Of a stretch of 64,000 nt of DNA, positions 1-64,000 are shown in pieces (position 1 is the stretch's first letter; every line of letters begins with the position of its first letter). Origin of the DNA: an uncultured cyanobacterium (lineage in GTDB: Bacteria > Cyanobacteriota > Cyanobacteriia > Cyanobacteriales > CAWCAG01). The position numbers were made by a program, and so were the translations under genes. The stretch covers positions 960,001-1,024,000 of the forward strand of contig CAWCAG010000007.1 in the NCBI GenBank assembly GCA_963793425.1, in the 5' to 3' direction. The notes below the pieces were generated by a model, which was not told where the DNA came from, did not search any database, and saw nothing but the letters and a program-made list of their open reading frames with translations.

Positions 1-756
1 ATTCGCTATTGGTTTGCGGCTGGTGGTGTTGATCCAGATACTGAAATCGATCTGTTGGCAGTACCACCTGCGGAAACTGTACAGGGAATGCGTAACGGCA
101 CAATGGATGCTTTTAGTACAGGAGATCCTTGGCCTTATCGTATTGTTGCTGATGATATTGGTCATATGGCAACATTGACCTCTCAGGTGTGGAAGTTTCA
201 TCCTGAAGAGTATTTAGCAATTCGCGCCGACTGGGTTGATGCCAACCCAAAAGCAACTAAAGCAATCTTAAAAGCAGTTATGGAAGCGCAACAATGGTGT
301 GATGATGATGCCAACCGAGAGGAATTAGTTGACATTGTTGCCCAGCGCAACTACTTTAATGTACCAGAAGATATCTTGATGCCTCCTTATCAAGGTAACT
401 ACAAAATGGGAGATAATCAACCAGCAATTGAAGATAAAATGAAGGGGCCATTGTATTGGAAAGACGGTCTTGGCAGCGTTTCTTATCCCTACAAAAGTCA
501 TGATCTTTGGTTTTTAACAGAAAGTATTCGTTGGGGTTTCCATAAGGAAGCAATTCCTGATATTGATACCGCCAGGAAGATTATTGATCGGGTTAATCGG
601 GAAGATTTATGGAAAGAAGCCGCCCAAGAAGCCGGCTTTACTGCTGATATTCCCGACGATACATCTAGGGGAGTTGAAACATTTTTTGATGGTAAAGAGT
701 TCGATCCTGAAGATCCTGAAGCTTATTTAGATAGTTTGGAAATTAAGAATATTTAG
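1..756 (+). CDS. cmpA: Bicarbonate ABC transporter (BCT1) substrate-binding protein, 5'-truncated by window edge
   Basis: Frame is open from base 1 ([13 protein letters not shown]...). GDPWPYRIV and [14 protein letters not shown] match CmpA (NrtA has GEPW). Confidence 0.85.
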
Positions 757-795
757 TTAGTTATTAATTATTAAAAGTAGTAAGGAAGGAAAATT

Positions 796-950
796 ATGGC
801 AGTAAGCACTTCAAAATCCCAGAGAATAAGAAAAAATCGGAACAGGAAAAACAGGTCATTGTCAGAGATCATCCTCAGTATTATAACCTGCGTAACTACG
901 CCCTAGATTTTCTTGACAATCGCTTTGCCCACGATGAAGACGCTGCTTGA
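796..950 (+). pseudogene. Deletion scar: presumed cmpB 5' end joined out of frame to a cmpD-type 3' end
   Basis: SD AAGGAAGG then ATG at 796 (MAVSTSKSQRIRKN...). Another frame ending at TGA 948-950 reads DHPQYYNLRNYALDFLDNRFAHDEDAA, the C-terminal signature of CmpD/NrtD ATPases. Confidence 0.7.
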
Positions 951-1015
951 TCTAAACCCAATAAAACAGCAAGCAAGATACAATACTCTATAGGATTTAA
1001 ACCAGACAAATATCT

Positions 1016-2878
1016 ATGAATGAAACTTTCAGTCTGACTATCTGGCTAGTGCCTTTATACGCCTTAACTGGGGCAGTGCTAGCTATTCCTTGGTCGCCTG
1101 GCATTATTCGTCAAACTGGGCCAAGACCATCGGGTTATTTTAATATTGTGATGACTCTGATTGCCTGTATTCACAGTTTGTTTGCTTTGTTAGAAACATG
1201 GCATCAACCTGCCCAATACCTCTCATTTCAGTGGCTTCATACTACGGATTTGAATATATCTTTTGATATTGAAATTTCCTCAATTACCATCGGCGCTTTA
1301 CTTTTAGTCACAGGCTTGAATTTGGTTGCTCAAATTTACGCCATTGGTTATATGGAAATGGATTGGGGTTGGGCGCGTTTTTATTCCTTACTCGCTTTGT
1401 TTGAGGCCGGGATATCTACCCTGGTTTTGTGCAATTCCCTTTTCTTCAGCTATGTAGTTTTAGAAATTCTTACTTTAGGGACTTATTTATTAATTGGCTT
1501 GTGGTTTAACCAATCTTTAGTAGTGACAGGGGCAAGGGATGCTTTTTTAACCAAACGGGTAGGGGATTTAATCCTGTTGATGGGGGTGGTTGCTTTATTA
1601 CCTTTAGCAGGGACTTGGAATTATACAGAGTTAGGTGAATGGGCAAAAACGACTACCATTGACCCCAATGTAGCGACTTTACTTTGCTTAGCATTAATTG
1701 CTGGGCCTTTAGGTAAATGCGCTCAATTTCCTTTGCATCTCTGGTTAGATGAGGCCATGGAAGGGCCAATGCCTGCTACTATTTTACGTAACACTATTGT
1801 CGTTTCTACGGGTGCTTGGGTTTTAATTAAATTGCAACCAGTGTTGGCGTTATCTCCTGTAGCTTTAACAGTGATGATTGCCATTGGTGCTGTAACGGCA
1901 ATCGGTGCATCTTTAATTGCGATCGCCCAAATAGATATTAAACGTTCTCTTTCTTATTCTGTTAGTGCCTACATGGGTTTAGTTTTTATTGCCGTGGGGA
2001 CACAGCAGGATGCAACCGCTTTAAGATTGCTATTTACCTACGGAATTGCTATGTCCCTATTAGTAATGAGTGTAGGTGGGGTGGTTTTAAACACCATCAC
2101 CCAAGATTTAACCCAATATGGCGGTTTATGGTCACGTCGTCCTATCTCTGGCTTTTGTTACCTAGTTGGTGCAGCCTCTATGGTTGCTTTTCCTCCTTTG
2201 GGCTGTTTTTGGACATTAACCGAAATGGCAGACAATCTCTGGAATATCCACCCTTTGTTGTTAGGGATATTGATTGTCGTCAATGGCTTAACAGCCTTTA
2301 GTCTCACTCGCCAATTTAGCCTCATTTTCGGTGGCAAACCGAAACAGATGACAGTTCGTTCTCCCGAAGGCTTATGGGCATTGGTTTTACCTATGATGTT
2401 CGGTATGGGATTCGCTTTGCACGTACCTCTTTTGCTGGAAAAATGGAACTTATTACCAGAATGGGAAAATCTTAACTTAACGGCTGCAAATCCTTTAATT
2501 ATCTCAACTTTAGTGGGTGCGGGGGCATCAGCTTTTATCTATCTTAGTGACAACATTGCTAAACCCATTGTCTTAAAACCAAAAGCCATTCAAGACTTTT
2601 TTGCTTACGACTTGTATACCGCCCAAACTTATCGCGTCACTATTGTTTTTGTCGTAGGTTTAGTTTCTCAAATTGTCTATTGGTTTGATTGTTACTTAGT
2701 TGATGGAATAATTAACTTAGTTGGCTTAGCAACTGTTTTCAGTGGTGAAAGTTTGAAATACAACGTTTCTGGACAAGCCCAATTTTATTTCTTATCGATT
2801 TTATTAGGAGTGTTTTTATTGGTTGGGGTAGTTTGTTGGCCCTTTCTCTCGCAAATGTCGTTGGTTCTTTCACCATAA
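1016..2878 (+). CDS. ndhF3: NDH-1MS (CO2 uptake) subunit F3
   Basis: 620-aa hydrophobic NuoL-like protein; PWSPGIIRQTGPRP and GKCAQFPLHLWLDEAMEGP motifs. Confidence 0.88.
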   Translation: MNETFSLTIWLVPLYALTGAVLAIPWSPGIIRQTGPRPSGYFNIVMTLIACIHSLFALLETWHQPAQYLSFQWLHTTDLNISFDIEISSITIGALLLVTGLNLVAQIYAIGYMEMDWGWARFYSLLALFEAGISTLVLCNSLFFSYVVLEILTLGTYLLIGLWFNQSLVVTGARDAFLTKRVGDLILLMGVVALLPLAGTWNYTELGEWAKTTTIDPNVATLLCLALIAGPLGKCAQFPLHLWLDEAMEGPMPATILRNTIVVSTGAWVLIKLQPVLALSPVALTVMIAIGAVTAIGASLIAIAQIDIKRSLSYSVSAYMGLVFIAVGTQQDATALRLLFTYGIAMSLLVMSVGGVVLNTITQDLTQYGGLWSRRPISGFCYLVGAASMVAFPPLGCFWTLTEMADNLWNIHPLLLGILIVVNGLTAFSLTRQFSLIFGGKPKQMTVRSPEGLWALVLPMMFGMGFALHVPLLLEKWNLLPEWENLNLTAANPLIISTLVGAGASAFIYLSDNIAKPIVLKPKAIQDFFAYDLYTAQTYRVTIVFVVGLVSQIVYWFDCYLVDGIINLVGLATVFSGESLKYNVSGQAQFYFLSILLGVFLLVGVVCWPFLSQMSLVLSP

Positions 2879-2938
2879 CCAATCTTCTTGACAAAGATGT
2901 TGTTGTGAATTTTTCAATTAATAAAAAATCAATTAATA

Positions 2939-4453
2939 ATGCTTAGTTTTCTGCTTCTTATCCCTGTAATTGGAGCGACTGTTCTTGGTTTCTTACCAGG
3001 AAAAATTGAATCAGGTCGCTTACGACAAATCACCACAGTTTTCGCTGCAATCGCTTTTGCTTGGTCTATCTGGCTATTAACTCAGTTCGATTTAGGTAAC
3101 GCTGCATGGCAATTTTCTGAATATTTACCTTGGGCTAAACAAATTGGCTTAAGTTATAGTTTGGCAGTTGATGGTTTATCCTTGCCTCTGTTGGTTTTAA
3201 ATGCTTTACTCACCATTATTGCTATTTATAGTATTGGTGAAAATGTTGAACGTCCCCGTCTTTATTACTCTTTAATTCTCTTAATTAATGCTGGCATAAC
3301 CGGGGCCTTAACCGCTCAAAACTTGTTATTGTTCATCATCTTCTATGAACTAGAATTAATCCCCTTCTATTTAATGATTGCCATTTGGGGAGGAGAAAAA
3401 AAAGGCTATGCGGCTATTAAATTCTTACTTTATACTGCCGTATCTGGGTTACTAGTTTTAGTGGCATTTTTAGGGATTGCTTTCCTCAGTGGTACAGCTA
3501 GTTTCGACTACGATACCATCACTACCCAAGGACTATCTTTAAATACCCAACTAGTTCTATTAACAATCCTCTTAATTGGCTTCAGTATCAAAATCCCTTT
3601 AGTACCCTTGCATACCTGGCTGCCTGATGCTTATACAGAAGCTTCTCCGGCTGTTACTATCCTTTTAGGAGGCGTTTTCGCTAAACTAGGAACCTATGGT
3701 TTAATTCGCTATGGTTTGCAGCTATTTCCTGATACTTGGTCAGTTGTGGCCCCCGGATTAGCGGTTATTGGTACGGTTAGTGTACTTTATGGGGCATTGA
3801 GTGCGATCGCCCAAAAAGATATTAAACGTATGGTAGCCTATAGTTCCATCGGTCACATGGGTTATATCTTAGTAGCTACAGCGGCTGGGACAAAATTAAG
3901 TATTCTGGGTGCAGTAGCACAAATGATCAGTCATGGTTTAATTTTGGCTTTACTTTTCCACTTAGTGGGTATAATAGAACGCAAAGTTGGCACTCGTGAC
4001 TTAGATGTTCTCAACGGTTTAATGAACCCTATTCGCGGTTTACCCCTCACAAGTGCTTTACTAATCACCGCAGGTATGGCAAGTGCTGGTATTCCTGGTT
4101 TAGTAGGGTTTGCTGCGGAATTTATTGTCTTTCAGGGTAGTTTTGCCACCTTCCCTATTCCTACCTTGCTTTGCATCATTGCCTCTGGCTTAACTGCGGT
4201 ATACTTTGTAATTCTGCTCAATCGTACCTGTTTCGGTAAATTAGACAATCAAAGAGCATATTATCCCACCGTATTACTTTCAGAAACTATTCCTGCTTTT
4301 GTTTTAACTTTAATAATTTTATTTCTCGGTGTCCAACCAAATTGGTTGTTACGTTGGATTGAACCTACCACAGATTTATTGGCAGTAGATATCCATCAAA
4401 CTGAACAAGTTGCTTTACAAAACCCACCAGCAATATTGTTCTCTGAAAAATAA
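2939..4453 (+). CDS. ndhD3: NDH-1MS subunit D3
   Basis: 504-aa NuoM-like protein; IKIPLVPLHTWLPDAY and GTRDLDVLNGLMNPIRGLP; follows ndhF3. Confidence 0.88.
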   Translation: MLSFLLLIPVIGATVLGFLPGKIESGRLRQITTVFAAIAFAWSIWLLTQFDLGNAAWQFSEYLPWAKQIGLSYSLAVDGLSLPLLVLNALLTIIAIYSIGENVERPRLYYSLILLINAGITGALTAQNLLLFIIFYELELIPFYLMIAIWGGEKKGYAAIKFLLYTAVSGLLVLVAFLGIAFLSGTASFDYDTITTQGLSLNTQLVLLTILLIGFSIKIPLVPLHTWLPDAYTEASPAVTILLGGVFAKLGTYGLIRYGLQLFPDTWSVVAPGLAVIGTVSVLYGALSAIAQKDIKRMVAYSSIGHMGYILVATAAGTKLSILGAVAQMISHGLILALLFHLVGIIERKVGTRDLDVLNGLMNPIRGLPLTSALLITAGMASAGIPGLVGFAAEFIVFQGSFATFPIPTLLCIIASGLTAVYFVILLNRTCFGKLDNQRAYYPTVLLSETIPAFVLTLIILFLGVQPNWLLRWIEPTTDLLAVDIHQTEQVALQNPPAILFSEK

Positions 4454-4470
4454 CAACTTTTGAGTTAAAT

Positions 4471-5145
4471 ATGTTTTCCAAACGTTTCTTGATAATCTCC
4501 AGTGTTACTTTAATTATTAGCTTAGCGATCGCAGGGGGCAACTTAACTGAGTTATACCAAACCAACGTAGCCCAAGCACAAACTCCTAGACCAGAAACAG
4601 AAGGTATTCGAGTTAACCGAGGGCGTAGGTATTCTAATCCTTTGCCTGATGTTCAAGGTAGCGTTGAGAATTATCAACCCAAGGTAGATTCCCAAGGACA
4701 GTTGGGTAACAATAACCTACCATTACAATTTCCTCTCGGAATCGCTGCCCCAACTACTGTACCTTTCGGTTGGGGTACGAATCCTACTACCAAAGCTAAT
4801 GAATTTAATACAGGTGCAGATTTACAAGCCCCCGTTGGTACTCCTGTGGTAGCAGCTTATCCTGGTACAGTAGCGATCGCAGATTATGAGGAGCAACTTG
4901 GTTTAACTGTGGTGTTGCGCCACGAGAAAGATAGTCAAGAGTCGCAATATGCCCACCTTGACAAAATCTTAATACAATCAGGGGAGCAAATAGAACAAGG
5001 GCAAGTGATTGGTTTGGTAGGGACTACAGGTAAAAGTAGTTTCCCTCATCTCCATTTTGAATGGCGACAATTAACTCCTAGTGGTTGGGTGGCTGTTGAT
5101 CCTACTACTGCTTTAGGGGGGGCAAGAAAGAGGTTAGGAGATTAA
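4471..5145 (+). CDS. Exported M23 family metallopeptidase-like protein
   Basis: Signal peptide; GTPVVAA, YAHL and PHLHFE motifs. The HxxxD motif reads NTGAD. Confidence 0.8.
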   Translation: MFSKRFLIISSVTLIISLAIAGGNLTELYQTNVAQAQTPRPETEGIRVNRGRRYSNPLPDVQGSVENYQPKVDSQGQLGNNNLPLQFPLGIAAPTTVPFGWGTNPTTKANEFNTGADLQAPVGTPVVAAYPGTVAIADYEEQLGLTVVLRHEKDSQESQYAHLDKILIQSGEQIEQGQVIGLVGTTGKSSFPHLHFEWRQLTPSGWVAVDPTTALGGARKRLGD

Positions 5146-5147
5146 TA

Positions 5148-5909
5148 TCAGTCCCCGACATCCCTTAAAAGTTCTGCCCAGCCAGATTTCATATTCCTTT
5201 TCGGACTTCTGCCGGCCCCAGGCTGGTAAATCCAGCCTTGAAAATCAATCTTTAATTTTCGCAAATCATCGGCTACGGTTTTACCAATAATCCAAACCTT
5301 AGCTTGGGGAAAGCGAGATAATAAATCAGCACCATAATCTGACCACCACAAGCGATGTAGGGCAGATTTTATCTGGTTAGAAACGCGCTTACCTCCAGGT
5401 ACATACATCCCATGAATAGAAGCATCTATCACCCAAACTCCCTTAGCTTGCATTTCCCTTAAAGTGCCAACCTTCCACTCTAAGCGATCGCTAACAGAAA
5501 CCCCTTCAGTTTTTCGCGGTTGCTTTCCCCTAGCTGTTAGCTTACCAAACAAATCCCAAAACTGTCTTGTCCCTGCATTCCTTTGGGTTGTCTCCCCCGA
5601 TAATAATTCTGGTTCCCCATAGCCTAAGCAATAAATTAAGCGCACAAACTCTTCAGGACTATGTTGGGCTGCGGCTGGCAAGGATTTTTTTTGTACCGTC
5701 AAACTAAAATCCTGAACAGAAGTATAAATATGAGACTCTGCAATTAAGATTACCGAAGTATTCTCCGGTTGCCAAGCCCAGCGGTGGCTTTCTACAGCTA
5801 AAGCTACTTGAGGTAATTCTGGTTCAAACCCAGCTTCGTCAAGCAATTTAGCTCCCTTGCTTTGGCTAATTTTAATTTTCTCTTCTACCCAAACAGGAAG
5901 CTGGGACAT
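5148..5909 (-). CDS. Hypothetical protein, possibly uracil-DNA-glycosylase-like fold
   Basis: 253-aa intact ORF. VILIAESH resembles UDG-superfamily motif A; the fold call is weak. Confidence 0.55.
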   Translation of the reverse strand: MSQLPVWVEEKIKISQSKGAKLLDEAGFEPELPQVALAVESHRWAWQPENTSVILIAESHIYTSVQDFSLTVQKKSLPAAAQHSPEEFVRLIYCLGYGEPELLSGETTQRNAGTRQFWDLFGKLTARGKQPRKTEGVSVSDRLEWKVGTLREMQAKGVWVIDASIHGMYVPGGKRVSNQIKSALHRLWWSDYGADLLSRFPQAKVWIIGKTVADDLRKLKIDFQGWIYQPGAGRSPKRNMKSGWAELLRDVGD

Positions 5910-5954
5910 AATACTCTTTTTTTGTGTTGGAGATATGGTGGTTGGAAAGGAGGA

Positions 5955-6032
5955 GTCGTAGTCTGCTAGTAAACGAGTTACCTGTTTTACTGTGTCTAGA
6001 CGGTTGAGGAGGTCGTAGCCGTAGTCAGTTGT
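5955..6032 (-). pseudogene. RHS/YD-repeat gene fragment
   Basis: Minus strand translates TTDYGYDLLNRLDTVKQVTRLLADYD, a YD-repeat pattern (Y.YD..NRL); no start codon. Confidence 0.65.
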
Positions 6033-6131
6033 TCTTTTTGTGATTAGTGCATTAAGTGCTGAATAGAGTGTTTGGTGAGTTACTTGTTAGTTTTTGCAGC
6101 ACAAACGCACCCTATAATATCTGCGATCGCA

Positions 6132-6291
6132 CTAATTTTTTAGCTTGAGCAAGCAATCTTTAAGAACCTCTAAATACTTTTTAAAAACGAATAAATACTT
6201 TTTAAAAACGAATAGCTCCTCTTCATGAAAATTGTTATCTAATTATTTACAAAGGATTAGACACTCTTATTCAATTCAATCCTTTAATCAT
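6132..6291 (-). pseudogene. Remnant of small gene (putative immunity protein)
   Basis: ATG overlaps the TGA of the upstream toxin-like fragment (ATGA) and stops after 6 codons. A 3' frame reads LDNNFHEEELFVFKKYLFVFKKYLEVLKDCLLKLKN*. Confidence 0.4.
6171..6212. repeat. Perfect 21-bp tandem duplication
   Basis: TAAATACTTTTTAAAAACGAA x2. Confidence 0.95.
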
Positions 6292-6450
6292 AATCTACCA
6301 ACAGGGTAAGCCGTTTCTACGGTTTTTGTGTCTTGATCCAACCAAATTTCTACAATGTAACCTGATTCAGGGTCTTCTCCACGATACTTGATGCGTGTTC
6401 TTTCAGTAATTGGGTCAGTTTGCCGCACAAAGGTATTCGTTACCTGGCGT
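6288..6450 (-). pseudogene. C-terminal fragment of polymorphic-toxin-like nuclease domain
   Basis: Ends ...YRGEDPESGYIVEIWLDQDTKTVETAYPVGRL*, resembling EndoU-like toxin tips. The ORF's 5' part runs into simple repeats. Confidence 0.45.
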
Positions 6451-6532
6451 GCAATAAAGGGGTAAAGGGAAAGGGGAAACCCTTGTTTTCCCAACTACTC
6501 GCCCCCTACTCCCTACTTTTAACCTAGCATGA

Positions 6533-7747
6533 CTACCTACTACCTACTCCCTGTTCTAGTTGTGCTGTAGCTATTTTCAAATTAATCACCTTTTCACCAC
6601 GCTGGATTTTGAAAGGTAATTCTTTGTCTAGTCCGCTATTTTCTACAACGGTTTGCAACTGTCCTGCTTCAGTTATACGCTGGCGGTTAACTTCTAAAAT
6701 AACATCCCCAGCACGAATTCCACCTTGGGCCGCGGGGCTGTCGGGAATAACTCTAACTACCAAAACACCTTCAACCTCTGGGACAATGATACGAGAATTT
6801 GGATTTTTGTTATTCTCCTTCGCTGTTTCAGGGGTAAGAGTCACCATCTGCACTCCCACATAGGGATGAGCTACTTGCTTACCATCTGCTAAAACTTGGG
6901 AGAGAGACTTTGCTTTGTTGATAGGGATAGCAAAACCAATACCCATGGCATCAGGGCGAATAGCTGTGTTGATGCCAATAACTTCTCCTTGTTCATTTAA
7001 CAATGGTCCCCCGGAATTACCAGGGTTAATAGCAGCATCGGTTTGCAAGAAATCAATGCGCTTATCAAGGATGCCCACTTCTGAAGAAGAACGGTTTAAA
7101 GTACTAATAATCCCCAAAGTGACAGTATTGTCTAAACCAACAGGATTACCCACTGCGATCGCCCAATCTCCTACCTTAACTTGGTCAGAATCTCCTAGGG
7201 GGGCAACGGGCATATTGCCTTGAGGTTCAATTTTAACCACCGCCAAATCTGTAACGCTGTCAGTGCCTTTAACCACTCCTTCTACACGCCTACCGTCTTT
7301 CAGGGTGACGGTTACTTTATCTGCCTGACTAACGACATGGGCATTAGTAAGAATCGTCCCATTTTCATCAAAAATAAACCCAGATCCTTGCCCCCTTAAA
7401 GTTCTTTCTTGAGGGGCTTGTTGTCCAAAGCGATCACCAAAAAAGTCCCGGAAGAAAGGATCTTGTAACAAAGGATCTAAGCGCTGAGTCACAGTACGTT
7501 CTGTATCAATTCTAACTACTGCATCCCCTGTACGTTCTACGGCTGCTGAAACAAAGCTTCCACCAGGGCGAATAGCTGCTTTTGGTACTTGTGCAATTTC
7601 TTTAACTGTTTCTATTTTAGTGGCTGCGGGAATTAAGCTATTTTCCGTAGCATTGGGTGCTGCTACTGAAGATAGTACCCTAATTGTGCCGAAGGTCAAC
7701 ACGACACCAAGGAGAAGGGATAAAAAATGAGTTGTAAGTTTTCGCAT
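6533..7747 (-). CDS. hhoA: HtrA/DegP-family serine protease with PDZ domain
   Basis: LTNAHVV, TDLAVVKI and TDAAINPGNSGGPL triad motifs; single PDZ domain. Confidence 0.88.
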   Translation of the reverse strand: MRKLTTHFLSLLLGVVLTFGTIRVLSSVAAPNATENSLIPAATKIETVKEIAQVPKAAIRPGGSFVSAAVERTGDAVVRIDTERTVTQRLDPLLQDPFFRDFFGDRFGQQAPQERTLRGQGSGFIFDENGTILTNAHVVSQADKVTVTLKDGRRVEGVVKGTDSVTDLAVVKIEPQGNMPVAPLGDSDQVKVGDWAIAVGNPVGLDNTVTLGIISTLNRSSSEVGILDKRIDFLQTDAAINPGNSGGPLLNEQGEVIGINTAIRPDAMGIGFAIPINKAKSLSQVLADGKQVAHPYVGVQMVTLTPETAKENNKNPNSRIIVPEVEGVLVVRVIPDSPAAQGGIRAGDVILEVNRQRITEAGQLQTVVENSGLDKELPFKIQRGEKVINLKIATAQLEQGVGSR

Positions 7748-8118
7748 ATTATCAGTTATCAGTTTAGTCTACGACAACGGCTAACGCCGTATACTTATCA
7801 ATTATCAGTTGTCAACGAGTTGTTAACGGCAAAGCCTTACAATGATGCCTAGCGGCAACGGTAAGCTGAACAGTTGTAGAGGCGACTGGTTTTTTATGTG
7901 CTATTTGATCAATCAAAGCCTTAATTAAGTCGCCAGTCATTCAATTAAATTTAAGGCAATATCTTTACTTATATTTTGCCTTAGAAAAGTTGCTGTTAAC
8001 CGACCTTCTTCAGTAGGGTATGCCGAACCCATACCACTATTTTCACAATGCTTATTTGCTTAGGCAAAACTTGCCTTAAAAGTTTAAGTTTTTCGTCTCT
8101 AACTCTCAAAATCAAAAG

Positions 8119-8589
8119 TCACTCTAACTTAGTAATTTCAACTGTCGAATCACCCTTAAAATCATACACTTCAACCTCAGCATATGTTTCTATCCATAAT
8201 CTTGCCCCTCCATGCTTTGGTTTATTGGGGCTGTAAGTTAAATGACAGGGGCCGTAAATATCTACTTCGTGGCCACAATGGTTAGCTTTATTCTGTTTGA
8301 CACTAATCACAGTTTCTAACTCATTATTCTCTTCCCTTTTCCGATTACGACCAATTGCCCCTCCGTTGACATGAATAATTTTCACAGCGCCAACACGAGG
8401 TTGACACCAGCCAGGAGCCGGGCCTCTTGTACCACGGGAAATCTTCGGCTTGCCTTTATATAAAGGAATAGCCCAAAACTTACCAATTTTGTAAGCGCCT
8501 TGGATACGACGTTGATTTAGCAAATAGACGACTCGACGAGGAGTAATGTTTAAGATTTTGGCAGTTTTTCTGGTGTCAACGTATTGCAT
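8119..8589 (-). CDS. Excisionase-like HTH DNA-binding protein with conserved C-terminal domain
   Basis: Likely start MQYVDTRKTAKILNITPRRVVYLLNQRRIQGAYKIGKFWAIP (HTH_17-like); C-terminus YSPNKPKHGGARLWIET. Confidence 0.7.
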   Translation of the reverse strand: MQYVDTRKTAKILNITPRRVVYLLNQRRIQGAYKIGKFWAIPLYKGKPKISRGTRGPAPGWCQPRVGAVKIIHVNGGAIGRNRKREENNELETVISVKQNKANHCGHEVDIYGPCHLTYSPNKPKHGGARLWIETYAEVEVYDFKGDSTVEITKLE

Positions 8590-8709
8590 AAGAAAAGAGG
8601 TGAAAACAACCATTCCGCGATAGGAGCATATTAGCACGAATGAAAATTTGATGTTCTTTAACACCAAATCCGGTTAATAAAACTCTGGTCATAACAAGAG
8701 GGGTTGGTC

Positions 8710-8758
8710 AAAAAAATGACGGGGTTTGGCAGTAATTAACCTATGCCACCAAACCCCG
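8710..8758 (-). terminator. Intrinsic terminator downstream of TetR gene
   Basis: CGGGGTTTGG...CCAAACCCCG stem followed on the minus strand by T7. Confidence 0.6.
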
Positions 8759-8766
8759 ATCTAGTA

Positions 8767-10008
8767 TTACTTCTTATTTTGCTTGTCGAGGTGATAAGCT
8801 GCCTCTATAGCTGCTTTTTCTCTGGCTCTTTGAGCAAATGGCTGTAATTGTGCAATTTCCATACCGCTTAAAATACTCAAATTTTCTAAATCTATCCCTT
8901 TACTGAGCATTTCTACACACCATGTCTGTTGTGCTTGCTTTAAAGTCGGTGGTTGGGCTTGGGGTGTTAGTAAACCTGTGTTTATTGTTTGCCATAAACT
9001 TGCTAATTCCTGTTGAGAAATAGGTTGTTTTTCCTCATTGAGAAATAAGGCTGATTGTTCATCCTTACGGCTTTTTAGCCACTGAATAACTGGATCACTT
9101 TCGGCGAAGCCATAACGTTTGCCCAAAATCCACTGGTTAAGAGGCACTTGTCTAATTGCACCTTGATTGATTTGTAAGATACGTTGTCCAGATTCTCTAA
9201 TAAAGTGCGATCGCTCTAAATTAACCACTTCTTGACTTGATAAACCTGCACCAAACAAGACATAAACTAAAGCATACTCTTGTCGTCCTTGTTTCTTAGC
9301 TTGTCTAAAAAGGGAACGGACTAAACTAGCGGGTAAATCTTGTATTTGCTTTTGATTAACTGAAGATGACTGAGTTTCTAAAATAATCTCTGTTTCCCTA
9401 GAAGTAATAATAGCACCGTGTAAAAATAGCTCTACCAAACTAGCTAAAAAATCCTCTCTTTTTAGCCAAAGTCCATCTCCTTCAGTTTCAATAGTTGAGT
9501 TGATAGTGAAGTAACCGAGTATCAGCCCATTAACTAAACTGGTTAAGGTTTCCGGAGGAAAACGAACTTCTAATCCTTCTTGGGCGATCGCGCTAGCTAA
9601 ATGTTTTGCTATATGTTGATTAGCTTCTGTCAATCTTTGCCCCAAAGCCAAACGATTTTCTGGGGGATACTGCCCCGCTTCTCCTATGACAGAGTGTACT
9701 AATTCAGGAACTTTTTCTAAAGCCTCTAAACTATTCTGGCCGTAATCTTGCAATATTTGAGCAATATTAGGTTGAGAATCGCCTTGTGCCAATAAAGTTT
9801 GCTTTAAATGGGAAAATAACCTCAAATGTTCTGTTACAGCTAGTAATAAGCCGTGCTTACTGCCAAAATGTCGAAATAAAGTGACTTCATTCACCTGAGC
9901 GCGATCAGCCACAGCTTTAGTAGTAGTATCCGTAACTCCCTTTTCTGTGAATAACTCTAATGCTGCCTCAATTAAACGGGTTTTGGTCGATTTTTTTCTA
10001 GTAGACAT
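8767..10008 (-). CDS. TetR-family regulator fused to degenerate tyrosine-recombinase-like domain
   Basis: N-terminal TetR HTH (TTTKAVADRAQVNEVTLFRHFGSK). C-terminal ALVYVLFGAGLSSQEVVNL, IRQVPL and TLKQAQQTWCVEMLSKGIDLENLSILSG follow the integrase box I/II pattern. Confidence 0.8.
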   Translation of the reverse strand: MSTRKKSTKTRLIEAALELFTEKGVTDTTTKAVADRAQVNEVTLFRHFGSKHGLLLAVTEHLRLFSHLKQTLLAQGDSQPNIAQILQDYGQNSLEALEKVPELVHSVIGEAGQYPPENRLALGQRLTEANQHIAKHLASAIAQEGLEVRFPPETLTSLVNGLILGYFTINSTIETEGDGLWLKREDFLASLVELFLHGAIITSRETEIILETQSSSVNQKQIQDLPASLVRSLFRQAKKQGRQEYALVYVLFGAGLSSQEVVNLERSHFIRESGQRILQINQGAIRQVPLNQWILGKRYGFAESDPVIQWLKSRKDEQSALFLNEEKQPISQQELASLWQTINTGLLTPQAQPPTLKQAQQTWCVEMLSKGIDLENLSILSGMEIAQLQPFAQRAREKAAIEAAYHLDKQNKK

Positions 10009-10017
10009 AAACTAATT

Positions 10018-10034
10018 TGCAAGTAGCACTTGCA
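10018..10034. promoter_or_regulatory. Palindromic operator 1 (7-3-7)
   Basis: TGCAAGT-AGC-ACTTGCA, a perfect inverted repeat just upstream of the TetR start. Confidence 0.75.
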
Positions 10035-10063
10035 TTGTTCGGCTATACCTGTTACCTTAAATG

Positions 10064-10080
10064 TGTAAGCAGCACTTGCA
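10064..10080. promoter_or_regulatory. Palindromic operator 2
   Basis: TGTAAGC-AGC-ACTTGCA, 15/17 identical to operator 1. Confidence 0.7.
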
Positions 10081-10189
10081 TTATCTCTTTTGAATTATAA
10101 CTAACCTTTCACTAAACAGATAGTTGTAGCGAAGTGAAATGCAAATAACTAGAAAAATTAAATCCTGGTATTTTTAGAGGACAAAATTA

Positions 10190-11020
10190 ATGACACAAGC
10201 AGTAATTACCTTTGAGGGTAAGCAAAAGCTAACTCTCTGTTGGACGAGTGTGGCCTTTTTCAGCACATTCCACATCCTAGCTTTATTAGCACCTTGGTTT
10301 TTTTCTTGGTCAGCATTAGGTGTAATGATTTTTTGCCATTGGCTATTTGGTAGCATCGGCATTTGTTTAGGGTACCACCGCCTCTTAACCCATCGTAGTT
10401 TGCAAGTACCTCAATGGTTAGAATATGTCATAGTAACTATCGGTGCATTGGCCCTACAAGGAGGACCAATTTTTTGGGTAGCAGGACATCGTTTGCATCA
10501 TGCCCATACAGAGGATGTAGAAAAAGATCCCTATTCTGCTAAGAAAGGATTTTGGTGGAGTCATGTATTGTGGTTAGTTTATCCACAAAAGCAGTTTTTT
10601 GACTACGAAGCTTATCAAAAGTATGCTCCTGATTTAACTCGCCATGCTTATTACCGTTGGTTAAACAAAAAATCTAGTTTTATCGGGCTGCAAGTTGCCT
10701 TTAGTCTGCTGTTATACGCTTTAGGTGGTTGGTCTTTCGTAATTTATGGTACATTCCTCAGAGCAGTATTACTCTGGCATAGCACTTGGTTAATCAACTC
10801 TGCTAGTCATATCCGAGGCTATCGCACTTTCACCACCAATGACAATGCCCGTAACCTCTGGTGGGCGGCTATTCTCACTTACGGAGAAGGTTGGCACAAC
10901 AATCATCATGCCCATCCTCGCGTTGCCAAAGCTGGACAGAAGTGGTGGGAAGTTGATCCGACTTGGTGGGCAATTCAGGTGTTGCAAAGATTCGGTTTAG
11001 CCAAAAAAGTATTCTCGTAA
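10190..11020 (+). CDS. Delta-9-type acyl-lipid/acyl-CoA desaturase (DesC family)
   Basis: His boxes HRLLTH, HRLHH and GEGWHNNHH. Confidence 0.9.
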   Translation: MTQAVITFEGKQKLTLCWTSVAFFSTFHILALLAPWFFSWSALGVMIFCHWLFGSIGICLGYHRLLTHRSLQVPQWLEYVIVTIGALALQGGPIFWVAGHRLHHAHTEDVEKDPYSAKKGFWWSHVLWLVYPQKQFFDYEAYQKYAPDLTRHAYYRWLNKKSSFIGLQVAFSLLLYALGGWSFVIYGTFLRAVLLWHSTWLINSASHIRGYRTFTTNDNARNLWWAAILTYGEGWHNNHHAHPRVAKAGQKWWEVDPTWWAIQVLQRFGLAKKVFS

Positions 11021-11090
11021 AAGAGGCGCAAACCTTAAAACCCTAATGTTAGTGTCCCTGTAGAAGTTAGGGTTGAGTATAATAATCCTC

Positions 11091-11114
11091 GCCGTGTAAG
11101 TCTTTTTACACGGC
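11091..11114. terminator. Stem-loop downstream of desaturase
   Basis: GCCGTGTAA-N6-TTACACGGC; no strong U tract. Confidence 0.45.
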
Positions 11115-11267
11115 TTAAGGAAGGTATAGAATGGAGATATATGAACTGTCTACTCGTAGAAAAGAAAGTAAGCTTTACAGAAGTTGCCTCAATAATAAGT
11201 GACTTTAAAGATATTCCTCTTTTTAACTAAACCTGCCCTAACACAGAATTTTAGCTGGGTCATATCA

Positions 11268-11328
11268 GTAGGGTGGGCAAGATTCAGTAGTTGAATTAGC
11301 CTCAAAAGTTCATCTGTTTTTGCCCACC
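11268..11328 (+). repeat. GTAG-type REP-like hairpin
   Basis: GTAG-GGTGGGCAA ... TTGCCCACC inverted arms with a long loop. Confidence 0.6.
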
Positions 11329-11521
11329 AGAATTAATCAGTAAATCTTTTGGTAAAGGTCTTGGCTTTTTTTGACACCTTGCTGATTATGGTTTTCAAGA
11401 GTTTAAAAGTTTAGTTTTTCTTGGTTTTATCAAGATGATGCAACCGTCTCTTTTCTACTGAATAATTGTAGCAGAAGCTTACTATAGTTTAGAGTAGAAA
11501 AAAAGCATAAATAGCTAGTGA

Positions 11522-12292
11522 CTAAGCCAAAGGAGAAAAACCACCCGGAGGTACATCTTGCCAACGCCCTGAGCCTATTGCTTGAATTGCTTCGGATAAA
11601 GAAACATCTCCGGTGTAGAGGGCGCGGCCCACAATTACTCCTTCTACCCCTAAAGCTTCCAAGGAAAGTAAACTTAATAAATCTGTTAAAGAACTTACTC
11701 CCCCGGAAGCAATCACAGGAACATCTACGGCTGTAGCCATCTCTCGCAAGGCTTCTAAGTTAGGGCCACTTAGAGTACCATCACGGTGAATATCAGTGTA
11801 AATTATCGCTGCGGCACCCTTCGTCGCCATTTGTTGCGCCAACTCCGTAGCAGCAACTTGAGAGGTTTCCAACCACCCCCTGGTTGCCACTTGCCCATTA
11901 CGGGCATCAATACCAACCACAATTTTGTTAGGAAACTCTTGAGCTAAGTCCTCTACTAACTGAGGATTTTCCACGGCAACAGTTCCCATAATTGTGCGGT
12001 CAACTCCTAAGTTAACCAATTGAGTTACGGAGGTGCGATCGCGCAATCCTCCTCCCACTTGCACTGGCACAGATACAGCCCTAACAATAGCTTCAATAGT
12101 TTTTTGATTAGCGGGTTTTCCTTGCTTTGCCCCATCTAAATCAACAACATGAATTCGAGTTGCCCCTTGCTCTGCCCATTGTCTGGCGACATCCACAGGA
12201 TTATCATTAAATACCTGAGATTGGTCATAATCTCCTTGATAAAGGCGAACACAACGCCCTTCTAATAAATCAATAGCTGGGATAATTTCCAT
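11522..12292 (-). CDS. hisA: ProFAR isomerase
   Basis: [34 protein letters not shown] and [12 protein letters not shown]. Confidence 0.97.
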
Positions 12293-12330
12293 GATTGGCT
12301 AATTGCTAGTTGCTAATGGCTAATAGTTTT

Positions 12331-12358
12331 TTCCCAGTTCCCCAGTTCCCCAGTTCCC
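12331..12358. repeat. Short tandem repeat TTCCCCAG x3
   Basis: Directly visible; the adjacent 12298-12325 carries (T/G)GCTAAT-type heptamers. Confidence 0.85.
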
Positions 12359-14040
12359 TAGCTCCCTACCACCGGAGATAGTTCTTTCAAGATTGTAAAC
12401 TGGACGTGGTTAATTGCTAACTCACCCAGAGAAACAACTTCCTTATCAACAGGAACTCCTTGAGTGTAAAGCTTTTCAAAAGAGACTCCTTTCGCCATTT
12501 CTGCATGATACCAGGCTAAACCCATAAAAAAGCGAGTTGGATAGGGGCCTCCTTCTTGGATATCATCGGGATTTGATTCCATGGGCAACCAACCAAACCC
12601 TGGGGCATAAAATTCCATCCAGACATGATTATAGTCGGGAACTAAGGGAACTTCTTTTTGATGGGGATGGGGAGGACATTTATAACGACCGACAGTACGG
12701 CAAGCAATACCATTTAACCTGGCTAAAGCGAGTAAGATACCTAAATATTCGCCACAAGAACCCACCCCCCTAGCTAGGGCGACATCAGGAGTATCAATAT
12801 GGGGTTTGATACCATAGGAGAGTTTGTCATAAACATAGTTACGGATACTATACATTTTCCGCAACAGGTTAGTTTCTCGCTTAACGGCTTCAGTGGCTGC
12901 TTGACGAATAATTGCTGTATCCATAGCCAAGTTATCATTGTCTACCAAATAGAGTTGCTGAAACTCAGGAGACAATTCTAAAAGATTTTCACAATCTCGC
13001 GGCTTAAGTTGATACTTGATTCCCCAAACTTCTAAAGTCGCTTTCCAACCAAAAATGCGCCTTTCTTCAGGCTTCAGGCTAGCAAACTTAAATACGGCAA
13101 TACGCTGCCCTTGGTGGTTTTCTTCTGTGAAAGGTAAGCCTACAGGTTCCACAGAAACAATCTTTTGTCGTTGGGTATCTGCGGGTAGGGCGATGCGCCA
13201 TTCTAAGTCCTTAAGTTCTAATTCATCTAAAGGGGCAAGTTCTTCAATATAGGTCATTTCTACCAAATAACCATTGGAAAGAGCATAACCATTCTTTTCG
13301 TTGTGGTAAAAATACAAAGGATGAATGAAAGTGCGATCCCGGAATTCTAATTGGTAGTTAGGATCAGCATTAGGATTATCTCGGATATAAGGCTCATCAT
13401 CAGCATAAGAGACATAAAGGGTTTCTTTCCCGGTTTGGGAATCTTGTTGTAAGGCTATGCCTGTGGGATTTGCAAAAGGTGTCAGGACATTAAAAATAAC
13501 TTCCCCAGTTGCGCGATCTAAACAATAAACTGTTTGTTCTGTCTCATCACACAGCCAAAGTTTTTCCTCTTGTACAGCTAAATTCTCACGACCAATACCC
13601 GGACTATAGAAGCGAGTAATCTGCTTACCGGTTTCTTTGCTTAAAATATAAATACAGCCTGCTTTTTGAGAAGTAACATAGACTGTCGATTCCCAAACTG
13701 CTACTCCATCAGCACTATAGGGCAAATGAACAAAGTGCTGGGGACTAAAATTATCCCAAGAGCAGTAATAAATATTCTCATCTTTAGTAAACCAGAGAGT
13801 ATCCCCAGCGATTGCTATACCTCTAGCATCAACAAAATCTGAGCAGTTGTGGGAATTGAGTATAGTTGTGTTATCGTTAACCGGATCGATTTGCAACACA
13901 TAACCATTAACAGAGTCAAGGGCAATTAACCACTTTTCTCGAAACCCAATCCCCTGTAAAGCTGCCGCAGCGAGGGGTCTTATCGTTCTTGACAAAAGGC
14001 TAGCTGTTTGAGACACAGAGGTGGCAGAATCAGGAATCAT
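12358..14040 (-). CDS. Transglutaminase-like protein with N-terminal beta-propeller
   Basis: GSCGEY...NHVWMEFYAPGFGWLPME catalytic pattern; repeated G-I-A blades at the N-terminus. Confidence 0.85.
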   Translation of the reverse strand: MIPDSATSVSQTASLLSRTIRPLAAAALQGIGFREKWLIALDSVNGYVLQIDPVNDNTTILNSHNCSDFVDARGIAIAGDTLWFTKDENIYYCSWDNFSPQHFVHLPYSADGVAVWESTVYVTSQKAGCIYILSKETGKQITRFYSPGIGRENLAVQEEKLWLCDETEQTVYCLDRATGEVIFNVLTPFANPTGIALQQDSQTGKETLYVSYADDEPYIRDNPNADPNYQLEFRDRTFIHPLYFYHNEKNGYALSNGYLVEMTYIEELAPLDELELKDLEWRIALPADTQRQKIVSVEPVGLPFTEENHQGQRIAVFKFASLKPEERRIFGWKATLEVWGIKYQLKPRDCENLLELSPEFQQLYLVDNDNLAMDTAIIRQAATEAVKRETNLLRKMYSIRNYVYDKLSYGIKPHIDTPDVALARGVGSCGEYLGILLALARLNGIACRTVGRYKCPPHPHQKEVPLVPDYNHVWMEFYAPGFGWLPMESNPDDIQEGGPYPTRFFMGLAWYHAEMAKGVSFEKLYTQGVPVDKEVVSLGELAINHVQFTILKELSPVVGS

Positions 14041-14390
14041 GAATTTTCTAGATGGAAATAGAGATGCAAAGTAAGATGATAAGCCATTAGCTGCTCAAAA
14101 GGAATTGCCACAGCCTATCTTTAAGTCATCTTAAGGAGTTAGGGAAAAGTGAGAAAATAGTTGTTACCTCAGTAAAAAGCTTGCTAAGTTGAGAATATAT
14201 ATCTCAAAGTATATATATCGTTAGAAATCAATTTATGCCCAACTGTAGTAGTTAGGCTAAGTATAAACATATCAAAATAGGTAATAAACCATATGCTCAA
14301 TGCGAACTTAAAATCTAATTAATAGAATTTAGTTTCTTCTCTTACAAGCACTAGGAACCCTATCTAGCTTTTTAGCATCTCATCAACTAA

Positions 14391-15224
14391 GTGATCTGCA
14401 AAGAAAAATTTACAGTAGGTTTAATTATGACTCGGTTCAAACGTTATTTAAAACAATTTTCTCTCATAGTTCTCATCGCCATCGGGCTTTTGCTTCCTGC
14501 ATGGCTCAACTCTCCGGCACTTTCTAATACAAATTCACTTACTAGCTTATTACCTGGGGAGTTTAACTTTAGCGCTCCTTCAGATATTGGTAAACCAGAT
14601 CGGCGACAAGGGGGAGCTACTCGCAGCCCTGGTGAATGTCTGGCCAATGAGAAAAATCAACTCACAGCTTTATCTCCTGTGGGAGGGTCTTTTACCATGA
14701 AAGCTTATCCTAACTTTTCCTGGTATCTTCCTGCCAATTCTGCTCAAAAAATCTCTTTTTACCTCATGGACCCAGAAAGTCCTAATGATATCTACTACAC
14801 TTCTTATCTCTTAGCCAAGAATAATGGGGATGCGAGTATCAAAGAGCCATCCAAGATTATTAACCTAGAAATACCAGATTCTGTTAATGTCGCTCCCCTA
14901 GAAGTAAACAAGACTTACAGTTGGTTAGTAGAAGTATATTGTGACTCTTCAGGAGCAAGAGATTTTTGGGCATCAGGAGAGATTCAGCGTGTAGAGCCTG
15001 AACCGGCTGTGATAAATCAACTCAAACAAGCTCAAACTCCCGAAGCTCGTTTAGCTATCTATGCCCAAGCGCGTTTATTGCCAGAAACCCTAGAGACTCT
15101 GTTTGAGATTGAGCGTTCTAACCCCAACAGCCCTGATGTACAAGCCACTTGGCAAAAAATCATCTCTTCTTTAAAGTTTATTAACCCCATAGATGATCCT
15201 GAAGTTTCTTTAAGTACCCAGTAG
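14391..15224 (+). CDS. DUF928 domain exported protein (start may be ATG 14427)
   Basis: Signal peptide; GKPDRRQGGATR, YPNFSWYLP, PLEVNKTYSW and GEIQRVEP. Confidence 0.85.
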   Translation: MICKEKFTVGLIMTRFKRYLKQFSLIVLIAIGLLLPAWLNSPALSNTNSLTSLLPGEFNFSAPSDIGKPDRRQGGATRSPGECLANEKNQLTALSPVGGSFTMKAYPNFSWYLPANSAQKISFYLMDPESPNDIYYTSYLLAKNNGDASIKEPSKIINLEIPDSVNVAPLEVNKTYSWLVEVYCDSSGARDFWASGEIQRVEPEPAVINQLKQAQTPEARLAIYAQARLLPETLETLFEIERSNPNSPDVQATWQKIISSLKFINPIDDPEVSLSTQ

Positions 15225-15297
15225 CAGAATTCCCTAGTTAATTTTTGACATTTTGTCGAAATTAACAATTGTTCAGCATCTCCATCAACCCCTCAAA

Positions 15298-15348
15298 AAA
15301 ACCGGGTTTTTTCTTAGAGCAAAGTAGGTTGAGAAAAAACCCGGTTTT
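15298..15348. repeat. 17-bp inverted repeat (REP-like element or terminator)
   Basis: AAAACCGGGTTTTTTCT-N17-AGAAAAAACCCGGTTTT. Confidence 0.8.
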
Positions 15349-15429
15349 GTCATCTGAACCAATATATGCTCTTGACTCTATTCTCTCGGTGCATCACTAA
15401 ATACAAAACCGTTACTCCCAACAATCACC

Positions 15430-16245
15430 ATGAGAAAGATAAAATCTCGTATAGGTAAACTTTCCTTAGCATTATCTTTAGAATTAGCTATGGTAGCTGG
15501 TTTCTGCGCCCCACAAACACCTGCCTTTGAACCGTCTGGGGAGATCAGCACCCCCCAACGGACTCAACCAGGTGGAACCCGCGTCAGCATACCAACTCAG
15601 TGGGAACCAAATCGTTACAGACCTCCAGGTAATATTAGTCGTCCTAGACGCACTCAACAAGGAGGAACTCGTAGGGTTGAAGAAGAAGAATTTTTACTCA
15701 AAGCTATAGTACCTGAGTCTAGCCAAGGTTTTGGTACAACTAGCCAACCCTACCCAACCTTTTTGGTCTTTGTTGCTGATCTGATTGAAGAAAGGGATAC
15801 CATACCAGTAGAATTTGTCCTGATAGACGAAGATGGAAATGATGTTTATAGAGCAAGTTTCTCAATTAAAACTGAATCTCAGTTACTAAGCCTCACTCTC
15901 CCCGCCCATGCCGGAATGCCACCTTTAGAAGTAGGGAAAAACTATAGATGGTCTCTTATGCTGGTTCAAAGCGCCTTAGATTGGACACACAACCCTACAG
16001 CATCAGGTTGGGTGACAAGAGTTGAACCTTCAATTGAGTTAACTCAAGCCCTCTCTGGAGCAACTTCAGCACAGGAACAGGCAACAATTTATGCCCATGA
16101 GGAAATTTGGTACGATGCTGCGGCTACCTTAGCTCAGTTACAAAGAGAAAGTCCTCAAAATGAGGCTGTAAGTCAAGATTGGGTTAAACTCTTAAAAGCC
16201 GCAGGTTTAGAAAGTATTAGCTCGGTCAGGGTATCTTTTAATTAA
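15430..16245 (+). CDS. DUF928 domain exported protein
   Basis: GGTR motif (twice), PYPTFLVFV, PLEVGKNYRW, GWVTRVE and IWYDAAATLA. Confidence 0.85.
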   Translation: MRKIKSRIGKLSLALSLELAMVAGFCAPQTPAFEPSGEISTPQRTQPGGTRVSIPTQWEPNRYRPPGNISRPRRTQQGGTRRVEEEEFLLKAIVPESSQGFGTTSQPYPTFLVFVADLIEERDTIPVEFVLIDEDGNDVYRASFSIKTESQLLSLTLPAHAGMPPLEVGKNYRWSLMLVQSALDWTHNPTASGWVTRVEPSIELTQALSGATSAQEQATIYAHEEIWYDAAATLAQLQRESPQNEAVSQDWVKLLKAAGLESISSVRVSFN

Positions 16246-16259
16246 TTCTCTTAAGGTTT

Positions 16260-18196
16260 ATGCGCTTTCTGGGCAAAGTTTTAATAGTAGCTTTAGTGAT
16301 AATTATGGCAACCTCCGCTTTAAGTAACGAGATTTTGCCAGAAGAAAACTTAATTGTGGAAGGGATTCCTCCAATTCCTGCCTCTATAGTAAAAACTGTA
16401 GAACGCTATACAGATTTTCGTTCCGCCGTCCTTGCCAGTTGGCATCCTCACCGGAAAGAAATGCTTATTTCGACGCGGTTTGGAGAAACATCTCAAGTAC
16501 ACCAGGTCAAGTCTCCTTTAGGTTATCGTCAACAGTTAACTTTTTTCCCAGAAAGAGTTTCTGGGCCAGCTATCAACCGACAGAAGGTAAATATTTTGTC
16601 TTTAGTAAGGATGCTGGAGGCAATGAGTTTCGCCAGAACTATCGCTATGATTTAGGGACAGGAGAAATCACTTTACTAACAGATGGAGAATCTCGTAATA
16701 GCGCAGGAGTTTGGTCTAATGCTGGTGACTTAATGACCTACAATTCTACTCGTCGCAATGGTACAGACGTAGACCTTTACGTTATCGATCCTGCTAATCC
16801 TGATAGCGATCGCTTGGTAGCAGAAGTTGAAGGAGGGGGTTGGTTTCCCTTAACTTGGTCGCCCAATGACCAGCAAATTTTGAGTGTTGAGTATATTTCT
16901 GTTAACGAAAGTTATCTTTGGCTTTTTGATACTCAATCAGGAGAAAAGACTCTAATTACTCCTCAAGAAGAAGAGAAAGTTTTTTACGGTAGTGCCGTTT
17001 TTAGCAAAGATGGCAAGGGTTTATATGTTGTCACGGATAAAGATTCTGAATTTTCTCGTCTGGCTTATTTAGACTTAGATACCAAAGAACATACCTTCCT
17101 TAGCCAAGGGATTGACTGGGATGTGGAAGATATGGCTCTTTCTGAAGATGGTAACCTGCTGGCTTTTATCACCAACGAAGACGGCAGCAGCGTTCTCCAT
17201 CTCCTTGATACCACCACACAACAAAAACTCCCTTTACCAGAACTTCCCGTCGGACAAATTTATTCCCTTAACTGGCATAAAAATAATCAGTATTTAGGCT
17301 TTACCCTATATTCGGCTCAATCTACTGCTGATGCCTATGCTTTGGATGTAAACACCCAAAAACTTACTCGTTGGACAAAAAGCGAAACAGGAACCCTGAA
17401 TATAGACAATTTTCCTCAAGCAGAATTAGTACGTTGGTCAAGTTTTGATCAAAAAACAATTTCTGGTTTCCTTTATCGTCCCCCAACTAAGTTTACAGGT
17501 AAGCGTCCTGTAATTATTGATATTCATGGTGGGCCAGAAGGACAGTACCAACCAGGATTTTTAGGCAGACAAAATTACTATCTCAACGAATTGGGAGTAG
17601 CGATAATTTTTCCTAATGTCAGGGGTTCTTCTGGTTATGGTAAAACTTTCTTGAAATTAGATAATGGCTTCCTGCGAGAAGATTCTGTTAAAGACATTGG
17701 CGCGTTACTAAATTGGATCGCCAACCAACCAGACTTAGATAGCGACAGAATACTGGTTTCAGGGGGCAGCTATGGGGGTTATATGTCCCTAGCTGTAGCC
17801 ACTAAATATAGCGATCGCATCAGAGCAGCTATTGATATAGTAGGCATATCTAACTTCGTGAGTTTTTTAGAAAGGACAGAAAGTTATCGCCGGGATTTAC
17901 GTCGGGTAGAATATGGCGATGAACGCGACCCTCAAATGCGCCAGTTTCTCTTAGATATTTCTCCTATTAACAATGCCGACAAGATTAAAAAACCTCTCTT
18001 CGTAGTACATGGGCAAAATGATCCTCGTGTTCCTGTTTATGAGACTCAGCAAATTGCCAAGACAGTCAAGGATAATGATGTACCGGTTTGGTATTTAGTA
18101 GCTAAGGATGAAGGACACGGCTTTGCAAAGAAGAAAAACCGAGATTATTTGTTTTACGCCACTGTGATGTTTATTAAAGAGTATTTGTTGCCCTGA
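16260..18196 (+). CDS. S9 prolyl-oligopeptidase/acylaminoacyl-peptidase family protein with one frameshift near 16563
   Basis: ORFs 16260..16655 and 16439..18196 join if GGG at 16563-16565 were GGGG (...ERVSG|ASYQPTEG...). Motifs IHGGPE, GGSYGG, NDPRV and EGHGF are intact. Confidence 0.85.
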
Positions 18197-18209
18197 TTGG
18201 TTACTTTTT

Positions 18210-18914
18210 ATGAAAATACTCATCGTTGAAGACGAACCAGAAATAGCCAGACTTATTGAGCAAACCTTAGAAAGAGAAGGATTTGACTGTCTTCAAGCTA
18301 GGGATGGTTTAACTGCTTTAAGTATTTTTGAGGAACAACAACCAGATTTGCTCATTTTGGATCTTATGCTTCCTGGCTTAGATGGGCTGGAAATTTGTGC
18401 CAGAATCCGCCAAAAACCTGGTCATAAAGACCCTTACATTTTGATGTTAACGGCTAAAGGAGAAGAAATAGACCGAGTTATTGGTCTTTCTACGGGGGCC
18501 GATGACTATTTAATTAAACCTTTTAGCCCCAGAGAATTAGTAGCCAGAGTCCGAGCCTTATTGCGGCGTAGTTTGCGTCAAGGGGGGCAGCCTCAACTGA
18601 TTCGTACTCAGCATTTTATCATTGACCCAGAGCAACATAAAGCGTTTCGCCAACTTGATTGTGAAGAACAAGAACTTTTAGACTTAACGACCTTAGAATT
18701 CAATCTTTTAGCCACTTTAATTAGTCAACCTGGGCGAGTTTGGAATCGCTCTCAGTTAATCGATAAGTTGTGGGGAAATGACTTTTTTGGAGATGAGCGG
18801 GTGGTAGATACTCATATTGCCCGTTTGCGTAAGAAAATTGAACCAGACCGTTCTAACTCCTATTTTATTAAAACAGTAGTTGGTATTGGTTATAAATTTG
18901 AAGATGAAATCTAA
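18210..18914 (+). CDS. OmpR-family response regulator (orphan)
   Basis: Receiver (VEDE, LDLMLP, KPF) plus winged helix (VDTHIARLRKK, TVVGIGYKF). Confidence 0.93.
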   Translation: MKILIVEDEPEIARLIEQTLEREGFDCLQARDGLTALSIFEEQQPDLLILDLMLPGLDGLEICARIRQKPGHKDPYILMLTAKGEEIDRVIGLSTGADDYLIKPFSPRELVARVRALLRRSLRQGGQPQLIRTQHFIIDPEQHKAFRQLDCEEQELLDLTTLEFNLLATLISQPGRVWNRSQLIDKLWGNDFFGDERVVDTHIARLRKKIEPDRSNSYFIKTVVGIGYKFEDEI

Positions 18915-19324
18915 TTGGACATCAAGAAAAAAGCTCGATTTATGTCGTAAGAGAGAAAATAACCTACTTTTCTTAACAAATCTATCTAGGGGGGTATACG
19001 ACTTGTAGCATCGCCCCAGAGAATCTATGTTTGGCTGCTTAATTTCAGCATCAGCTTTTTGAGTAAGGCTCAAACCATAACTATCTTAGGAGAAAAATTT
19101 ATTTACTCAACAAAAATTACCACTTGGAACAGTCTTAAAAGCTACTCGTCTTGTCAGACTATATAATACTGAAGAGTAGCTGAAGCGTAACTTACACTCT
19201 AGAAATTGTCGTTTCTTAAACTGAGTTATTAAAGGCAAATTCTACTACTTTAATTAATATCTAAGTATCATTAAGTCATTAGGGTGTCAAACAAAACTAA
19301 CTTTTAGTTAATTTGACTTCAGCA

Positions 19325-20551
19325 ATGAAAAGCAAGCAACTGAGTTGCTACAGCCGCAGACTAACCAGTCTTGTGCTAGTAATTTTGCTAGCAAGTTGCG
19401 GTAACTCCAAATCAAAAACCGTTAATACAGTCGATCCTGCTGCTCAAGAAGATAATTCTGAGGCAGTTTTAGCTACCTCTGACCAAGAAGAGGCAGCAAC
19501 CATTAGTGAAATTCATAAAAGCCCTGTTTGGGCAAAATTGCTCAAGACCAACCAAGAAAAAGCAGCCAAGAAAAACATGATCTTAAGCTTTGGGGACACT
19601 GTACGTACCCAAGGGGAGGCTTTGGCGCAAATAGACATGAAAAGTGGCCTCGCTTTTCGCATCGGCGGAGATTCGGTTTTGACCATACAACCGGATAATA
19701 AACTTTATCTCAAAGAAGGGGAAATAATCACTTGGGTAGAACCAGGTAAACAAGTACCAGCCAAAATTGTTACCCCCAATGCCACAGCAGGTATTCGCGG
19801 TACTACGGTTTTTATTAAAACACCCAGTGATGCAAGCCAAGAAACAGAATTTTTAGCTTGGGAAGGTAGTGTTGCAGTTTCTCTTCCTAATCAGCCGGGG
19901 GAAGTATTACTTCAATCAGGGGAAGAAGTCAAAGTCAAAAAAAGTGATCAAAATATTGAGCAAATACGCCGCAGAGTACGCAAAATTCCTCGGCAAGAGT
20001 GGCTGCAACGTCGTCAGCAAAGTCGCCTGATCAATAATTTTAGTAGACCTTTACCAACTTTAGCAAAAATCGACGGAACAGCACCAGCACAACCAAAAGA
20101 TACAGCACCAATTCCCAGAAGCAATCCACAGCCACGAGTTAGTCCTGAAGAATCATTGATTCGTAGAGGAGGGAGTAGAAATGAGAGCAGAAATAGCGAA
20201 ATTCCCCCAGTAGAAGCTAAAACTTCTCCGACACCTGCTCAATCAAGACCTGCCACACCTGAGCCTAAACCTCGTCCAATTACCACAGTAACTCCGTTTA
20301 AACCAGAAAAGCCGCGACCAGAAACAACTGTAGAGTTGACCCCAACACCTGGTAAGGAAGAGCCTTCATCGGAAAAAGAAACAAATTCAATTCCGATTAA
20401 CTCAATTTATTGCTGGATTGAGACTAACAATTCAGAAAATACTCAGGTGGAAGAGCAAGCCGGAATTGAACATTTAATTTGTCCAGCTAAATCTACGAAA
20501 GTTGAAACTAAATCTCAAAATGAGACTCCCCCCCTCTCCTACATCTACTGA
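19325..20551 (+). CDS. FecR-domain lipoprotein with Pro-rich tail
   Basis: Lipobox LLASC; GDTVRT and IVTPNATAGIRGT FecR-like motifs. ATG 19325 is preferred over TTG 19313. Confidence 0.8.
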   Translation: MKSKQLSCYSRRLTSLVLVILLASCGNSKSKTVNTVDPAAQEDNSEAVLATSDQEEAATISEIHKSPVWAKLLKTNQEKAAKKNMILSFGDTVRTQGEALAQIDMKSGLAFRIGGDSVLTIQPDNKLYLKEGEIITWVEPGKQVPAKIVTPNATAGIRGTTVFIKTPSDASQETEFLAWEGSVAVSLPNQPGEVLLQSGEEVKVKKSDQNIEQIRRRVRKIPRQEWLQRRQQSRLINNFSRPLPTLAKIDGTAPAQPKDTAPIPRSNPQPRVSPEESLIRRGGSRNESRNSEIPPVEAKTSPTPAQSRPATPEPKPRPITTVTPFKPEKPRPETTVELTPTPGKEEPSSEKETNSIPINSIYCWIETNNSENTQVEEQAGIEHLICPAKSTKVETKSQNETPPLSYIY

Positions 20552-20590
20552 AGATAAATAACTAATTCCAACCACTAACTAAGTTAATTA

Positions 20591-22633
20591 ATGGAGTTTA
20601 GTCAACCCCAAAACAACAAGCGCCCTCCTCTCAAAAAGAAACAAAATCGTCCCACAGCCACCACTCAGCAAAGGATTTTCATCGCTATTTGGCGTTGGTT
20701 AAATTTGACAAGATTGAGTTACCTTTTTGTCTGCTGGTGGTCAATTTCTGGCGCGATCGCCACAGGATTAGATTTCCCGGTTGTACAACAAATAGAAAAA
20801 CAAGCTCAAGTTTTCTTTTTTAAGCTTCGAGGCCCCTTAGAACCTCCCAATGAGATTGTTATTCTTGATATTGATCAATCTTCTTTAGATCAAGGGAAAT
20901 TTTATCAAGCAGAACCAGAACTTTACCCGGAACTAGAACCTCTACAAGCTTGGCCTTGGAAGCGTACAGCCTATGCTGAAGCGATTACTAAAGTTATGGA
21001 AGCAGGGGCCAAAGCAGTTGCTGTGGATGTGATTCTCGACTTACCAAGTAGTTATGGGCAGGAAGACGATCTAAACTTACAACAGGTTTTACAAGAATAT
21101 GGCGATCGCATTATCTTAGCAGCCCATTATGAAGAAAATGAAGGACAAGGGGTTGCCCAAAGAACTTTATCTAAACCCGATGCTATTTTTCAAACTACTC
21201 CTGATAATTTGGGCTTAATTAATTATTGGTATGAAGCAGATGGTAGAGTTCACCGCTTAGCTACAGAATATAATGAACAGGTTTTGGCTCCTTGGGGTTT
21301 AGGTGAAGGAATACTTTCTTTTGCAGAAGCAACCTTGCAAGCAGCCAATATTGAGTTTGAGCAACCTCAAGGTCAATATATTGATTACTATGGCCCTCCT
21401 AATACTTTTAACCACGTACCCTTTTGGAATGTCCTTTATTCCCGCAATTGGCAGTTTCACTCCTCAAACCAAACTTTCAAAGACAAAATTGTCCTCATTG
21501 GTGCTACAGCCCCTACCTTAGAAGACTTCAAACGCACTCCCTTTACAGAAAATATGCCGGGGATAGAAGTTCATGCTAATGCGATCACAACTTTAATGAC
21601 AGGGAGTGTGATCGCAGAAGCTTTACCCTCTCCTCGTGCTAAGGGGCTTCTTGTTTTGTTAGGAGTTGCTGGGACAGGAGTTTTGCTAGTTAAGTCTCTT
21701 AAAAAACCTGTCTTAACTTTAGCAGGAGCTTTAGCTGGGGCTATTGTTTGGGGAGGCATTAGTTATCTTTGTTTTACCTATGCCAGTTTAATACTTCCTA
21801 CGGCTGTACCAACTGTTGCTCTTACCCTGACAGGGGTGTCTTGTTTGGCCGTAGGGGCGCTGAAAGCACAAATTGAAAGGTTACGCCTCTATCAAACTTT
21901 GGGACGCTATGTGGCTGCCCCTATCGTTAATGAAATCCTTACCCATCACTCCGACGACTTTCGAGAGCTTCTTAAGGGTAAAAAAATTAAAGCGGCGATC
22001 CTTTTTTCTGATATTCGCAGTTTTACCACCATGTCCCTCAAATTAGAACCAGAGGAACTAGTGGAAAAACTCAACACCTACCTTAACGCAATGGTGGAAG
22101 CCATTTTAGCAGAAGGAGGAACCTTGGATAAGTTCATCGGCGATGCTGTGATGGCTGAATTTGGTTCCCCCATTTCCAGGGGCGCAAAAGAAGATGCGAT
22201 GAATGCTGTACGCGCTGCGTTGAAGATGCGCGAAGCCTTGGCAGAGTTGCATAAGAGGTGGGAAGCAGAAGGGGAGGAGTTATTTTTTAATGGTATTGGA
22301 ATTAATTATGGGGAAGTGATTGCCGGAGATATTGGCTCTTCTACTCGGCGAGAATATGCAGTAATCGGCGATACAGTTAATGTTGCTAGTCGAGTAGAAG
22401 GATTAACAGGAAAACTTTGGGTTGATATCCTCATTACTGATTCTCTTTACGAACTCGTCAAAGAAGAAGTTCAAGTTATTCCTATGGGAGAACATCAATT
22501 AAAAGGAAGAGGAAAAAATAAGGTTAAACTCTATAGCTTAGTGGGGATGAAAGATGATGATATTTCTCTTTACCTCCATTTCCGTGATGAACTTCGCCAT
22601 CGTTTTGGTTATCAGCAAAGAAGTAGTAGCTAA
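20591..22633 (+). CDS. CHASE2-domain class III adenylate/guanylate cyclase
   Basis: IVILDID, WPWKR and MPGIEVHANA (CHASE2); 3 TM helices; FSDIRSFT, DKFIGDAVMA and IGDTVNVASRVEG. Confidence 0.93.
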   Translation: MEFSQPQNNKRPPLKKKQNRPTATTQQRIFIAIWRWLNLTRLSYLFVCWWSISGAIATGLDFPVVQQIEKQAQVFFFKLRGPLEPPNEIVILDIDQSSLDQGKFYQAEPELYPELEPLQAWPWKRTAYAEAITKVMEAGAKAVAVDVILDLPSSYGQEDDLNLQQVLQEYGDRIILAAHYEENEGQGVAQRTLSKPDAIFQTTPDNLGLINYWYEADGRVHRLATEYNEQVLAPWGLGEGILSFAEATLQAANIEFEQPQGQYIDYYGPPNTFNHVPFWNVLYSRNWQFHSSNQTFKDKIVLIGATAPTLEDFKRTPFTENMPGIEVHANAITTLMTGSVIAEALPSPRAKGLLVLLGVAGTGVLLVKSLKKPVLTLAGALAGAIVWGGISYLCFTYASLILPTAVPTVALTLTGVSCLAVGALKAQIERLRLYQTLGRYVAAPIVNEILTHHSDDFRELLKGKKIKAAILFSDIRSFTTMSLKLEPEELVEKLNTYLNAMVEAILAEGGTLDKFIGDAVMAEFGSPISRGAKEDAMNAVRAALKMREALAELHKRWEAEGEELFFNGIGINYGEVIAGDIGSSTRREYAVIGDTVNVASRVEGLTGKLWVDILITDSLYELVKEEVQVIPMGEHQLKGRGKNKVKLYSLVGMKDDDISLYLHFRDELRHRFGYQQRSSS

Positions 22634-23192
22634 TTGCTACTTGCTAATGGCTAATAGTGACCAACTTCTTTCTTATCAGCGACAGGAAAATGAGAAATTT
22701 TAGCCAAAACCACTACATTCATCACAATAGCAGCAATTCTTTCTAGGTCTTGACTAGGATAGCTTTCTGCCCTAACTAAGGTCACGAGAGTTTGTTAAGG
22801 CTTTGTGTAGAAATGTAACAATTAACGATCCCTATTAAGAAACATGGCGGTTTCTTGACTTAATAGCTAAGCTGTGAGAGAAGTTACAAATTACTGAGTA
22901 TTTGTACCCACCGAGGAGGAAGTATGCCTAAATCAATTTTGGTTCTTCATTTGTTTTATTGATTGCAACTTTGCCTAAAAGCTGTTTAACACTACCCAAC
23001 GACTAAACAGTTTTTTGCTGCTCTGTGTGGTTCCCCTATCCAATAATTATTCCCAGATTTCAGTCTGAATTTATCTGTTCAACCCAAGCCGCTTTTCGTC
23101 TTACTAAGGACATTTCCCTAAAAATGCTAGTACAGCTAAACATTTGCTGGCATTAAACCAAGAGTGAGACATCAAAAAATGGAGGTCTTGAT

Positions 23193-23963
23193 ATGACGCA
23201 ACTTAAAGGAAAAACTGCTTTGATTACCGGTGCTTCCCGTGGCATTGGGCGTGCGATCGCCCTTGAGTTAGCCCAGCAAGGTATGAAGCGTTTGTTATTG
23301 GTAGCTCGCGACGCTACTAAATTAGCTGAATTAGCCAGAGAAATTGAAACTCTTGATTTAGAAGTAGTAATTCTTAGCCTAGACTTAACTCAACCCATTG
23401 CTGTTCACACAACCCTGGCCAAAGCTTGGCGAGACTTTGGTCCTATCGATTTACTGGTCAACTGTGCAGGTGTTGCCCACCAAACCCCCTTCTTGCAATC
23501 TAAGCTTCCTCAATTACACGAGGAAATCTCCCTCAACCTGATGGGAACTTACACAATTACTCGCTCGGTGGCTAAACGCATGGCTGCCCGCAAAGAAGGG
23601 ACAATTGTTAATGTTTCTAGCTTGATGGGTAAGGTTGCCGCACCAACAATGTCAACCTACTCAGCTACTAAATTTGCTCTTTTAGGCTTCACCAAAGCTT
23701 TGCGAAGTGAATTAGCAACTCACCACATCAAAGTTGTCGCTTTGTTACCCTCTTTAACAGATACGGATATGGCAAGAAAACTGAAGTTATTCCGTTGGGT
23801 AAAACCGATGACTTCTCAACAGGTAGCCAAGGCACTTATTACCGGACTACATAAGGACTCCTCAGAAATTTTAGTTGGCTGGCAAAGTTATTTAGCGGTG
23901 TGGTGTGAATTCTTTGCTCCCTGGTTGATGGAGAAGGTTTTACTGTTAGCAGCCCCTCTTTAA
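23193..23963 (+). CDS. SDR family oxidoreductase
   Basis: TGASRGIG, VNCAG and YSATK. Confidence 0.92.
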   Translation: MTQLKGKTALITGASRGIGRAIALELAQQGMKRLLLVARDATKLAELAREIETLDLEVVILSLDLTQPIAVHTTLAKAWRDFGPIDLLVNCAGVAHQTPFLQSKLPQLHEEISLNLMGTYTITRSVAKRMAARKEGTIVNVSSLMGKVAAPTMSTYSATKFALLGFTKALRSELATHHIKVVALLPSLTDTDMARKLKLFRWVKPMTSQQVAKALITGLHKDSSEILVGWQSYLAVWCEFFAPWLMEKVLLLAAPL

Positions 23964-23979
23964 GGGCTTAGGCTTATGG

Positions 23980-24015
23980 ATAATTGATAATTATGAATTC
24001 ATAATTATCAATTAT
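23980..24015. repeat. Perfect 36-bp palindrome
   Basis: ATAATTGATAATTATGAATTCATAATTATCAATTAT equals its own reverse complement. Confidence 0.95.
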
Positions 24016-24217
24016 TGAACTGTTTGTTTAGCAACTTTCCCTAAATTTAATTAGCAAACAATTTGGAAAATAAGAAGTCGTTAGTCAGTTGAATCAATAA
24101 TGAAGTAGACATGAACTCATGAACTAATGTAATAGTAGAATTCCAGAAAACGTGCTATTTTTTTAAATAAATAGGGGTATACCTAGTTTAAGAAAAAACA
24201 AAAGTATTCATGTATAA

Positions 24218-24706
24218 GTGGAACTAAATTACAGAAAAAAAGAGTTTAGCCATGCCTACGTTCAAGCGGTAGCTTCAACCGCAGGATATTCATTTCACAA
24301 AGTAGCTAGGGCAGACAATACAGAGGAGTATGAAATATTAATTTCTGGTTCAACACCACAAGAAAAACAAAAGCCTCCGCAACTCAAAATCCAGGTTAGA
24401 CCTTTATCTGAGGAAACCATTAGAGGTGAATTTATTAAATATTCCCTTAAGCAAGAAACGTATAATCAATCACGCCTAGAGAATCCCCCCATACCCCGTC
24501 TGATGGTTTTTGTCTTGGTTTCTGATAATTTAGAAGAATGGGTTTATCAATCAGAAACAGAACTCTGTTTAAGACATCGTGCTTATTGGTTATCTCTTAA
24601 AGGAATGCCAGAAACTCAAGATAGCGAGAATGTCACCATCTATTTTCCTCGGCAACAAATTTTCTCAGTAGAAACTCTAAAAATGTTTATGGAACCAACA
24701 AAGTGA
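24218..24706 (+). CDS. DUF4365-like protein
   Basis: KEFSHAYVQAVASTAGY, IPRLMVFVLV, LRHRAYWLSLKG and VTIYFPRQQIFS. Confidence 0.75.
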   Translation: MELNYRKKEFSHAYVQAVASTAGYSFHKVARADNTEEYEILISGSTPQEKQKPPQLKIQVRPLSEETIRGEFIKYSLKQETYNQSRLENPPIPRLMVFVLVSDNLEEWVYQSETELCLRHRAYWLSLKGMPETQDSENVTIYFPRQQIFSVETLKMFMEPTK

Positions 24707-24745
24707 TACCAAATCCTGTTTAAGTAGCATAAGTTATCGGTGAGG

Positions 24746-24773
24746 GTAGGGAGTAGGGAGTAGGGAGTAGGGA
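24746..24773. repeat. STRR heptamer GTAGGGA x4
   Basis: Directly visible; the same unit, reverse-complemented, occurs at 42961-42987 and partly at 6495-6517. Confidence 0.9.
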
Positions 24774-24850
24774 GAAGGCCGCAGGCAGTAGGGTTTGAAA
24801 ACTTTTTTGAATTTTGTGTTTTGTTTTTAATAACCGGATTTGGAGTGAGT

Positions 24851-26026
24851 CTAATTTTGCCAATATTTGTAAGCTGCATAGGCTAAAGTAACCACCCCGG
24901 TAACAATAGCTGCCTCGTCAACTTCAAACTGAGGATGATGAAGAGGATAATTGGGCTGATTTTTTTTGCCAACCCCTAAGCGGAACATGATACCAGGCAA
25001 CTTATCTAAATAAACAGAAAAATCTTCTGCTCCTAAAGAAGGTTCACTAATAATTTGGACGTGATCACTACCCCATGCTTCTCTAGCTGCGGTTTCAACA
25101 ATTTGCGTTAATACTCCATCATTTTGTACTGAAGGTACACCTCGACGGTAGTTAAGTTTGTAACTAGCCCCGTAGGTGTTGCACACACTGGCAACAATAT
25201 TTTCAATCCACTGGGGTAACTCTGCATGGGTATCTCGGTGGAGCGATCGCACAGTTCCTAACATTTTTACTTGATCAGCAATAATATTAGGCGCTCTTCC
25301 TCCTTCTATTTTACCAATAGTTAGTACCACAGGATGCAAAGGGTTATGGGTACGGCTAATCGCCTGTTGTAAGTTGGTTATTACTTGGGCCGCAATCCAA
25401 ATGGCATCAACAGCTTCGTGGGGACGGGCCCCATGGCCAGATTCTCCTTGAATGTAGATTTCGAGATCATCTGCTGCCGCAGTTAAGGAACCATAGCGAA
25501 TGCCCACAGAACGAGCAGGAATGGAAGGAAAGACATGAACCCCAAAAATTGCTTCCACCCCATCAACTGCACCGTCTTGCACCATCCAAGCCGCACCCTG
25601 AGCAATTTCTTCAGCAGGTTGAAAGAGAAAGCGCATATTTCCTGGTAAAGTTTCTCCTAATTGCGACAATACCATTGCTGTTCCTAAGCCCAAGGTCGTA
25701 TGAACATCGTGGCCACAAGCGTGCATGATTCCTGGTTGACGAGAAGCAAATTCTAGGTTAGTACGTTCTTGGATTGGTAAAGCATCCATATCGGTGCGAA
25801 TAGCGAGGGTTCGTTGTGGGTTACTCTCCCCCGGCAAATTTCCTATTACGCCAGTTTTGCCGACGGATTCTTTGACATGAATACCACAGGAAGATAATAC
25901 TCCGGCTACATAAGCAGCAGTTTGATATTCTTCACCGCTTAATTCCGGATGGGCATGAATATGTCGCCGAATCTCAATTAATCTTGGTGCTAAATTTTCT
26001 GTTAATTCTTTAATACGAGTAAGCAT
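24851..26026 (-). CDS. M20 family amidohydrolase
   Basis: RRHIHAHPELS, RTDMDALP, MHACGHD, FQPAEE and GAEDF. Start MLTRIKEL at 26026 is preferred. Confidence 0.92.
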   Translation of the reverse strand: MLTRIKELTENLAPRLIEIRRHIHAHPELSGEEYQTAAYVAGVLSSCGIHVKESVGKTGVIGNLPGESNPQRTLAIRTDMDALPIQERTNLEFASRQPGIMHACGHDVHTTLGLGTAMVLSQLGETLPGNMRFLFQPAEEIAQGAAWMVQDGAVDGVEAIFGVHVFPSIPARSVGIRYGSLTAAADDLEIYIQGESGHGARPHEAVDAIWIAAQVITNLQQAISRTHNPLHPVVLTIGKIEGGRAPNIIADQVKMLGTVRSLHRDTHAELPQWIENIVASVCNTYGASYKLNYRRGVPSVQNDGVLTQIVETAAREAWGSDHVQIISEPSLGAEDFSVYLDKLPGIMFRLGVGKKNQPNYPLHHPQFEVDEAAIVTGVVTLAYAAYKYWQN

Positions 26027-26171
26027 GGCAAACTTGATAAGCTTTAAGTATTTGTTATCAGTTAATATTATCTTGCTTAACTCAATTGATTTTTGTACCA
26101 ATTCTTGCAAAGTTAAGCTATTGAACAGCTAGTTAGATAAACCAAAATCCCTAATTGAAGAGGAAAATTTT

Positions 26172-26396
26172 ATGCCCCATACAATTGTTACAGAAACCTG
26201 CGAAGGCGTTACGGATTGCGTTGATGCTTGTCCGGTGGCTTGCATTCATCCAGGACCAGGTAAAAATGTTAAAGGTACTGATTGGTATTGGATTGATTTT
26301 GCCACTTGTATAGATTGTGGTATTTGTTTACAAGTTTGCCCTGTGGAAGGGGCAATTATTCCAGAGGAAAAACCTCAACTTCAGAAGACTCCCTAG
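26172..26396 (+). CDS. Bacterial-type dicluster ferredoxin (3Fe-4S/4Fe-4S)
   Basis: CEGVTDCVDACPVACI and CIDCGICLQVCP. Confidence 0.93.
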   Translation: MPHTIVTETCEGVTDCVDACPVACIHPGPGKNVKGTDWYWIDFATCIDCGICLQVCPVEGAIIPEEKPQLQKTP

Positions 26397-26450
26397 GGGA
26401 GAGGGGGAGAAAACTGTTCCCCATACATATTCAATTTCAATAATAAATGT

Positions 26451-27809
26451 TCAACGATAAAGCCGAGTAGCGAAATTCTCGGAACGTTTTGGTGAAAGCG
26501 CCCTGGCTTTGAGGATGGCAGCAGTTAAAAAGGCATAGGAAATAACTCCTACTATGGCTAAAAGTAAAGAACTATAGTAACCGCTAGCATTCCATAAAGC
26601 ATGGAGGAAAGAGGCGGTGAGATAGCCGACTAAAAGAATTTGCCAACCTTTTTTCGGTTTGAGTACACTCAGTCCTACAAAGTAGCCAAGATAGCCGCTG
26701 TAGGCCATATGCCCAGCCACAGAGCCTAATATTCTTGGTATCAATAGGTGTAAGCCAGCTAATTGTGCTGCCTCACCTCCTGCTTGGAGGGTAATATCAT
26801 CAATAATACTCGGTACATATTGCCCCAGAGTTTCTAGGAGAGTAAAACCGACGGCGGAGGCTGTACCGAGGAGTATACCATCAAGGGGTTCTTCCACCCC
26901 TAAACGTTCTCGCCAAGGGGAATTAAATAATCTCCCCACTAAATATGCTCCTAAAATGGGTAAGGCTTTAAGTAATTCTTCCATCAACCCTGCCCCGAAG
27001 AACATATTAATTAAAAGCACCAAAAAACTGACATTAACATCTGCTTCTGGTACTGTTCCTGGGAGAATTTCTCGGAAGAAGATGATAAAAACAGTTAGTA
27101 AAGGGCTGATGAGAATAATGCTGGTGGTTAAGGCAGAAGCGAGTAAGACGAACCAGGATTTTGGTTTGCCACAAAGTTGATAGATGTAGTAGTATGCAAT
27201 GCCAGAAATGTAGGCAGCAATGAGGAAGTTGTAAACCCTGGGTTCTCCTACCGCAGCGAACATAGAAACAACAAATAAAACTGTGAGGATGCCAGGGATG
27301 AGATAGGCTTTATTTCTTAAGTCTTTCCCGGTAGAAGCAATGGGGAATAGTTGGGTAAAGGTAACAGAGTCATTTTCTGGTGGGGTAGGAACTTGAGAAA
27401 GAGAACTTCCTGTATTAGCTACCGGAGGGGTAAGAGGAGGATCTGGAACTAAAAGAGGTGTGGGTTGTAACAACTCAAAGACAAATTCTGGCCCATCATT
27501 ACCTAAACGGAGGCGATCGCCATTTCGTAAAGTTTGACAGCCATATAAGCGTTGGTTGTTGACAAAACTACCATTAGAACTATCTAAGTCGCATACTTCC
27601 CACATCTCGGAACTAGAACCCAACCAGCGAATACAAAGATGCCGACGAGATACTCCTGTATAGAGATTTATCCCTAAAGGAATTTCGCAGCTAGGATCTC
27701 TGCCGATGATAGCTTCTTGCCCCTCAGAAAGTTCATAGGGAGGTAAAGTTTGCCCCCCCACATCTCCCGTTGATAGCTGCTTGAGATATCCCTTTACTTG
27801 GCTGGCCAT
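26451..27809 (-). CDS. FHA-domain PrsW-family intramembrane protease
   Basis: FHA motifs (IGRD, VSRRH, SSNGSFVN); PrsW motifs EELLK, FTLLET, GHMAYSG and LHALWN. Confidence 0.9.
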   Translation of the reverse strand: MASQVKGYLKQLSTGDVGGQTLPPYELSEGQEAIIGRDPSCEIPLGINLYTGVSRRHLCIRWLGSSSEMWEVCDLDSSNGSFVNNQRLYGCQTLRNGDRLRLGNDGPEFVFELLQPTPLLVPDPPLTPPVANTGSSLSQVPTPPENDSVTFTQLFPIASTGKDLRNKAYLIPGILTVLFVVSMFAAVGEPRVYNFLIAAYISGIAYYYIYQLCGKPKSWFVLLASALTTSIILISPLLTVFIIFFREILPGTVPEADVNVSFLVLLINMFFGAGLMEELLKALPILGAYLVGRLFNSPWRERLGVEEPLDGILLGTASAVGFTLLETLGQYVPSIIDDITLQAGGEAAQLAGLHLLIPRILGSVAGHMAYSGYLGYFVGLSVLKPKKGWQILLVGYLTASFLHALWNASGYYSSLLLAIVGVISYAFLTAAILKARALSPKRSENFATRLYR

Positions 27810-27930
27810 TTGTTAATTGTCAGTCTCTAAGTTGTTGTTTGTTCTTTGGTTTAGGATAACTTAATTGAGATTTGTCATTTATCATTGGACTATCAAGCAT
27901 TGAGGCTTTGCTGAATGTGGGATTCCGCAG

Positions 27931-29595
27931 CTAAGCAAACTTGCTCAAATAGTTATGAACAAACTGGACGCAAATAGAGCCTTCCCCCACTCCAGAAGCA
28001 ACTCGTTTGATGGAACCGTGACGTACATCTCCTACAGCAAAGATACCGGGAATGTTAGTTTCTAAAAGATAAGGTTCCCTTTCTGAAGTCCAGCCCTGGG
28101 GACGGTTGCCCTTGCGGGGTAAATCAGCCCCGGTTAGGATGAATCCTCGCTCACTTCTGGCTAAGATTCCCTCTAGCCAATCAGTATGAGGTACAGCACC
28201 GATGAAAATAAAGAGGGAATTAGCCGCAACAGTTTCGCTTTCACCAGTTTGAGAATTTTCGATTACTAAAGCTTCTAAGCTATCTTCTCCTTTCGCTTCT
28301 GTGACGCTGCAATGGGTCTGAACAACAATGTTATCGGTTTCGTCAATTTGGTCAATTAGGTATTGGGACATACTTTTCGTTAAAGAGTCTCCCCTAACCA
28401 ACATAGTAACTTTACTAGCATACTTAGAAAAGTACATTGCTCCCTGTCCGGCAGAATTAGCCCCACCAATCACATAGACATCTTCATCGCGGCAAGATAG
28501 GGCTTCAGTTTGGGCCGCACCGTAGTAGACTCCTGCCCCAGTTAACCTATTAATCCCTGGTACATTGAGTTTGCGCCACCAAACTCCCAAAGCTAAAATG
28601 ACCGCATGACAACTTATTTCTGCACCGTCTTTAAGGGTAAGGATGCGATAATCATCCTGAATTCGTAACCCCGTAACTTCTTGGGGAGTGAGAATTTCCA
28701 CCCCGAAGCGTTTGGCTTGGGTAACTGCCCGCCTTGCTAAATCTGCCCCACTCAAACCCACAGGAAAACCGAGATAGTTTTCGATGCGGGAACTAGTCCC
28801 CGCTTGGCCTCCTGGGGCTTCTCTTTCAATGGTAACTGTGTGGAGTCCTTCAGAAGCACCATAAACGGCTGCCGCTAAACCTGCTGGCCCGCCTCCCACC
28901 ACAACTAAATCATAAAAAGGCTTTTCCGCTTGGGTTTGCAGCCCAATTTTGTCAGCAATTTGCACATTTTCTGGTTGAATAAGGCGATCGCCCCCAGGAA
29001 ACAAAACTTGGGGAAGTTGAGGTTTTTCTTCTTCGGTATAGCTGAGAAGTTTTTGGGCCTCTTCTTCCCTTTCCACATCTAACCAGCGATAGGGAATTTG
29101 ATTACGGGCGAGAAAATCTTTGATATTGTGGGAACGAGGCGACCAGCGATCGCCGATGACGCGAATGCCATTAAATTCTGGGTTGAAGGAAGCTAACCAA
29201 TCTTCTAAAAGGTCATCCAAAATAGGATATAGCCTTTCTTCTGGGGGGTCCCAAGGCTTGAGTAAATAGTAATCTAGTCTAGCTGTATTAATCGCTCTAA
29301 TGGCAGCTTCTGTATCAGCATAGGCAGTTAGCAAAACTCGCTTGGCTTGGGGAAATATTTCCCCTGCTTGTTCAACAAATTCTACCCCAGACATTTGGGG
29401 CATCCTCTGATCTACTAAAAATAAAGAGACTGTTTCGTTGCGTAACTTAAGCTGTTTAATCGCATCGAGGGCAGTAGCCCCGGAGTCTGCACGAATAACT
29501 CGAAAGCGATCACCATATTGTCGCCGCAAGTCCCGCCCTACAGCTTGTAATACTCCAGGATCGTCGTCTACTGCAATGATTGCTGGTTTGGCCAT
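27931..29595 (-). CDS. Receiver domain fused to thioredoxin-reductase-like flavoprotein
   Basis: AVDDD, VDQRMP and KPW receiver; GGGPAG, GGANSAG and FAVGDVR. Start MAKPAII at 29595 is preferred. Confidence 0.9.
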   Translation of the reverse strand: MAKPAIIAVDDDPGVLQAVGRDLRRQYGDRFRVIRADSGATALDAIKQLKLRNETVSLFLVDQRMPQMSGVEFVEQAGEIFPQAKRVLLTAYADTEAAIRAINTARLDYYLLKPWDPPEERLYPILDDLLEDWLASFNPEFNGIRVIGDRWSPRSHNIKDFLARNQIPYRWLDVEREEEAQKLLSYTEEEKPQLPQVLFPGGDRLIQPENVQIADKIGLQTQAEKPFYDLVVVGGGPAGLAAAVYGASEGLHTVTIEREAPGGQAGTSSRIENYLGFPVGLSGADLARRAVTQAKRFGVEILTPQEVTGLRIQDDYRILTLKDGAEISCHAVILALGVWWRKLNVPGINRLTGAGVYYGAAQTEALSCRDEDVYVIGGANSAGQGAMYFSKYASKVTMLVRGDSLTKSMSQYLIDQIDETDNIVVQTHCSVTEAKGEDSLEALVIENSQTGESETVAANSLFIFIGAVPHTDWLEGILARSERGFILTGADLPRKGNRPQGWTSEREPYLLETNIPGIFAVGDVRHGSIKRVASGVGEGSICVQFVHNYLSKFA

Positions 29596-29769
29596 AATAG
29601 TTAAATCACCATTGATCATTTATCATTAAACATTTATCATTAATCGTTTGTCATTGGTGTTAAGTCTCCAACAAACGAGTGAGAATTGCTATTTAAGGCA
29701 ATGAAACCATGGCTTTCCTTGTTGTAGTCAAGTTTGATTTGAGTTTGATTTTATATTAAATCTACTCCC

Positions 29770-30435
29770 TTAAGGAGTATGAGATGCTAACTTATCAGCC
29801 CAGCGAGTGGTTTCTGGCAAACGATATTTAGGAGTACAGCGGAGAACATAATCTAGGGCTGTGGAGAGACTGATACGATGTCCAGGGGAAACATACAAAG
29901 GCTTAACCCCATTTCTAGAACGCAAAACCGCCCCAATAATTTCTCCTTTATCCAGCAACGGTTGCCAGCTTCCTTTTTCTATAGCTACAGCTTCATGCTT
30001 ACCAATAAACAGAGATTTAGCTACGCCAATCGTAGGCAGATCGAGTAAAACCCCTAAGTGGCAAGCTAAGCCAAACCTACGAGGATGAGCAATTCCTTGC
30101 CCATCGCATAAAATCAAATCAGGAACTATGGTCAACTTCTCTAATGCTTTGAGGATAACGGGAATTTCTCGGAAGGAAAGGAAACCAGGAATGTAGGGAA
30201 AAGTGGTTGGGATTTTGGCGATCGCCTTCTCTTGTAATTCTAGTTGAGGAAAGCTTAAAACAGCGACAGCCGCTTTGCTAACGGCATAATTATTTTCAAA
30301 CCCCACATCAACCCCCGCCACATATTTCACCTCATTTAAACGATCTTCGGTAATAACTTGGGGCTGCAATTGATTTTGCATTTCCTTGGCATCTTTGGTA
30401 TTTTGAGGCCAAGAAGGGGGATGATTGATTTCCAT
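29770..30435 (-). CDS. nfi: Endonuclease V
   Basis: VAGVDV, FPYIPGFLSFRE, DGQGIAHPRRFGLACH, GVAKS and RLPETTRWAD. Confidence 0.95.
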   Translation of the reverse strand: MEINHPPSWPQNTKDAKEMQNQLQPQVITEDRLNEVKYVAGVDVGFENNYAVSKAAVAVLSFPQLELQEKAIAKIPTTFPYIPGFLSFREIPVILKALEKLTIVPDLILCDGQGIAHPRRFGLACHLGVLLDLPTIGVAKSLFIGKHEAVAIEKGSWQPLLDKGEIIGAVLRSRNGVKPLYVSPGHRISLSTALDYVLRCTPKYRLPETTRWADKLASHTP

Positions 30436-30445
30436 GAAGGGTGTT

Positions 30446-30505
30446 AGGCGGGTTTATGTAGTTTAATGGTTATTCTTCTCAATTGGATTCCAAACCCGCC
30501 CCTAC
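30446..30505 (-). repeat. GTAG-type REP-like hairpin overlapping a stop codon
   Basis: GGCGGGTTT ... AAACCCGCC-CCTAC; the TAG of its GTAG is the stop of ORF 30502..30999. Confidence 0.6.
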
Positions 30506-30999
30506 TGGGCGTTACCGGATAAACTATAATTCCAACGCTGATTAGGATCGCTTGCACCTACCCAAACTTCAAACTTGCCAGCTTTCAAAAAGCTATCATC
30601 TTGAGTATCGTCATCGCTATCTTTAATGATGATACTAGCATCTGGATTAGAACCAGAATCGTCACCACAAAGAACTTTACCACCAGGGCCTTTCAAAATT
30701 AAGGTTGTATCTTTACCTCTACTGTTAACCTTCAACTCCAAGCGAGAAAAGTCTTCTTCTAAAACCACAATATGGTCAGGCTGTTGCGTTGCCCAACCCA
30801 GACAGTCATTGCCTCTAATATCTTTTTTGGCAATTACCGTCAAGTCGTAGGCCCCTTGAGTATTACCAGAGACTACTGGGTTTGCGGTTTCAGGATTACT
30901 GCTTAAAGTTAGTTGAGCAAAGTTGGCCTCAGCTAAAACAGGCGCTGTACTCAAAGCCGCGAAAATACTAATTAAGATGCTAGCTTTTAAATTTGGCAT
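30502..30999 (-). CDS. Exported hypothetical protein (PPC-like beta-sandwich)
   Basis: Signal peptide; PDHIVVL, DTTLILKGP, CGDD and GKFEVWVG. Confidence 0.75.
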   Translation of the reverse strand: MPNLKASILISIFAALSTAPVLAEANFAQLTLSSNPETANPVVSGNTQGAYDLTVIAKKDIRGNDCLGWATQQPDHIVVLEEDFSRLELKVNSRGKDTTLILKGPGGKVLCGDDSGSNPDASIIIKDSDDDTQDDSFLKAGKFEVWVGASDPNQRWNYSLSGNAQ

Positions 31000-31206
31000 G
31001 GCTGTTCCCCTTCGATAATCAAGTATTATTATTAGTACTTATACATAACCTTGTAGACTAATTTCGTAATCCTTGAGGAAGATATAGGACAGTACTTTTG
31101 CTGACACAAGGGGAGACGGAGTGACTGGGTGACTCGGAGACTCAGATATTCTTACAAGTGTATGTTCTCAAAAAAATGCTCCCCATCTCCCCATCTTCTT
31201 ATACTT

Positions 31207-31374
31207 ATGCAACTAATTTTTCTCCTTGCTTTCCTCTTAATCTGTAACTTTTTCTTTTCAGAAACTTTAGTTTTATTTCCTATTCATCTTCTCCTCAATA
31301 CTTTTACTGGTCTAATTTGGTACGGTGTCGCCATAGTAGCCGTAGCAATTATCGCTTGGTGTTTCGGAGAATAA
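31207..31374 (+). CDS. Small membrane protein (55 aa)
   Basis: MQLIFLLAFLL...IIAWCFGE, two hydrophobic segments. ATG 31207 is preferred. Confidence 0.55.
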   Translation: MQLIFLLAFLLICNFFFSETLVLFPIHLLLNTFTGLIWYGVAIVAVAIIAWCFGE

Positions 31375-31457
31375 GACCCATTCCTCACCTCCTATCACTC
31401 AAAAAGCAAACCAAGAGTTAAAGTTAAGTATGGGAGTATACATTTAGGAGAAAGTTA

Positions 31458-31841
31458 GTGAATCAAGACCAAGTTCCTAAACTACTACAGTTAAACCCTT
31501 CCGGTCTTGGCTGTTGGTTAACCCTGATCTTAAGCTTTTTGTTATTAGGTTCGGTGGGTTTTGGCTGGTTAGCTAAGGGGTTGCTGATCATTGTGGGTTT
31601 AATCTTAATCACCCCGGCGATCGCCTTATTTGGTTTTCGTTGGTGGTTGCAACGTAGCTTAGTACAAAGCCAATGCCCCGTATGCAATCATGAATTTTCT
31701 GCTTTGAAAACCACTTCCCTCCAATGTCCTAGTTGTGGAGAAGCATTGCAAGTAGATCAGGGCAACTTTACTCGCTTAACCCCCCCTGGGACTATTGATG
31801 TGGAAGCCGTGGAAGTACCTGCCCAATCTGTAGAGGAATGA
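31458..31841 (+). CDS. Membrane protein with zinc ribbon
   Basis: Two TM helices, CPVC...CPSC, and a PGTIDVEAVEV tail. Confidence 0.8.
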   Translation: MNQDQVPKLLQLNPSGLGCWLTLILSFLLLGSVGFGWLAKGLLIIVGLILITPAIALFGFRWWLQRSLVQSQCPVCNHEFSALKTTSLQCPSCGEALQVDQGNFTRLTPPGTIDVEAVEVPAQSVEE

Positions 31842-32887
31842 AGAAAATATTGAGTCTCAAACGCCGCCAATTTCTCAAACTTAGTTCCATGGCAGTGGGT
31901 AGTAGTATTTTAGCTGCTTGTAATCGCCAAAGTCCTTCGGAAGTAGAAAGGGCAGGAAACACCGAAAAACTAGATAAAATTGAATTTATCCTGGGTTGGA
32001 AGGCTGAGGCGGAATATGGAGGCTTTTTCCAAGCTGTGGCTACAGGTATTTATGAAGATTATGGTTTAGATGTTAACATCCAAGCCACTGCCCCCCAGAC
32101 TAATACGACTCAGCTTTTGGTCGGTGGATTGGCTGATTTTATGATGGGACATTCTGTTAATGCTTTAAAATCTATCCAACAAGGTATTCCCACTGTTACC
32201 GTAGCGGCAATTTTTCAACAAGAATTACAGGTACTCCTTGCCCATCCTGATACAGGAGTAGAATCTCTTAAGGATCTTCGGGGTAAACCAATTTATCTGA
32301 CTCCAGGGGCTAATACTACCTACTGGCCAGTGTTAAAGGAGAAATACGGCTTTGATGACAGTCAACAGCGTCCTTATAACTTTAATGTTAGTCCTTTTTT
32401 ATTAGATAAAAATGCTGCCCAACAAGGAATCTTAACTTCGGAACCCTACACTATCGAAAAAGAAGGGGGCTTTAAACCAGTTATTTTACCCTTATCAGAA
32501 GCCGGTTATAATCCCTATGCTTTTACTATTGAAACAACTCAAAAATTAGTCACCAAAAACCCCGATTTAGTGCAGCGTTTCGTGACAGCTTCTATTCAAG
32601 GTTGGTATAGCTATTTAGAAGATCCGACACCGGGCAATGAGTTAATTAAGCAAGCCAATCCAGAAATGTCCGATGATCTTCTTGCTTACGGAGTTACCAA
32701 GCTTAAAGAATATGGAATTTCCACCTCTGGGGATGCGGTTAAGCTGGGTATAGGTGCAATGAGTGACGGGCGTTGGCAAAGTTTGTTTGAGGAGTTGGTG
32801 GCTGTTGGTGTTTTGGATGACAAGACAAACTATCAGGATGCTTATACCCTAGATTTTGTGAATCAGGGAGTAGAGTTTTTTTCGTAG
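31838..32887 (+). CDS. NMT1/THI5-like ABC substrate-binding lipoprotein
   Basis: Tat-lipoprotein signal (KRRQFLK...LAAC); WKAEAEYGGF and VQRFVTASIQGW. Confidence 0.85.
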   Translation: MKKILSLKRRQFLKLSSMAVGSSILAACNRQSPSEVERAGNTEKLDKIEFILGWKAEAEYGGFFQAVATGIYEDYGLDVNIQATAPQTNTTQLLVGGLADFMMGHSVNALKSIQQGIPTVTVAAIFQQELQVLLAHPDTGVESLKDLRGKPIYLTPGANTTYWPVLKEKYGFDDSQQRPYNFNVSPFLLDKNAAQQGILTSEPYTIEKEGGFKPVILPLSEAGYNPYAFTIETTQKLVTKNPDLVQRFVTASIQGWYSYLEDPTPGNELIKQANPEMSDDLLAYGVTKLKEYGISTSGDAVKLGIGAMSDGRWQSLFEELVAVGVLDDKTNYQDAYTLDFVNQGVEFFS

Positions 32888-32892
32888 TTTTC

Positions 32893-33053
32893 GTAGGGTG
32901 TGTTAGTGCTGGCAACAATTTCGGATCAAGCAGTCAAATTTAATTCAGCACGTAACGCACCGCAAATTAATTCAAGTAGGAATTGGCGCGTTACGGCGGA
33001 TAAAGGCTTTTTGATTTAGGCACATTTATGGTATCCGCCTAACAACACCCTAC
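32893..33053 (+). repeat. REPIN-like unit 1 (two inverted GTAG-REPs)
   Basis: GTAGGGTGTGTTAG-TGCTG...CAGCA-CGTAACGCACC...GGCGCGTTACG-GCGGATA...TATCCGC-CTAACAACACCCTAC. Confidence 0.88.
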
Positions 33054-33059
33054 CGTCAA

Positions 33060-33611
33060 TTATTCACTCGCAACATTTGACAACATCATTTTACTTTCAT
33101 CTAAACCCCAGTTAGGTGGATAAATTGCTTGGCTAATAAACCGATGAATTGTAGAAAACTGCCAATCTTGCGCTGACTTACATAGACCATGCTTAACTGG
33201 GTTGTAATGGATATAATTACAGTGCAAGGCAAAATCTTGCTCATCTCGAATCAAATGTTCCCAGAAACGGCGTTGCCAGAGGTTGCTTTCTTGCCTTTTA
33301 CGACGAGAAAGAGAAATACTTCCCTCAACAGTAATAGCTTCTTTGTAATGCTTGGTAACATAAGTTTTGATTAATCGCAGTCGCCCAAAAAAGTCATGAT
33401 CGTGGGGAGGCAAGGTTAAAAGACAATGGAAATGATCCGGTAGCAAGATAAAAGCATCAAGGGAAAACGGATGCTTTGCTTTAACCTGCAAAATTCCTTC
33501 TCGAAGAGCTTTCCTACCTACATCTTTACATAGCCAGGGATTTCTTTGATGGGTAACTTGAGTAATAAAGTAAGTTCTTCCCGGTGTTTTGAGTCTTCTG
33601 TAGTTTGGCAT
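33060..33611 (-). CDS. REP-associated tyrosine transposase (RAYT, Y1 HUH family)
   Basis: MPNYRR...TYFITQVT start, LPDHFH (HUH), WQRRFWEHLIRD and YIHYNPVKHG. True start at 33611 (183 aa). Confidence 0.93.
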   Translation of the reverse strand: MPNYRRLKTPGRTYFITQVTHQRNPWLCKDVGRKALREGILQVKAKHPFSLDAFILLPDHFHCLLTLPPHDHDFFGRLRLIKTYVTKHYKEAITVEGSISLSRRKRQESNLWQRRFWEHLIRDEQDFALHCNYIHYNPVKHGLCKSAQDWQFSTIHRFISQAIYPPNWGLDESKMMLSNVASE

Positions 33612-33681
33612 TAGCTTAGAGAATTGATGCACTACTCCATCTCCGCCTGATCGTAGCATCATCGCCGCGATCGCAGAAATC

Positions 33682-33783
33682 GTAGGGTGTGTTAGTGCTG
33701 CCAACAATCTTGGGTAAATGAGTAAAATTTAATTCAGCACGTAACGCACCGCAAATTAATTTAAGCAGGAATTGGCGCGTTAC
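33682..33783 (+). repeat. REPIN-like unit 2 (3'-truncated)
   Basis: Same sequence as unit 1 up to GGCGCGTTAC. Confidence 0.88.
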
Positions 33784-33798
33784 CGTCTCCGTATTATT

Positions 33799-33960
33799 GT
33801 AGGGTGTGTTAGCGCTGGCAACAATCCTGGGTAAATGAGTAAAATTTAATTCAGCACGTAACGCACCACAAATTGATTCAAGTAGGAATTTGGTGCGTTA
33901 CGGCGGATAAAGTATTTTTATATTTAAGCACATTTAGATAGCCCGCCTAACACACCCTAC
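33799..33960 (+). repeat. REPIN-like unit 3 (complete)
   Basis: GTAGGGTGTGTTAG ... CTAACACACCCTAC, perfect 14-bp terminal inverted repeat. Confidence 0.9.
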
Positions 33961-34007
33961 CTCGGTGTTGTCAACTATAATGAGTTGAGATTTTAAATTA
34001 CTTAACC

Positions 34008-36179
34008 ATGAAAGCCAAGGAAGTTGTTGCTAAATATGCTGAGGGAGAGAGGGATTTTCGTCGGGTTGATTTGCGGGGACAATCTTTTAAAGGAGAAAAC
34101 CTCGCAGGGGCAGATTTCCGGGGGGCAGATATTCGTGGGACTAATTTTACTGGAGCAAATCTGACTGGGGTTAATTTTCAGGAAGCTAAGGCTGGTTTGC
34201 AAAGGCGTTGGATGGTTGTGCAATTGCTGTTTTCTTTAGTTTTAGCAGCTATTTCTGGCTTTTGCTCAATATTGGCAGGAGCAATGGTTACTTTCATCTT
34301 CGACAGTAGTGATTTAGAAAATCAAATAGCAGGGTGGTTAGACTTTAACAATACTAGTTATTTTTTCAATCATTACTCCTGCGTCAAGGAACTAATGTTG
34401 CTTTAGTGCAGGCGCATGTCGTAGGTGCAGTTGCGGTCGCAGGCATATTTGCATGGTAGTCATTGCGACATTCGACGGTTGCAAATGCAGGCTTAGTTGA
34501 AGTTACAGGTTTATTCGCAGACGCAGTTGCAGTCACACTTGCCATGGTAGTAGCACTTGCAGTCGAATTTACAGGCGCACTCGCAGTTGCAGCTCGCAGT
34601 TACAGTCGTAGGCGACAGTCGTAGGTGCAGTTGCTACTCGCAAGTTGCACTCGTATTTACAGGCGCAGTTGCACTTGTGATCGTACGTGCGCACTCGCAC
34701 TCGTAGTCTACAGGCGTACTCAGTAACCACACGTCGCAGTCGCAGTCACAGGCGCATTAATTATCCTTAGTGCTTACATTGGCTGGCAAACTATCAAAGG
34801 CAACGAAAAATACACCTTAATCAAAACCATAGCTGTTGCCCTAGCTGCCACCGGAGGAACTAGCTTTCGCCAAGCCAACTTAACCGAAGCAGAATTTCAC
34901 AAAGCAACCCTGAAAAACACAGACTTTCGCAAAGCAACCTTAACCCGTACCTACTTGGAAAGATAGCCTTAAACTAGACTTCGCCAGACTAGGCAACACC
35001 TACCTCAGCCATAAAGCAATCAGAGAATTAATCTTCACCAACAACGGCTATAAAAAATCCTACCAAGGTTTGAACCTCCGAGGAATTAACCTCGCCGGAG
35101 TTAACCTCGAAGCCGCAAACCTCAAACAAGCAGACTTAGCAGAAGCCAACCTCCGCCAAGCTAATTTAAAAGATGCCAACTTAACAGAAATAAACGCCGT
35201 TGCCACAGATTTCACCAACGCTACCTTAACCGGGGCTTGTTTAGAAGCTTGGAACATTGACCATACCACCAAATTAAAAGATATCGATTGCCAGTATATT
35301 TATCTCTTGGAAAAGCCCAATAATAGAGGAAATAGGGAACGTCGCCCCCATAATTCCGATGCAGTTTTTCAACCAGGAGACTTTAGCCAACTGTTTCAAG
35401 AAGTCCTCAACGTCGTACAACTACTAATCCGCGATGGTTTGAACCCCGAAGCTTTCCAACAGGCTTTCCAAAAAATTATGCAACAACATCCCGGCATTAC
35501 TCCAGACTCGATTCAAGAAATCAAAAAGAAAGGAAAGGATGTTGTTGTTACTTTAGAAGTCCCGGAAGAAACCGACAAAGGAGTTTTAGAAAAAGATTTT
35601 CATGAAGTTTACCAATTGCGGTTAGAAGTTGCTACAAAAGATGTCTTACTACAAGAAATGAGGGATGATAAAAAACAACTATTCGGACTATTAAGTGATA
35701 AAAACAAACAGCCAATCATTAACAATATTACCAATACAGCAAAGAGTAACGCTATGAACGAAAATAACCAAGATAGCCGTCAATTAAACATCGGCGATGT
35801 AGCCGGAGACTTTAAACCCATGGGTTCCGCCCTTAACGCAGGAGATGTTACTATTAGCGGTACAGTAGCCGAAACTATCAACCAACTGCCTCCTTCTCCG
35901 GATGCAGAAAAACCCGGTATTAAAGAACTTCTCAGCCAATTAGCAATAGCTATTGAAGCAGAAAATAACCTCAATGAAGAAGAAAAACAAGAAGCCCTTG
36001 AAGAGATACAAAACCTAGCCAAAGCAGGGCAAAATCCTCAAGCAGGGAATAAGAAAAAGCTGGCGAAGAAAGCGATGACGATGTTGAAAGGTATTGCTGC
36101 TGGTGTCCCGGCTGCTGCGGGTTTAGCTAAGGCAGTTAAGGAGTTGTTACCGATGATTGGTAGTATTTTTGGCTTTTAA
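34008..36179 (+). pseudogene. Pentapeptide-repeat membrane protein, frame disrupted between ~34340 and ~34956 (pseudogene or consensus artefact)
   Basis: N-terminal pentapeptides (34008..), TM helices and an Ala/Val/Gly tract. An unannotated in-family segment follows (LSAYIGWQTIKGNEKY...GGTSFRQANLTEAEF), then ORF 35070..36179 (LTGACLEAWNID, RERRP). Confidence 0.85.
34408..34756 (+). repeat. Degenerate hexamer tandem tract (GCAGTC/GCAGTT/GCAGGC/GCACTC variants)
   Basis: 6-nt periodicity encoding AV/AG/AL dipeptides, broken by many single-base insertions. Confidence 0.85.
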
Positions 36180-36352
36180 TAATAATCATAGGGAAAGGGG
36201 AACAGTAAAAGTAATAAGTAATAAGTAATAAGTCAGGACTTACGCACTCAAGCTCTGTAAACCCCTGTTCCCTGTAGCCTAACGGCAAAGCTGTTCCTCA
36301 TGAATTTGAGAACCGCTATATTGACTAATATTAATTAATCAATTATTGAAAA

Positions 36353-38743
36353 ATGGCCAACACATCCGGTAAGCGTACTGTCCTTAATACTAATCCTTAT
36401 ATCCTTCTTGATAACCAAGGGCCGACTCTGCCTCCGATGGAATTAACCGCAGCACAACATATATTGGGGAGAGATGCTAGTCGTGCGGATTTGGTTGCCC
36501 CAGAAAGTTGGCTGGTTATTTCTGGTTGCCATGCTTTGTTACGCAAAAAGGGAGAAGATTATTATATTTTTGATGGAGACGGGGAAACTCCTAGTACCAA
36601 CGGTTTGTTTATTAACCACACTCGCATCACTACTACTGATGGTTATCGCCTCGAAAATGGTACGCAAATTCAAATTGGTCAAGACCCCAAAAACTGGATA
36701 TTCTTACATTTTTACGATCCGAATAGTCCTAAAGCAGCTAACCCGCCCAACCAAAGTTCCCTTGCTTTAAAGAGTCGTTCCGTGGTTTTGGGCAGAGATC
36801 CTGATGCTAACTTACAGTTGGATGCACCCACGGTTTCTCGCCGTCATGCTGTTGTTGATGGTAATGGCCGAGGGCGTTATCTTATCAAAGACTATAGTAC
36901 TAACGGAGTTTTTGTCAACGGGCAAAAAGTGAAGGGTTCAGCACAACTTTCTCCCGGCGCAACTATCCGTATTGGCCCCTATAGTTTGGTGCTGAAAGAA
37001 GATGAGTTATTGCTTACGGATAAAGGGGATCGCATTCGCTTAGATGCCTATCATGTGATACGAGAAGTTAGGGATAAACAAGGACAAGTACGCCAGCTTT
37101 TGGCTAATATTTCCCTTCCTATTGAACCAGGACAGTTTGTGGCGTTAGTAGGGGGTAGTGGGGCAGGAAAATCTACTTTGATGCGGACTCTTTTGGGAGT
37201 TGACCCCACCACTAAAGGCAGAGTTTACCTAAATGGGGAAGATTTGCGAGATAACTTTAATATTTATCGCAGTCAAATTGGTTATGTTCCCCAAGATGAT
37301 ATTGTCCACCGTCAACTTAAGGTAGAAGAAGTTCTTAGCTATGCGGCGCAATTACGTCTGCCTCCTGATACTGATGTGCAAGAAGTTGTGGAGAAGACTT
37401 TGCAGCAAATTGAAATGTCCCATCGCCGGGATGTTTTGGTGAGTCAGTTAAGTGGAGGGCAAAGGAAGCGAGTTAGTATTGGGGTGGAACTTCTTGCCGA
37501 TCCGAAACTCTTTTTCTTAGATGAACCTACCTCTGGTTTAGATCCGGGGTTGGATAAAAAGATGATGCAATTGTTACGCAAGCTTGCGGATCAAGGCAGA
37601 ACAATTATCCTCGTCACCCATGCTACTACGAATATAACTTTATGCGATCGCCTTGTCTTTTTGGGTCAAGGAGGAAAACTTTGTTATTATGGCCCTCCCC
37701 AGGAAGCAACTAAGTTTTTTAGTGTTGATAGTGATGATTTTGCTGAGATTTATAACCGCTTAGAAAATCCTCAAAATGTGATTAAGGAAGCTAGTAAGTT
37801 TCGTCGTTCCAACTATCACCAAAACTATATTTCTAAACGCCTTACTAAAGAAAGTCAGGTGACAAAAGGAAGTCCACCGAAAAAAGCTCGTTCTTCTAGC
37901 TTAAAGCAATTAATTTTGTTAACGAAACGCTATTTTAAATTAATCAGCCGCGATCGCATTAATTTAGGTTTAGCTTTATTAACTGCACCTATCGGTATTA
38001 GTTTAATTACCTTAGCAATTCAAGATAAAAACCCTTTAGTTTTAGGTACAGAAGATGACCCCAGCCTCGCACCTTTAGCACTGCGTGTTCTCTTCGTTTT
38101 CACCTGTGCAGCCATGTGGGTAGGATTATCCACTTCTTTACAAGAAGTTGTTAAAGAAGCAGCTATTTATGCCAGAGAAAGATTAGTTAACTTGGCTTTA
38201 TTAGCCTATTTTGGTTCTAAAACTTTAATTTTGGGGGGAGTGGCTGCCCTACAAACTTTATTAATAACCATAGTTATTCTGATTGGTTTCCAGTCACCAG
38301 ATCCAGAATTTATTGCTTGGCCACTTGGTTTAGCTATCACCACTTTCTTAACTCTATTTACCTGTATTAGTTTAGGGTTAATGGTTTCTACTACGGTAAA
38401 AAACAGTTCTCAAGCTAACAATGCCCTGCCCCTACTTTTGTTACCGCAAATCATCTTCTCTGGGGTACTTTTCAAGATGACAGGTATTGGTAGTAAAATA
38501 TCTTGGTTAATGCTAAGTCGTTGGTCTGTGGGGGCTTACGGAAGTTTAGTTGACGTTAATGCTATGGTTCCCGAAGCGACAAAACTTCCTGATGGTAGCT
38601 TTATTACACCCCCTTTTGAACCGACGACAGTTTATGATCCAAGTTGGGAAAATCTCGCTTTAAATTGGTTTATTCTGATCTTACACGCAGGTTTTTATTT
38701 AACAGTTGCTTGGTGGGTACAAAAAAATAAGGATGTTTTTTAA
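36353..38743 (+). CDS. FHA-FHA-ABC transporter ATPase/permease fusion
   Basis: Two FHA domains (LGRD, STNG); GGSGAGKST, LSGGQ and FLDEPTSGLD; ABC-2 membrane domain. Confidence 0.93.
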   Translation: MANTSGKRTVLNTNPYILLDNQGPTLPPMELTAAQHILGRDASRADLVAPESWLVISGCHALLRKKGEDYYIFDGDGETPSTNGLFINHTRITTTDGYRLENGTQIQIGQDPKNWIFLHFYDPNSPKAANPPNQSSLALKSRSVVLGRDPDANLQLDAPTVSRRHAVVDGNGRGRYLIKDYSTNGVFVNGQKVKGSAQLSPGATIRIGPYSLVLKEDELLLTDKGDRIRLDAYHVIREVRDKQGQVRQLLANISLPIEPGQFVALVGGSGAGKSTLMRTLLGVDPTTKGRVYLNGEDLRDNFNIYRSQIGYVPQDDIVHRQLKVEEVLSYAAQLRLPPDTDVQEVVEKTLQQIEMSHRRDVLVSQLSGGQRKRVSIGVELLADPKLFFLDEPTSGLDPGLDKKMMQLLRKLADQGRTIILVTHATTNITLCDRLVFLGQGGKLCYYGPPQEATKFFSVDSDDFAEIYNRLENPQNVIKEASKFRRSNYHQNYISKRLTKESQVTKGSPPKKARSSSLKQLILLTKRYFKLISRDRINLGLALLTAPIGISLITLAIQDKNPLVLGTEDDPSLAPLALRVLFVFTCAAMWVGLSTSLQEVVKEAAIYARERLVNLALLAYFGSKTLILGGVAALQTLLITIVILIGFQSPDPEFIAWPLGLAITTFLTLFTCISLGLMVSTTVKNSSQANNALPLLLLPQIIFSGVLFKMTGIGSKISWLMLSRWSVGAYGSLVDVNAMVPEATKLPDGSFITPPFEPTTVYDPSWENLALNWFILILHAGFYLTVAWWVQKNKDVF

Positions 38744-38881
38744 TACAGCAGCGTGAAGTACAGCCTGGATTCTGGCTTTTGCTAATAGCTAGTGGCTAAT
38801 AGAAGCGTGGAAATAGGGAAATGTACCCAATGTATCTCAGCAGCTTGATAATTGCTATAGTAGAAAGGTTCTCAACAGCAA

Positions 38882-39241
38882 TCATTTAATAATTTTCCTA
38901 ACCACAAGCCCAATTAAGAGTGCTAATAGCCCATAGGTTCCAAATAAAATTAGCAGAGATAGACTCATAACTGGAATAGCGAAAACAGGATTGGTAAACT
39001 CTTGATCAGAATCTAAGATATTTTTATATTCAATTACTTCATCTAGACAAGCTTCTTGAGAACACTTTTCTAAAGAAATTGCCTCAGACCGTTTAAGGCG
39101 GCTTGCCACATCTTGCGACATAAAATATCCTGCTGCACAACCCAAAAGTATTAGTAAGATGATTTTAGAAATTACTGCACTACTAGTAGTTTGTTCAAGT
39201 TTGAGAGTGGTTCCTCTTCCGGAACCATCATCTTGTTCCAT
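38882..39241 (-). CDS. Hypothetical two-TM protein
   Basis: 119-aa ORF with two hydrophobic helices. Confidence 0.55.
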   Translation of the reverse strand: MEQDDGSGRGTTLKLEQTTSSAVISKIILLILLGCAAGYFMSQDVASRLKRSEAISLEKCSQEACLDEVIEYKNILDSDQEFTNPVFAIPVMSLSLLILFGTYGLLALLIGLVVRKIIK

Positions 39242-39311
39242 ATACTTATATCCCTAATTAAAGTTATAGAAAAGTGTCTTTCATTTTAACAGTAGAGACA
39301 AAACAAAATCA

Positions 39312-39815
39312 TTAATTAATGATAACCATCTTTTCACATCTTTCCTTTAAAGCCTGATTGTAATTAAGATAGCCTTGATAGCTAACACAATAAACCCCTC
39401 GCCAAGCTAAATAAGGAATAAGCAACCCAGAATTTTCATGTATTTGCATAAATCGAGTTTGTTGTTTGCTAATTGCTTCAAAGATAAATGAGTGGCAAAC
39501 AGCGAAAAGAAATTTTGCTCCAAAATGTCCTTGCCAAACAAAAGAATTAGGTCTATCAATGGTTAAAAGATCGGCATTAAGCCAATGTTGCCCAAACTGC
39601 TTGAGGTTTTCTAAAAAGCAAATTGTTTCTCCAACTTGGAACTTACCATGGATCTTAAGTACAAAGGGATTCCAATCTGAATAAGCTGCAAAGTCAGTGA
39701 CTTGTTCCCAGACAAGCTGCTGCGGGGCATTGATGACAATTTCCGTTTTCCATCCTTTCATTAAGGACATTCTTGGTGGGATGTCTGTACTCTTTGAAGT
39801 CTGAAGCATTGGCAT
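39312..39815 (-). CDS. SRPBCC/polyketide-cyclase-like protein
   Basis: TEIVINAPQQLVWEQVTDFAAYSDWNPF and NQALKERCE. Confidence 0.82.
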   Translation of the reverse strand: MPMLQTSKSTDIPPRMSLMKGWKTEIVINAPQQLVWEQVTDFAAYSDWNPFVLKIHGKFQVGETICFLENLKQFGQHWLNADLLTIDRPNSFVWQGHFGAKFLFAVCHSFIFEAISKQQTRFMQIHENSGLLIPYLAWRGVYCVSYQGYLNYNQALKERCEKMVIIN

Positions 39816-40093
39816 TGATAAAATCCTCTATTAATTACTAAAATAAAAAGTAATCGGGAAGAACTAGAGAAAAATCACCCAATAATTTTGTTTTTGAGAT
39901 GCAAGAATGATTGAAAAAGCAAATAAACTACACATCGAAGCGAACAATATGTGTTTTATAGCTAATTCTTGTAATTTTAAAATTGGACACAATCCTCAAA
40001 CAACAGCGGCATAAAAGCTGCTGGCAAAAATCGCTTTAAGTATCCAATTAGAGAACTCCAATAAATAAAATATCCTCACAAAGTAGAAGATTT

Positions 40094-40133
40094 TAGCAAC
40101 TAGCAACTAGCCATTAGCAACTAGCAACTAGCC
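40094..40133. repeat. STRR heptamer TAGCAAC array
   Basis: About six units. Related arrays lie near 12298, 22628, 38781, 51918 and 63265. Confidence 0.88.
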
Positions 40134-40191
40134 CACTTAATTTCATTTTAGATTTGCAAATAATTTGGGCTTAACCCCCAGAAAAATAAAA

Positions 40192-41598
40192 CTACTGCCA
40201 AGCTTGAAAAATCTCTTCAATTCTGGCGATCGCCTCCTTCGTAGCTTCTTCAATAGAAACCCCATCAACCAAAATACGCTTCAAGGCAACTCCCCAAACA
40301 TTTTCATTTACCAAAGCGCTATAAGCAGGATTGCGGGCAGAATTTAGCAAATGAGTTTTTCCTGTTAAGATCGTTTTTGCTGCCCCAGAGATATGAGGAT
40401 CTTGAGGATCTTGCCAAAAAGGATCTTGCCTCGCTGCTGCCATAACTGGAAGATAGCGCCCTCCGGAAGCCTGGAGATACTCTTCTATAGTTTCCGGTTG
40501 GATTAAATAACTTAGAAAGTCCTTTGCTAGTTTTTGATTTTTACCTTTAGCAAAAATAAACGCCTGTCGTACAGCAGTTATGTGGCTAATAGCCTTACCG
40601 TTAGGCTGAAGGGGAAACTCCAAAATACCGATTTTATTAACATAGGTTTCTCTATCTTGGCGCAAGGCAACAGGGATAGAAAGGGTAGGGTTAGGAGTCA
40701 TAACTACCACCCGATTTAAGAAGTTGCGGTTATTATCTGGATCTAACCATTGCAAGGCTTGGGGTGGTATGTAACCCTGTTGGTAAAACTGAACATACCA
40801 TTTTAAAATATTGGTAATACCTTGGCGTACTTCTGGTTGATTAACCAAAAGTTCCCCAGACTCGTTCATAATCTTGAGATCATAAGCTTCTAATATTTGT
40901 TCAAATAAATAATAAGTATCAGAAGCAGCAATGGATAGAGGTAAACCTAAACCAAAAACATCTTGGTATTTATCTCCTGGTAAACTACGTAGCTTGTCTT
41001 GTACTTGGAGCCAAAATGCCCAGAAATCATCCCAATCTTGGGGAATATCTTCAAGCTTAAACCCCGCTTCTGCTAACAAATCTTGCCAGTAAAAAATATG
41101 AATAGTCGCCTGATGCAAAGGGACAGTATAGTAGCTACGTTTATCCTCAACTTTGTTATATAAATAAGCTGCTTCTAAAGCTACAGGGGCATATAAATCC
41201 TTAACGGGTTCAATAACCTCAGAAACATCTCCTAATATACCTTCCCAAGCTAGCAAAGGATACTCGGCACGGCTAGAAAAAAGCACATCTGGGGGCTTCC
41301 CTGAATGATCGGCGCGATTGGCTTTTTGAGCAATTTCATCAGCATTGTAGAAAGAAACATCAGCTTTCTGCCCGCTTTTTTGCTCCCAACCTTTAATAAC
41401 TTGCTGTATAGCTTCATCTTCTTCTAGGACATAACCTTTATCCCACCAAATATTAAGTACAGTATTTTCAGGAGGAGATTCGACTACAGAGACAGAAGAC
41501 TCTTTTTGGCAAGCGAAAGTTATCAAGTTGAGGAAAAGAACAAAGTTAAAGATTAGTAAGAAGGTAACAACTCTTCTGAATCTTTTTGAGTTAATCAT
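40192..41598 (-). CDS. ABC-type extracellular solute-binding protein (family 1, sugar type)
   Basis: N-terminal anchor; IWWDKGY, PQDWDDFW and LAKDFLSYL. Confidence 0.85.
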   Translation of the reverse strand: MINSKRFRRVVTFLLIFNFVLFLNLITFACQKESSVSVVESPPENTVLNIWWDKGYVLEEDEAIQQVIKGWEQKSGQKADVSFYNADEIAQKANRADHSGKPPDVLFSSRAEYPLLAWEGILGDVSEVIEPVKDLYAPVALEAAYLYNKVEDKRSYYTVPLHQATIHIFYWQDLLAEAGFKLEDIPQDWDDFWAFWLQVQDKLRSLPGDKYQDVFGLGLPLSIAASDTYYLFEQILEAYDLKIMNESGELLVNQPEVRQGITNILKWYVQFYQQGYIPPQALQWLDPDNNRNFLNRVVVMTPNPTLSIPVALRQDRETYVNKIGILEFPLQPNGKAISHITAVRQAFIFAKGKNQKLAKDFLSYLIQPETIEEYLQASGGRYLPVMAAARQDPFWQDPQDPHISGAAKTILTGKTHLLNSARNPAYSALVNENVWGVALKRILVDGVSIEEATKEAIARIEEIFQAWQ

Positions 41599-41721
41599 GA
41601 TGCCCTGTTGTTTAGCTAATACTGGCGGACGTAACAGTTAATTACACGACAACAAAGCCATTGTACCTGTCTTTCTCCAACATTCTTGTTATCCTGAGAT
41701 TATAGTTTCCCGGCTTTAACC

Positions 41722-42915
41722 ATGACTGAACAGCCTGCACGTATATGTATTCTTGGGGGCGGATTTGGTGGCTTATATACCGCCTTGCGTCTGAGGGAAT
41801 TACCCTGGGAACAAACGAATAAACCCCAAATTACCCTCATTGATCGTAATGATCGCTTCTTATTTTCTCCCCTTTTGTACGAACTGCTTACAGAAGAATT
41901 GCAAACTTGGGAAATTGCTCCTCCTTTTACAGAAATTTTGGCCGATACTGGTATCAGCTTTTGTCAAGGTAATGTGGTTGGCATTGATACTGAAGCCCAG
42001 CAGGTAAGTTTGGAGAGTGGCTTCCAACTACCCTACGATAAGCTGGTAGTTGCCTTGGGGGGTAAAACTCCTTTGGATATAGTTCCTGGCGCAGCAGATT
42101 ATGCCATTCCTTTCCGTAGTTTGAGTCATGCCCGTTGCTTACAAGAAAAGTTGCGGACTTTAGAAAATTCTGACGCAGAGAAGATTCGCATTGCGATTGT
42201 GGGGGGAGGTTATAGCGGTGTGGAATTGGCTTGTAAACTAGCAGATAGGCTCAAAGAAAGGGGTAGGTTGCGTATTGTTGATATTGGCGGAGATATTCTC
42301 AACAACTCAACTAAGTTCAATCGCCAAGCCGCCAAAGAAGCATTGCAAAAACGCGGCGTTTGGTTAGACTTAGAAACTAAGGTAGAATCCGTCACCTCAG
42401 AAACAATTGCTCTAGATTATAAGGGACAAGTTGATACCATCCCCGTAGATGTGGTTCTCTGGACTGTGGGGACGCGAGTTTCGGGATTTATTAAGGATTT
42501 ACCTTTCAAGAAAAATCAACAGGGCTTACTGGAAGTACATCCAACCTTACAAATTTGCGATCGCCCTGATATTTTTGCTTTAGGAGATGTCATTGCTTGT
42601 CGAGATGCCGAAGGGCAAGAAGTTCCCTCAACAGCCCAAGCTGCTTTTCAACAATCAGATTATTGTGCCTGGAATATTTGGGCTTCGTTGACACAACGTC
42701 CTTTACTTCCTTTCCGTTACAAAAACTTAGGAGAAATGTTGGCATTGGGTAAAGATGAAGCGACTCTGACAGGTTTAGGAGTCGAGTTAGCCGGAACTCC
42801 TGCTTATATAGCCAGACGTTTAATGTATCTTTATCGCCTCCCCACTTCTAAACATCAACTTTCCGTTGGTTTGAAATGGATCACTCAACCACTGCTGGAA
42901 TTATTTTCTCAATAA
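41722..42915 (+). CDS. ndbB: Type-2 NAD(P)H dehydrogenase, NdbB-like (demethylphylloquinone reductase)
   Basis: RICILGGGFGGLYTALRL, TWEIAPPF, GGGYSGVELA and TAQAAFQQ. Confidence 0.8.
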   Translation: MTEQPARICILGGGFGGLYTALRLRELPWEQTNKPQITLIDRNDRFLFSPLLYELLTEELQTWEIAPPFTEILADTGISFCQGNVVGIDTEAQQVSLESGFQLPYDKLVVALGGKTPLDIVPGAADYAIPFRSLSHARCLQEKLRTLENSDAEKIRIAIVGGGYSGVELACKLADRLKERGRLRIVDIGGDILNNSTKFNRQAAKEALQKRGVWLDLETKVESVTSETIALDYKGQVDTIPVDVVLWTVGTRVSGFIKDLPFKKNQQGLLEVHPTLQICDRPDIFALGDVIACRDAEGQEVPSTAQAAFQQSDYCAWNIWASLTQRPLLPFRYKNLGEMLALGKDEATLTGLGVELAGTPAYIARRLMYLYRLPTSKHQLSVGLKWITQPLLELFSQ

Positions 42916-42960
42916 ATTGATCATCAACTCTTTCCTTTCCTAGCCTAACGGTAATTGGAA

Positions 42961-42987
42961 CCCTACTCCCTACTCCCTACTCCCTAC
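42961..42987. repeat. STRR heptamer CCCTACT x4
   Basis: Directly visible. Confidence 0.9.
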
Positions 42988-43031
42988 CCCAACAGATAAG
43001 TCATGCCACTCAACACCAATTTGGTACGAAT

Positions 43032-43670
43032 ATGGAACCCAAAGTAATTTTCTTAGATGCTGTTGGTACTTTGTTTGGGGTACAAGGGAGTGTGGGAGAA
43101 ATATATCGGCAGATCGCCCTTGACTTTGGGGTAGATGCCCCGGCTGAAGCTTTGAATAAAGCCTTTTTCCAAAGTTTCAAAGCTTCTCAATCTTTAGAAT
43201 TTCCTGAAGCTAAGGCCCCAGAAATTTTTGAATTAGAATTCCAATGGTGGCAGGCGATCGCCCAAGAAACTTTTACAATTGTGGGAGTTGCAGAACAGTT
43301 CGGTAACTTCACAGCTTTTTTTGCGGATCTCTATGCCCACTTTGCCACGGCTGAACCTTGGTATGTTTATCCTGATGTTCTCCCTGCCCTCAAACAATGG
43401 CAGCAAAAAGAGATTACTTTGGGAATTATTTCTAATTTTGATTCTCGCCTCTACGGGGTTTTAAAAGCTTTAGATTTGCATGATTTTTTCACTAGTATTA
43501 CTATTTCTTCTCAAGCTAGAGCAGCAAAGCCAAGAAGCGAGATTTTTCAGGCTGCTTTGGCACAACATAATTGTCAAGCAACCGAAGTACTGCACATTGG
43601 TGATAGCTTAAAGGAAGATTATTATGGGGCTAAGGCGGCTGGGATAAGACCATTTTTGCTAAGGCGTTAG
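43032..43670 (+). CDS. HAD-IA family hydrolase
   Basis: FLDAVGTL, ISNFD, KP and HIGDSLKED. Confidence 0.92.
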   Translation: MEPKVIFLDAVGTLFGVQGSVGEIYRQIALDFGVDAPAEALNKAFFQSFKASQSLEFPEAKAPEIFELEFQWWQAIAQETFTIVGVAEQFGNFTAFFADLYAHFATAEPWYVYPDVLPALKQWQQKEITLGIISNFDSRLYGVLKALDLHDFFTSITISSQARAAKPRSEIFQAALAQHNCQATEVLHIGDSLKEDYYGAKAAGIRPFLLRR

Positions 43671-44115
43671 GAAGAAAAGCAATAAGCAAAACTTTTCTGT
43701 CTTGTGGTTAAGGTTTAAATAATTTAAACTTCAACAGTTTTTGAGGGGCTTTATGAAGTTATGTTGAGAACGGTTTAATAAGGGTTTGCAAGGGCTTTTT
43801 TTTGTAATAGAATTAATCAAGATTTATAAATAATGATAAGCTTGTCCTTTTTATGCTCAAAATCATCTTTAACTGAGTAAAACCAACGTGAAATAGGGAT
43901 TTTCCTTAAATTGAACAGCTTAGAGAAAGAGATTGTGGCATAATACAAACTATATTACAATCACTTGTCTTTGGGACTAAATTTAATTACCTATTGACAA
44001 AATGTAGCTTTTAAGATTTGCAAAATTTTATCCAAAAGCAAGACGCTAGTTGCTAAAACCTCAGACTTGGTAAGGATATTTCATTAATTGGATGGAGTAC
44101 TCTTAGCGATCGCCA

Positions 44116-45876
44116 CTATTCGCTCAAAACCGGTATTTTATAAAGGGGAACAGTGAAAGTTACTGTAGAACCTAAACCTTCCCCCATACTATAGAAATTA
44201 ACTACTCCTCCCATCGCTTCAATCAGCTTTTGAGAAATAGCTAAACCTAAACCTGTCCCCCCGTAGGTACGGGTACGAGAACCATCTACCTGACTAAAAG
44301 ATTGGAAAAGACGTTCTTGCTTATCTAAAGCAACCCCAATTCCTGTATCTGCGACCCTAACCATAACTAGCCCAGGAAGTTCTTCACTATTCACCACCAT
44401 TTTCTTCTTCACAACCTCGGCGCTAATAGTTACCCCGCCTTCCTGGGTAAACTTAATAGCATTACCGACTAAATTAAGCAAAACTTGCTTCAATCGTTGA
44501 TAATTCCCATAGAGAATAATACCGTCAGGATCACGGGTTGCCGGAATTTTGTTCGTGTAACTAAGGTTTTTATGGTGTGCCTGGGAACTGGTAAAACTAT
44601 CTACATCGTGAATTAACTCATTGAGGGGAACTGTGGTTAATTCCAACTCCATCTTGCCTGCTTCAATTTTGGCAATATCGAGAACATCATTAATTAAATT
44701 AAGTAAATGTAGGGCTGATTTGTGTGCCTCGTCAATAAATTCTTCTTGTTCTTCTGGGGTGTCTGCCATCCCTTCAATGATTAGTTTCAGAAAACCAATG
44801 ATGCCATTCAAGGGAGTACGTAATTCATGGGAGGTGTTAGCCAGAAATTCGCTTTTAAGGCGAGAAGCTTCTTCAGCTTGGTTACGGGCTTCTTCTAATT
44901 CTCCATATAGGGTAGCGTGGGCAATGGCTGTACCTACCTGATCTGCCAACTCCTGGACTAATTCAATTTCGGCATTATGCCATTGGCGGTGGCGATCACA
45001 TTGTTGTAAGTAAATAATCCCGTTGGGTTGATTGCGATAGCTTGTGGTAGCAACTAAAATTGATTTTGCTCCCGCTGCACAGCTATTAATTTTAGTGGTT
45101 GGGTCAAGGCTATCCATAGCCAAGGGAATTTCACTACTCAGGGCTTGTTGAATATAAGGTTCTGCTTTTAATGTAGTCTCTAAACTCAATAAAGATTGGA
45201 TTTGCCCTTGTAGGTATTCCGCTTCGACTTTAAGTTTATTTTTGTTTTTGTCTCGACTAACTTCTTGGTAAGACAGTATTAAACAACGACTAACATTTAA
45301 GGCTTCTCCTAACTCGCTCACCGTCTTCTGCCAAATCACTTTAAGTTTAAGGGTACGACGTATGTTACGAGCAATTTCTTTTAACAGTTCTTGATAAGGA
45401 TCAGGAGCTATCAATAGCCCTGATTGAGCCAATTCAGGAGAACTATTTTCCGGCAATAAATGCCCTGTCACCAAAACTAATTCGTTTTCCCCAGAAGCAG
45501 TTAAGACTGGACTTATGACTAGTTGCCAAGGAAACAATCTGTCACGGTATTTAAAAAAGCAAGAACATTTTTCAGGAATACCTTTTTCTAAAACCTGCTG
45601 GATTAATTTTTGGTAAGCTTTTTCATTGACAGGACAGATTGTTTCTTGTAAAGAGCTACCCACTATTTCTTCACAGTCAATACCATATTCTTGAGCTGCT
45701 TGCCAATAAAATGATAAATATTGACCAGATTTGTTTTGTGCGAAAACAAGTTCCGCTCCCAAGGTATTCCAAAGAACTGAGTTTTGATTAGAAAGAACCG
45801 ATTCCATATCATTAGACTCTAATTGAGGTAAGGGGAAATCATTGGGAGCAACCATGATTCTCAAATTTATTGCCAA
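44116..45876 (-). CDS. PAS-like/GAF sensor histidine kinase
   Basis: GAF (LQQCDRHRQW), SHELRTPL, NAIKFT, DTGIG and GTGLGL. Confidence 0.93.
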   Translation of the reverse strand: MAINLRIMVAPNDFPLPQLESNDMESVLSNQNSVLWNTLGAELVFAQNKSGQYLSFYWQAAQEYGIDCEEIVGSSLQETICPVNEKAYQKLIQQVLEKGIPEKCSCFFKYRDRLFPWQLVISPVLTASGENELVLVTGHLLPENSSPELAQSGLLIAPDPYQELLKEIARNIRRTLKLKVIWQKTVSELGEALNVSRCLILSYQEVSRDKNKNKLKVEAEYLQGQIQSLLSLETTLKAEPYIQQALSSEIPLAMDSLDPTTKINSCAAGAKSILVATTSYRNQPNGIIYLQQCDRHRQWHNAEIELVQELADQVGTAIAHATLYGELEEARNQAEEASRLKSEFLANTSHELRTPLNGIIGFLKLIIEGMADTPEEQEEFIDEAHKSALHLLNLINDVLDIAKIEAGKMELELTTVPLNELIHDVDSFTSSQAHHKNLSYTNKIPATRDPDGIILYGNYQRLKQVLLNLVGNAIKFTQEGGVTISAEVVKKKMVVNSEELPGLVMVRVADTGIGVALDKQERLFQSFSQVDGSRTRTYGGTGLGLAISQKLIEAMGGVVNFYSMGEGLGSTVTFTVPLYKIPVLSE

Positions 45877-45935
45877 AATATTAAGATTAAATTTATAACT
45901 TAAACTTTGACGGTTTGTCAGGGAATAGTCAAAAT

Positions 45936-46169
45936 TTAATCATTCCATTCTCCTCGTGGGGGAACTGGAGGATTGCGGGTAAGGTTCCGGGCTAAGTCTT
46001 CATCTAGTTGCCTTTCTCCTCGAAGCCACTGCTTGATAGCAGTTTCAATTATACGGCTAGGATTATTGGTAAGATGCTGAATCTGTTCAAGCAGTTCCGA
46101 ATCAAGATGTATTGATATTTCTACTTTTTCAGTAGAGCGCCCAGAAGAAACTAATTTATTATCGTTCAT
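45936..46169 (-). CDS. Small ribbon-helix-helix-like protein
   Basis: KVEISIHLDSELLEQI...IETAIKQWL. ATG 46169 is preferred. Confidence 0.65.
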   Translation of the reverse strand: MNDNKLVSSGRSTEKVEISIHLDSELLEQIQHLTNNPSRIIETAIKQWLRGERQLDEDLARNLTRNPPVPPRGEWND

Positions 46170-46502
46170 AGTGCTGGATAATTTATTGGTATTTATGATT
46201 TTACGACCTAATTTTGGGGAAAACCACAAAATTAGGTTGGTTTTCTGTAGCTTATTTTTTATTTCGAAACTAAAGAGAAAATCTTATAATTGGTAATATC
46301 ACTTATGATTGCAGCTTAAATTTCGGGCTTGAATAGTTTAAGTAATGGTTTTGCGTTATACATTTAATCATTAATGCTTAAAATACATATCAAGAAACAA
46401 AGAGATAAGAGAAATTTCTTGTAAACAAATCAAGACCTACTGACGAAATCAACATTAAAATAAGTTAAGGTTCATAGATTTTCTTTCGCTGCTCAGATAA
46501 AT

Positions 46503-48311
46503 ATGACTGATGTTCCCGTTTCTCGCATTCGCAATTTCTCCATTATTGCTCATATAGATCATGGCAAGTCCACTTTAGCTGATCGCTTACTCCAAGTCAC
46601 TGAAACAGTTCAAAAAAGACAGATGAAAGAACAGTTTCTTGACAACATGGATCTAGAGCGAGAAAGGGGCATCACCATCAAACTACAAGCTGCTCGCATG
46701 AATTACAGAGCAGAAGATGGGGAAAATTATGTCCTCAATCTCATTGATACTCCTGGTCATGTAGACTTTTCTTATGAAGTTTCTCGTTCGTTGGTAGCTT
46801 GTGAAGGGGCTTTGTTGGTAGTAGATGCTTCTCAAGGTGTAGAAGCCCAAACCTTGGCTAATGTTTATTTAGCCTTAGAACACGACCTAGAGATTATTCC
46901 TGTTTTAAACAAAATTGATCTTCCTGGTGCAGAACCCGAAAGAATCATCCAAGAAATAGAGGAAGTGATTGGTTTAGATTGTAGCAACGCTATCTTAGCA
47001 TCGGCAAAGCAAGGATTAGGTATTAAAGAAATCCTAGAATCTATTGTTCGCCTTGTTCCTTCGCCCCAAGATAACATAGAAAAACCTTTGCGGGCGCTGA
47101 TTTTTGATAGTTATTATGATCCCTATCGTGGTGTGATTGTTTATTTTCGTGTTGTTGATGGCAAAGTCAAAAAAGGGGATCGCGTTTTATTGATGGCTTC
47201 GGGTAAGGAGTATGAAATTGATGAGTTAGGAGTGCTTTCACCCAGCCAAATTCAGGTAGAGGAACTCCACGCCGGGGAAGTTGGTTATTTTGCTGCCGCC
47301 ATTAAAACCGTAGAAGATGCGCGGGTGGGGGATACCATAACTTTAGTCCATAACCCGGCACAAGAGGCATTGCCAGGTTATACAGAGGCTAAACCCATGG
47401 TATTCTGCGGACTTTTCCCCACTGAATCTGATCAGTATAAAGATTTGCGAGAAGCTTTAGATAAGCTTAAACTCAACGATGCGGCCCTTTCCTTTGAACC
47501 AGAAACGTCTACTGCTATGGGTTTCGGTTTCCGTTGCGGCTTTTTGGGTTTGCTACATATGGAAATTGTCCAAGAACGTCTAGAAAGGGAATACAATCTT
47601 GATCTGATTACCACTGCCCCTTCGGTAATTTATCGCATCACCAACACCGATGGGGAAGTATTTGAGGTAGATAATCCCAGTCAGCTACCCGATCCTCAAA
47701 AACGAGAGAAAATCGAAGAGCCTTATATCCTGGTGGAAATGATTACCCCAGAGGAATATGTAGGGGCGTTGATGGAACTCTGTCAAGGGCGTAGGGGGGG
47801 TTATAAAGATATGAAATATTTTGCCCAAGGACGTACAACCCTAGTTTATGAACTTCCTTTAGCTGAAGTGGTGACAGACTTTTTTGATCAGCTTAAATCT
47901 CGCTCTCGTGGTTATGCGAGTATGGAATATCGCTTTCTAGATTATCGGGATAATCCTTTAGTGAAATTAGATATTCTCGTTAATGGCGATCGCGTAGATT
48001 CTTTAGCTACCATAGTCCACCGAGACAAAGCTTACTTTCTAGGGCGTTCCTTAACTGAAAAACTAAAAGAATTAATTCCTCGCCACCAATTTAAAATTCC
48101 TCTCCAAGCTGCTATTGGTGGGAAAATTATTGCGAGTGAACATATTCCGGCTTTGCGTAAGGATGTTTTAGCTAAATGCTATGGCGGCGATATTTCCCGT
48201 AAGAAGAAGTTATTACAAAAGCAAGCTAAAGGGAAAAAACGTATGAAGTCTATTGGTACTGTTGATGTTCCTCAAGAGGCTTTTATGGCTGTTTTGAAGT
48301 TGGATAATTAG
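46503..48311 (+). CDS. lepA: Translation elongation factor 4
   Basis: [20 protein letters not shown] and [14 protein letters not shown]. Confidence 0.98.
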
Positions 48312-48325
48312 TAAAGAACTATCAG

Positions 48326-48833
48326 ATGAATATTGATGATATCAAGAGTCTCTACTACATTACCCATATAAAAAACTTACCGTCTATACTTGAAGATGGC
48401 ATTTTATCCCACGGAAAAGTTGATGAGTTAAATGTTTCTTACCGCAACCAAGCCTTATCTCTACAAAAGGGAAGCATCTTTAGATGAAGAATTAGCAGAT
48501 TTAACTCTGCCTTTAAAAACTCCCAACGCCGTGAAATGGTTTCTGCTATTTGCTACTAAAAGGAAGTGGCGAGAAAACTCTCGTCGAGATGATATTGAAG
48601 CTGGTTTGAATTGGATTAGAAGTAGTTATCAAGAAGTAGGAATAAAATCTTTAGCGATGCCTGCTTTAGGTTGCGGTTTCGGCAACTTAAACTGGGCTGA
48701 TATCGGCCCATTGATGTGTCGTTACTTACACAATATTGAGATTCCCGTTGCTATTTATCTCCCCCAAGAACAGAAAATTGCTTTTGAATACCAAACAGAA
48801 AACTATTTGTTACAACGAAATCAGGTTTCCTAG
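48326..48833 (+). pseudogene. Internally deleted DarT (DUF4433)-macrodomain (DarG-like) gene
   Basis: ATG 48326 gives MNIDDIKSLYYITHIKNLPSILEDGILSH (DarT N-terminus). After ~48440 another frame gives a macrodomain C-terminal half (LLFATKRKWRENS, SLAMPALGCGFGNLNW). Confidence 0.8.
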
Positions 48834-48988
48834 GTAAGCCTCATAAGGAAACTTGACTTCTCTGACCTGAGAAAATGTTTGACCATTCAAAGGAGGAGTA
48901 TTGTGATTAAAGAGATCCATGGTGGGAAAAAAAGAAGATGAACCATATAATATTTGCCTGATCCAAAATATGCACTTATAATCTGAAA

Positions 48989-49008
48989 TATAACGAGCGT
49001 TTGATATA
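48989..49008. promoter_or_regulatory. Putative TetR operator
   Basis: TATAACGAGCGTTTGATATA, between a TATAAT (48977-48982) and the TetR ATG. Confidence 0.6.
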
Positions 49009-49010
49009 AA

Positions 49011-49580
49011 ATGCCTAAAACAGTTGATGTCCAGCAATATCGTCAAGAACTTCTCAGTAAGTGCTTCGATCTATTTGCTGAAAAAGGCTATGCCAATGTA
49101 ACTACGAGGCAAATTGCTAAAGAATTGGGAGTATCAACTGGTACTTTATATCATTACTTTCCCAATAAACAGGTACTGTTTGAACAGCTAGTAGAACAAG
49201 TTTGCTTGCAAGATGTGGAGGTTATCAAAAAGGTTGATAAAAACCAAACTAGATCCCAGAGGATAACAGCTTTAGGTCAAATATTAATTGAAAACCAAGA
49301 ATACGCTATTAAGCAAGCAGCAATCTGGACTAATTTCCGTCAACATTCTTCGGCAAGAGATCTGGACGATAGTTTGTTATGCCAACAGATTGATTCTCGT
49401 TATGAACAGGCTGTATCAGAATTACTCGATCTTAACAATCCTCAAATAGCTAAGTTTATTTGGACTCTAGTTGATGGCATATCAATTAATCAAATCGGTA
49501 ATTCAGATTCTTTTGTGGTTCAGGTTGAATTGCTAATTCAGATGTTGATTGCTTATTTTGAAAAACATACTTCAGCCTAA
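49011..49580 (+). CDS. TetR/AcrR family regulator
   Basis: VTTRQIAKELGVSTGTLYHYFPNK. Confidence 0.93.
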   Translation: MPKTVDVQQYRQELLSKCFDLFAEKGYANVTTRQIAKELGVSTGTLYHYFPNKQVLFEQLVEQVCLQDVEVIKKVDKNQTRSQRITALGQILIENQEYAIKQAAIWTNFRQHSSARDLDDSLLCQQIDSRYEQAVSELLDLNNPQIAKFIWTLVDGISINQIGNSDSFVVQVELLIQMLIAYFEKHTSA

Positions 49581-49612
49581 CAAAGAAGTAATAAATATTT
49601 TTTTGTCTTTTT

Positions 49613-49632
49613 TATAACGAGCGCTCGGTCAA
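49613..49632. promoter_or_regulatory. Putative TetR operator (second copy)
   Basis: TATAACGAGCGCTCGGTCAA, with perfect palindromic core CGAGCGCTCG. Confidence 0.6.
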
Positions 49633-49650
49633 AATTCACCAAAGGAGAAC

Positions 49651-50472
49651 ATGATGCTAGATATTACTGAATTAGGAAAATCAATTGAGGAGATAGGTTT
49701 CGCCATCTTAATTGTCTTGGCAGTAGTCGAAATAGTAGTTGATATTCTTAATCATAATCAACGTAACTATCAAGATACAGTTGCTAATATTGCGATCGCC
49801 GTTGTATATATATTTGCTAGTACAGCCGCAGTCTATTTTATTGCCCTTAAGGGTTTGCAGTTTTTTAGTCAGTTCAGTTTGATGAACATGGAAACAAACA
49901 TTTGGACATTGATTTTAGCTGTTGCGATCGCCGATTTCATTTATTATTGGGAACATCGAGTCGAACATCGAATTCGCTTTTTTTGGGCATACCACAGCGT
50001 TCATCATAGTTCGATGGATTACAACTATACAGTAGCATCAAGACTATCTTGGGTTGAGACGTGCTTCCTCTGGATTTTCTATATTCCCATGGCATTATTA
50101 GGCTTCGAGCCGATGCTCATAATTATTGCTATTCAGATTACTGCTGCATATCAAATCTGGATTCATACGCAAAAAATTGGTCACTTAGGAATTCTAGAAA
50201 AAACCCTTAATACTCCTGCCTTACACCGTGTACATCATGCTTCTAATCCTTTATACATAGATAAAAACTTTGGAGGAATATTGATGATTTGGGATCGTTT
50301 GTTTGACACATATCAACCAGAAACTGAAAAGCCAATCTACGGACTTACAAAAAACATTAATACCAACAATCCAATCAAGATTAACGTAATTGAGTATCAG
50401 CGTATTGGTAGCTACCTCGTCAAATTAAAAAGTTTAAAAGATATTTGGAGCAGCATTTGTGGCTCTCCTTAA
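49651..50472 (+). CDS. Sterol desaturase/fatty-acid hydroxylase family protein
   Basis: His boxes HRVEH, HSVHHS and HRVHH; NFGGILMIWDRLF. Confidence 0.9.
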   Translation: MMLDITELGKSIEEIGFAILIVLAVVEIVVDILNHNQRNYQDTVANIAIAVVYIFASTAAVYFIALKGLQFFSQFSLMNMETNIWTLILAVAIADFIYYWEHRVEHRIRFFWAYHSVHHSSMDYNYTVASRLSWVETCFLWIFYIPMALLGFEPMLIIIAIQITAAYQIWIHTQKIGHLGILEKTLNTPALHRVHHASNPLYIDKNFGGILMIWDRLFDTYQPETEKPIYGLTKNINTNNPIKINVIEYQRIGSYLVKLKSLKDIWSSICGSP

Positions 50473-50514
50473 ACTCTAGCTTCCATATACTCCGTTTAAA
50501 TGCTATTTGTAACC

Positions 50515-50694
50515 TTACTTTACGAGCAGAATTAGTAGTATTAAGCGCTTGGGAAACTGGCTTGTAATTTCATCAATTGTACTCGCATTGTTGCTTGAAA
50601 CAGCTAATGACTTGTCTATGGCAGTATTTCCAACAAATACCCCGATAAAAAAGGAAGTGCCAAAAGCAAGCACTGAAGTTAGTTTTATTTTCAT
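50515..50694 (-). pseudogene. Short or truncated exported-protein gene
   Basis: Signal-like MKIKLTSVLAFGTSFFIGVFVG followed by only ~35 residues. Confidence 0.35.
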
Positions 50695-50763
50695 ACTCAA
50701 TCCCAAATTTCTTATTCTCAAAAAGCTTCAATATTACGCAGAACTAGTTTTGCTATTGAGTCT

Positions 50764-51322
50764 CTACTGTGCAATAAACTCTTGTGTAACAAACTCTATT
50801 TTGTTAACCTGCTCGTAACCAGGAATCTGATGATCATTTATACGGAGTTCTCCGATAACTTTCTGCTTATTCCCTTGATTAATTTTTCTGATTCTTAGAG
50901 TTATCCTTCCACCGTTAGGAATATCTCCTCTTATTCCTTCAGGAGTTTTAAGTTCTAGTGCTACTTCTGGCCCATCATCTCTACGTCTCAATGACTCACC
51001 AGCAATTAAGAAGAACTCTCGAATTGCAAATCCTGAAGCTTGGTTTGCTCGCATATGATCTGGCAATTGTGATGGGACAGAAATAACTACTCTTCTAATC
51101 GGAGGAGCATTCGTAGGTTCAGAAGCCTCCAAGACAGCTTCAAGTTCGCTCATTCCTCTTTTAGCACCTATGGGAGACCTTGTTGAAGGAGCTAGGTCAC
51201 TCGAATTATTTTCAGATTCTGGCATTTGGGTATGACCTGAGTATCGAGTACTAAAAACAGCAGAAATGCAGAGACCTATTGAGAAACCGCAAACAAGAAC
51301 AATCGAACATATGCTTTTTCAT
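50764..51322 (-). CDS. Exported hypothetical protein with frameshift in A5 run right after the start codon
   Basis: The frame of ORF 50764..51225 extends upstream as SICSIVLVCGFSIGLCISAVF (signal-like). It joins ATG 51322 if one A is removed from ATGAAAAAGC. Confidence 0.5.
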
Positions 51323-51374
51323 CTTATGGGCTTAGCACTTCCAGGCTTGTGCATCCACTAAATTATGAAAAATA

Positions 51375-51818
51375 TTATTTTGTGAGTCTGGTTATTAGTT
51401 CAGAATGCTGTGGAAAAGTATGTAATAACTCTTCTCTGTTGACAAGATCAAGTTGTTCCCAAGTAAAAGCTGGCGCACAAATATTACTTCCAAAAGCAAA
51501 AGGAACTCCGTCAGGTATTTCAGCAGCTTGTAAGCATCCTTTCGGGATAGTAATAACGGGAAGTTCGCCTGCTTTTAAGTTAGTTCCAAGCTGAAAAATA
51601 CGATGTTCTCCATTAGATTCTAAAGTATGTAAAATCAATTTCCCTTGGTGAATTGCCCAAATTTCTTCACTATTCAATACTTTATGAAAGGAAGAAATTG
51701 CTCCCGGTAAAAATAGCCAATGACCAGAAGTACGAAACTGATTACGATGAGTTTCGACAAACTTTGGCCCTTCAGGATGGTCATACCAATCGTAGGCTTC
51801 GAGTATAGCTTTTATCAT
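51375..51818 (-). CDS. Cupin domain protein (DUF985/Cupin_5-like)
   Basis: HPEGPKFVET, SSFHKV..SEEIW and ICAPAFTWE. Confidence 0.8.
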   Translation of the reverse strand: MIKAILEAYDWYDHPEGPKFVETHRNQFRTSGHWLFLPGAISSFHKVLNSEEIWAIHQGKLILHTLESNGEHRIFQLGTNLKAGELPVITIPKGCLQAAEIPDGVPFAFGSNICAPAFTWEQLDLVNREELLHTFPQHSELITRLTK

Positions 51819-51932
51819 TGATCATTAAATATTAGACATTCCGTTTCCTGTAGGGGCGACCCGTTTCCTAAATGTTATCAAAAAACCTTGGTTTAAATTG
51901 GATTGCCCTCTTGAGCGATTAGCAATTAGCAA

Positions 51933-53840
51933 TTAGCGATTAGCAACTTTCCACCGATTTTTAGTTTCCAAATAAACCAATAAAGCATTAATATCAGCCG
52001 GGTTAACCCCTCCAATTCTAGAAGCTTGCCCTACAGTTAAGGGTCTAACTTTGGTTAGTTTTTCTCTTGCTTCCATAGACAAAGTTTCTAAATTCATATA
52101 ATCTAAATTATCAGCTAATTTACGATTACTATGGCGGTTCACTTGTTCGATTTGATTCTCCTGCCGCTTAATATAACCGGAATATTTAATATCAATTTCT
52201 GCCCCTTCCTTTTCTGCTTGATTTAATTCAAGGTTTCCTAAACCATAACTAGCTAAATCTTGATGATGAAAACCAGGGCGACGCAATAACTCAGCTAAGG
52301 TAATAGAACCTTTGATTTTTTGTTGAGTATCAGTTGCGATCGCAACACCAACTTGATCTCTTTCTTTCACTCTGGTGCTGTGCAACCGTTCCTTTTCCGC
52401 AATAATATTTGCTTGTTTGCGTTGAAACATTTCCCAACGCTGGTCATCAATCAAGCCAATCTCTTTACCTACCGGCGTTAGACGTTGATCTGCATTATCT
52501 GAACGCAGCAGCAGGCGATACTCGGATCTACTAGTTAACATCCGGTAAGGTTCCCGTAAATCTTTGGTACAGAGATCATCAATCAAAGTACCGATATAGC
52601 TTTGTTCACGGGGGAAGATGAGCATTTCTTGTCCTTTAGCAAACTGTGTTGCATTAATACCTGCAACTATACCTTGGGCGGCAGCCTCTTCATAACCAGT
52701 TGTACCATTAATTTGTCCGGCTGCAAACAAACCCTCAATTTTTTTGGTCATTAAGGTAGGATAACATTGGGTTGCTGGTAGGTAATCGTATTCTACTGCA
52801 TAGGCGGGGCGTAGCATGGCACATTGTTCTAAACCAGGGAGAGTATGCAACATTTCTAGTTGCAACTTTTCTGGTAAACCTGTTGAGAAACCTTGGATGT
52901 AGAGTTCCGGAATTTCTCTACCTTCGGGTTCAATAAAAATTTGGTGACTTTCTTTATCTGCAAAGCGAACAATTTTATCTTCAATGCTGGGACAATAACG
53001 TGGCCCTTTAGAGTCGATGAAACCACCGTAAATTGGGGAAAGATGTAAGTTATCTTTAATCAATTTATGGGTATCGGCAGTGGTACGAGTTAAGTAACAA
53101 GGCATTTGTTCTCTTTCTACCCACACTTGGGGGTCAAAACTAAACCAACGCACCTCTGCATCCCCCGGTTGCAGTTCCATTTTACTATAATCAACAGAAC
53201 GCTTATCAACCCGTGCCGGAGTTCCTGTTTTTAATCTCCCGGTTTCAAAACCCAGACGGTTAAGAGTATCTGTTAAACCCACTGCGGCAAACTCCCCTGC
53301 CCTTCCTGCCGCCATAGATTTACCACCAATCCAAATTTTCCCACCTAAAAAAGTTCCCGTTGTTATAACAACGGCTTTGGTTTGGAAACAAGTACCGAAA
53401 TAAGTCTCAACCCCCACTACCTCATCGTTTTTTCCTAAAATGAGGTCTGTTACCATAGCTTCTCGGATAGTTAAATTAGCTTGGTTTTCAATAATCTCCT
53501 TCATTATTGCTGCATATTCCCGTTTATCGGTTTGGGCCCGCAATGCCCTAACCGCAGGTCCCCGTGAGGAGTTGAGGACGCGCTTTTGTAAATAGGTACG
53601 ATCAGCCATTTTGCCAATTTCTCCCCCCAAGGCATCTACTTCATGGGTTAATTGGGACTTTGCTGGACCACCAACGGCAGGGTTGCAAGGTTGCCAAGCA
53701 ATTTTATCTAAGTTCAAGGTTAGCATCATTGTACGGCAACCAAGACGGGCTGAGGCCAACGCAGCTTCACAACCGGAATGCCCTGCGCCGACGATAATGA
53801 CATCAAAGGAGTCTTGGAATTCTATTGAGGAAGTTGTCAT
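51933..53840 (-). CDS. mnmG: tRNA U34 modification enzyme MnmG/GidA
   Basis: [28 protein letters not shown] and [14 protein letters not shown]. Confidence 0.98.
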
Positions 53841-53945
53841 AGGTTAAGTAAAATAGTATTTATGTGTAAAAATGTGAGTTTAAAAAAGAAACTCCGAGAG
53901 ACTATATTTTATATTTACAGATATTTGAAATCCCTGAAAAACAAA

Positions 53946-53979
53946 TCTTGTCAAGTTCTTGACGTTTTCTATCTATATT
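53946..53979 (+). promoter_or_regulatory. Regulator box plus -10, copy 1
   Basis: TCTTGTCAAGTTCTTGACGTTT; TATATT begins 9 nt after the second TTGACG. Confidence 0.75.
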
Positions 53980-54016
53980 AAAGCCACCAATTATATATTG
54001 AGGGGAGGCAAGCCTA

Positions 54017-54904
54017 TTGAAACGTCGTAAATTATTAATCCTTACTTCTGTGGGCGGACTAGGATTAGCTTTGGCATCTCATAAGTATTTAACAGCTCAA
54101 GATCCTCTCTCTTTAGAAAGCTGCCCCGACATAGCTTCAGAAAAATCTTTACCCCTATTGCGTTTTGCCGCTCTCGGCGACATAGGGACAGGAGATGAGA
54201 AGCAATATAAAGTAGCTAAAATTATGAGTTGTTACTTTAAGCTTAATCCATTTTCTCTGGTTCTCTTGGCAGGAGATAATATTTATAGAAATGGTGAAAT
54301 AAAAAAAATTGCTGCCACCTTTGAAAAACCCTACCATGAGCTTTTACAGCAAAACGTAAACTTTTATGCTGTCCTTGGCAATCACGATATTCGTAGCAAC
54401 AACGGCATCCCTCAAATTCGTTATCCTGGGTTCAATATGCAGGGACGCTACTATAGTTTTACTCGCGGCCCAGTACAGTTTTTTGCCCTTAATAGTAACC
54501 CAGAAGCAGGTTGGTCAAAGCAGTTGGTCTGGTTAGAAGAAAAATTGGCCGAGTCTCAACAACCCTGGAAAGTAGTATTTGGACACCATCAAATGTATTC
54601 TTCGGGTAAATATGGAGTCAATCAAGAATTAATTGAGCGCCTAAAACCTTTGTTTTCTCGCTATAATGTTCAGCTTTATATTAACGGTCACGAACACCAC
54701 TATGAAAGGACTCAGCCCATTAAAGGCACAACCTATTTAACCTGTGGTGCTGGTGCTAAACTACGTCCAGTAGGTGAGTCAGATTGGACAGCCCATGCTG
54801 TTTCTAGATTAAGCTTTGCAGGAGTTGAAGTTTATTCAGATCGTTTAGAAATTTGTGGGATAGGTACTGACGGACAAGTATTTGATCGGGGGATTATATC
54901 CTAG
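54017..54904 (+). CDS. Exported metallophosphoesterase (purple-acid-phosphatase-like)
   Basis: Twin-Arg-like signal; GD, GDNIY, GNHD, GHH and GHEH motifs. Confidence 0.9.
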   Translation: MKRRKLLILTSVGGLGLALASHKYLTAQDPLSLESCPDIASEKSLPLLRFAALGDIGTGDEKQYKVAKIMSCYFKLNPFSLVLLAGDNIYRNGEIKKIAATFEKPYHELLQQNVNFYAVLGNHDIRSNNGIPQIRYPGFNMQGRYYSFTRGPVQFFALNSNPEAGWSKQLVWLEEKLAESQQPWKVVFGHHQMYSSGKYGVNQELIERLKPLFSRYNVQLYINGHEHHYERTQPIKGTTYLTCGAGAKLRPVGESDWTAHAVSRLSFAGVEVYSDRLEICGIGTDGQVFDRGIIS

Positions 54905-54919
54905 TTACAAGAGAATGCC

Positions 54920-55600
54920 ATGAGGATTTTATTAGTAGAAGATGATGATCGCATTGCCAAACCCTTAGCAGAAGCTTTAAAAAACGAACATCACCTAGTC
55001 GAAATAGCTGGGGATGGTATTGAGGGTTGGGAATATGCTCAAGGGGCTGAATATGACCTAATTCTCTTGGATTTGATGCTACCAAAATTAGATGGCATTG
55101 AACTGTGTAAGCGATTGCGAAAGGCTAAATCCCAGGCCTTAATTTTGATGCTCACGGCTAGAGATACTATAGATGATAAGGTAATCGGGCTAGATGCTGG
55201 GGCAGATGACTATTTGGTAAAACCATTCAAAGTCAAAGAATTAGCGGCAAGAATCAGGGCTTTATCCCGTAGAAATCATGAACTCAAACCACCCATTATT
55301 AGTTACCAGGAATTACAACTAAATCCCAGTACGGGGGAAGTAACCTATGAAGGTAATTTGCTTTTGCTAACCCCCAAAGAATATTTAATCTTAGAATACT
55401 TTTTACACCATCCTAAACAAATTTTAACCCGTTCAGCTATTCTTGATAAGCTCTGGGAGTTTGACAAATCTTCGGGAGAAGGGACTATTAAAACCCATAT
55501 TACCAACCTGCGCTCAAAGCTAAAAGCAGTAGGAAGTAAAGGCAATTTGATTGAAACTGTTTATGGTATTGGTTATCGTTTGGGGTCATTAGAAAATTAG
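54920..55600 (+). CDS. OmpR-family response regulator
   Basis: Receiver plus winged helix (IETVYGIGYRL). Confidence 0.93.
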   Translation: MRILLVEDDDRIAKPLAEALKNEHHLVEIAGDGIEGWEYAQGAEYDLILLDLMLPKLDGIELCKRLRKAKSQALILMLTARDTIDDKVIGLDAGADDYLVKPFKVKELAARIRALSRRNHELKPPIISYQELQLNPSTGEVTYEGNLLLLTPKEYLILEYFLHHPKQILTRSAILDKLWEFDKSSGEGTIKTHITNLRSKLKAVGSKGNLIETVYGIGYRLGSLEN

Positions 55601-55612
55601 CGGCTGGCTATT

Positions 55613-56869
55613 GTGTTTGAAAAAATTCGCTATCGTTTATTTCTATCTAACCTACTAGTCTTGGCTTTAGTGTTGACAGGTTTTGCTTTCGTAGTGCGTC
55701 TTGTTTTCATTCGCAACCTCAAACAGCAGCAAACTGAGCAATTAATAGCTTTAGCCCAAGCAGCAGCCGCAAGCACTGAATTTGATAGGGGATATTTAGA
55801 ATCGGAAGCAAAATTTTCTTTACAACAACTAAAAGATCGCCAGCAAGCTTTTCAATGGTTCGATTCCCAAGGCAAGTTAGTTGAACAACAGGGCGATCGC
55901 CTCTACATTCCTACTTTACCCCTTGAAGACGAGCAAACTGTTCAAACTCAAACCGATAAAATTAGGCTTCAGGTAGTAACTTTACCAATCATTGGCAGAG
56001 CTACTAAGCGGTCAATTGGCTATATCCGCGTCAGTCAGTCCCTAGAAGAAATTGATGAAACTATCTCTCGACTAGATGTAGGCTTAGCTGTGGGGGCAAT
56101 AGTTGCTATCGTCCTGAGTAGTTTGGGTAGCAGTTGGCTTAACCATCAAGCAATGCAGCCCATTGAAGAAAGCTTTGAACGCCTCAAACAGTTTACTGCC
56201 GATGCTTCCCACGAACTACGAAGTCCCTTGATGGCAATTAGCACCAATGCAGAAGTGGCTTTAACTTATGCAGAAGGAATGCGAGCTAGCGATGGTGAAA
56301 AATTTCAGGCGATCGCATCAGCAATCGACCAAATGTCTAAGCTTACAGAAGATTTGTTACTTTTGGCACGAACCGACAGAGTTAGCGACTCTGAGTTTAA
56401 AAGAGTCAATCTTACTACTTTGCTAACAGCCTTAGTTAACTTGTACAAACCCCAAGCACAAGCTAAACAAATTGAACTTAAAACTAAAATTGACAATGAT
56501 TTATGGTTAATGGGAGATGAAGCTAAATTAACACGGGCCTTTACTAATTTAATTCAAAATGCTATTCAGTATACTTCTGATGGCGGAGAAGTTGAAGTTA
56601 TTGGCGATCATGTTGCTGGAGAACTTCAGGTGACAGTAGCAGATACGGGGATCGGCATTTCAAGGGAACATCTTGAGCTAGTTTTTGAGCGATTATGGCG
56701 GGCAGACGGATCTCGCTCTTATTATGAGGGAGGGTCAGGTTTGGGTTTGGCAATTACCCAAGGGATTATTCGCAACCATCGGGGAACAATTACTGTTACT
56801 AGCCAGCTAAATGTTGGCAGTCGTTTTGTTGTGTGTTTACCTGCTAGTGCAATCAATCTAAATTCTTGA
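55613..56869 (+). CDS. Membrane sensor histidine kinase
   Basis: Two TM helices; ASHELRSPL, NAIQYT, DTGIG and GSGLGL. Confidence 0.93.
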   Translation: MFEKIRYRLFLSNLLVLALVLTGFAFVVRLVFIRNLKQQQTEQLIALAQAAAASTEFDRGYLESEAKFSLQQLKDRQQAFQWFDSQGKLVEQQGDRLYIPTLPLEDEQTVQTQTDKIRLQVVTLPIIGRATKRSIGYIRVSQSLEEIDETISRLDVGLAVGAIVAIVLSSLGSSWLNHQAMQPIEESFERLKQFTADASHELRSPLMAISTNAEVALTYAEGMRASDGEKFQAIASAIDQMSKLTEDLLLLARTDRVSDSEFKRVNLTTLLTALVNLYKPQAQAKQIELKTKIDNDLWLMGDEAKLTRAFTNLIQNAIQYTSDGGEVEVIGDHVAGELQVTVADTGIGISREHLELVFERLWRADGSRSYYEGGSGLGLAITQGIIRNHRGTITVTSQLNVGSRFVVCLPASAINLNS

Positions 56870-56934
56870 TAGAAATACTGGCACTGTAGCAAATCGCTCA
56901 TAGGCTTATTTACATATTTAAAAAAACTCTAACT

Positions 56935-57636
56935 ATGCAATCTTGGTTACTCAAACTAGCTCATTTTTGGCTCCACAAAGTTAATCCTCAAATAGTTTCT
57001 TTAATTGCCACAATTGGTACAGCAGGACTGTTTATCTGCTTGGCAATTATCTATATTTTGGCCAAACTTTCTGAAGATATATTAGAACAGGAAGCCTTTA
57101 GTTTTGATAAAACTATTTTGCTCTGGATACATCAGTTTGCCAATCCCACCTTAGATACGCTCATGGTTAATATCACACGGTTGGGAAATCCCAACATAGT
57201 CGTATGTATAGCCTTGTTAGTTTTGGCAATACTTTGGTGGCAGCATTACCGTCAAGAAGCTAAAATTTTCTTTCTTAACTGTTTAGGAGGGGTGATTCTT
57301 AGCTACGGATTAAAGTTAGCTTTTAGCAGAACTCGTCCCCAACTCTGGAAGCTATTAATTTCTGAGACTTCTTATAGTTATCCTAGCGGCCATGCCTTGG
57401 GTTCAATAGTAATATATGGTTTTTTGAGCTATTTGCTAGCAACTCATTATCCCAAATATGCCAAAATATTTTACTTTGTCGCTGCAATATTAATTCTGGC
57501 AATAGGTTTAAGCCGACTCTACTTAGGGGTACATTGGCCAACAGATGTAATTGCTGGCTATGGAGTAGGGTTTTTATGGATTACTTTCTGTATTACAATG
57601 CTAAACTTGCAAAAAACCAAGTCACTTTCTACTTAG
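56935..57636 (+). CDS. PAP2 family membrane phosphatase
   Basis: KLAFSRTRP, YPSGH and SRLYLGVHWPTDV. Confidence 0.92.
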   Translation: MQSWLLKLAHFWLHKVNPQIVSLIATIGTAGLFICLAIIYILAKLSEDILEQEAFSFDKTILLWIHQFANPTLDTLMVNITRLGNPNIVVCIALLVLAILWWQHYRQEAKIFFLNCLGGVILSYGLKLAFSRTRPQLWKLLISETSYSYPSGHALGSIVIYGFLSYLLATHYPKYAKIFYFVAAILILAIGLSRLYLGVHWPTDVIAGYGVGFLWITFCITMLNLQKTKSLST

Positions 57637-57662
57637 AAAAAATTCACAGGATTTTTATTTTT

Positions 57663-57957
57663 ATGAGCATTAAACTTGCAAAAATACGTCAATGGCATCG
57701 CCTACTTGCCCCAATTATGGTGTTGCCAATTTTACTTACTTTGATTACGGGAGTTATTTATCAAATTGGAGAATTAGGAGGCTTTGAAGACCAAATTGGT
57801 TGGGCAATTCACTGGCATAAGGGTGACTTTGGCTATATCGATTTGCAAAAAAATTATCCTTTTTTTTAATGGGGCTGGATTGTTATTTTTGGCTGTAACG
57901 GGTATCTCAATATGGTGGAAAACGCGACGTGTTTCTAGAGGTAACTCAAGAAGTTGA
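57663..57957 (+). CDS. Small PepSY-associated TM protein, frameshifted in T8 run
   Basis: IRQWHRLLAPIMVLPILLTLITG...WHKG. Removing one T at 57860-57867 continues NGAGLLFLAVTGISIWWK...* to 57957. Confidence 0.75.
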
Positions 57958-58017
57958 TACCGATATTTTTAGTTGGGCGATCGCTTTTCCCATAAAAGTA
58001 GGTAAAGTTGGTAAAAA

Positions 58018-58051
58018 TCTTGCTAAGTTCTTGACATTTAATTCTTAAATT
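58018..58051 (+). promoter_or_regulatory. Regulator box plus -10, copy 2
   Basis: TCTTGCTAAGTTCTTGACATTT; TAAATT begins 9 nt after TTGACA. Confidence 0.75.
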
Positions 58052-58116
58052 AAGGTGTCTAATATTTGAAGACTTATTGTCAAAAGCAACTTCTTTACTT
58101 AGCAAGGATTTAAACG

Positions 58117-58902
58117 ATGAACAAAAATAATTTACAGGAACATAATTTAGGATTAAACAGGGTTCCAGAAGTTACACTTTACTTCTGGATTATTAAAATT
58201 ATGGCAACCACTGTAGGGGAAACTGGGGCAGATTTTTTGGCCTTTACCTTAAACTTTGGTTTAAGCCTTACATCCTATATTATGAGCGGTTTGTTAGTAA
58301 TCGCTCTTTTTAACCAGTTTAAACTTAAACGTTATATCCCAGTGAGTTACTGGCTTGTGGTTGTTTTAATTAGTATTGTTGGCACGTTAATTACTGATCG
58401 ATTAGTAGATGAGATGGGTGTTAGTTTACCAGCAATTACGATAATTTTTAGTCTTGTTTTGTTGGCCGTTTTTGGCTTTTGGTATTCCAGTGAACGAACA
58501 TTAGCTATGCACTCTATCAAAACAGCTAAAAGAGAACTTTTCTATTGGGGAGCTATTTTACTAACATTTGCCTTGGGTACGGCAGCAGGAGACCTCTTAG
58601 CAGAGGGTTTAAGTTGGGGTTATGGGCTATCAGCACTTTTATTTGGTGCTTCAATTGCCGTAATAGCTATCGGTTATTATCAGTTCCGGATGAATGCAGT
58701 TTTAGCATTCTGGCTTGCCTACATTTTGACTCGTCCCTTGGGAGCATCTATTGGTGATTTACTCTCACAACCTGTTAAACAAGGTGGACTCGGTTTCGGT
58801 ACAGTTGGAACTACCATTGCCTTTACTACTACAATTGCAATCTTAATTATTTACTTAACCGTTAAGCAGAAGAAAGTACTTCAATCAACTAAACTTCCAT
58901 AG
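58117..58902 (+). CDS. COG4705 (DUF347-repeat) membrane protein
   Basis: NRVPEVTLYFWIIKIMATTVGETGAD, FALGTAAGD and LTRPLGASIGD. Confidence 0.88.
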   Translation: MNKNNLQEHNLGLNRVPEVTLYFWIIKIMATTVGETGADFLAFTLNFGLSLTSYIMSGLLVIALFNQFKLKRYIPVSYWLVVVLISIVGTLITDRLVDEMGVSLPAITIIFSLVLLAVFGFWYSSERTLAMHSIKTAKRELFYWGAILLTFALGTAAGDLLAEGLSWGYGLSALLFGASIAVIAIGYYQFRMNAVLAFWLAYILTRPLGASIGDLLSQPVKQGGLGFGTVGTTIAFTTTIAILIIYLTVKQKKVLQSTKLP

Positions 58903-58993
58903 CAGCTAAGTAAAAAACAGCTTCTGACCTTTTTTGTTCTCGATTTCTTAAAAGTCTCTTCAAAATCCTCCTTATTTCATAAATCGCTTCATT

Positions 58994-59027
58994 TCTTGCC
59001 AAGTTCTTGACATTTTTTATCTAAAGT
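58994..59027 (+). promoter_or_regulatory. Regulator box plus -10, copy 3
   Basis: TCTTGCCAAGTTCTTGACATTT; TAAAGT begins 9 nt after TTGACA. Confidence 0.75.
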
Positions 59028-59061
59028 TTAAGTATCAAAACTTATAAAGATTTTAACTGTC

Positions 59062-59406
59062 ATGAAAAGTTCTCTTCTTAAAAAAATCTTGTCTGCTGTA
59101 TCTATTTCAGCCACCCTCTCTTTATTTAGTAGTTTACCTGTTTTAGCTCAGGTAAAAGATATAACTACGCTTAACCACTCCATCACACCCTTTTCTTTAG
59201 TATCTCAGGCTCAAGAAGGACGCTTACAAAAGCAAGGAATTCCTGGTTATGGAGCTTTAGCCACTAAATATATGCTGCATCAGGTAACTGCTGAAAGTTT
59301 AGTTCAAGCAGGAATTGATGCTCATTTGATTCCTCCTCAAACTTTACAAGATAGAGGCTATATAAATGCTGTTAATTCTCAGCTTCAGCAGAGAATAAAT
59401 GATTAA
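59062..59406 (+). CDS. Small exported hypothetical protein
   Basis: Signal peptide ending VLA; ITPFSLVS...QGIPGY...DRGYINAV. Confidence 0.75.
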   Translation: MKSSLLKKILSAVSISATLSLFSSLPVLAQVKDITTLNHSITPFSLVSQAQEGRLQKQGIPGYGALATKYMLHQVTAESLVQAGIDAHLIPPQTLQDRGYINAVNSQLQQRIND

Positions 59407-59449
59407 GAAATTTAATTTATAATCCTTCATTTAGCAAGTAAGAAAAATA

Positions 59450-60187
59450 GTGAATAAACTGCCACAAATCACCGCTTTTTTCTGGATCATGAAAATATGT
59501 GCAACTACTCTAGGAGAAACCGCAGGGGATCTTTTATCAATGACTTTAAATGTGGGCTATGCAGTTAGTTCAATAATCTTGATTGGAGTGTTTTTAACTA
59601 CTCTTGCGACTCAATTAGTTTCAAAAAGCTATAACCCCTTACTTTATTGGACTGTCATTCTTTCAACTAGTACCGCAGGTACAACTATCTCAGATTATAT
59701 GAATCGTACTTTAGGACTTGGTTATGCTAAAGGATCGATAATTTTAATCACTATTCTTTTGGCAATTTTAGCATTCTGGCAATTTAGTATCGGCTCTTTA
59801 TCAGTTACTAATATCAAAACTTTTAAAGTTGAGTTACTTTATTGGAGTGCAATTCTCTTTTCAAATACTTTAGGTACTTCTTTAGGAGATTTTCTAGCTG
59901 ATAGTTCTGGACTTGGATTTGCAGGGGGAGCAATCCTAATTGCCAGTTTACTTACTTTGGTGTTGGCAGCGCATTATTATACTCAAATTTCTGTAGTTAT
60001 CTTGTTTTGGATTGCCTTTGTTTTAACTCGGCCACTTGGTGCAACAGTAGGAGATTTTCTGACCAAAACATCTGACAAAGGTGGGCTTGGTTATGGTACA
60101 ATCGGCTCCTCTATAGTCCTGGCCTCAATACTAGGAGTTTGTATTATTTTTACAACTTTAAGACAGAGAAGAAAAGAAGCCGTTTAA
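59450..60187 (+). CDS. COG4705 (DUF347-repeat) membrane protein, second paralogue
   Basis: NKLPQITAFFWIMKICATTLGETAGD and LTRPLGATVGD. Confidence 0.88.
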   Translation: MNKLPQITAFFWIMKICATTLGETAGDLLSMTLNVGYAVSSIILIGVFLTTLATQLVSKSYNPLLYWTVILSTSTAGTTISDYMNRTLGLGYAKGSIILITILLAILAFWQFSIGSLSVTNIKTFKVELLYWSAILFSNTLGTSLGDFLADSSGLGFAGGAILIASLLTLVLAAHYYTQISVVILFWIAFVLTRPLGATVGDFLTKTSDKGGLGYGTIGSSIVLASILGVCIIFTTLRQRRKEAV

Positions 60188-60238
60188 AAAAAAGTTGTTG
60201 ATGTTTGTTTAGTTTCTTTTTGTAATTCTAGTGTTAAT

Positions 60239-64000: not shown

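What the first reader, a model, noticed from the sequence alone, without database searches (positions are those of the whole stretch)
34340..34956. Scrambled hexamer tract in a pentapeptide-repeat membrane protein: candidate hypervariable locus
Seen: ~350 nt of degenerate 6-mers encoding Ala/Val/Gly/Thr/Leu, with well over ten single-base insertions, most not in homopolymers. Only three isolated slips were noticed in the rest of the 64 kb. The block AGGCGCAGTCGTAGGTGCAGTTGC occurs twice (near 34410 and 34610), each with one extra base at a different place. Both flanks remain stop-free over hundreds of codons. Inference: not ordinary decay. It looks like a consensus over reads that disagree here, meaning the hydrophobic segment varies within the population (or among collapsed paralogues), with no reverse transcriptase or template repeat in the window.
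Basis: partly seen in the sequence, partly recalled or inferred. Interest (0 to 1): 0.78.

Follow-up and report, generated by a model that had tools for sequence, protein, structure and literature searches.

The report
Assembly-error patch in variable membrane gene
The scrambled stretch is most likely a patch of consensus errors in a long-read metagenome assembly, sitting on a membrane-protein segment that truly differs between co-occurring strains, so it is not a broken gene or a diversification machine.

Summary
Gene 34008-36179 (+) encodes a pentapeptide-repeat membrane protein. Against an intact, near-identical allele (P0001, 716 aa), the window carries 16 single extra letters, three extra codons and one missing letter. 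All but one lie in 34340-34735, and none is in a homopolymer of 3 or more.

Short-read contigs from 4 of 4 public sediment-metagenome runs match the flanks exactly. Across the gene they carry a version without these extra letters: 1013 against 1037 letters, with 26 gap letters. Where I could rebuild it, that version reads in frame and equals P0001. The same runs and other assemblies hold further divergent versions.

Three unrelated TPR repeat genes in the same assembly show the same single-letter, mostly-insertion scrambling. The genome has no second copy of the tract, and no reverse transcriptase lies on the window's contig.

Verdict: a consensus or polishing artefact at a locus that is really polymorphic and low in complexity (about 0.78). 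A real local pseudogene comes second (about 0.12). Interest is low.

The parts
34008..36179 (+). Gene for a pentapeptide-repeat (PRP) membrane protein, about 715 aa when intact, broken into pieces as assembled
   Evidence: ORFs and three-frame translation. Frameshift-aware alignment to the intact allele P0001 matches 714 codons. Pfam PF00805/PF13599/PF13576 hit P0001 and are precomputed for the window's own 132-aa ORF P0128.
34008..34340 (+). In-frame N-terminal part: PRP beta-helix, first membrane helix, and the IFDSS..LENQIAGW motif
   Evidence: Frame 0 is open. There are 8 amino-acid differences from P0001. Several are residues that other family members also carry, e.g. LENQIAGW in P0002/P0005/P0008, so these look like real allelic differences.
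34340..34735 (+). Scrambled hydrophobic low-complexity tract: 15 of the 16 single extra letters, 3 extra codons, 1 missing letter, 17 amino-acid mismatches
   Evidence: for positions and for contexts; the letters at 34340, 34376, 34418, 34454 and 34459-60 are 'left out' in the contigs of every run that covers them.
34410..34434 (+). First copy of the 24-letter block, with one inserted letter
   Evidence: Fuzzy match allowing one insertion.
34610..34634 (+). Second copy of the 24-letter block, with one inserted letter at another place
   Evidence: Fuzzy match allowing one insertion.
34736..34954 (+). Post-tract segment read in frame 2 (..VTGALIILSAYIGWQTIKGNEKY..AATGGTSF..), identical in protein to P0001
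34955..34955 (+). Last single extra letter (approximate place), which returns the gene to frame 0 (..TRTY/WKDSLKLD..)
34956..36179 (+). C-terminal part in frame 0: second PRP beta-helix, a small alpha/beta domain, a long helix, a disordered linker and a helical end
   Evidence: Only 2 amino-acid mismatches to P0001. AlphaFold2 model of P0001. Foldseek matches only PRP beta-helices.

Best explanation
The frameshifts are not in the organism. The gene is an ordinary, intact pentapeptide-repeat membrane protein. Its middle is a hydrophobic, low-complexity segment of Ala/Val/Gly/Thr/Phe/Leu that evolves fast and differs between co-occurring strains. The assembly has 9 contigs up to 2.2 Mb from a sediment community, so it was almost certainly built from long reads. 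I infer that reads from non-identical versions of this segment were piled together, or that the draft was never corrected here because accurate reads of a different version would not map. What remains is a consensus with about 25 spurious inserted letters, one lost letter, and a mix of real and spurious substitutions.

Shown: the extra letters are absent from accurate contigs of the same population, other versions exist, and the same signature occurs in other repeat genes of this assembly.

Inferred: the sequencing technology and which pipeline step failed.
For: 1., Logan contigs of 4 of 4 runs from one study. The flanks are identical to the window: X2 record 8 spans 32000-33715 with 0 differences, and X1 records 1-2 show 0 differences. 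Across 34100-35136, X1 record 4 has 1013 letters against the window's 1037, with 51 other letters and 26 gap letters. The window letters at 34340, 34376 and 34418 are left out in all 4 runs. Those at 34454 and 34459-60 are left out in the 2 runs that cover them.

2.. The alignment to P0001 independently gives 16+9+1 = 26 gap letters and a net +24, the same numbers as.

3.. I applied the 10 substitutions and 3 deletions that one search lists for 34270-34453, plus one unknown letter. This gives an open frame whose residues 79-148 equal P0001, apart from the unknown one.

4. The damage is local. 25 inserted letters against 1 lost, none of the 16 single ones in a homopolymer of 3 or more. The C-terminal ~410 codons have no shift and only 2 amino-acid differences.

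5. The same assembly has three other scrambled patches, all tandem TPR repeat genes:
- C5:2082747-2083619: 10 single-letter insertions, 0 deletions.
- C9 about 1051.0-1052.1 kb: 11 insertions, 3 deletions.
- C1:127804-129009: 11 insertion and 10 deletion events.

6. The locus is polymorphic, which is the precondition for a mashed consensus:
- The window's N-terminal part, P0001 and P0132 differ from one another.
- P0132's contig ends exactly at the start of the tract.
- An X1 contig has 662 other letters between matching flanks.

7. Published context: small indels that break frames are a known weakness of long-read (meta)genome consensus (passages of PMC9262707; abstract start of preprint 10.1101/2021.08.23.457338).
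Against: - The runs laid may not be the assembly's own reads, and no contig there carries the window's exact version. The window also differs from all four runs at 10 places in 35519-38000. The clean frame is therefore shown for the nearest version, not for the window's own strain.
- Known nanopore consensus errors sit mostly in homopolymers (PMC9262707 passages). These do not.
- Repeats alone do not explain it. Of 32 tandem-repeat regions found genome-wide, 14 with a period divisible by 3 are at least 90% open in one frame, and only the three TPR arrays are scrambled.
- My more specific idea was that each extra letter and its neighbour are two variants kept side by side. It fits several tract sites by eye. 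A test on the TPR patches gave only 15 of 30 against 11 expected by chance, so that detail is unsupported.
- Only 23 of the 51 substitutions and 6 of the 26 gap letters of X1 record 4 were visible, because the tables are cut.
Confidence: 0.78

Rival explanations
1. The strain behind the window really carries a dead copy. The tract accumulated about 25 single-letter insertions through a local mutational process, while the rest of the gene stayed intact.
For: The window's exact version is not seen in any accurate contig, so its frame cannot be checked directly. The window's version is a distinct allele in its in-frame N-terminal part. It carries polar or charged residues (N, E, D) in the tract where P0001 has V, G, T, as relaxed selection would allow.
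Against: After a first frameshift, decay should spread over all 2.2 kb. Instead 25 of the 26 gap letters lie in about 400 letters, and the last ~410 codons have 2 amino-acid changes and no shift. Neighbouring DNA is 0-0.4% different from the population, which is far too little time for 26 indels. The 25:1 insertion bias runs against the deletion bias generally reported for bacterial pseudogenes (recalled, not from a call). None of the insertions is in a homopolymer or in repeat-unit steps. Three unrelated repeat genes in the same assembly look alike.
Confidence: 0.12
2. Two or more paralogous copies in one genome were collapsed into one during assembly, and the consensus mixes them.
For: The consensus looks mixed, and several divergent versions exist in the same runs.
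Against: The assembly has no second copy of the gene or the tract. The best non-self matches are 31 letters (E 8e-4) and 28 letters (E 0.17). In X1 the contig depths of the versions (14.1 and 8.31, plus 5.3 for a partial one) roughly add up to the flank depth (21.7-27) rather than exceeding it. Contig depths are rough, and the tool warns against reading them as copy number.
Confidence: 0.05
3. An active diversification system rewrites the tract, either a retroelement that copies a template with errors or exchange with silent donor cassettes.
For: The tract is by far the most variable part of the protein among close homologs: mean pairwise identity 0.29 against 0.82-0.84 in the flanks, and length 77-141 aa. 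In the visible substitutions the window has A at 11 of 23 places.
Against: The genome has no template or donor copy of the tract. The 7 reverse-transcriptase matches lie on contigs C2, C5, C6, C8 and C9, none on the window's contig C7. Indels and non-A changes are common. The versions seen are few and discrete, and P0008 and P0009 share one tract letter for letter.
Confidence: 0.03

Closest known systems
Frameshift-causing indel errors in long-read (meta)genome consensus sequences
   Same: Single-letter indels break an otherwise conserved reading frame, while accurate short-read data lack them. The literature describes the problem and its reference-based repair (passages of PMC9262707; abstract start of preprint 10.1101/2021.08.23.457338 and listing of PMC8302730 on strain mixtures).
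   Different: The errors here are not in homopolymers (0 of 16). They are packed at about one per 16 letters in a 400-letter patch, are almost all insertions, and sit on a strain-variable low-complexity segment. The rest of the checked 6 kb shows no such differences outside the multi-copy element at 33889-33942.
Cyanobacterial membrane pentapeptide-repeat proteins, e.g. HglK of Nostoc PCC 7120
   Same: Both are cyanobacterial proteins of about 700 aa that combine membrane-spanning helices with a PRP beta-helix. HglK is described as 727 aa with four predicted membrane spans and 36 repeats, biochemical role unknown (passages of review PMC8145042).
   Different: The order of parts differs. Here a short PRP domain comes first, then the membrane helices and low-complexity tract, then a second PRP domain and a helical C-terminal part. 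In HglK the membrane part is N-terminal and the repeats C-terminal. I made no sequence comparison with HglK. The best NCBIfam rows (Alr5209 family 87.7 bits against a cut-off of 125; HetL 74 against 260) are below their cut-offs.
Variable regions of diversity-generating retroelements
   Same: One short segment of a protein is far more variable than its flanks.
   Different: There is no template repeat, no reverse transcriptase on the contig, there are indels, and the changes are not adenine-specific.
Phase-variable contingency loci (simple-sequence repeats that slip)
   Same: A local cluster of frame changes inside a gene for an envelope-associated protein.
   Different: There is no homopolymer or simple-sequence run at the shift sites, and the shifts are not in repeat-unit steps.

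Membership tests
Pentapeptide repeat proteins (Pfam PF00805 and relatives) | Tandem five-residue repeats matching the family profile above its cut-off | tested here: met
   P0001: PF00805 102.7 bits (cut-off 20.2), PF13599 67.5 (38), PF13576 48.9 (27). The window's own 132-aa ORF (P0128) carries the same three families in the precomputed column.
Pentapeptide repeat proteins (Pfam PF00805 and relatives) | Right-handed quadrilateral beta-helix fold | tested here: met
   In the AlphaFold2 model of P0001, residues 1-65 and about 278-420 form regular short strands with block pLDDT 90-98. Foldseek's best PDB matches are PRP solenoids: HetL 3du1, Np275/276 2j8k, MfpA, Qnr.
Long-read consensus-error patch (artefact class) | Accurate reads or contigs of the same population lack the indels | tested here: met
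   the contigs of 4 of 4 runs leave out the extra letters they cover; the rebuilt stretch is in frame and equals P0001 residues 79-148. Caveat: this is the nearest version, not the window's exact one.
Long-read consensus-error patch (artefact class) | The same error signature occurs in unrelated places of the same assembly | tested here: met
   Three tandem TPR genes (on C1, C5, C9) carry 10-13 single-letter insertions each. However, 14 other in-frame tandem-repeat regions are intact.
Long-read consensus-error patch (artefact class) | The assembly's own reads disagree with the consensus at the inserted letters | not testable with these tools
   Only Logan contigs of four runs could be laid. 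No raw reads of the assembly were available.
Diversity-generating retroelement target | A template repeat closely matching the variable region elsewhere in the genome | tested here: not met
   Best non-self match of the tract is 28 letters, E 0.17. For the whole gene it is 31 letters, E 8e-4.
Diversity-generating retroelement target | A reverse transcriptase gene next to the target | tested here: not met
   7 PF00078 matches in the genome, on C2, C5, C6 (2), C8 and C9 (2), none on C7.
Diversity-generating retroelement target | Differences confined to template adenines, with no indels | tested here: not met
   26 gap letters. In the 23 visible substitutions the window base is A in 11, and C, G or T in 12.
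Simple-sequence contingency locus | Frame changes at a homopolymer or short tandem repeat, in unit steps | tested here: not met
   0 of 16 insertions lie in runs of 3 or more. Only short 2-4-copy repeats are found in the tract.
HglK family | N-terminal four membrane spans followed by a C-terminal block of about 36 repeats | not tested
   The architecture described in the review passages differs from the model here. No HglK sequence was in hand for a comparison.

The most novel reading that the evidence does not exclude
Beneath the artefact there may be a real balanced polymorphism. Co-occurring strains of one cyanobacterial species would carry three or more strongly diverged versions of a membrane-embedded low-complexity segment, inside otherwise near-identical genes and genomes. 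Across the family this segment would be swapped as a module: P0008 and P0009 share N-terminus and tract but differ in the C-terminal part, while P0003 and P0008 share the C-terminal part. That pattern would suit diversifying selection on an envelope protein, for example by phages or by cell-cell recognition.
Probability: 0.2. Interest if true: 0.5.

Novelty: not a real feature. Interest (0 to 1): 0.15.

Why it matters
As a finding about biology it matters little, because the scrambled frame is most likely not in the cell. It has two practical uses.

First, it is a warning. This assembly, and probably others like it, contains dense patches of non-homopolymer insertion errors exactly where strains differ or genes are internally repetitive. 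Such patches will be called pseudogenes, split genes or 'hypervariable loci' by anyone reading the consensus alone.

Second, these patches mark loci where the population is truly heterogeneous. Here that is a fast-evolving hydrophobic segment of a widespread but uncharacterised cyanobacterial membrane pentapeptide-repeat protein. It could be looked at with phased accurate reads.

Tried and rejected

3. A search for short partial proteins from the laid runs (P0001 region 32-373, 'shorter') found none of the runs' own versions. It returned only the window's own ORF (P0128) and P0132.

4. My last protein search used the in-frame start of the C5 TPR gene, to look for an intact ortholog. It was swamped by generic TPR proteins, with best identity 68% among the 120 listed. 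It says nothing either way.

5. A scan of JGI metagenome contigs for a 36-letter exact stretch just after the tract found 0 matches.

6. The 'both variants kept side by side' error model fits several tract sites by eye. On the TPR patches, however, only 15 of 30 inserted letters are variants seen in other units, against 11 expected by chance. I dropped it as a claim.

7. My codon-score Viterbi scan for frame hopping is a crude heuristic. It saw the target patch as only 3 short segments and 2 direct switches. Of the eight patches ranked above the target, three are the TPR arrays. The other five (C3:39.5k, C5:702k, C7:1170k, C9:405k, C9:467k) were unclear or non-coding by eye and are not counted.

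8. Foldseek on the whole P0001 model gave only PRP matches and nothing for the C-terminal domains. I did not search single domains.

9. The same-genus genome G001 and 29 other relatives have no ortholog above 52% identity in the C-terminal part, so no DNA of a close allele could be aligned.

10. In run X4, bin 34613-34813 had no cover. Nothing is read into that.

Full report
**What is there**

The window is G000:C7:960001-1024000, from a 5.28-Mb assembly in 9 contigs. At 34008 a gene starts in frame 0 and is open for 132 codons. The three forward frames then take turns through about 34340-34760. A frame-2 stretch runs to about 34956, and the gene finishes in frame 0 at 36179.

Intact relatives elsewhere (L004 685 aa, L005 715 aa, L006 712 aa) share one layout:
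- a short pentapeptide-repeat (PRP) domain;
- a membrane helix and a conserved IFDSSxLENQIxGW motif;
- another helix;
- a hydrophobic low-complexity segment whose length and make-up differ in every protein (GAGAGA..., AIAGAFPG..., and so on);
- a conserved ..AATGGTSF.. stretch;
- a second PRP domain and a C-terminal part.

A protein search with the in-frame N-terminal 111 residues found P0001. This is a 716-aa protein that its source names 'MAG: pentapeptide repeat-containing protein, partial [Spirulinaceae cyanobacterium]', and it is 93% identical over the query.

I aligned window 34008-36179 to P0001 with a frameshift-aware method. The result:
- 714 matched codons;
- 16 single extra letters;
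- 3 extra codons;
- 1 missing letter.

That makes 26 gap letters, a net +24. All but the last (about 34955) lie in 34340-34735. None of the 16 lies in a run of three or more identical letters.

There are 27 amino-acid mismatches to P0001: 8 before the tract, 17 in it, and 2 in the last ~410 codons.

**What accurate data show**

One search found four public runs of a sediment metagenome, all from one study, holding 62-69% of the sampled words of 33000-37000. I laid their Logan contigs on 32000-38000.

- The upstream flank is identical. X2 record 8 covers 32000-33715 with 0 differences, and X1 records 1-2 also show 0.
- Downstream, 35519-38000 shows 10 differences in 2482 letters.
- Across 34100-35136 the closest contig (X1 record 4, depth 14.1) has 1013 letters against the window's 1037, with 51 other letters and 26 gap letters.
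- These numbers are the same as those from the P0001 alignment.
- The window letters at 34340, 34376 and 34418 are 'left out' in all four runs. Those at 34454 and 34459-60 are left out in the two runs that cover them.

I applied the visible differences for 34270-34453 to the window in a script. This gives an open frame whose residues 79-148 equal P0001, apart from one letter I had to leave unknown. So the nearest version present in accurate data is intact.

Limits: the tables are cut, so I saw only 23 of the 51 substitutions and 6 of the 26 gap letters. The contigs are not reads. No contig carries the window's own version.

**The locus really varies**

- The window's in-frame N-terminal part differs from P0001 at 8 residues. 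Several of these are residues that other family members also carry, for example LENQIAGW where P0001 and P0132 have LEYQIAGW. They look like true allelic differences, not noise.
- P0132 comes from another assembly that its source also names Spirulinaceae. It is a third variant, and its contig ends exactly at ..IAGW, the start of the tract.
- In X1 a 1024-letter contig (depth 8.31) matches 34100-34229 and 34915-35147 but has 662 unalignable letters in between. A like contig is in X2 (depth 8.07).
- A further X1 contig (depth 5.3) covers 34734-35136 with 46 other letters.
- In X1 the depths 14.1 + 8.31 (+5.3) roughly equal the flank depths of 21.7-27. In X2 the fit is good for the far flanks (13-14) but not for the short contig just upstream (8.75).
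- The tool warns that contig depths are rough, and that joints found below 95% likeness can come from other organisms. I therefore take 'several versions in one population' as likely, not proven.

Among seven close full-length homologs, mean pairwise identity is as follows:

| Segment | Mean pairwise identity |
|---|---|
| PRP and C-terminal parts | 0.82-0.84 |
| First and second helices | 0.56-0.61 |
| Tract | 0.29 |

Tract lengths run from 77 to 141 aa. P0008 and P0009 share N-terminus and tract but differ in the C-terminal part, which P0008 shares with P0003. The versions are therefore mosaics.

**Why I read the frameshifts as an artefact**

- The damage is confined to about 400 letters of a 2.2-kb gene whose neighbours are 0-0.4% different from the population. 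Neutral decay after a first frameshift would not stay there, and would not produce 25 insertions to 1 deletion.
- A genome-wide look for frame hopping and for tandem repeats found three other patches with the same signature. All are tandem TPR repeat genes:

| Patch | Repeat | Single-letter changes |
|---|---|---|
| C5:2082747-2083619 | 102-letter unit, 8.5 copies | 10 insertions, 0 deletions |
| C9, about 1051.0-1052.1 kb | about 120-letter unit | 11 insertions, 3 deletions |
| C1:127804-129009 | 120-letter unit, 10 copies | 11 insertion and 10 deletion events |

- A cause shared by unrelated genes in one assembly is most simply technical.
- Against a simple 'repeats cause errors' story: of 32 tandem-repeat regions, 14 with a period divisible by three are at least 90% open in one frame. 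Something more, such as strain differences or failed polishing, must decide which patches go wrong. I could not test that.
- The literature describes frame-breaking indels as a standing weakness of long-read consensus, but mainly in homopolymers (passages of PMC9262707). Preprint 10.1101/2021.08.23.457338 and PMC8302730 were seen only as listing and abstract start.
- I cannot say which technology or pipeline step is at fault.

**Rivals**

- A real, locally hypermutated pseudogene cannot be excluded, because the window's exact version is not in the accurate contigs. I give it about 0.12.
- Collapsed paralogues are unlikely (0.05). The assembly has no second copy, and the depths add up to the flank depth rather than exceeding it.
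- An active diversification system is very unlikely (0.03). There is no template or donor copy, and none of the 7 reverse-transcriptase matches is on contig C7. Indels and non-adenine changes abound, and the versions are few and discrete.

**The gene itself**

Pfam finds only pentapeptide-repeat families. NCBIfam rows are all below their cut-offs.

An AlphaFold2 model of P0001, built with 61 aligned homologs, has mean pLDDT 75. It shows:
- a confident PRP beta-helix at 1-65;
- helices at 67-99, 104-127 and 129-149;
- an unconfident low-complexity stretch at 147-227 (pLDDT below 50);
- helices at 230-274;
- a confident second PRP beta-helix at about 278-420;
- a small alpha/beta unit and a long helix;
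- a disordered linker at 550-608 and a helical end.

Foldseek matches only PRP structures. The closest described relative by kind is HglK, a membrane PRP of unknown biochemical role with a different order of parts (review passages). I made no sequence comparison with it. The function stays unknown. My inference is a membrane-anchored scaffold whose PRP helices bind partners, with the tract acting as a tolerant hydrophobic spacer free to drift.

**Verdict**

The further idea of a hypervariable or diversifying locus is not supported. The scrambled frame is not a real feature, and interest is low.

Noticed in passing
G000:C1:127804-129009 (L016), G000:C5:2082747-2083619 (L015), G000:C9:1050991-1052119 (L017): Three tandem TPR repeat genes elsewhere in the same assembly are scrambled by single-letter indels, mostly insertions. 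This is the same signature as in the finding. Fourteen other in-frame tandem-repeat regions are intact.
   Followed up: partly
window 33060-33707 (-) and 33860-33960: An IS200-like Y1 transposase (Pfam Y1_Tnp, 24.8 bits against a cut-off of 23) sits upstream of the gene. Beside it is a hairpin-forming element that is multi-copy in the runs: summed contig depth 78.7 against about 27 in X1, with several contigs joining other places. This looks like a REP-type element with its transposase (the REP/RAYT label is recalled, not tested). P0001's contig starts just here.
   Followed up: partly
window 16260-18196 (+): An S9 prolyl-oligopeptidase-family gene is split into two overlapping ORFs (131 aa and 585 aa). 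The split is one frame change near 16540-16560, next to a T6/C3 run. It is probably an isolated consensus indel.
   Followed up: partly
window 48326-48833 (+): This is a remnant of a DarT/DarG-like pair. A 53-aa ORF matches only the first 35 of 201 DarT profile positions. It overlaps a 133-aa ORF that matches only the end of the Macro domain (positions 65-113 of 118).
   Followed up: partly
window 36353-38743 (+): The next gene downstream encodes two FHA domains fused to an ABC ATPase and an ABC-2 permease (796 aa). No link to the PRP gene was tested.
   Followed up: no
window 35456-35468 and 37009-37261: There are small clusters of substitutions between the window and the contigs of the runs, several of them at full contig depth. 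The window's strain is therefore not the dominant one in those runs.
   Followed up: no
G000:C7:239759-242659, C8:19855-21131, C9:3-1072: Tandem Repeats Finder rows with periods of 72-74 (or 146) and about 68-71% matches look like CRISPR arrays. They were not examined.
   Followed up: no
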